From positions 1 through 30,103 of IMG/VR virus record IMGVR_UViG_3300032212_000114: 30,103 bases of DNA; one strand, given 5' to 3'. The stretch is from a virus. Its lineage: Duplodnaviria; Caudoviricetes. The notes under the pieces were generated by a model. The model did not search any database, was not told the origin of the DNA, and was given only the letters and a program-made list of their open reading frames with translations. Position numbers and translations under genes: made by a program. Shown here piece after piece: positions 1 through 30,103 of this stretch. The first letter of the stretch is position 1. Every line of letters begins with the position of its first letter.

Positions 1-1357
1 GACCAGATCCACCCTGTGCCGCTTTAATACCCAACGCCTGATTCAGTGAGCGCGTAGCGGTTGCAGCCGGTGTTGCAGCGGCTGAGGCGGAAGCAGCGGC
101 GGCTTTTCTGGAGCCTCGGGTTTTCATGATCTTACCGGCTGCGATTGCAGCAGCACCTGTTACCACAGCGCCTTTGATTAACGCGCTCTGACCGTCCGCG
201 CCGATTGCATCATTCAGCTCTCCGACTTTGTTAATCAGCGGGTCTAACGCCTCGGATGAGGTCTTCGTCCAGGACGCGGCCAGTTGATCCCAGTTTGCAC
301 TGGCTGTTTTTGCGAGCCGGGCAGAGTCGGCCAGGGTAGTATAGCCGTCACCCTGCACGCGCATGAATTTTTCCATCGCTTCAACTTTGCCGGACTCTAA
401 AAACTGACTGGCGGCAAAATTAAAGGCACGCAATGCCTCTGCATCAAACACACCCGCCAGCGTTACCTTGTCGCCTCTAGCTTTAGCGATGATCTCGGTC
501 ATTAGCTCATTAATCGGGCGCATGATACGGCGTCCTTTTTCCAGCTCTTCTAGATCAAATACTTTGATCCCTGCGCCTTGTAGCATTTTAAGTTTGGCAG
601 GGTCAGCCAGGGTGCGCAGTGTTGCCTCGAATGCAGTGGCCGCCATTTCTGCCGAGCCAGTACCCATACGGATCACCTGGAGCGCTGCGCCCATCTCTTT
701 TAATGATTCGGTACCGGTGCGACCAGTTGAGGTATAAGCAGTGACCACGCGTGGCCCGAGCCGGGCGAGATCCGCCAACGTAAACGCGCCTTCTTTACCT
801 TGCTTGTTCAGTGTGTCGAGCACATTGAGTACTTCGGTTGGCGCGATAACGCCCATCTTTTGAAACTCAGCCAAAATGCCACCAATTGCAGTACCGGTTT
901 TATCACCCGTTGCCTGGATAACCGTACCGATGTTTTGAATATTGGCCATCGCGAATTCGAGGTCACCGGTCTTTTCCACGATCTCTTCAATGGCGGCGGT
1001 AATCAGTGATGGATCAACTTTGATATTTTCTTCGCGTGCGATGTCGAAAATTTCCTGACGAAGCGTGGCAACGTCTTTAGATGAAATATTGGCTTGCACG
1101 CCCAACCGCTCAAAGCGTTCCTCCAGACTCGCTGTATTGCGCAATGCCGCAACCCCCCCAGCCCCCGCAGCAAACCCCAACCAACGATTACCCATGCGAT
1201 CTAGCCCACGACCCAGCGTACCCACTGTACGATTAAGGCGCGACATGCTGCGCTGACCACGCTGGCTGAAACGATCCATCGAACGGCTGTAGCGTTGTGC
1301 CTGGCGCTCAAGATTACCGGTTAAATCAACCGCGACTGATGTATTGAGTTCGCTCAT
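1..1357 (-). CDS. Tail tape measure protein (5' part; runs off the window)
   Basis: My translation from ATG 1357: MSELNTSVAVDLTGNLERQAQRYSRSMDRFSQ...GKEGAFTLADLARLGPRV. Helical, Ala/Gly-rich, follows the tail chaperone. Absent from the ORF track because there is no stop in the window. Confidence 0.9.
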   Translation of the reverse strand, partial: MSELNTSVAVDLTGNLERQAQRYSRSMDRFSQRGQRSMSRLNRTVGTLGRGLDRMGNRWLGFAAGAGGVAALRNTASLEERFERLGVQANISSKDVATLRQEIFDIAREENIKVDPSLITAAIEEIVEKTGDLEFAMANIQNIGTVIQATGDKTGTAIGGILAEFQKMGVIAPTEVLNVLDTLNKQGKEGAFTLADLARLGPRVVTAYTSTGRTGTESLKEMGAALQVIRMGTGSAEMAATAFEATLRTLADPAKLKMLQGAGIKVFDLEELEKGRRIMRPINELMTEIIAKARGDKVTLAGVFDAEALRAFNFAASQFLESGKVEAMEKFMRVQGDGYTTLADSARLAKTASANWDQLAASWTKTSSEALDPLINKVGELNDAIGADGQSALIKGAVVTGAAAIAAGKIMKTRGSRKAAAASASAAATPAATATRSLNQALGIKAAQGGSG

Positions 1358-1480
1358 AAACGGGTAAAGAGTTTCCGCAGTGTCATGTCATAAAGATCAT
1401 CAAGACTCAGGGCTGTACGCGCCGCAAGATCAAACGTTAATTGATCAAGCACCATCGCCAGCCCCATCATCTCGCCCCCG
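1354..1480 (-). CDS. Frameshift-extension segment of the tail assembly chaperone (G-T type)
   Basis: Alternative frame (GGEMMGLAMVLDQLTFDLAARTALSLDDLYDMTLRKLFTRL*) entered at CGG GGG CGA (1472-1480). Its TGA overlaps the TMP ATG (ATGA). Confidence 0.75.
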
Positions 1481-1861
1481 CTCGCTGGCTGCCTCCGCAG
1501 CATCCAGCGCAGCCAGATCCATCGCATCAACGGCATCCTGAATCGCGTCGAGATCACGCGGTGATAGCGTCTTAACTTCATCCAGCATCAAAGGCCCGGA
1601 GTAGCTATCACCAGAGTGGCTATCAATGGCAACAATCTGGCGACGCATTACATTCACGCCGACCATCATCGGGCTGGCGACCATTTGCGGCTTATCCACC
1701 AGCTTGCCTTTGGGCGTGAGGGTTGGCACCACCACCACCTTCTCAGATTCTTCGTGGGCTTCAATCACATCACCCGCAGTCGCTTCGCGTAGCGTCACGA
1801 CGCTATAAGTTTCCTTCCCGATGGTCAGGCCATCTTTTAATGTGACTGTTGTTGTCGCCAT
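1445..1861 (-). CDS. Tail assembly chaperone (Mu gp41-like)
   Basis: MATTTVTLKDGLTIG...VTLREATAGDVIEA; lies between tube and TMP. Start placed at 1861 because it overlaps the tube stop (TAATG). Confidence 0.85.
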   Translation of the reverse strand: MATTTVTLKDGLTIGKETYSVVTLREATAGDVIEAHEESEKVVVVPTLTPKGKLVDKPQMVASPMMVGVNVMRRQIVAIDSHSGDSYSGPLMLDEVKTLSPRDLDAIQDAVDAMDLAALDAAEAASERGRDDGAGDGA

Positions 1862-2208
1862 TAAATCGGCTCCACTGCCTGCGCGGACATCTTCCACGGC
1901 GTTTTACCTGCGCCATCAAACACCACCGGCTCGGTGGTAAACGCATCACGCATCATAAACTTCTGCCCGGTATCGGCTTTAAACAACACCGTCGCGCCAG
2001 TGATTTTGTTTAACTCAATCACGTCGGTAGCCTTGGTGATGATCACGCTGCATTCCATCAGCGGCGGCGTGTCAACTTCTGAATAATAGGTTTTCCCACC
2101 GTGTGATTCTGGATCTCTTGTTACACCACCAGGGTTCAGCGTCGCATTATTCTCGGCGGCAATGACTTCGCCATCGACCCGAATCGTTACCTTGCCTGTA
2201 ATTTGCAT
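1861..2208 (-). CDS. Tail tube protein (Mu gpM-like)
   Basis: 115 aa, MQITGKVTIRVDG...LNPGGVTR; directly after the sheath gene. Confidence 0.88.
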   Translation of the reverse strand: MQITGKVTIRVDGEVIAAENNATLNPGGVTRDPESHGGKTYYSEVDTPPLMECSVIITKATDVIELNKITGATVLFKADTGQKFMMRDAFTTEPVVFDGAGKTPWKMSAQAVEPI

Positions 2209-2221
2209 TACCTATCTCCCG

Positions 2222-3682
2222 TTAAATATGAAACTGAGTCTGCACCGCGACAATGCGCAACTGGCCGATCAGTTTAGGTTGATCCTGCACATCGACCCGG
2301 CTATTGGCGGTATCGATGATGACAATCAACGATGCCTTGTACGCCTCCAGATCTTCACACCAGCCGAGGTCGATGAACTCCTGATACATCGAGATGAATT
2401 CAGCACGCAGTGAGTCCTCTGTCGCAATCGGTTGACCCGCACCAAAACGCTCACTGGTACCGGCTAACTTATGGCGTGGATATTTCGTAGCGATAGTTGA
2501 GCGCTGCACGAATCGAATGCGTTCCAGCGTTTCCGGTGTGTTGATATTTAGATAGCTGATATCCGCCACGCTCGCACCATTCTCCTGATACTGCGTAATC
2601 TGGCGCTCGATATAAACCGATCCATCATTGCCGACCTTGTAAGTAGAGATACCATCCCACAACAGCAGGTTGCGCTCGCCATCTGTCCAACGGTTAGCGA
2701 CCAATGGCGCTTTAAGGCCGGGCAGCTTCAATGTCTTGAGTGGGCGCGCAGGATCAGCTGCGAGTTTAGACGCCGCGACAATCGCATTGGTCGCCGCCCA
2801 GATATAAGGCGGCTCCGGCGCAGTGTTGGTAGCCATGCAGGTGACGTGTGGGTTATTACGTCCGCTACCATAAGTGGATGCCGCCGCATGACCGCCACGG
2901 AATGCAGTAAAGGCACGGCAGCCGATCTGCTGCATCGGCCCCCAGCGGTCATCGAGTTCAGTTTCTAGCGCGACGATATTGGTGCTGTCTGTGAACGGCA
3001 TCACCATCCAGTTGTACCATTCCGCACCCATTGCAGCGATGGCAGTGGTAATGTCCGGGTTCGTGGTGCCGCCTGCCATCGGAACAATGGCCGCAGCGAT
3101 GCCTGCGGGTGTCGCCTCATCGAAATAATTCAGGCGCACATCGAGATCATTCCCGATCTCACCGGCGTGCCGTGCTGTCAGGGTTACAACCCCCGCGACA
3201 TTGCCTGCCGTCACTGGCAGCGAGGTGTCGGATGTGATTGCTGACACAATCGATGTGGCCACATTGGTGACATCATCACCAGACGCCACCGGTACTGATA
3301 CTCTTTTGCCAGCAATGTAGAGAGCCAACGTACCAGCCGCAGTCGCGGCACCGGTGATGGTAATGGTGCCCGTTGCCGCAACACCAGCACCGGCATCATC
3401 CAACGCAATCGCCCATACATCCATGAATGAGTCGATGCCCTTGATGGTCTTTAACATCTCCGCCAGCATTGAACCACGGCCGAATGCCGCCTCGGCCTGG
3501 TTGCCACTCAAAATACGCGTCGGCACGCCCTCGGCCACGGCACCCGCCGCGAGGCGCTGGCCAACAACCACGAGTTTAAATTCCTGCGGCGAGTTACCGG
3601 CCAATGAATTATCAAACTCGACATAAACACCCGGCAGGCGCAGGCTGTCAGGGATATCGTTAAATGAAATTGTTTCAGGCAT
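2222..3682 (-). CDS. Tail sheath protein (Mu gpL-like)
   Basis: ISFNDIPDSLRLPGVYVEFDNS, FGRGSMLAEM, DPARPLKTL, ERNLLLWDGISTY, KYPRHKLA motifs typical of the Mu-type sheath. Confidence 0.95.
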   Translation of the reverse strand: MPETISFNDIPDSLRLPGVYVEFDNSLAGNSPQEFKLVVVGQRLAAGAVAEGVPTRILSGNQAEAAFGRGSMLAEMLKTIKGIDSFMDVWAIALDDAGAGVAATGTITITGAATAAGTLALYIAGKRVSVPVASGDDVTNVATSIVSAITSDTSLPVTAGNVAGVVTLTARHAGEIGNDLDVRLNYFDEATPAGIAAAIVPMAGGTTNPDITTAIAAMGAEWYNWMVMPFTDSTNIVALETELDDRWGPMQQIGCRAFTAFRGGHAAASTYGSGRNNPHVTCMATNTAPEPPYIWAATNAIVAASKLAADPARPLKTLKLPGLKAPLVANRWTDGERNLLLWDGISTYKVGNDGSVYIERQITQYQENGASVADISYLNINTPETLERIRFVQRSTIATKYPRHKLAGTSERFGAGQPIATEDSLRAEFISMYQEFIDLGWCEDLEAYKASLIVIIDTANSRVDVQDQPKLIGQLRIVAVQTQFHI

Positions 3683-3688
3683 CGCTGA

Positions 3689-3895
3689 TTACTCCTGGTT
3701 AGGTTTTTTCGCGGTGGATTTTTTTGGCTTTGATGCTTCGATGACTGATTCATCCTGTAGGCGTCGAACCCAATATGCAGTCCGTTCGACCGACATGCCG
3801 ACTGCTGGCATAAACTCATGCGGTTTGTTCGGCAGGCGCACCCTTAGCACTGTGCCATCTGGCATGGTGTTAGGTTTGATATAGATCGTTGTCAT
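3689..3895 (-). CDS. Mu gp38-like protein (DUF2635-like)
   Basis: IYIKP...VRLP...G..V...YWVRRLQDESV motif; sits just upstream of the sheath gene. Confidence 0.8.
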   Translation of the reverse strand: MTTIYIKPNTMPDGTVLRVRLPNKPHEFMPAVGMSVERTAYWVRRLQDESVIEASKPKKSTAKKPNQE

Positions 3896-3909
3896 GGTCT
3901 CTGCGTCTC

Positions 3910-4473
3910 CTATTGGGGCAGTGTTATATCATCAATGGCATCGGGTTCGTCTGAACCCGGTACCAGGGAATGCTCGGCGTGGTAGGTGATAAAGCTGGCA
4001 AGATCGGTAGTGTCTGCAATCCCACCGATCGTCATCCACTGCGACCAGGTAAACCCCCACATGGCGATGCCTTCTTTATCAATCTTGGTGGCATAAAGAT
4101 TTCGACCGCTGATTTTTTCCGGGTATCTGCGAGACTCATCCATACCCCACAGATTTTCGGTGAGATGTACGGCCAAAACATTCGCTAGCGCCATCGACGA
4201 CGCATCGCGTGTGATCTTCGGCGTGTCTTTCGTGACGATGATCGCGGCGAATGCGATCTCGGCATGGTCACCCATTGAGTCGTTGCCAACGTTGGCCAGG
4301 GCGACCGTCGAAATAAATATGCACGGCGCTTTGGTGCCAATGCGTTTAAGCTCCTCAATGGAGAATCTTCCGGCGTAGGGGAGGACGGAGACGCTACCGA
4401 TATCAGACACGCCAGGCATATTGTTGGCGATATCATCAATCACACCCTGGCGAAGTTCAAAAAGGTTTTTCAT
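3910..4473 (-). CDS. Mu gp37-like tail terminator/completion protein
   Basis: YAGRFSIEELKR...APCIFI, NLY and MWGFTWSQ motifs; synteny. Confidence 0.75.
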   Translation of the reverse strand: MKNLFELRQGVIDDIANNMPGVSDIGSVSVLPYAGRFSIEELKRIGTKAPCIFISTVALANVGNDSMGDHAEIAFAAIIVTKDTPKITRDASSMALANVLAVHLTENLWGMDESRRYPEKISGRNLYATKIDKEGIAMWGFTWSQWMTIGGIADTTDLASFITYHAEHSLVPGSDEPDAIDDITLPQ

Positions 4474-4937
4474 TAGTGCATTACCCGCTCGATGTGATCT
4501 TCAAGAAACAGATCCACTATGTGTTCGATGTCGTCCAGGTTCTCGGCAGAAAAACCAACGTACTCACGTGCGGGGTGATTGGGCCGGTCAACTTCTTCGC
4601 CGCCGAATTGCTGAATCGCGGCATAAGGCAAATTACTGCCAAACTCACCACCCGAGCCATCAAGATAAATAAACGGTGCCAGGGAATCATCAAGGTCACC
4701 TTCATTCATCAGCAAGCTATGGCCACCATCACGGGTCTCGGCGTACTCTTCAGACCAGGCCGCCCAGGGCGTGCCATCGGGCGCTGTCTTTTCATTGCGT
4801 AGACGACGGCGGGTTTGCGTGTCGATCTCGGCAAAGATTGAATCGAGCAGTTCAATTTTATCTAGCCGACCCAGTTCATTCATGCGATCCGCGAGGCGGT
4901 CGATGGATGAGAGATCAAATTGTAGCGATGTACTCAT
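4473..4937 (-). CDS. Phage virion morphogenesis protein (Mu gpG / P2 gpS family)
   Basis: TRRRL..EKTAPDGTPWA, GSNLPYAAIQQFGG, PAREYVGFS motifs. Confidence 0.88.
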   Translation of the reverse strand: MSTSLQFDLSSIDRLADRMNELGRLDKIELLDSIFAEIDTQTRRRLRNEKTAPDGTPWAAWSEEYAETRDGGHSLLMNEGDLDDSLAPFIYLDGSGGEFGSNLPYAAIQQFGGEEVDRPNHPAREYVGFSAENLDDIEHIVDLFLEDHIERVMH

Positions 4938-4939
4938 CG

Positions 4940-5365
4940 TTACAATAAACCGCTCATTGAATTACGATTAAAACGGCGGTTACTGCTGCTTGATTCAATC
5001 ACATCACTGGATGTGGTGGTGGCTTCGGCCACGCCTAATGTCACCTCACCTTTTGCGATTAAACGCAACAGCGAGCGCGCATCGTCATATCGTATTCGCT
5101 TTTCTTCTGTGCCAACGTCCGCGCCATCGGCAAGGCGGTACACAACAATGTCAACACAGAGGCGGGTGAGTACTTCAGGCAGCGGTGTGGCCATCGGCAA
5201 CGCATAACGTTTAGCGACGTAGGTATCGATCTCCGCGCTGGCGTCATTGATAGCGGGGTCTACCACTTCGCTATCGGCAATGCCATCGCCGTCACGGTCT
5301 GCAATCAGTAATAGCAGGTCTTTACTGTAACGGTCGATGATGTTTTGTTGACTGGCGTAAGGCAT
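4940..5365 (-). CDS. Head-tail adaptor, Mu gp36-like (DUF1320)
   Basis: MPYAS...AINDASAEIDTYVAKRYALP...CVDIVVYRL...RYDDA..LL..IAKGEVTLG. Confidence 0.92.
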   Translation of the reverse strand: MPYASQQNIIDRYSKDLLLLIADRDGDGIADSEVVDPAINDASAEIDTYVAKRYALPMATPLPEVLTRLCVDIVVYRLADGADVGTEEKRIRYDDARSLLRLIAKGEVTLGVAEATTTSSDVIESSSSNRRFNRNSMSGLL

Positions 5366-5370
5366 GGTGA

Positions 5371-5775
5371 TTACTTACCGACGTACTCATCACCTGCTTC
5401 AAACGTGCAAGGCTCAACCACTAGATTGGATTCTTCCTCTAATGCTTTAAGCTGCCCATCATCTAGCGCATCCAGTGCGATGCCAAAACCTTGCTCATTA
5501 AAGCCATAGCCTGCGCGGCGAAATGACTTAAGGCCAGGGATTGCTTTTACAAAGACACCCTCAACCGATGGTGGTTCATCCGTCTTTTTTGCTGCTGAAT
5601 TTTTAGCCGCCGCTGTTGTTGCTTTTTTTTGTTTAGGTGATCCCGCCTGGGCCGTCTTGCTTTGAGTGGCTTGACCTTTTTCAGGTGTGTTTTCTGTTGC
5701 CGCGCTTGCTGTAGCAACATGATCTGCACCGCCGTTAGTGGTGGTTGTTTCCTGAGTTTTATTTCTTCTGGCCAT
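5371..5775 (-). CDS. Mu gp35/HI1506-like protein with a low-complexity N-terminus
   Basis: C-terminal SFRRAGYGF...ALEEESNLVVE motif; GAGGAG SD; follows the capsid gene. Confidence 0.7.
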   Translation of the reverse strand: MARRNKTQETTTTNGGADHVATASAATENTPEKGQATQSKTAQAGSPKQKKATTAAAKNSAAKKTDEPPSVEGVFVKAIPGLKSFRRAGYGFNEQGFGIALDALDDGQLKALEEESNLVVEPCTFEAGDEYVGK

Positions 5776-5798
5776 GGTGACTCCTCGCTGATGCTCTG

Positions 5799-5824
5799 AA
5801 TAAACCCAGCGCAGATGCGCCGGG
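5799..5824 (-). terminator. Intrinsic terminator-like hairpin downstream of the major capsid gene
   Basis: Minus strand CCCGGCGCA-TC-TGCGCTGGG followed by TTTATT. Confidence 0.5.
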
Positions 5825-5871
5825 GATTTACTTAAGCGGGGTGATTAGTACCCCTTTTCGTGGGGTTATTC

Positions 5872-6951
5872 TTATGCCGTGCCGTCCGATCCGTAGCTCA
5901 ACTGCCACAAACCATAGGCACCTGCTGCGCGTGCTTCGACAGAGTAGAGAAACATTTTACGCATAAACACGGATTCACTATCGCTGCTGGTCATCGCCAC
6001 AAAGACAGGTTTTTTACGCTCTTGAATCACGAAAGGCTTAACCTGCTTATTGGTGACATGCAGGAACCATGCAGTGGTTGATGTAAGCAGCGGGTTGACT
6101 TTAAGCTTTGCAGTACCACGGTAAGGATTAGGCTTGCCGTCTGCTAACTTCTCGTTCTCTAACAACATACGACCAACCGATTCCAGTGCAGGCGGTACCT
6201 CCAGCACATTCGGCACCAGGCCGAGCTTCTTACCACCATCGCGGGTGAAGCCCATAATTGCCTGACGTGCAACACCGTAACTCGCGCTGGCCAGAGCAAG
6301 CGTCGCATTTGATAGCACTGCGGTACCTTTATTGCTAACGCTCACGGCATCGCCATTTTCATCCTCGACCGGATGATCAGTGTCATAAAAAAATTGTTTG
6401 TCATAACACGGATTAGTAAAGGCACCATTCTTGACTTCCGCATCAAGATCATCATAGAGCAACGCGGCAGATTCACCCGTAGCCGCTGCTTGAACAGAAT
6501 ACCCGCCGAGATTGCCGTCTTCGATATCGTTGCGGTCAACTTCGATGGTGTCTTCATAGTCATCGTTGGCGACGACGTAGTTAAACGCTTTAAGCGAGTT
6601 GATGACTTTGTCACCGACCCACTTCTTCATACCCTTCCAGCCGGTCAACCACTTGTAATCGTTTTCCGAACCTGTAGAGGGCACCAGCATGGTAGTTTCC
6701 TGCCAGGTGCCGGTCACGCCTTCGAACGCTTTCTGGAACGATGTTTTTATGTTCCTGGATAAACCATCAAGGGTATCTTTGTTAATAATTAATCCAGCCC
6801 CGCCCAGAAATGGCATAGCATCGATACCGCCTAGATCATTAAGCGCGTACATGGTGACCGCCTCAGCAGATAGCGGGGCATCGGCAATGGCGGCAAGTGA
6901 GATACCCGCGCAGGCCAATAGCCCAAGGGTAAGCGTTAAAAATCGTTTCAT
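5872..6951 (-). CDS. Major capsid protein (Mu gpT family) with a 53-aa N-terminal signal-peptide-like leader
   Basis: VPST..ENDYKWL, MKKWVGDK, YEDTIEVDRNDIEDGNLG, CYDKQFFYDTDHPV, KPFVIQERKKP, GAYGLWQLSYGS motifs; AGAGGA SD 10 nt before ATG 6951. Confidence 0.95.
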   Translation of the reverse strand: MKRFLTLTLGLLACAGISLAAIADAPLSAEAVTMYALNDLGGIDAMPFLGGAGLIINKDTLDGLSRNIKTSFQKAFEGVTGTWQETTMLVPSTGSENDYKWLTGWKGMKKWVGDKVINSLKAFNYVVANDDYEDTIEVDRNDIEDGNLGGYSVQAAATGESAALLYDDLDAEVKNGAFTNPCYDKQFFYDTDHPVEDENGDAVSVSNKGTAVLSNATLALASASYGVARQAIMGFTRDGGKKLGLVPNVLEVPPALESVGRMLLENEKLADGKPNPYRGTAKLKVNPLLTSTTAWFLHVTNKQVKPFVIQERKKPVFVAMTSSDSESVFMRKMFLYSVEARAAGAYGLWQLSYGSDGTA

Positions 6952-7039
6952 GATGTGTTAATCCTCTATAGTTTTATTGGGGCTGCGTCACCCACTCAGC
7001 CCCAGTTAAGGGGCTTTGCAGGGGGGGGGTAAATGATGG

Positions 7040-7444
7040 TTATTCGATCCAGACACCACCTGAATTAACAGCAACAACGACACCAGCTGGTGAGCGAGTA
7101 CCCACGCCATCGCTACCGGCTACGGTCTGGTCATCGACGATATAACAAACCTGACCGACACCTGCTTGAGCGACGAGATCACCGCCAAGGTTTTTAAAGT
7201 AAAATGCTTTCTTGCGACGAATCAAAACGCGCTTATCACCATCCGCACCACCGGTGTTATCTCGCGCCTCATCAAAGCGACCGAAGTAGGTCAAGTTCAA
7301 TGCGGTGGAGCCGGGCGCGGCATAGCCTGCTGCGTTAAGCACGGCCAGCCCACCGGCGTGACAAACAGCGCCAGCAGCTACGGGTTGCGCAATCAGCTCG
7401 CCATCCTGCATTTTGGTATTGCGGTCTTCAGTTAGTGGTGGCAT
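7040..7444 (-). CDS. Probable capsid decoration/cement protein
   Basis: Gly/Ala-rich 134 aa (LTEDRNT...DNTGGADGD...CYIVDDQTV...GVWIE) between protease and capsid; AGAGGA SD. Confidence 0.72.
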   Translation of the reverse strand: MPPLTEDRNTKMQDGELIAQPVAAGAVCHAGGLAVLNAAGYAAPGSTALNLTYFGRFDEARDNTGGADGDKRVLIRRKKAFYFKNLGGDLVAQAGVGQVCYIVDDQTVAGSDGVGTRSPAGVVVAVNSGGVWIE

Positions 7445-7501
7445 CTCGATATCCTCTTGTAGTGGTAACGCTTGTTTGTTAATTAATCGCGCGGAACGTT
7501 A

Positions 7502-8017
7502 TTACGTGCCGTACTTCTTCAGCTCTTCAGCGCTGTTGCCAAACTGGTCCGCCATTGCCTGCTCGGCAGTGTTCAGCGCAGCGCCTTTGTCGCCGTCTGG
7601 TTTTTTATCATCCAGGCCGCTTTTGTCAGTGATCACCGGCTGGCCTTTTACATACTCGTTAAAGAGTTCCAGCCCGCCCTCTGCCTGACACTGCGCGATG
7701 TGATAGTCTTTTGATGCCGGGGTGATCTTGCCGTCTGCCAGCGCCTGATTAATTGCGGTTTCGATTTCACCATCACGGGTCGCTTTGTTAATGCCAGCAA
7801 GCTTATCCTCGGCGGTCTGTGCGCGGTTTAAAGCTGCGTCGTAGTCACCACGCGGAACAAAGGTGTCAAGGCTAGGATTCTTAGCTTGATTCAATGCGGT
7901 GTCGCGATCTTGCTGCAACTTTGTGATCGCTTGATTAACGGCGATCGTTAATTCTGCCTCTGTGCCAGCGTCACTAATACCTAGCGCACGACATTGCGCC
8001 TTTAATAGTTCTAACAT
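7502..8017 (-). CDS. Scaffolding protein Z from an in-frame internal start
   Basis: AGAGGA-CTCCACA-ATG (MLELLKAQCRALG) just after the protease domain, as in Mu I/Z. Confidence 0.7.
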   Translation of the reverse strand: MLELLKAQCRALGISDAGTEAELTIAVNQAITKLQQDRDTALNQAKNPSLDTFVPRGDYDAALNRAQTAEDKLAGINKATRDGEIETAINQALADGKITPASKDYHIAQCQAEGGLELFNEYVKGQPVITDKSGLDDKKPDGDKGAALNTAEQAMADQFGNSAEELKKYGT

Positions 8018-8557
8018 TGTGGAGTCCTCTTGGTTTAAGTGATCACCCTGCGCATGATTGAGGGCGGTAACGAAAAGATTCGGGTTATTGGTCAACCCAA
8101 CAGACTTGATGCCGACGATACGGCGTGTGGCCTTTTCAAAAATAAGCACCGGGGAAAGGTAGCGATACTCTTTACGTTCGACCGAGTTACGGCCGATTTC
8201 ATTCCAGTCTGGGCGTGACCAGATCGACCCGTCTTCGCGGATCTCCATCGCCTTGCCCCATGCGGCGGCCGGGGCATTCTCGCCCTTGGGGGCCTTCAGT
8301 TCGGTGGAGTGCTCAAAATCGAATACCAGGTCACGGCCACGGGATTGCAGCGCGGCGAAATAATCGACGATGCCTTGCGGCTTGTCATTGACCCATGAGC
8401 GGCCATCGATGCCGTCCACATTCTCGCCAGGCGGGATTAGCTGCACCCATTCCGGCAGGGTGCCGTCATCCGGCAGCGCAAAATTGACCGCAACGCACAG
8501 ATGCTCGGTATCGAGTGCTGTATTCAGTGCAATGACAAGCTGGGTTTTTCTGAACAT
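7502..8557 (-). CDS. Prohead protease I with C-terminal scaffold (Mu gpI/Z)
   Basis: WVQLIPPG..GIDGRSW, DFEHST, APAAAW, W...G...V..KEYRYLSPV, GLTNNPNL motifs. Confidence 0.93.
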   Translation of the reverse strand: MFRKTQLVIALNTALDTEHLCVAVNFALPDDGTLPEWVQLIPPGENVDGIDGRSWVNDKPQGIVDYFAALQSRGRDLVFDFEHSTELKAPKGENAPAAAWGKAMEIREDGSIWSRPDWNEIGRNSVERKEYRYLSPVLIFEKATRRIVGIKSVGLTNNPNLFVTALNHAQGDHLNQEDSTMLELLKAQCRALGISDAGTEAELTIAVNQAITKLQQDRDTALNQAKNPSLDTFVPRGDYDAALNRAQTAEDKLAGINKATRDGEIETAINQALADGKITPASKDYHIAQCQAEGGLELFNEYVKGQPVITDKSGLDDKKPDGDKGAALNTAEQAMADQFGNSAEELKKYGT

Positions 8558-8609
8558 GCCGCCATTGTGGCGGGCTGGCGTGAGGCTGTAGCGGGGAACG
8601 CGTTCCGGC
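8558..8609 (-). promoter_or_regulatory. Late promoter PI-like: activator box plus -10 CACAAT
   Basis: 22-bp box 8588-8609 (contains palindrome GGAACGCGTTCC) is identical to 19690-19711; box-18 nt-CACAAT-6 nt-ATG. Confidence 0.75.
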
Positions 8610-8776
8610 CCGCAAATCTGCGGACTGGAGACAGCAATACCACTCAGGGCGGAATTTTACCAGCCCCGGCGGTTCAGACCGCCAGAATCGCCGTTTAAAT
8701 CGATTCAGAAACGTTTAACGAGATTTTACGGGTACGGATGCTGATCCTGAGCCGAGATCGTGGCTTACAGGGCTTC

Positions 8777-8974
8777 TCAGGCAGGATTGTTGATTTCGTG
8801 ATTTGACAGGTCTGCGGCGGCAAAATAGGCCTCGTACAGATCGCCGTATTTATCCTGCTCATCTGGGCGAATATCTGCCTCTAGCGCTTCCAGGCGAGCC
8901 AAGTCGGTCGCTGTTAGCGGCTCTCTTCTCAGGATAGCCATCGCCTCCTGGAATGCTGGACTGTATGCAGACAT
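8777..8974 (-). CDS. Small acidic protein, candidate immunity protein for the MuF C-terminal domain
   Basis: 65 aa, starts 10 nt after the MuF stop with an AGGGG SD; position matches MuF toxin-immunity pairs. Confidence 0.55.
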   Translation of the reverse strand: MSAYSPAFQEAMAILRREPLTATDLARLEALEADIRPDEQDKYGDLYEAYFAAADLSNHEINNPA

Positions 8975-8983
8975 ATATTACCC

Positions 8984-10504
8984 CTATGATCCTGTACTAT
9001 TAACGGCTGTTTTAACCACTTTGTCAATATATTCAGCCACCGATTTATTCCACTTTGCCAGCGCATCGCGATTCAACAACCAGGCGGTGAAATGCTCCGC
9101 GTGCCATTCCATCTGGTTAGTCTCGCCGTACCTGGTTAGCGATGGAAACTCGGCGGGCCTATGGGGCATCCCGGCCTTATAGTGTATTTGGTGACCAATT
9201 TCGTGCGCCCATACGCCCGCCGTTCTGGCGGCACCATTCAGGGCGCTAACAGATCCCCATTGAAGTTCACCCCGGGTAAATGCCGCCGTGGCATCGGCGA
9301 CGGTTTTCAATAGATCAGCAGGCATAACCTTATCCATGCGTTCTGTTGCCTTTGCTTTTATCACCACATGATCGAATGCACGATTGGTAAAACCTAATGC
9401 ACGCGTAGCACGCCCGATCGTAAAAGCCCCTAGCGCGTAATGGGAAAAGCGGCCACCGAGAAACTTTCGTACCTCCGGTTCTATTTTGTGAGCTGTCTTG
9501 CCGCGCGACATCTCCGCTGCTTTGATCGCAATGGTTTTAACCGGGTGCTTGTGTAGAAACTGCCTCAGCTGCTCGACCTGTTTTTCTGCACCAGGTATGG
9601 TGCTGATCACTTTTGTGATGCCGCCCTGGTCAATCCCTTTGATCGTTGAGAATACTGCGGATTCATCCGAAGACCACAAGCCAGGCGATGCTGCTGGTAG
9701 TGGTGCCTTAACGATTTTAGTGGCTGCGGCTTTTTTCTCTTTTAATTGCCGTTCAGCGGTAGCCCGTCTCGCCAGGCCGGGGTTAGTGTCCCAGCCGGGG
9801 TCAATCCCGCGCGGCACCTGCAACACTTCTCCGGTGCGCTTATTGAGCCATTCACGTTTTGTTATTTCCGGTGCTTCGGTGAGATAATTGCCGGTGTCAT
9901 TAAGTCGATCATACTCACGCTTTGTGATTTGCCTTAAACGACATTTACACCCCCAACCATTTGGCGGGTAGTGCGTCTGCCAGAAGGGATGATCGATTGG
10001 CAACATCAACCCCGCCCAGCTTACATGCTCTTCGCGGTGATTTTCCGATGGCCCCAACTCATAAACAAAGTAGGGGTGGGTGCGTTTGGTACGCTGCGCC
10101 CGTTGCCACTGCCCCGCAGCGCGAGCGGTGCGCATGTTTGCGCGATAGATTGTTTTCAAACGCCGGGGGCTGCCGAGCTGCACGTCGCGCGTTTCACCAG
10201 TAACTGGATCAGTGGCGGATTGAATCCCCCACCAGCCCCTTGCCTGAAGCATCGGTGTTAACTCGTTTCTGAACTGAGCAAAGGTGTGGCCCTCGGATAA
10301 CGCATCATCAAGCGCACCACGAATATCAGTCAGGATGTCGTGCTGCATCGCCTTGGCCACTGTAAAATTAGTGGCGTGTTCTTCGCGCCAAACATCGCGC
10401 CAGTCGAAGCCTGGGCGCAGTTTCTTTGCACGGAAATATGCCAGCGCTTCGACGGATGGTTTAGCGGGGAATTTAAAGCCAGGCTTGAGGGTGAAGTCAG
10501 GCAC
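8984..10504 (-). CDS. Long MuF (Mu gpF / SPP1 gp7 family) minor head protein with a C-terminal zincin-like metallopeptidase domain
   Basis: N-terminal FTVAKAM, RLKTIYRANM, HREEH..W, FWQTHYPPNGWGCKC, GIDPGWDTNPG; extension with WAHEIGH and TRYGETNQMEWHAEHF. Confidence 0.88.
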   Translation of the reverse strand: MPDFTLKPGFKFPAKPSVEALAYFRAKKLRPGFDWRDVWREEHATNFTVAKAMQHDILTDIRGALDDALSEGHTFAQFRNELTPMLQARGWWGIQSATDPVTGETRDVQLGSPRRLKTIYRANMRTARAAGQWQRAQRTKRTHPYFVYELGPSENHREEHVSWAGLMLPIDHPFWQTHYPPNGWGCKCRLRQITKREYDRLNDTGNYLTEAPEITKREWLNKRTGEVLQVPRGIDPGWDTNPGLARRATAERQLKEKKAAATKIVKAPLPAASPGLWSSDESAVFSTIKGIDQGGITKVISTIPGAEKQVEQLRQFLHKHPVKTIAIKAAEMSRGKTAHKIEPEVRKFLGGRFSHYALGAFTIGRATRALGFTNRAFDHVVIKAKATERMDKVMPADLLKTVADATAAFTRGELQWGSVSALNGAARTAGVWAHEIGHQIHYKAGMPHRPAEFPSLTRYGETNQMEWHAEHFTAWLLNRDALAKWNKSVAEYIDKVVKTAVNSTGS

Positions 10505-10748
10505 GACGATGCCTTCGGATCAATTCAACAATTGTTTTCCTACCAACTTCAACAGCACCGAGTCGAATAGCCTCCTGACGTTTACTTTTACAGATATCAT
10601 AATGAGGTGTTCCGTGGTTTTGAAACCATTCGCGCTTTAGCGAGAGCGCATCGGCCATGCGGTGCAACTCATCAACACTATCAGCCAGCATGTGACACAT
10701 GATCATTCTGCGGTATTGATGAACAGGTTTATCTACGTAGACAGTCAT
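10497..10748 (-). CDS. DUF4031-like protein
   Basis: MTVYVD...MCHMLADSVDELHRMA...REWFQ...PHYDI...KRQEAIRLGAVEV. Confidence 0.8.
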   Translation of the reverse strand: MTVYVDKPVHQYRRMIMCHMLADSVDELHRMADALSLKREWFQNHGTPHYDICKSKRQEAIRLGAVEVGRKTIVELIRRHRRA

Positions 10749-10750
10749 CG

Positions 10751-11044
10751 TTAAATATACGCGATCAACCAGTGACCACGCTTGCCATAGATCGATTCGA
10801 CGGCGTCAATATGCCACTGTGGAATATTATTCATTTCAAGGCTTGACGTTAGCACCGTAGATCTAATCTCTTTAACGAGGCGATCATGCTTTCCATAGCC
10901 ATTAGAAAGCGTCATCAAACGTCCTGGATATACATTATCAACATTCCAGCCGCGATGATTGTTGGGTCTAATTTCACAATCCTGCTCGCCATTCTTAAAT
11001 TTAAGAAAGTATTTTTTGTACAACGGAACAAACAAAAGTTTCAT
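10751..11044 (-). CDS. Probable ASCH/PUA-like domain protein
   Basis: L...YF..FKNGEQDCEIR (G-K-x-x-E-x-R-like) and LSNGYG motifs; AT-rich. Confidence 0.55.
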   Translation of the reverse strand: MKLLFVPLYKKYFLKFKNGEQDCEIRPNNHRGWNVDNVYPGRLMTLSNGYGKHDRLVKEIRSTVLTSSLEMNNIPQWHIDAVESIYGKRGHWLIAYI

Positions 11045-11061
11045 AGCGGATTAACTTTTAT

Positions 11062-11454
11062 TTAAAACCGAGGCCCAAACAGACGCACACCGGCATACAT
11101 TAGCTTTGCTCTTACCTTACGCACACCATCGCAAATCATCGCATCATAGAACATCCGATGCACCACGCGGCTAGCGATAAACTGATGCTGACAATAGACA
11201 TCATGAATCACCGTCGCACGCCGGTATCTACCGACAAACGGAGAGCCTAACAAGTGCCACAAAAACTTGGGAATGCTCGCGCCATTGATGACCGATCCTT
11301 CCGGGGCATCCCATACGCGACCTTTTGCATCACGGAAAGATACGCTTTCTAGTAGACGCATATCTCGTTTGTCGCCATCAATCCACTCGGTTTTAACGCT
11401 GTTGCTAAAGGCGGGTTGATCTTTAACTGGCTTTAGATTATCGACACGATCCAT
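11062..11454 (-). CDS. DUF1353-like protein
   Basis: APEGSVINGASIPKFLW...GRYRRATVIHDVYC...MYAGVRLFG. Confidence 0.8.
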   Translation of the reverse strand: MDRVDNLKPVKDQPAFSNSVKTEWIDGDKRDMRLLESVSFRDAKGRVWDAPEGSVINGASIPKFLWHLLGSPFVGRYRRATVIHDVYCQHQFIASRVVHRMFYDAMICDGVRKVRAKLMYAGVRLFGPRF

Positions 11455-11469
11455 AAAAACCCCTTTGTA

Positions 11470-13080
11470 TTATTTATCCGTTGCATCACCGAGGCCACGC
11501 GCTTTGAATGTCTCAATCGCTAGCCGCTTAATCAATTCACTACTATCCATCTCATCCAGCAAGCCCGGCAAGCCATCGATAAAATCCTGATAACTTTCTG
11601 ACTCATCCGCCAGCCGCTGGATCGGGTCAAAGATCGGCGCGAGCTGCTCCTCCCATTCATCACTGGCAGCATCGGCGAGCCTGTCGACTTCATCCTGTTC
11701 TAAATGCGCTCGGTTGAGTGCGGTGCCGTGGTGTCTACCGCAACCAGGGCAGGCGTGGTTCGCATCCGTGGCGAGCGGTGGGGCAGGGGATGCAGTCTGC
11801 AATACTTCGGCATCTTCGGGCGCGTCCGGCAGGCCGAGCTTGTCACTGATTACCGACTTTTCGACACGCAAACCGAGCGGTACCAGTTTCTCCAGCGCAG
11901 TGGTCAGCGCCTCGATGTCCTCTGGTTCTAATACCTGAATCTGGATAGATGGGTAACGCTCCTGCACGCCGTGATTAAAATCGATATAAGCCTTTACCAG
12001 GTCGCGGTTTAACGTGTATTCAAGCTGCTTTACATCGGCTTTTAAAATGTCCTGCCGTACTTCATCCTGTGCCTCATTGCCACCGAGCTGCCCCGGCGTG
12101 CCTTCGGTACTGGCCACCTGGCCGAGCACTGCTTTAGAGATGAGTTTGTCGAGGTATTCCGCCAGCCCCTGGAACACCTTATCGCCACCACCCTGGTCTG
12201 CACCCGATTCAAAATCGATGCGCATCGAATCGGGAATCACTGCCGCCGCATCGGTACCAATATTGGCGACGGCGTTAATCAGTGTACGGATATCTTCTTC
12301 TTTTGCGGTGCTACCATAGCGGCCGAGGCGTAGTGGCATCCCAAACACTTCAGCGAATGCCAGCCAGTCTGTCAGCGTGTAGCTTTTGCACATATAAGCC
12401 ACCGCAACCAGTCGCGCCAGCCCACCACGGATAGGTGTACCCGACTTGAGGCGTGGTACATGAGTGATGAAACGATAACGCGGCAACCGCGTTGCGGTGC
12501 CGTCCTCATTGCGCAGGCACAGCTTGCGCGGGTTCTTTTTGTCAAATCTAAAAAAGCGCGGATCACGCCAGGCATAGCCGTCGACCTCATCCCACTCACC
12601 ATCTACCTTTTCCATGCGGGTGCGTGGTTGCCATGGTGTTTTGCTGGTATCCCAGTTCATCTCGACGGCGCTATAGCCTTTGCCGAGGCCATCCAGTAGA
12701 TCATCAACCGCAATACCAAAATCGGGATCACGCAGCAGCTCACGCACTTCGTCGGCGAGCTTCACATCTTTGGTATTATCGCTAGCGGCTTCAACTGTTC
12801 GTGGCACTGCGCTGATGGCGCGTTTTCGGGTGCCCAGCACCGAGGCATAATGCGGGTCGCGCTCTTCCATCTCTTCGGCCAACGTTAGATATGCAGTGGC
12901 ATCACCACTGGCGGCATCGCGCAGGATGTTGGCGAGGCGGTGCGGTGTGAGGCCAGATGCAACCGACTCATCATCCCAGCGCTTACTTACGCCGGTCACG
13001 CTGGCGGCGACAGGGCGCGATAAATCAGTGGCCTTTATGGGATTACCGGCATGATCAAGGATTGCAGTAGTTCTTTCCAT
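11470..13080 (-). CDS. Portal protein (Mu gp29, DUF935)
   Basis: GLTPHRLANILRDA, EEMEERDPHY.SVLGTRKRA, W..FAEVFGMPLRLGRY, ISKAVLGQ motifs. Confidence 0.95.
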   Translation of the reverse strand: MERTTAILDHAGNPIKATDLSRPVAASVTGVSKRWDDESVASGLTPHRLANILRDAASGDATAYLTLAEEMEERDPHYASVLGTRKRAISAVPRTVEAASDNTKDVKLADEVRELLRDPDFGIAVDDLLDGLGKGYSAVEMNWDTSKTPWQPRTRMEKVDGEWDEVDGYAWRDPRFFRFDKKNPRKLCLRNEDGTATRLPRYRFITHVPRLKSGTPIRGGLARLVAVAYMCKSYTLTDWLAFAEVFGMPLRLGRYGSTAKEEDIRTLINAVANIGTDAAAVIPDSMRIDFESGADQGGGDKVFQGLAEYLDKLISKAVLGQVASTEGTPGQLGGNEAQDEVRQDILKADVKQLEYTLNRDLVKAYIDFNHGVQERYPSIQIQVLEPEDIEALTTALEKLVPLGLRVEKSVISDKLGLPDAPEDAEVLQTASPAPPLATDANHACPGCGRHHGTALNRAHLEQDEVDRLADAASDEWEEQLAPIFDPIQRLADESESYQDFIDGLPGLLDEMDSSELIKRLAIETFKARGLGDATDK

Positions 13081-14642
13081 TACAGTACGCCTCGTTTAAA
13101 GCCTGCGGTGGTACGCACGGCGCGGGTGTTGTTGTCTTTGTTTGGGTTGTGGTGTTTGGGCACGGCGTGATAGGCGAATAATTCGACATCCATTAACGTG
13201 GCGAAGTAAGCCAGGAACAGCGCGACTGCGCTATCTGCGTGACGCTTCTTGCCGTCACTGCCGTCATACTCGCCATCCTTATCTATTTTGGGTACGCCTT
13301 TTTGTAACGAGATCGAACGCAGGTCGCGGCGCACGTCTGCATGTCTGGGTATCTTGATTAAACCGTCTTCAAACGCCGCTTTAAAGGCGGTCATATTGGC
13401 GCTATAAAACGCGTCGTTTAGTTTTATGCAGCCGATGCGTGAGCCGAATTTGTCCATTGTGTATTCAGCGAGCGTTTCACCATTACCGGTGGCATCCATC
13501 GCACCGGATTGGAAACGCGGTAGCCGTTCAATAATGTGCCACAGGATCTGCTCCTGTTGCCGGGTGGGAACATTGCGCATTTCAATGATGACCGGTACCC
13601 AGCGCACAAGGTTTTCTGATATCACCATCGGCGCGATCACAGAGAGATGGCCTTTGCGTGCAAAGTCCTGACCAAAAGCGTGCATCAACTTACCATTGAG
13701 GCCGTCGAGTATTGGGTCAAGTTCTTTTTTAATCCACTCGTCAGTATCGATGCGGCGCAGGTGCTCGGCCATTGCCGCGAAGGCGTCGTCATACTCTAAG
13801 CGCAGAATCGGCGCGTCGTACATTGACTGCTCAATCAAGATCGAAGGAATATAGCTGCCACTACCTGCTTTGGGCGTTACGTCTAACTCTTCGACTGCAT
13901 CATCGCCATAAAACTCGTAAACCTCTTTGATCCATTTTTCCTCACCCGCTTTACTGTATGGCTTATCGAGGCGCAAACAGACACGCTCATACAAGCCCTG
14001 TTTAACCGCCTCTTTGAAGGTGGTACGGTGGACACTGCCTTTGCGTGTGCCGTTCTTGATCTCATTGACCAATTCGCAAAAGGGATTATCTTCGCCATCA
14101 TGGGTTGAGATCACGCGCACCTTTCCGCCCCAGATCAACAGCGCGAGCGCTGCCTTTAACAATTCGCTGAGCTTGTCATGGAAGGCAGCCTCATCGATAA
14201 CGATGACGCCTTGTTTACCACGCAGGTTAGCGGGGCGTGAAGAGAGCGCGACGATGCGGTGGCCAGATTTAGGAAACTTGATGGTGAAGGTCTTGATGTG
14301 TTTATCGTCCTGGTCTTCCTCCCAGATCCCTTCCTCGATCTCACTGGCGGCGTAGTTGAACGCTTTGGCCCACATGGCACAGGCCTCAATGTATTCAAGC
14401 CCCATGTCCTGGTTGTAACCGATGTAATAAACATTCTGGCCACCGGCGGATTTGTCCGCCATCGCTGTTAACACATTGTCTGCCGCCTCCGCCCAGGTGA
14501 GGCCGATACGGCGTGACTTTTCGCCGATCTTGAGCTGTGAGTCATCTGCGATCCATTTTTGTTGATAGGGCAATAGTACAGTCGGCAGGTCGCCATCGAT
14601 GGGCTGGTCGGCTGTGTTTGGAATAGCCGAGCTAGCTGTCAC
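13080..14642 (-). CDS. Terminase large subunit (Mu gp28-like)
   Basis: LLPYQQKWI, EKSRRIGLTWAEA, VIVIDEAAFH (Walker B), ISTHDG, GQDFAR, HADSAVA. Start most plausibly GTG 14642 rather than 14768. Confidence 0.93.
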   Translation of the reverse strand: MTASSAIPNTADQPIDGDLPTVLLPYQQKWIADDSQLKIGEKSRRIGLTWAEAADNVLTAMADKSAGGQNVYYIGYNQDMGLEYIEACAMWAKAFNYAASEIEEGIWEEDQDDKHIKTFTIKFPKSGHRIVALSSRPANLRGKQGVIVIDEAAFHDKLSELLKAALALLIWGGKVRVISTHDGEDNPFCELVNEIKNGTRKGSVHRTTFKEAVKQGLYERVCLRLDKPYSKAGEEKWIKEVYEFYGDDAVEELDVTPKAGSGSYIPSILIEQSMYDAPILRLEYDDAFAAMAEHLRRIDTDEWIKKELDPILDGLNGKLMHAFGQDFARKGHLSVIAPMVISENLVRWVPVIIEMRNVPTRQQEQILWHIIERLPRFQSGAMDATGNGETLAEYTMDKFGSRIGCIKLNDAFYSANMTAFKAAFEDGLIKIPRHADVRRDLRSISLQKGVPKIDKDGEYDGSDGKKRHADSAVALFLAYFATLMDVELFAYHAVPKHHNPNKDNNTRAVRTTAGFKRGVL

Positions 14643-15198
14643 GGTTAACCCCAAGTATTCCAGCCTTGATGTTCTCGATGGTATCTTTGGTCGCGCCGCC
14701 TTTACGTGCGATCGATGCCGCTGTCTCAGCCGCGCTTTCACGCTCCTGATTCCTGATCTCTTTTTCACGCTTCACATTTTCAGACGATGCAACTTCCAGC
14801 CGCATCACAGACAGCGATAATTCTTTGAGCATCTTGATGACACCCGGCATCGCGTCGGGGTCTTCGATGTCTTGCAATTTTATAGAGAGATCGAAGGCGA
14901 CCGTGCGCAGTATCTCATTGACCAGGTTACCGACATCGCCCTGCGGGGCTGCACCGAGCTTACCAATCCACATCTGTGATATTTCACGTGATTGTTTGAG
15001 CTTCGCACCGACTTGTTCCATGCGCATTGCATAGCGGTTAACCGCTGATTTACTAACGGCCTCTTCACCACGCGACTCTAGAATCGTATTAATCTCTGCC
15101 GTTGCTTCCAGTTGAGAGATGCGCGGGTCTCTCAACAACGCCTGTAGGTTGGCGAGCACGTCCGGCGCGAGTTTGGCTATGGTTGATGCGCGTGGCAT
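14632..15198 (-). CDS. Terminase small subunit (Mu gp27-like, DUF3486)
   Basis: MPRASTIAKL...VSKSAVNRY motif; ATG 15198 lies just after the upstream stop. Confidence 0.85.
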   Translation of the reverse strand: MPRASTIAKLAPDVLANLQALLRDPRISQLEATAEINTILESRGEEAVSKSAVNRYAMRMEQVGAKLKQSREISQMWIGKLGAAPQGDVGNLVNEILRTVAFDLSIKLQDIEDPDAMPGVIKMLKELSLSVMRLEVASSENVKREKEIRNQERESAAETAASIARKGGATKDTIENIKAGILGVNRDS

Positions 15199-15199
15199 A

Positions 15200-15496
15200 T
15201 TACAACCCCGGCTGCGGACGCTTAACGCCTGGCACCGTGGCACGGCCTTTGGCAACATCATTACCACGTGTTGTGAGGGTAACGATTAACACGCCGCTAT
15301 TTTTAGTCGTTACCAGCCGTTGTTCTTCCAGCCACGCAATCTGTGTATGCACGGTGTCGCTACTCACATGATGGCCGAGTTGTTCCAGTGCTGACTGGAT
15401 GACATATTCGTTATGACTATAGCCAGCATCCTCACTCAGCACATGCAGGATGATTAAGCGCTGATCCTCATCAACGATTTTTGAAAAATTATTCAT
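15200..15496 (-). CDS. Mu gp26-like winged-helix protein
   Basis: EDQRLIIL..L...GY..NE, WLEEQRLV, LTTRGNDVAKGRATVPGVKRPQP. Confidence 0.85.
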   Translation of the reverse strand: MNNFSKIVDEDQRLIILHVLSEDAGYSHNEYVIQSALEQLGHHVSSDTVHTQIAWLEEQRLVTTKNSGVLIVTLTTRGNDVAKGRATVPGVKRPQPGL

Positions 15497-15831
15497 TTGT
15501 TTTTCTCCGCTAACAAGTGCCGCTGTATCAGTTGCATCGTATTGTTGATCTGTGTCAATTGGCCTTCCATGTTCTTTAACCCCTGGCCGACCTGATCAAC
15601 GCGATTATGTATTTCACCAATTTCCTGGTTACTTGGGAGGTACGTCTTAACGGATTCAAGCGCGAGTAATCGATCTTCCGTTAAGCGAACCAGTTCGCAG
15701 AGTTTATCGATCTCGGCCTGATTAGCCATGCGCCTATTAGCCAGCCATACATAAATCGCCACAACGATGGTGCCGATCACCTGCGCGGTATCTAACCAAA
15801 AATTAGCGCTTGAATAATTAATGTCGTTCAC
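15493..15831 (-). CDS. Mu gp25-like membrane-anchored coiled-coil protein (DUF2730-like)
   Basis: N-terminal transmembrane segment, coiled coil with LPS..EI motif; sits before gp26. Confidence 0.75.
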   Translation of the reverse strand: MNDINYSSANFWLDTAQVIGTIVVAIYVWLANRRMANQAEIDKLCELVRLTEDRLLALESVKTYLPSNQEIGEIHNRVDQVGQGLKNMEGQLTQINNTMQLIQRHLLAEKNK

Positions 15832-15843
15832 AGACGACCTCCA

Positions 15844-16122
15844 TTATCGATACCTGGTAACAGTAATTGAAAAGGTACGCTCATCTCGACGACCTGCTGC
15901 CGTTACGATTAAGGCGGTTAATATGCAGACACTGCCAATAACCGCCGCACCGTTTGGTTTAACGAATGCGGCAAGCGATGTGGCGTCAAAGGTTGGGTTA
16001 ACAAGATCAAACGCGGGTGATATTGACCAGGTAACGCCCGTGATGGTGTCGCCGTTTAACCACTTGGTAAGGTCTTTGCCGTAGTCTAGCTCGCCACCGA
16101 GTGTGATGGTGTATGGCTTCAT
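15844..16122 (-). CDS. Probable fibre adaptor protein (Ig-like)
   Basis: LDYGKDLTKWLNGDTITGVTW...TAAGRRDERTFSITV resembles small phage fibre adaptors; ATGA-coupled to the LamG gene. Confidence 0.55.
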   Translation of the reverse strand: MKPYTITLGGELDYGKDLTKWLNGDTITGVTWSISPAFDLVNPTFDATSLAAFVKPNGAAVIGSVCILTALIVTAAGRRDERTFSITVTRYR

Positions 16123-17618
16123 GCGGCTGCAATCCTGTTTTCAAACGGGATGGTTTCTATGCGCTGTTCAAAGCCGACTATCTCGAGACGTTCTCGCGGT
16201 GGTAGGCGGTGCTCACCACCTAGACCAAACATGCCTGCACTGGCTGCCTCTGTGATTGTTTTGCCATCCATCCGCACACGAAAGGTCAACGTGCCATCCG
16301 CTAACGATTCGGCGCTGGTGTCTGCCGATAGTGCAACGCTAATATTTAATGAGCCGTTCACGTTTGTCACTGATACGGTGCCACCGGCAAGCGGTTGAAT
16401 TCTTGCCATGCTGCCGCTTGTGCTACTAGATGCAAGCGTTGCGCCAGTCATCGGGACGGTTGTTATGACCGCTGCATCGGTACTTGATGCTGATGACAGT
16501 GAGCCGAATAGGTTGCCGCTTTCATCGGCGGTAAACGTGCCGCTGCTTGCAGCCTCTGCGATTGTGTTGCCGTCCATGCTCATGCCAATGGTTAGATTAC
16601 CTGTATTAATGGCATCCTGAATGATTGCGCCGGTCATCTCCATACCCGCAGCAAGTGCGGCGGTGGTGATCGCTTCGCTGATTATATCTCCCGAGATATT
16701 AATGTTAGCTGACATTACACCGCCAACAGTAGAGATGCTGGCAGTGCTGCCCGCTACAGGTACGTTGCTTACGTATGATCCAGCGGCAGTGTTTAGTGAT
16801 GCAGTGACGCCAGCCAAGGACACCGGTGAAGTAGTCCCACCGCTGTCTTGTGTGATAGTCAAACGGGGGCGTGGCCGGAATATTCCATAAGGGTTAGCAA
16901 ATAACTCTCGTGCTTCTCGTGCAGTGACTGCTCTATTCATCACCAAAGGTAAATCTATTAAGCCATCAAAGTTACGACTCGAATTAGTACCTACACCACC
17001 ACCAGATTTTCCAGAGTTACCGATCATTAATGGATAACTTGCTGATTCGATTAACCCGCTAACTACAAACGTTGAAACTAACGATCCATTCACATACAAA
17101 CGCATATTTTCGCCGTCGTAAGATCCTAATACATGCGTCCATTCGTTCAATGGAGCGCCGAACGAGCTATTGCAGTTGTATATTGAACCAGAAATTCTTA
17201 GGCGAAAGCCTACAGCTGATGGGTATAGCTGAAGTACATATAGTGATGAGGAGGATGACGCGCCGTTGTATTTACATATTACTTTTCGGCCGCTGGAGCT
17301 GTTAGACTCAGGGTACACCCACGCACTAAGTGTTATATGTTGATCTATTTCATGCGTTGGTGAAGATGGTATTTCTACACCCTGGGCTAGCGCTGAATCA
17401 AAACGAAGTACAGTACCTCGTTTTGAGCGCACCCACTCTGCGCCGACCACCAACCCTTTATTATCATATGACGACACATCGTGCGCTCTATTACTGCCGC
17501 CCTCATTTAGTGGCAGGCAGATAACAACGCTATCTCTGATGCCTGATGCAAGCTCATATCCATCATTAAATGCGGGCTTTTGTGCATCATAGGAACTTAA
17601 TGCTTTAACATAAGACAT
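16119..17618 (-). CDS. LamG-like jelly-roll domain protein with a 20-aa-repeat stalk (putative virion fibre/adhesin)
   Basis: LPLNEGG..AHDVS, ITLSAWVYP, NEWTHV..SYDG..MRLYVNG, NFDGLID motifs, then ~10 Gly/Ala/Ser/Thr-rich 20-aa repeats. Confidence 0.8.
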   Translation of the reverse strand: MSYVKALSSYDAQKPAFNDGYELASGIRDSVVICLPLNEGGSNRAHDVSSYDNKGLVVGAEWVRSKRGTVLRFDSALAQGVEIPSSPTHEIDQHITLSAWVYPESNSSSGRKVICKYNGASSSSSLYVLQLYPSAVGFRLRISGSIYNCNSSFGAPLNEWTHVLGSYDGENMRLYVNGSLVSTFVVSGLIESASYPLMIGNSGKSGGGVGTNSSRNFDGLIDLPLVMNRAVTAREARELFANPYGIFRPRPRLTITQDSGGTTSPVSLAGVTASLNTAAGSYVSNVPVAGSTASISTVGGVMSANINISGDIISEAITTAALAAGMEMTGAIIQDAINTGNLTIGMSMDGNTIAEAASSGTFTADESGNLFGSLSSASSTDAAVITTVPMTGATLASSSTSGSMARIQPLAGGTVSVTNVNGSLNISVALSADTSAESLADGTLTFRVRMDGKTITEAASAGMFGLGGEHRLPPRERLEIVGFEQRIETIPFENRIAAA

Positions 17619-17621
17619 TTA

Positions 17622-18071
17622 TCACGCAGCCTTTGGCCCTGATGTCACGGGCGTTACGGCGACTGTCCAGCCTGGTGATAGTGATTGACCGGATTGATTC
17701 TCAAGATAAATATCAAAATCATCTGGTACATCATGTAGATATATTTGTTGATATTGCGTTGCTGTAACGTCGTTAAGGTTGATAATCCATATTCGCCACG
17801 GTGTATAGTTTGCGTCTGGTGCATCACTATCATTAACACCGTCAATATTCAGTAGCCGCAGATGCACATAGATGACGCCATTTGCTGGCGCAATAGAAAA
17901 AGCACCCGAGAAGTCAAGTATTACATCATGAGCACCATCTCCATCGGTAAGCTTGTTGTAGCTTGCGTCATTCGTCACGCCAAATGCTGCATCAGCCAAT
18001 GAAGTTCCTGCCGACTCTAAAACCTTTCTTGTGCCTTTTTTTCTGACCGAGTCATTCACTTCGATTGCCAT
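17622..18071 (-). CDS. Hypothetical beta-rich protein in the fibre module
   Basis: 149-aa ORF tightly packed in the operon; C-terminal IYLENQSGQSL..GWTVAVTP. Confidence 0.6.
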   Translation of the reverse strand: MAIEVNDSVRKKGTRKVLESAGTSLADAAFGVTNDASYNKLTDGDGAHDVILDFSGAFSIAPANGVIYVHLRLLNIDGVNDSDAPDANYTPWRIWIINLNDVTATQYQQIYLHDVPDDFDIYLENQSGQSLSPGWTVAVTPVTSGPKAA

Positions 18072-18073
18072 AG

Positions 18074-18502
18074 CTACACCCTTAATCCATACGCGTTATT
18101 TTTTTTCTCACGAGCATTTTGCAGGTGTCCTATTTTTAGCCCAGGGTACATGTCTTTCTTTACTACACGCAGGGCAATGATTTCATCACGCAATTGCAAG
18201 CTAATGTACCCGTTATCCGCCATGCTATTTAACAGGCCAATGCTTTCATTGTTATTTAACTCTATGCCACTTCCATTAAACCAATCGAGCACATCACCCG
18301 GCATGCCACCATCCGCAACCGCTGCTTTTAATGCACCCTGAAATTGCATCGCCTTACCAATCCCCACACGACTTGCCAGTGCAACATCGTTAAGACGAAC
18401 ATCAATAATTACATCGACTTTTTTATTCGACATAATCGCGAAGGCTTCATCTAGTGTTCCGCCGGGATCATCCTGCGCTAGTTGTTGATAGTTAACCCTC
18501 AT
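18074..18502 (-). CDS. Hypothetical protein in the fibre module
   Basis: 142-aa ORF abutting both neighbours. Confidence 0.6.
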   Translation of the reverse strand: MRVNYQQLAQDDPGGTLDEAFAIMSNKKVDVIIDVRLNDVALASRVGIGKAMQFQGALKAAVADGGMPGDVLDWFNGSGIELNNNESIGLLNSMADNGYISLQLRDEIIALRVVKKDMYPGLKIGHLQNAREKKNNAYGLRV

Positions 18503-19171
18503 TTATTTATCAACCTGGATAACTAACCCACTCGGGCCAAACTTATTACCCGTTGAGCCAAGGCCAATCTGAATCGGGCCAGCGCTTAATGTGTTTCGCT
18601 CGCACAAGTTACCGGCCACGGCTTCATCAAACCAGCCGAACATAAAGATAAAGCCCGTTGTGTAGGCTTCCGTCGGCGCATCGGGGAAAGTGACATCCAC
18701 GTTGTTTTCAATGGTTGCGTCGGTACCGCTGCTGGCGGCGGTTGTGCCCGCGCCTTGAGTACCTGAAAAGTTGGTCATATTGCATTCAACTGCTACCCGC
18801 GCGTAATCAGCGCCAGCAGGTTCAATAAATGCGGTGCCGTTTTCGATATTGGTGTATTGCTCGGTTAACGTTGCGGCGCCATCAACAATCACCTCATCAT
18901 TAACGCCTGGGTAAGATGGCTGCGCTACTGCCAACGCACCGGCACCGGCTGTTACCTGGTACAGCTTCCAGCCCGCTGCGGTATTAACTGCGACGGTATC
19001 ATTGAGCTCGACCACCAAGCTATTTTCGCGTCGATGGTCAACCACACCGAGCGCGTAATGGATATTAATGGGCGCTGATACCGAAATGGTTTTTCCGCCA
19101 TCCATGGTGATGGGTTGGCCGCGTTTTAATAGATCGGCTACTCTGTTTTCCCAGTAGTTAGTCATACTCAT
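18503..19171 (-). CDS. Probable phage fibre/structural protein
   Basis: MTNYWENRVADLLKRGQ, EP.GADYARVAV, IENNVDVTFP, FDEAVAGNL motifs recall a small phage fibre family; ATGA overlap with the lysin stop. Confidence 0.65.
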   Translation of the reverse strand: MSMTNYWENRVADLLKRGQPITMDGGKTISVSAPINIHYALGVVDHRRENSLVVELNDTVAVNTAAGWKLYQVTAGAGALAVAQPSYPGVNDEVIVDGAATLTEQYTNIENGTAFIEPAGADYARVAVECNMTNFSGTQGAGTTAASSGTDATIENNVDVTFPDAPTEAYTTGFIFMFGWFDEAVAGNLCERNTLSAGPIQIGLGSTGNKFGPSGLVIQVDK

Positions 19172-19659
19172 TGTGTCTCGTCCTCAGATAGTAGATGGCC
19201 ATCGGGCGCAGCCATATTGCCAGCCAGCCATGCCTTCACATCGAACCCTGGGCAGGTCTTGCCTTTATTGATTTGGTTGTGCCCGAAAACCTGGGCACTC
19301 TTAAAGCGGCTCTTCATGCCGGTGACTATTATGCGCAGCGCGTGCCATTGCTCTTTTGTATATTGATCTGTGCCAATTAAACAGATAGCGATTGATTTAT
19401 GATTATGGCCACGCGCATGTGCGCCAGCTTCACCAAGGCCACGGCAGGACTGTGCTGAGCCTGATGTGGGAATAACAAAGTGATAACCAATGTGGGGCAT
19501 GTGCTGCGCGTTGTGGCCAATTAGGCGTGGGTCTCGCTTAAAGCCTCGCTCACTGTGCCAGCGATCGACATCTTCCGCGATGTGCCAGCGGCCGTTGGGC
19601 GTGGCTGAACAATGGATGATGATCTCTTTGACGCGATTGGGTAGGAGTGGCCTGCTCAT
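19168..19659 (-). CDS. Endolysin, N-acetylmuramoyl-L-alanine amidase (T7 lysozyme-like)
   Basis: IIIHCSAT, IGYHFVI, GAHARGHN..SIAICLIG, GHNQ...KTCPGFDV zinc-amidase motifs. Confidence 0.93.
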   Translation of the reverse strand: MSRPLLPNRVKEIIIHCSATPNGRWHIAEDVDRWHSERGFKRDPRLIGHNAQHMPHIGYHFVIPTSGSAQSCRGLGEAGAHARGHNHKSIAICLIGTDQYTKEQWHALRIIVTGMKSRFKSAQVFGHNQINKGKTCPGFDVKAWLAGNMAAPDGHLLSEDETQ

Positions 19660-19711
19660 ATCTGAATAATAGATATGTCCAGCGATGACGTAGCGGGGAA
19701 CGCGTTCCGGC
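19660..19711 (-). promoter_or_regulatory. Late promoter Plys-like: activator box plus -10 TATTAT
   Basis: 22-bp box 19690-19711 identical to 8588-8609; box-18 nt-TATTAT-6 nt-ATG. Confidence 0.75.
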
Positions 19712-19767
19712 TTACGGGTGTGTTGCTGCTTATTAAGTTACCGGTAAAAAATTAATTGGGCAAGTGA

Positions 19768-20187
19768 TTAAAACAGTGATGCCTGTGGATTGGTTTCTGT
19801 TATACCGGTGCTTTCTTCGATAGATTGCTTTGCGCGCTTTATTACTTTGCGGATGCCGCGCTCAGTAAAACCGTATTTTGTTGCTAGCTGGCCATAGGTT
19901 TCGCCCGACATTTTATCGGCATAAATGGTTTTATCTCGCACGGCACGCATTGCCACGACACAACGCGGAATATCGATCTTTTCACCGCTGTAAACATCGC
20001 TTAACTTTGTGACGGCATCGAGGCCGATTAATTCAATCAACCACGGGCTTAGTTTAGGATTAGTTGGGATTGTGATTTCCCGCCCTGCGCGTGCTTCGAT
20101 TAATACCAGCGTGAGTGGTACGTCGATGATGCTGATTAGGTCGTGCACCGAATCGGGCAGTAGATACAGTGGTAAGGGCTGTGTCAT
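19768..20187 (-). CDS. Mor/C family late transcription activator
   Basis: LP.SV..LI.II, YSGEKIDIPRC, RDKTIY, C-terminal HTH QLATKYGFTERGIRKVI; lies upstream of the lysin promoter. Confidence 0.85.
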   Translation of the reverse strand: MTQPLPLYLLPDSVHDLISIIDVPLTLVLIEARAGREITIPTNPKLSPWLIELIGLDAVTKLSDVYSGEKIDIPRCVVAMRAVRDKTIYADKMSGETYGQLATKYGFTERGIRKVIKRAKQSIEESTGITETNPQASLF

Positions 20188-20897
20188 CTGGGGATGTGCT
20201 CTAACACGCTTTTCGGTGTTGGCCAGCGGCGGTTTCTTTCTGCTTCTGTAACGATTGATTTTCGTACTTTATTTGCACCTAGTTCACGCGAATTTTCAGA
20301 CCATTCACGGCGCGGCCATAGCTCTTTAATGAAACGGGTGGCGGCTAGCTCCATCACATCACTAGCGGGGGTGTTGTCCAGGCCCAGCAATAGCATATCG
20401 ATGTGGGCGTCGCACACGACGCGGGCGAACCATGCATCGACACTGTCTGGCGGGGTAAGCGTTTTTAATATTTCAATCGATTGCGAGGTTTTTGATTGCG
20501 CAATTTTTGATTGACCCGTTAATGGTGATTTAACCGCTGTTGAATGCTGCCCTGGATCGCGCGCCGATAGAGTAGTAATAACACTGCTTAAGTAGTTGTG
20601 TGTGGTGAGTGGCTTCCAGTCTGGCCGTTGGCGGCGTTCTCGCATTGATTCAACGGTTTCAATCATTGCATGATTTAACAGCGTACGGTCTTCACAGAGT
20701 GCAAGTGCTGTGTTTGCTAGTAGATATGCGCGGCTCCAGCGTAGTGACTGCTTGCGAGGCTTAAAAAGTCCCAGGTATGCGACCATCGCGGGCGTGATCT
20801 CTTTTGACAGTACCCCGAATAATTGGCGTGCGCTGTCGTCTTCTACTGCGGTTTCGATATTGATCGGTGTGTGGCAGTGTGGGCAGTTTGTATTCAT
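20184..20897 (-). CDS. Hypothetical Mu-like phage protein with an N-terminal CxxC
   Basis: CPHC, YLGLFKP.KQSLRWSRA, PLTTHNYL; coupled to both neighbours. Confidence 0.7.
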   Translation of the reverse strand: MNTNCPHCHTPINIETAVEDDSARQLFGVLSKEITPAMVAYLGLFKPRKQSLRWSRAYLLANTALALCEDRTLLNHAMIETVESMRERRQRPDWKPLTTHNYLSSVITTLSARDPGQHSTAVKSPLTGQSKIAQSKTSQSIEILKTLTPPDSVDAWFARVVCDAHIDMLLLGLDNTPASDVMELAATRFIKELWPRREWSENSRELGANKVRKSIVTEAERNRRWPTPKSVLEHIPR

Positions 20898-21364
20898 CCG
20901 GTGTACCTGCCGTGCTTTCTAGCGTCTGCGATTAATGCAACGATAATGCCTTGCAGTTCTGCCGTATCGCAGAACTCCAGTCGATCACGTTTATACATAC
21001 GTTTTGCCATAGAAACAGCATACGCCCACGGCCGACCGGCTTCGGCGAGCAGCGCTTCGATCTTTTTGATTTGCGGCTCACGATCTATTGTGTTGGGTGT
21101 GCCGGGATGTTTACCGATGCGCGTTTTAGGTTTTACCTTAAACCCTTTATGCTCCAGATACTGGATCACCTTATGAAGCTCTGCGCTGGACATCTTACCG
21201 GTGCTGATTTTACCGGTGAGGTTTTTGAGCATCTTGCGGTATGTGCTGAGTTCGCCGGTGTCATCATCGCCGTCGTCGGTGGGAATATTGAGTTGCTTAA
21301 TACCGATATGGATGATGGCGATCGCGCGGGTGCGGGGGGATTTATTTTTAATCGTCATGTTCAT
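20894..21364 (-). CDS. gemA: GemA / Mu gp16 family regulator (DUF1018)
   Basis: IAIIHIGIKQL, YRKMLKNLTGKIST..MS..EL..VI, QIKKIEALL, W.YA..MAKRM motifs. Confidence 0.85.
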   Translation of the reverse strand: MNMTIKNKSPRTRAIAIIHIGIKQLNIPTDDGDDDTGELSTYRKMLKNLTGKISTGKMSSAELHKVIQYLEHKGFKVKPKTRIGKHPGTPNTIDREPQIKKIEALLAEAGRPWAYAVSMAKRMYKRDRLEFCDTAELQGIIVALIADARKHGRYTG

Positions 21365-21767
21365 TTAGCCATTCGATGCTGTTGTTTTTTTTAATTAAGT
21401 GCGCCTTCATACTTCTAAACGATGTCCAATGGATACTGTATTTTTTCCTTTTATCAAAATAACCTTGCTCTTTAGCTTTGCGTTTACCTAATATTTTCAC
21501 CATGTCTTTTGTTAATTTAACCGGCCATATATTGACTTCCACACAAGGGAAAAAACGACGCAGCTCTTCGCATGGTGTCTCTCTACGTGTAAACCACTCA
21601 CCCCTGAAATGATCGTTCACGTAAACGGCGATGGCATTTTTAAACACACTTGCGCGTTCGAGCCTTAACTTCACTTTATAACCGTCGATCATTAGATCAA
21701 CGTCGGAATAAAATCTGGATAGCTTCACGGTGATTGACTTCCATTGTTCTTTGGTTAGTTGCGACAC
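21348..21767 (-). CDS. Hypothetical protein
   Basis: 139 aa, GTG start with AGGGG SD; LTKEQW...V.LMIDGY, WTSFRSMKAHL. Confidence 0.65.
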   Translation of the reverse strand: MSQLTKEQWKSITVKLSRFYSDVDLMIDGYKVKLRLERASVFKNAIAVYVNDHFRGEWFTRRETPCEELRRFFPCVEVNIWPVKLTKDMVKILGKRKAKEQGYFDKRKKYSIHWTSFRSMKAHLIKKNNSIEWLNEHDD

Positions 21768-21783
21768 TGTTTCAGCCCCTTTT

Positions 21784-21812
21784 AAAAACCCCGGCCACAG
21801 TACGTGACCGGG
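21784..21812 (-). terminator. Intrinsic terminator in the early operon
   Basis: CCCGGTCAC-GTACT-GTGGCCGGG followed by GTTTTT on the minus strand. Confidence 0.7.
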
Positions 21813-21930
21813 ATGTTGCTGCGGCCCTTAGCGTGGGCTATTCGGCAAGGTCTCGGGCGAAAGGAGTAACCCTTCCTTGCTGCCAGTGTTACACGCCACC
21901 GCTGGCTGGGCGTGCCCATTGCGGGCCTGG
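21813..21930 (-). ncRNA. Candidate structured RNA with two possible pseudoknots
   Basis: Multiple interleaved complementary blocks in a GC-rich intergenic stretch (see findings). Confidence 0.4.
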
Positions 21931-21932
21931 TG

Positions 21933-22154
21933 TTATGTTTTATTCGCAATTAATGTAAAAGGTGAAAAGTGAAATAAGGCCCACCAACCAATTAAAATGG
22001 CCAACCCAGTTAATAATATTAATCCTCGACCACGCCATGTATTAGCGTCTCCGCCGATGTTATATCTGCCGAGGCCGATGGATGCGCAGACACACCAGAA
22101 AGCGCTTGTCATTAACCAGATGAAGAAACAAGCAAAAAAACCAATCCATTCCAT
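21933..22154 (-). CDS. Small two-TM membrane protein
   Basis: 73 aa with two hydrophobic helices; TAATG-coupled to the upstream gene. Confidence 0.65.
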   Translation of the reverse strand: MEWIGFFACFFIWLMTSAFWCVCASIGLGRYNIGGDANTWRGRGLILLTGLAILIGWWALFHFSPFTLIANKT

Positions 22155-22798
22155 TAGGTACCCCCATTGCCTGGCGCTGGCTTTGCGTTGGCAATATCCA
22201 GCGCGATCTGCTCAAAGCGCGCGCCGCTATCTGCACGTTGATAGATGCGAAGGTACGCGGTGGTGCCGATTACGGTGATCGAGTCTGATATCGCTCGCAT
22301 GGCGTCCTGCCATTTTTGATCTTTGATATCGATCTGTTTAAGGCCAAGGATGCGCCCCCGGTTAACCTGGCCTTCTTTGTCTACCTGAAAGGCGTGCTGT
22401 ACCAGGGCTTTGATATTGAGGTGTGCATCGTCTTTGCCATCGCTCTGACTCATCCATTGATTGATGCACTCATCGATCAATGTTTTGGCAATCTGTAAAC
22501 GCTCATCGAATACCATGTGATCACTGATGGCGATCTGTATCTTGGCGCTGCCATCAAAACTTAGCAGGCTAAGGTTGCCTTTTTTGCCACCCATTTTTGC
22601 ACCGTAGCGCTCTGCTGATAACTCAGTGAACGCCTCAATATCTTCCAGCGCTTCGCGCTTGAAGTCAGCAAGCTGTCTGCTGAGTAACTGGGCACGGTGA
22701 GCGATAGAGGTGACCAGTTGGTGTTTTTCTTTGTCGAGATCAGAAACTCGCTCCACTGGTACCAGGTGCCCCTGTGCATTGGTCATATGCTCACTCAT
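22154..22798 (-). CDS. DUF3164 family protein
   Basis: M.NAQGHLVP, GGKKGNLSLLSFDG, FDERLQIAKTLIDECI, AFQVDKEG, W.DAM.AISDS, YLRIYQR. Confidence 0.85.
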   Translation of the reverse strand: MSEHMTNAQGHLVPVERVSDLDKEKHQLVTSIAHRAQLLSRQLADFKREALEDIEAFTELSAERYGAKMGGKKGNLSLLSFDGSAKIQIAISDHMVFDERLQIAKTLIDECINQWMSQSDGKDDAHLNIKALVQHAFQVDKEGQVNRGRILGLKQIDIKDQKWQDAMRAISDSITVIGTTAYLRIYQRADSGARFEQIALDIANAKPAPGNGGT

Positions 22799-22922
22799 GA
22801 TGTTTTTCTCCCTGCTTTTCTTCGGTGATATGTGCGCCCAGAATGAATGTGATTGCAGCCGCGCCCAGCCAGATACCTACCATGAAGATGGCAACGGCAT
22901 AACCTAAATGAAATTCCATCAT
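22791..22922 (-). CDS. Small single-TM protein (43 aa; below the ORF-track cutoff)
   Basis: GGAGGT SD; MMEFHLGYAVAIFMVGIWLGAAAITFILGAHITEEKQGEKHHE*; fills the gap and overlaps the next start. Confidence 0.65.
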   Translation of the reverse strand: MMEFHLGYAVAIFMVGIWLGAAAITFILGAHITEEKQGEKHHE

Positions 22923-22933
22923 GCACCTCCATG

Positions 22934-23188
22934 CTATTGCGTTGTTATCCACTGAAGTTTGCAACCTTCAAAAAAGGTGGCATTGACAATCTCGCGGCGA
23001 TTGTTACGCAGCCGCATAATATGCATACCACCACCGAGTTGATGCAGCGCCCTGTTCGGCGCAACGTTGATCACCGGACGGGACAGCGCAATGCTGACGG
23101 AGACGACATCAACGCCGATGTTGGTCAGCCGTTCGACGGCGAGTTCCGCCTGATAGAACTGATTAATAATGCGAGGTTGGTCTAACAT
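22934..23188 (-). CDS. Hypothetical early protein
   Basis: AGAGGGGA SD before ATG 23188 (MLDQPR...RPVINV...FEGCKLQW). Confidence 0.65.
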   Translation of the reverse strand: MLDQPRIINQFYQAELAVERLTNIGVDVVSVSIALSRPVINVAPNRALHQLGGGMHIMRLRNNRREIVNATFFEGCKLQWITTQ

Positions 23189-23190
23189 GA

Positions 23191-23553
23191 TTAATTCCCC
23201 TCTGTGGTGTTGTGTTGGCAATTGCGGCACGCCTTGAATAACTGCACGCGCATCTGGTTAGTGTTGGCGTAGGGCTTGCGTTGGTGCTCTATGCAGCGGT
23301 TTGCTGGGATTGCATCTAATACCGGGCATTGCACCGTAACGTTCATTAACGCGCCCCTTACTGCTTTTTCAAAGGTGGTTAAATCGGCGGTGTAGCGTTT
23401 ACCGAGTACCTGATTAATCGCAGAGTTTGAATAGCCGATCATGTCGCCGACTTTCTTTTGGCTTGTTTTATCGCAGGCCATAGCGAGCGCAGTTATCCAG
23501 TCCGGCGGGGTATCAACCCAGAATTGATTGGCTCGTTTTATTGATGCGCTCAT
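23191..23553 (-). CDS. XRE-type HTH protein with a Cys-rich C-terminus
   Basis: SQKKVGDMIGYSNSAINQVLGKRY HTH; CPVL...C...ACRNC. Confidence 0.75.
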   Translation of the reverse strand: MSASIKRANQFWVDTPPDWITALAMACDKTSQKKVGDMIGYSNSAINQVLGKRYTADLTTFEKAVRGALMNVTVQCPVLDAIPANRCIEHQRKPYANTNQMRVQLFKACRNCQHNTTEGN

Positions 23554-24191
23554 GATTGGCGCTCCACTGGCTTAACCACTTCGCCGAGGTTAGGGTCAAA
23601 CACTTGTTTTATGCGTTGCACCATGGGTGCTTTGCCGCCCGTGTTTCTGGCCTTGACGAAGCGGTAGCGGGCGGGTGTCGTGGTGCGGTTGCCCTTAATC
23701 TCTTTCTGGCTCATGTGCAGGTAGCCGACTTTATAGAGGTGTTTGATGTAGTCTCGCGCGCTCGATGGTTTGATCGGGTGTTCTTCAGTACCCGACAATG
23801 ACGCCAGCTCGATATAGTTAAATTCTCCGGTTATTTTCATGGTGCGCCACATGTTCTGCTGCGCGGTACCTTGCGTGACGATCTGCCCTTTGCGTGTGAC
23901 ACGTGGAGCGTCTGCCCCGACATCTTTGCTTAATGTCCAGACGACGGCTTTAAAGCTTTTGGGGTATGGGCCAGCTTTGCGCTCGCCTGTTTTCTTAATA
24001 AACCCCGCCTTTTCCAGCCCTTCGAGATAGGTTCGGATGGTGGTTTCTTTGATGCGCGTTTTATCTTCAATGTCTGAAGTCGAGAACGATTTCAATGTTC
24101 TGATTGTGCTCCATATCACCTGCCTGCCTTCTGGGTGTTTTGCGTTAACTGATAGATCGATGCGCTTGCGGCCTACGTGTTTTTTAGTCAT
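23550..24191 (-). CDS. Tandem winged-helix DNA-binding protein
   Basis: Two W.TIR/MK..F repeats (TIRTYLEGLEKAGFI; ARDYIKHLYKVGYL), NTG.KAPMVQR..QVFDPN; GGAG SD and ATGA overlap favour start 24191. Confidence 0.7.
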   Translation of the reverse strand: MTKKHVGRKRIDLSVNAKHPEGRQVIWSTIRTLKSFSTSDIEDKTRIKETTIRTYLEGLEKAGFIKKTGERKAGPYPKSFKAVVWTLSKDVGADAPRVTRKGQIVTQGTAQQNMWRTMKITGEFNYIELASLSGTEEHPIKPSSARDYIKHLYKVGYLHMSQKEIKGNRTTTPARYRFVKARNTGGKAPMVQRIKQVFDPNLGEVVKPVERQS

Positions 24192-24439
24192 AACGCGCAC
24201 TCCATATCTGGTGTTAGGCCGTTATGGCGCAGTATTGTTCTTGCGAGTCGGTACGCTTCTTTAAAGCCGTTGCCCAATGAGACATAGGCGGATTGCTCTT
24301 CCCAGCGATCAAAATCAAACGCTCTATTATTCAGGCGCTCATATTTATAGTTATACAAGTCAACTCGTATTTTCCCGCCCTGGAACCAGATGCGATCGCG
24401 CATGGGGATGTTGAGTCGCTCTTCTGTTTGTTTAGCCAT
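24188..24439 (-). CDS. Hypothetical protein
   Basis: MAKQTEERLN...; TAATG overlap with the B stop and AGGAAGG SD. Confidence 0.6.
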   Translation of the reverse strand: MAKQTEERLNIPMRDRIWFQGGKIRVDLYNYKYERLNNRAFDFDRWEEQSAYVSLGNGFKEAYRLARTILRHNGLTPDMECAL

Positions 24440-25176
24440 TACGCCACCTTCCTTTGCGGTGCGCGGCCGGTGTAGATGGGTTGATTGCCCCATTCGGTGA
24501 GTGATACGTGCGAGTGGCCCTGGTTGATAGCGAATGTATGTGCGTTATAGAGGTTGACACACAAGCGTCGGGTACAGCCTTTGGTGGCCTTTAATATTTT
24601 AGCTAACAGATCATCTCCGATTTCGATGTCAGGGCAGTAAACCTTTCGTAAGAGACAGGCATCTTCATAATTGGCAGGCTGAGCAGGAACCCATTTTAAA
24701 ATACGGTTATGAAAACGTTCATTCACGGCAAGATTGGTTTCGAGCTGCTCTTCACCGATAATCAATATGGCAGCGTTACTGCCTTCGTAGATATCGCGGA
24801 CGATCTCTTCATATCCTTTTGCGACCATGTAATCGAACTCATCGATAATCAGCGGACGGCCTGATAGTGATAGCTGCTCGGCAATCTGATCTGCCATATC
24901 TGAATTGATTCGCTTTTCTTTTATCCCCATTTCTTTGAGCACATTCTTAAGAAAAGCGCCTGCAGCCCACGTTTTTTTACAGGCGACGTGATAGGCGTTG
25001 TAGCGATTAGCGGCATAAGCGGCGGCGAACGATTTACCGTAGCCGGATGGCCCATAAAAACCGACCAGACCTGGCAACGAACCGGGGCGGCTCATTGCTT
25101 GTTCTAGCGCGTCTGCACAGAGTGCGACATTGGTTAGTGGCGCGATACTATTGACGATTACCTCTTCTTGGGTCAT
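24439..25176 (-). CDS. muB: Transposition AAA+ ATPase (MuB-like)
   Basis: Walker A GPSGYGKS, Walker B LIIDEFD, ILIIGEE; directly after the transposase; AGGAG SD. Confidence 0.92.
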   Translation of the reverse strand: MTQEEVIVNSIAPLTNVALCADALEQAMSRPGSLPGLVGFYGPSGYGKSFAAAYAANRYNAYHVACKKTWAAGAFLKNVLKEMGIKEKRINSDMADQIAEQLSLSGRPLIIDEFDYMVAKGYEEIVRDIYEGSNAAILIIGEEQLETNLAVNERFHNRILKWVPAQPANYEDACLLRKVYCPDIEIGDDLLAKILKATKGCTRRLCVNLYNAHTFAINQGHSHVSLTEWGNQPIYTGRAPQRKVA

Positions 25177-25218
25177 GCTTCTCTCTCCTTAGGTTGTTTC
25201 CGCTGTTGGCGCAGCGGG

Positions 25219-27432
25219 TTAGTTGGCCTCTCCAATGGGGAGGCCTGATTCTTCAAAAAAATCCTTCATTATTTTGTAACCGCTACTCTGTTGATAGCGT
25301 TTTAACGCGGCCTTTAACTCATCGTTAACGGGTTCGCCATTGGCTATTTGCTGCTCGATTCTTGCCCATCTTCTGTGTCTATCCTGTGGGTTTTCTGCGT
25401 CGGCAATATCTAGCACGACTGGTTTAAAGGTATTGCTGGCGATCTGCTGTTTGATCTCTTTTTGGCGTGCGGTTTCTTCTGGTGCTGCTGGTTGCTGTGG
25501 TGCATCTAGCCCGGTGACTGATTTAATCGCTGGCGTGGTGTGTTCGGTTCCTGGCCGTGGAAAGGCGGTGATTTTTTCGCTCTGTTCAATGCGGTGCTGC
25601 AGCACCACTTGCGGAATATCATCGGTAAGCTGTTTTTTGTAATCGATATATTCCTTGCCTTGTTGCGTGAGGAATTTTTTCTGATGCGCCTTGATTGCGC
25701 TGGCTGCCTCTTTTCGTGAGGTGCCTAGCAACTCTGGACATTCTGCCCAGCAGATAAAGCGACCCGATATGTAGACAGCGAGACGACCGATATCTTGCTC
25801 ATCATATTTTATTGATGACTCTTTGCCGGTGTGCTCGAATAGCCTGGCATCAAAGTACCAGCGTTTATTAAACTTGATGCCTTTCTTGGTGATGGTGCGG
25901 GTGCCTGCTACTTCTGCAAGTAGCATGTCTAGCACGCGTTCATCTGAGATGCGGCGTACTGGTTTTGTCCATTCTGATGCCATTTGAAAAGGGGTTTTAC
26001 CGTTAAGGCCGCCATGTTCATCGTGCATGTAGACATGATCTGTCCATTGGTCTAGTGCGATCTGTAAATCATCGCTTGAGATTTTCACATCTACGACGGC
26101 TTCTTTATCCATGATGCGGCGGGCGAAGTCTTTGCGGGCTTCAATTACTTTTCTTTCTGCAACGTTGTGACCGATAAAGCCCGGCAATAAATCGAGTATG
26201 CCGTGCGACAGGGTACGCATGGCGCGCTCGATGGTGCCTTTCTCTTCTGATGCAAACGGTATGCAGACTTCGTGATTGACCTCTAGCGCTTCGGTGACGG
26301 CATCAATCTGTTTCGATACATAATCCTTACCATTATCAGTACGGATGGCCTCGGCAAGCCCCCACGCGATGACAGCACGGCGGAACACCTGACAGACGGC
26401 AGTGGCCTTTGAGGTCTTTGATACATAGAGTTTCATACGGCGGGTATACATGTCGATGGCGCCGACTACAGAGTGACGGCCGTCGGTTAACATCCAGTCA
26501 CCGGGGGTGCTGTCTAGCTCCCATAATTGATTCGGGTAAGTGATGTGGTCGTGATGTGATCCGACCGCCGCCATATAGATATTTTTCCATTGATCGGGGT
26601 TGGTGATCTTTGTCCAGAGCTGGGCATTGTCTGCTTTCCACGAGCTGATATAGCGATCGATCCCCTTGACCGATACGACATCAAGTGCTGGGTTGCTGGC
26701 TTCTATATAGGCCTTGATCTTTTTGCCCGTGATGTGCGGGTATTTGAACATCGAACCGAGGACGAGCTTTTTCAGCTCATCATTGCATTCAATTTTACTT
26801 TTGCCTTTGTTCTGGCCGTAGCTATCGACCAGCGCCATGATGCCCTTGTTGAATAGGTCATTTTCCCAGCGCTGAAGGCTGGCGGCGCTGAGGGTGTGAG
26901 TGCCGTTGTATTTGGGCATCTGCTCTCGCACCCACTGCGGTGGGTCGATGGTGTCTTTATCGAGCGTGTAATCATTGAACGCCTCGGCAAACTGGGCGCG
27001 GCTTGATTGCTTGGTGCCCCCGTGTGTGCGGCGATAGATGTTAAGGGCTTCGACTGTCCATTTACGTGCTTTGGCGCGTGTTTTTTTAGGGCCGTCTGGC
27101 AGGGCTGAAAAGTCTTTTAATGATTGTTCTTTTCTGGATAATCTCGCCTCGGTTGATTCCTTGACCGGCTGCATTATTTCATTGAGTGTGGTTTCGCCAG
27201 GTAGCGGCGTTGCTGCGCTCATGACGTTGACGGCCGCGACTGCTTGTTGGTGGCGTAGGTGCTTTTGGGTCTCTTTGGGCAGGCTGTCTATGTGGTATTC
27301 GCGGCCTTTCCCTTTTGCTCGCTTTCTGCTTTCCCACGATTCACGATCGGCAATCTTATTAATGCCTCGTGATGTACCAGGGAGCAGTGGCAAGCCAGCA
27401 AGATGAGCAGTGGTGAACCATTCCTGATTCAT
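25219..27432 (-). CDS. muA: DDE transposase (MuA-like)
   Basis: N-terminal Mu HTH (WFT..HLAGLP.LPGT.RGI...GREYHIDSLP); catalytic WELDSTPGD / IRTDNGKDY / EKGTIER. Confidence 0.95.
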   Translation of the reverse strand: MNQEWFTTAHLAGLPLLPGTSRGINKIADRESWESRKRAKGKGREYHIDSLPKETQKHLRHQQAVAAVNVMSAATPLPGETTLNEIMQPVKESTEARLSRKEQSLKDFSALPDGPKKTRAKARKWTVEALNIYRRTHGGTKQSSRAQFAEAFNDYTLDKDTIDPPQWVREQMPKYNGTHTLSAASLQRWENDLFNKGIMALVDSYGQNKGKSKIECNDELKKLVLGSMFKYPHITGKKIKAYIEASNPALDVVSVKGIDRYISSWKADNAQLWTKITNPDQWKNIYMAAVGSHHDHITYPNQLWELDSTPGDWMLTDGRHSVVGAIDMYTRRMKLYVSKTSKATAVCQVFRRAVIAWGLAEAIRTDNGKDYVSKQIDAVTEALEVNHEVCIPFASEEKGTIERAMRTLSHGILDLLPGFIGHNVAERKVIEARKDFARRIMDKEAVVDVKISSDDLQIALDQWTDHVYMHDEHGGLNGKTPFQMASEWTKPVRRISDERVLDMLLAEVAGTRTITKKGIKFNKRWYFDARLFEHTGKESSIKYDEQDIGRLAVYISGRFICWAECPELLGTSRKEAASAIKAHQKKFLTQQGKEYIDYKKQLTDDIPQVVLQHRIEQSEKITAFPRPGTEHTTPAIKSVTGLDAPQQPAAPEETARQKEIKQQIASNTFKPVVLDIADAENPQDRHRRWARIEQQIANGEPVNDELKAALKRYQQSSGYKIMKDFFEESGLPIGEAN

Positions 27433-27917
27433 TGGTCACCGTCCTGGTTAAATAGATCAAGTTCGGGTGCCTGGCTTTTACTGACATTCTCCCTGTGCCA
27501 TGCGAGCTGGCGCATAACGGCGTTTAAATTAATGATTGATTCGTTGATTTCACCACCGTCTTGATAAAACTTTATAAGGTGACTTACCGCCTCATTAAAC
27601 GACAGTTGAAGGTCGTTTATTTGGCCCTCATCCGCCTTTCGACCGGTGGGGATGTCAATTAGCAGCTTATGGTCTGAGGCTGCTAGATACTGGGTGATGA
27701 AGTCGATGCCGCAGGCGTTCTCGAACGGGCGAATCAAGATCGCTGGCATACGGCCATTTTCAAGCCATTTATAGAGGTTCCATTTATTGGATAAGCCCAT
27801 TAAATCGGCGATGTTAGCTACTGAGCGGTTGTGCTTAGCCAGTGCATGTTCCTGGCATAGTTCCTGCGCATGGCTCAGGCTATTGGGTTGGACTTTTTTC
27901 CAATTCCGTTTAGCCAT
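27429..27917 (-). CDS. Phage regulatory protein (HTH, CII-like)
   Basis: SVANIADLMG...LYKWLENGRMP..LIRPFENACG; ATGA overlap with the transposase start. Confidence 0.7.
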   Translation of the reverse strand: MAKRNWKKVQPNSLSHAQELCQEHALAKHNRSVANIADLMGLSNKWNLYKWLENGRMPAILIRPFENACGIDFITQYLAASDHKLLIDIPTGRKADEGQINDLQLSFNEAVSHLIKFYQDGGEINESIINLNAVMRQLAWHRENVSKSQAPELDLFNQDGDQ

Positions 27918-28032
27918 TGGAAGCCTCGTTTTTTGAGCGCTTCAAAACACGGCGCGCGAGTGCTCTATCGCGACGCTGGCGGGGCGTGAGATGATTCTCA
28001 CATCGACGAAACAGGAGGGTAATGACCATGCG

Positions 28033-28311
28033 CTATACGCCTCTATCTACAGCACTGCTGACGGTGGTATTCTGGGGGTATCGAGTTGGCCAGATAACAG
28101 AGGGGGTAACGCCAAGTGCTTCGGCGATAATGCGTTCACCTTTGGGCCAGTGTCGATTTAGTGCATGAGTGAGAGTGGTAGGGCTTTTATAACCATTACG
28201 TGTTGATAGCTTACGTAATGACAAGCCTGCTTTATGTAGGCCCGCGACGATATCGGCGCGGTGCCAGTCCTCAATCATTGCGCTTTTTTTTGTGGGCTTC
28301 TTTTTGCTCAT
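28033..28311 (-). CDS. ner: Ner-like transcriptional regulator
   Basis: DWHRADIVAGLHKAGLSLRKLS...TL..AL.RHWPKGERIIAEALGV.P..IWPTRY. Confidence 0.93.
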   Translation of the reverse strand: MSKKKPTKKSAMIEDWHRADIVAGLHKAGLSLRKLSTRNGYKSPTTLTHALNRHWPKGERIIAEALGVTPSVIWPTRYPQNTTVSSAVDRGV

Positions 28312-28319
28312 GGCTAAAT

Positions 28320-28348
28320 AAATTACGCAGAAGTGCGTGATATGTCAA
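28320..28348 (-). promoter_or_regulatory. Early lytic promoter Pe (sigma70)
   Basis: TTGACA (28348-28343), 17-nt spacer, TAATTT (28325-28320), 8 nt before the ner ATG. Confidence 0.72.
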
Positions 28349-28414
28349 GCATAAATGCGAGTTCCTTTTCGCACTTGTGGGTGTTTCGGTGTTTTATGGG
28401 TGTAATCGATTGAT

Positions 28415-28909
28415 ATGACTTGGAAAAATAAAGAAAAAGAACAGTGTAAAGAGAATGGGAACGGCGTTCCTTTTCTAACAAATGGAATCGGAACTCGCAT
28501 TTCTGATTCTTCAAGAGCTGTGGGTGGCAAAAAAAAACTCGCAGAAATGATAGGGATGTCAGAATCTCAACTACACCGGGTAATATCCGGTGAAAGCCAG
28601 TTGAAAGTCGAGGGACTTGCGGCCATTGCTCAGGCTACACAGCAATCTATTGCGTGGTTAGCGATAGGTAGACAGTCAAATATGGTCGCTGAGAGCGGTG
28701 CGGCGTATCAGTCGGGGAAGATGATTGTTAATACCGAGCTACTTCAGGAGGTGCTAGAAACCGTTGAAACCGTTCTGCAAGAGCGAGGGTGTGAACTCAA
28801 GCCAGATAAAAAATCAGAACTAATTTCCATTATTTATGAGGAATTTAGCCAGGAAGAAGGCGAGCCAGACACCAACAAGATTGTACGATTGATTAATCTG
28901 GCGAGCTAA
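28415..28909 (+). CDS. Prophage repressor (XRE HTH, no S24 peptidase domain)
   Basis: Divergent from ner; GGKKKLAEMIGMSESQLHRVISGES HTH, SIAWLAIG. Confidence 0.85.
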   Translation: MTWKNKEKEQCKENGNGVPFLTNGIGTRISDSSRAVGGKKKLAEMIGMSESQLHRVISGESQLKVEGLAAIAQATQQSIAWLAIGRQSNMVAESGAAYQSGKMIVNTELLQEVLETVETVLQERGCELKPDKKSELISIIYEEFSQEEGEPDTNKIVRLINLAS

Positions 28910-29111
28910 GCGCCTTCTCGTACTCGATATAGCTTTCGTTTCCTTTAAGGGCGGCGCCGATTATCTGAATTCTTTCTGCTTCAATTTCCGCCCGTTCTAT
29001 TTCACTTTCATGCATTGACTGGGTGTAATAGGCTTTGTATTCAGGTGCGATGATAAATCCAGTTAGTACAAAAAAAGCCGTTAGAAGCACATACTTAATA
29101 GTCATGCTCAA
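28893..29111 (-). CDS. Small membrane-anchored protein near the prophage left end
   Basis: GGAG SD; N-terminal transmembrane segment then a charged helix; AT-rich. Confidence 0.6.
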   Translation of the reverse strand: MSMTIKYVLLTAFFVLTGFIIAPEYKAYYTQSMHESEIERAEIEAERIQIIGAALKGNESYIEYEKALSSPD

Positions 29112-29501
29112 TCTCCATATATTTTTATTGTAAGCGTATACTTACAATATCGACTATAACGGAGTTCTGATTAATGACAGAAAGCTATTACTTATAGGAT
29201 AACGATGTGTACCCAGCTTAATATGAGGCCTGCGGTCATTAGAGACATAAAAATCAGCCTCACATCATCCTGACAACTGCATCGCTTCTGATAAGTGCTA
29301 GTTAGTAGGTGCTCTACCTTCTTCTTCATACGACTATTCATTCATTAAATGTATATTATTTAACCGATGGCGATCACTGTATAATTTTACACTAGAGTTT
29401 CAAACTACTTGTCCACGTGGTCATTTAGCGCATCAAAAGTGTGTCTCGCCGATTTTGGCGTAATTCATGCGCTAGCTAATTAAGTCGTTGTATTGTTTGA
29501 T

Positions 29502-29537
29502 TTTCCCGAAAAATCCCGGCCAATCCCGCTTAATCCC
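29502..29537. repeat. Four (A/T)(A/T)TCCC motifs at exact 10-bp spacing; candidate transposase-binding end sites
   Basis: tttccc 29502, aatccc 29512, 29522 and 29532, about 30 bp inside the predicted TG end. Confidence 0.6.
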
Positions 29538-29561
29538 ATATCTTTCATACTAAACGTCTAG

Positions 29562-30103
29562 TCACAGTTTCCGCTGTGTCTCTAGTTCATTTATCTTCTT
29601 GAGTGCTGGATCAGGGTTATCTAATTTGACTGCTAAGTCCATCGCCTTCGATATTTGTTTATTGATGTTCGCTACTTCTTGGCGAAACTCTTCAGCTGGG
29701 TCTTCAAGTAACGAGTTTGCTATCTCTTTGGTGGCCCCAGTAACTTTACTTACAAACTCGGGCGACACGATATCACCCAGCAGTTGTTCAGTGATCGCTT
29801 CATCCACTTTTTCTTTAATAAGCCAGCGTCCTTTTTTGCCTTGCCCAGGCCTGGTTCGATAGTGTTTATTACCGCTGCCAATCCAAAGTGCTCCTTCGGG
29901 TGTTTTCAATATTCCTGTTAATAAATAGCTTGAGGCCCCGGTTTTAGCCTCTGAGACCTTCTTCCCTATATGACTGTTTTCAAGTCGGCTGAGAATTTTT
30001 TCCGCTTCATCGTTGGAGATTAACGCATCGTGGGTGTTTTCATTGATAACCCATTCCTCTCTGGGGCGACGTTTGTTATTACCTTTGTATCCTTCACCCT
30101 TTT
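29562..30103 (-). pseudogene. Large serine recombinase (integrase), C-terminally truncated by the prophage; 5' part outside the window
   Basis: Frame open to the window edge: RRPREEWVINENTHDALISNDEAEKI...SYLLTGILKTPEG, then a coiled coil that stops abruptly at the junction. Confidence 0.75.

Follow-up and report, generated by a model that had tools for sequence, protein, structure and literature searches.

The gpT gene examined here is that of a Mu-like capsid protein with a real, selected and optional membrane-type leader. The DNA analysed, called the window throughout, is a 30.1-kb virus record of a Mu-like phage. It contains Pfam matches to transposase, Mor, GemA, amidase, DUF2730, terminase, portal, gpF, gpI, gpT and contractile tail proteins, all on the minus strand, and has named relatives in the Beta-, Gamma- and Zetaproteobacteria, Thermodesulfobacteriota and Nitrospirota. 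The first-ranked reading, which we infer and to which we give a probability of about one half, is that capsid subunits are tethered to the membrane by the leader and released by cleavage: a membrane hairpin of the Sec/YidC type, predicted from sequence, would hold the subunits with the capsid domain on the cytoplasmic side and would be cut off near the G53|L54 bond.

The capsid gene and the anatomy of its leader

The open reading frame at 5872-6951 on the minus strand encodes a Mu-like gpT capsid protein of 359 amino acids. The PF10124 profile gave a score of 264.6 bits against a curated cut-off of 20.1 (E 1.5e-78) with the match starting at residue 62, while the match to phrog_371 started at residue 55. 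The major head protein of D3112 (orf35) was 54% identical and collinear, with its Met1 aligned with residue 54. The structure was modelled with AlphaFold2 using a 140-row alignment (mean pLDDT 90.8), and the best fold matches of the model were Mu 9jod_A and the JBD30 procapsid 8rkx_L. Mu gpT, JBD30 gp38 and D3112 orf35 belong to the same PF10124 family, have the HK97 fold and share with the window the gene order of protease/scaffold, structural protein and capsid. These three proteins have no leader and start at the residue equivalent to Leu54, in agreement with the first-pass annotation, which had described Mu gpT as leaderless and the gpT-like sequence of the window as starting at a codon other than ATG. 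Codon 54 is TTA (6792-6790) and occupies the Met1 position of the leaderless relatives. The head genes of the window used in this analysis are listed below.

5872..6792, minus strand: HK97-fold major capsid domain (gpT, residues 54-359), identified by PF10124, phrog_371, collinearity with D3112 orf35 and fold matches
7040..7444, minus strand: virion structural protein gene (phrog_1731), adjoining the capsid gene upstream, without a leader
7502..8557, minus strand: gpI prohead protease/scaffold with five ALN repeats and no hydrophobic signal, a candidate leader-removing enzyme
11470..13080, minus strand: portal protein, without a hydrophobic signal

Other features of the gene setting were observed. 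The C-terminal region of gpT (5872-6300, minus strand) consists of two blocks that are collinear with D3112 and in the opposite order to those of Mu and JBD30; both block topologies coexist in PF10124, and leaders were found on both. Between the amidase endolysin and DUF2730 (15844-19659, minus strand) the window contains a fibre-like module with Pfam Gp80, laminin G and Gp77 of podophage GP4, without a holin-like gene, and a similar insert was present in two related loci (L241 and L271). At a further locus (L157) the 283-base gap between the structural-protein gene and gpT encodes an apparent HU/IHF-type protein within the head operon, a family assignment that we presume.

The anatomy of the leader was examined by our own pattern counts in 75 distinct leaders of 34-60 residues, with near-duplicates kept. 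A held-out set of 28 further leaders, three of them identical to each other, was taken from a later search, and 113 leaders were available overall. The leader of the window was divided into four segments.

6943..6951, minus strand: n-region Met-Lys-Arg (residues 1-3); net charge of at least +1 in 74/75 leaders
6883..6942, minus strand: hydrophobic helix h1 (residues 4-23), with A21-I22-A23 at its end as a possible site for signal peptidase I; AlphaFold2 helix at 2-23 (pLDDT about 85)
6820..6882, minus strand: acidic linker (residues 24-44), a predicted periplasmic loop holding Met34 and an unconserved ALN; charge of zero or below in 75/75
6784..6819, minus strand: Gly-rich hydrophobic block h2 (residues 45-56) with the G53|L54 junction; identified by junction conservation

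The basic n-region, the hydrophobic core, the A21-I22-A23 sequence and an ALN motif at residues 36-38 had all been noted on first reading of the DNA and are present as described. The crude insertion energy of h1 was below zero in 73/75 leaders, making this segment membrane-competent (KD15 median 2.5), and A-x-A followed h1 in 56/75 leaders compared with 28.5 in shuffled sequences (at most 43 in 500 shuffles). The same counts gave the pattern of a Sec/signal peptidase I signal peptide, with a basic n-region, a hydrophobic h-region and small residues at -3 and -1. The first eight residues of the 113 leaders contained 208 Lys/Arg and 5 Asp/Glu, while the positions after residue 25 contained 27 Lys/Arg and 197 Asp/Glu. 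A basic start followed by a hydrophobic helix and an acidic stretch is the established rule for a signal helix with its N-terminus inside and an exported loop, and, as far as sequence can tell, the charge order of the leader is of this pattern.

Leader sequences varied widely among relatives, and their best-conserved part was the second hydrophobic block ending in Gly53. The consensus across the junction of the 75 leaders was [LGM]-P-x-[ILF]-G-x-[GA]-G | [LM]-[IL]-[VI]-N, with Gly at -1 in 69/75, Leu or Met at +1 in 73/75 and Gly at -4 in 51/75. The held-out leaders had Gly at -1 in 26/28 and Leu or Met at +1 in 28/28.

When the leader was compared with a two-span membrane hairpin by sequence criteria, the first span and the acidic exported loop were found, and a second span with a basic flank was not. 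The insertion energy of h2 was below zero in 1/75 leaders (median +3.1, window +4.7) on a crude scale that ignores helix pairing, and on this scale h2 of the window inserted worse than the best segment of its own capsid core. The uncharged run of h2 in the window is only 13 residues, and residues 39-57 were unstructured in the AlphaFold2 model, following a low-confidence helix at 29-38. In leader-bearing cores, the first ten residues past the junction showed no extra Lys/Arg; Asp/Glu occurred there in 27/39 leader-bearing and 29/110 leaderless loci, a difference that was not significant on independent pairs. Because h2 inserted in a single leader and its flank is not basic, it may need h1 to insert, or may be a protease motif rather than a span.

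Two motifs proposed in the first-pass annotation did not hold up. A lipobox-like LLAC had been suggested, but the lipobox pattern, which has the consensus [LVI][ASTVIG][GAS]C at the end of the h-region, occurred in 4/75 leaders and not in that of the window, where Cys14 lies in the middle of the helix; a lipoprotein (signal peptidase II) signal was therefore rejected. The ALN at residues 36-38 had been put forward as a cleavage site. The motif A[LVIM]N was found in only 5/75 leaders, and cleavage at this position fails as a general rule, although it may take place in the phage of the window.

A C-x-x-C-H sequence was noticed after the fact in the linkers of two distant gpT leaders, at residues 90-94 of P0121, which has a leader of 120 residues, and at residues 43-47 of P0222. 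This is a haem motif that is known to be used only outside the cytoplasmic membrane. Its occurrence in 2/113 leaders compares with 0.007 expected from composition, the two being single protein records that are possibly related to each other. A search for the motif in the linkers of P0121 relatives returned only P0121 itself among 115 candidates.

Probable translation and distribution of the leader

Start-site scoring and selection both indicate that the leader is likely to be translated. The ribosome-binding site assigned to the leader ATG is as follows.

6962..6967, minus strand: Shine-Dalgarno sequence AGAGGA serving the leader ATG; the surrounding RNA is A/U-rich and open (opening energy 2.7 kcal/mol)

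This sequence (6967-6962) had been called the best Shine-Dalgarno of the gene, which by pairing it is not: the anti-SD pairing of Met1 (-5.8 kcal/mol) is weaker than that of Met34 (-8.1) or Met46 (-7.0). The two internal sites, however, lie in folded RNA with opening energies of 11.9 and 10.4 kcal/mol, respectively. The AGAGGA motif and the open hydrophobic upstream frame were both kept in the 87% and 72% relatives. Across 39 leader loci, the codon at the old start, where leaderless relatives have Met1, was ATG in 16, CTG in 15, TTG in 3, CTC in 2 and CTA, CTT and TTA in one each, with a median anti-SD pairing of -2.3 kcal/mol compared with -7.9 kcal/mol at the leader ATG. Leaderless loci started at ATG (108) or GTG (2) with a median pairing of -9.0 kcal/mol. 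When pairing and accessibility were combined, the leader ATG outscored every internal start in 40/40 loci; this test carries a slight bias, since the strongest pairing decided which ATG was taken as the leader start and since RNA within coding sequence tends to be more folded, and it is therefore supportive rather than proof. The pooled pN/pS of seven disjoint pairs was 0.48 for the leader and 0.19 for the core, indicating purifying selection on the leader, and the leader dN/dS between the window and its relative L003 was 0.22, although values of 0.85 or above were obtained in 3/13 pairs computed.

It is very improbable that the leader is unmade or a minor form, with translation of the capsid protein beginning at Met34, at Met46 or at a near-cognate codon. 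The strong pairing of both internal sites in the window, the presence of Met34 in the two closest relatives and the ATG found at the junction codon in 16/39 leader loci would all suit such a start. They are set against the folded RNA around Met34 and Met46, the purifying selection on the leader, the preference for the leader ATG in every locus, even allowing for its small bias, and the 87% relative, in which the Shine-Dalgarno of Met34 is lost (-1.7 kcal/mol) and position 46 is Leu.

Upstream of the capsid ribosome-binding site, positions 6979-7015 of the window can form two mutually exclusive G/C stems that share one arm, pairing either 6979-6985 with 6997-7003 or 6998-7003 with 7010-7015, as read by eye from the RNA folding output.

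The occurrence of the leader was examined at the protein and DNA levels. A hydrophobic extension was present in 42 of the best 120 protein matches, the protein of the window included, a share that is biased upward because the search scored the leader itself. A search with the core only, using 50%-identity representatives, gave a hydrophobic extension in 9/142 sequences with an alignable N-terminus, two of these being of the Mu-order type. Of 164 loci examined as DNA, one truncated locus was left out, and merging of identical cores then gave a set of 150, of which 39 had a leader, 110 had none and one was cut by a contig end. Aligning homologues had been suggested as a way to find a clade in which the leader is conserved; the leader recurs, but is scattered over the tree rather than confined to one clade. 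On a FastTree phylogeny of 149 cores, the leader label required 19 changes, at least nine of them forced by well-supported branches, and recombination between capsid genes could lie behind part of these. The leader is an optional cassette, since leaderless D3112 is a viable phage, and it is best regarded as an optional aid because leaderless phages occur throughout the tree.

The gap between the upstream gene and the start codon was alike with and without a leader (p 0.61), its median being 39 bases in 39 leader-bearing loci and 52 bases in 103 leaderless ones. Decayed leader remnants were looked for in the 14 longest gaps of leaderless loci, and none was seen. No partner gene travelled with the leader among 55 families within 10 kb (lowest uncorrected p 0.0056) or among 63 families in the 20 kb upstream (lowest uncorrected p 0.02), and the top capsid columns, among those listed, that appeared to co-vary with the leader did not hold on independent pairs. 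In a search for cultured phages with a leader, the best 25 of 88 records all aligned from residue 54. A search of the ESM Atlas with residues 1-75 gave no usable match by features and nothing informative by structure.

The apparently leaderless P0007 (77% identical, 306 amino acids) has a cluster mate, P0271 (353 amino acids), with a 47-residue leader before the same Met. The two entries represent one prophage protein of the Solemya pervernicosa gill symbiont, annotated either from the junction Met or with the leader, and the leader is therefore under-counted in databases. An ATG at the junction codon thus acts as an annotation trap in which gene callers can drop the leader, and its spread is probably wider than the counts suggest. 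The other close short entry, P0008 (76%), is known here from its protein record alone.

Proposed membrane tethering and release, and competing explanations

By the established rules for signal peptides, SRP/Sec or YidC would take up h1 in an N-in orientation, the acidic linker would be carried across into the periplasm, and signal peptidase I may cleave behind A21-I22-A23. Less securely, h2 would bring the chain back by packing on h1. A cut at or near Gly53|Leu54 before head maturation would then generate the N-terminus of the leaderless relatives. The capsid domain would stay in the cytoplasm, because gpT has to come together with the scaffold and the portal, neither of which carries a hydrophobic signal. 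The likely purpose of such an arrangement would be to hold new subunits on the membrane, where proheads would nucleate on the portal, and to prevent early polymerisation. The interpretation given by the first-pass annotation thus survives in its translated, conserved, membrane-type leader, borne out by selection, start scoring and homologues, and loses the ALN cut and the lipobox.

The hairpin is favoured by the charge pattern, the membrane-competent h1, the A-x-A enrichment and the C-x-x-C-H in two linkers, while removal of the leader is favoured by the junction, the best-conserved part of the leader, which coincides exactly with Met1 of the leaderless relatives, and by JBD30, in which the N-terminal arm forms paired hooks at the pseudo-twofold axes of the mature head (PMC11445458). 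Against the hairpin, h2 is a poor span that was unstructured in the model, and the post-junction residues are not basic as stop-transfer would predict. In addition, 110/149 relatives and the cultured phage D3112 manage without a leader, and three of the 13 pairs have the high leader dN/dS values given above.

The candidate enzymes for the junction cut are the phage gpI and a host protease. By a crude sorting, gpI proteins fell into types with ALN, AAL/AAC or VAK repeats, which look like type-specific self-cleavage motifs and would mark cleavage sites. Leaders were found with 23/58 ALN-type, 12/30 AAL/AAC-type and 1/31 VAK-type proteins, the scarcity in the last group having a p of 2e-4 when kinship is ignored. 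The G|L/M junction was identical with ALN-type and AAL/AAC-type gpI, and gpI is therefore neither named nor excluded as the enzyme. A host rhomboid was also considered. The rhomboid substrate motif, Large-x-x-small|x-large, was found with the cut between -2 and -1 in 62/75 leaders and with the cut at the junction in 11/75, as raw counts uncorrected for chance. The PF01694 rhomboid was detected in 9/20 genomes with leader-bearing prophages and 26/30 with leaderless ones, many of the assemblies being incomplete, and none was found in the complete chromosome of the L104 host. As this difference (p 0.004) is in the wrong direction and confounded by taxonomy, a host rhomboid is not supported as the releasing enzyme. 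The 11/20 hosts in which PF01694 was not found (L099, L104, L107, L111, L114, L116, L120, L126, L133, L135 and L144) are mostly Betaproteobacteria, probably a taxonomic effect.

Several features of the leader could also be read as ordinary Sec export, with signal peptidase I cutting h1, h2 failing to halt transfer, and some of the capsid pool reaching the periplasm or stalling the translocon as a decoy, sink or host shut-off, while heads are built from the fraction that escapes. This is the form taken here by the earlier suggestion that a fraction of the pool is exported, and we consider it unlikely. It would account for the signal-like n/h/c pattern with its A-x-A enrichment, the acidic early mature region, the weakness of h2 as a stop-transfer segment on the crude scale and the C-x-x-C-H linkers. 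The scaffold/protease and portal are cytoplasmic, however, there is no usable internal start to supply a leaderless form, purifying selection on the capsid domain is strong (pN/pS 0.19) and export alone leaves the fixed Gly at the Met1 junction unexplained. Export of the whole pool is unlikely because the protease/scaffold and portal carry no hydrophobic signal. Similarly doubtful is a soluble pro-peptide like the HK97 delta domain, with the leader held inside the prohead or on a chaperone or scaffold, never entering a membrane and removed by gpI. The strict basic-hydrophobic-acidic order is a membrane-topology signature that a soluble scaffold does not need, h1 is membrane-competent in nearly all leaders, and gpI is kept in 24/24 leader-bearing and 24/24 leaderless genomes. 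Nevertheless, VAK-type gpI seldom goes with a leader, and a capsid leader without a clear use has been described in Staphylococcus phage 80alpha (PMC5744158). The leader also sits on the N-terminal arm, which in JBD30 is helical in the procapsid and changes its fold during maturation (PMC11445458).

It could instead be the released leader that does the work, as a small membrane peptide produced once per capsid subunit and acting as a lysis timer or exclusion factor, but this is improbable. The amidase of the window has no holin-like gene beside it, and Mu itself is reported without a holin in the available text of PMC9239132. Small membrane ORFs were nevertheless present in the lysis region of 18/20 leader-bearing and 17/19 leaderless genomes, and multi-span ORFs in 4/20 and 5/19, respectively, after 9/48 regions without usable bounds were left out; a role of the leader as holin substitute is therefore not supported. 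Several leader-bearing phages also keep a holin-like, endolysin and spanin-like set, and the wide variation of leader sequences argues against a peptide with a function of its own. Finally, there is very little to recommend a leader, or linker and h2, that stays on the subunit to give membrane-tied or lipid-enclosing heads. In its favour, the junction cut has only candidate proteases, and uncleavable 80alpha capsid protein gives viable phage (PMC5744158); on the other side, the junction reproduces the leaderless N-terminus exactly, and records rated 100% complete measured 37.1, 37.4 and 39.0 kb with a leader and 37.0, 37.6 and 36.3 kb without. From these equal lengths (three against three) no loss of head volume is apparent and there is no sign of lipid inside the head.

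Relation to known systems and significance

The capsid proteins of tailed phages are taken as soluble cytoplasmic proteins, and the leader described here is a variant of the capsid pro-peptide theme. The delta domain of HK97 and the capsid pro-peptides of T4 and T5 are soluble pieces that serve as the scaffold or work together with it, and the phage protease cuts them. They resemble the leader in being N-terminal extensions of an HK97-fold capsid protein whose removal is expected at maturation, but the leader of the window has the charge and hydrophobicity of a signal peptide, and a separate scaffold gene is kept. M13 procoat (the gp8 precursor) has a full membrane helix as its second segment, and this segment makes up the coat protein of the filamentous phage. 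The order of elements in procoat and in Sec/signal peptidase I signals, with a basic start, a hydrophobic signal, A-x-A, an acidic exported stretch and a second hydrophobic segment, is the same as in the window, whose second segment is however short and Gly-rich and precedes a 306-residue HK97 domain that assembles in the cytoplasm.

The capsid and scaffold leaders of 80alpha are described in the available text as 13-14 residues long and cut by the host enzyme Prp at F|A, the capsid leader cleavage being dispensable for viable phage (PMC5744158). The likeness is an N-terminal capsid leader, whose removal in the window might likewise be by a non-phage enzyme; the 80alpha leader is shared with the scaffold and with ribosomal protein L27 and has no membrane-type helix (PMC5744158), whereas leaders of the window type are 34-60 residues long, hydrophobic, end in Gly and are absent from the scaffold. 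The leader does not fit the 80alpha/Prp type, as there is no F|A junction and the gpI N-termini have no such leader. SPP1 offers a comparison of another kind. In a 2026 tomography study, SPP1 and other procapsids begin their assembly on the inner side of the cytoplasmic membrane, and the SPP1 precursors form there in a portal-dependent manner (PMC13212656). The tether in SPP1 is thus portal-dependent, while here a candidate tether is present on every capsid subunit.

The open-access full texts searched gave no account of an HK97-fold capsid protein with a signal-like leader, nor of the cleavage of such a leader. It is quite possible, although we advance it tentatively, that in many tailed phages the HK97-fold capsid protein is an integral inner-membrane precursor made by a portable cassette of 35-60 residues, comprising a signal helix, a periplasmic loop and a Gly-rich return segment, and is freed at Gly by a host or phage protease. 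As the leader is present or absent between near relatives, natural pairs with and without it are available, and D3112 provides a leaderless laboratory counterpart for comparison, together with cultured lysogens. Among the cultured, non-pathogenic hosts that the records name for leader-bearing prophages are Geomonas limicola Red745, Propionivibrio dicarboxylicus DSM 5885, Nitrosovibrio sp. Nv4 and Desulfocurvibacter africanus. According to the tomography study (PMC13212656), it is not known by what mechanism proheads become attached to the membrane, a question on which the leader may bear. If the proposal is true, it would mean that heads are assembled through Sec/YidC, a route known for filamentous phages and enveloped animal viruses and not for Caudoviricetes, and the reason why proheads arise at the membrane could be approached genetically through the leader.
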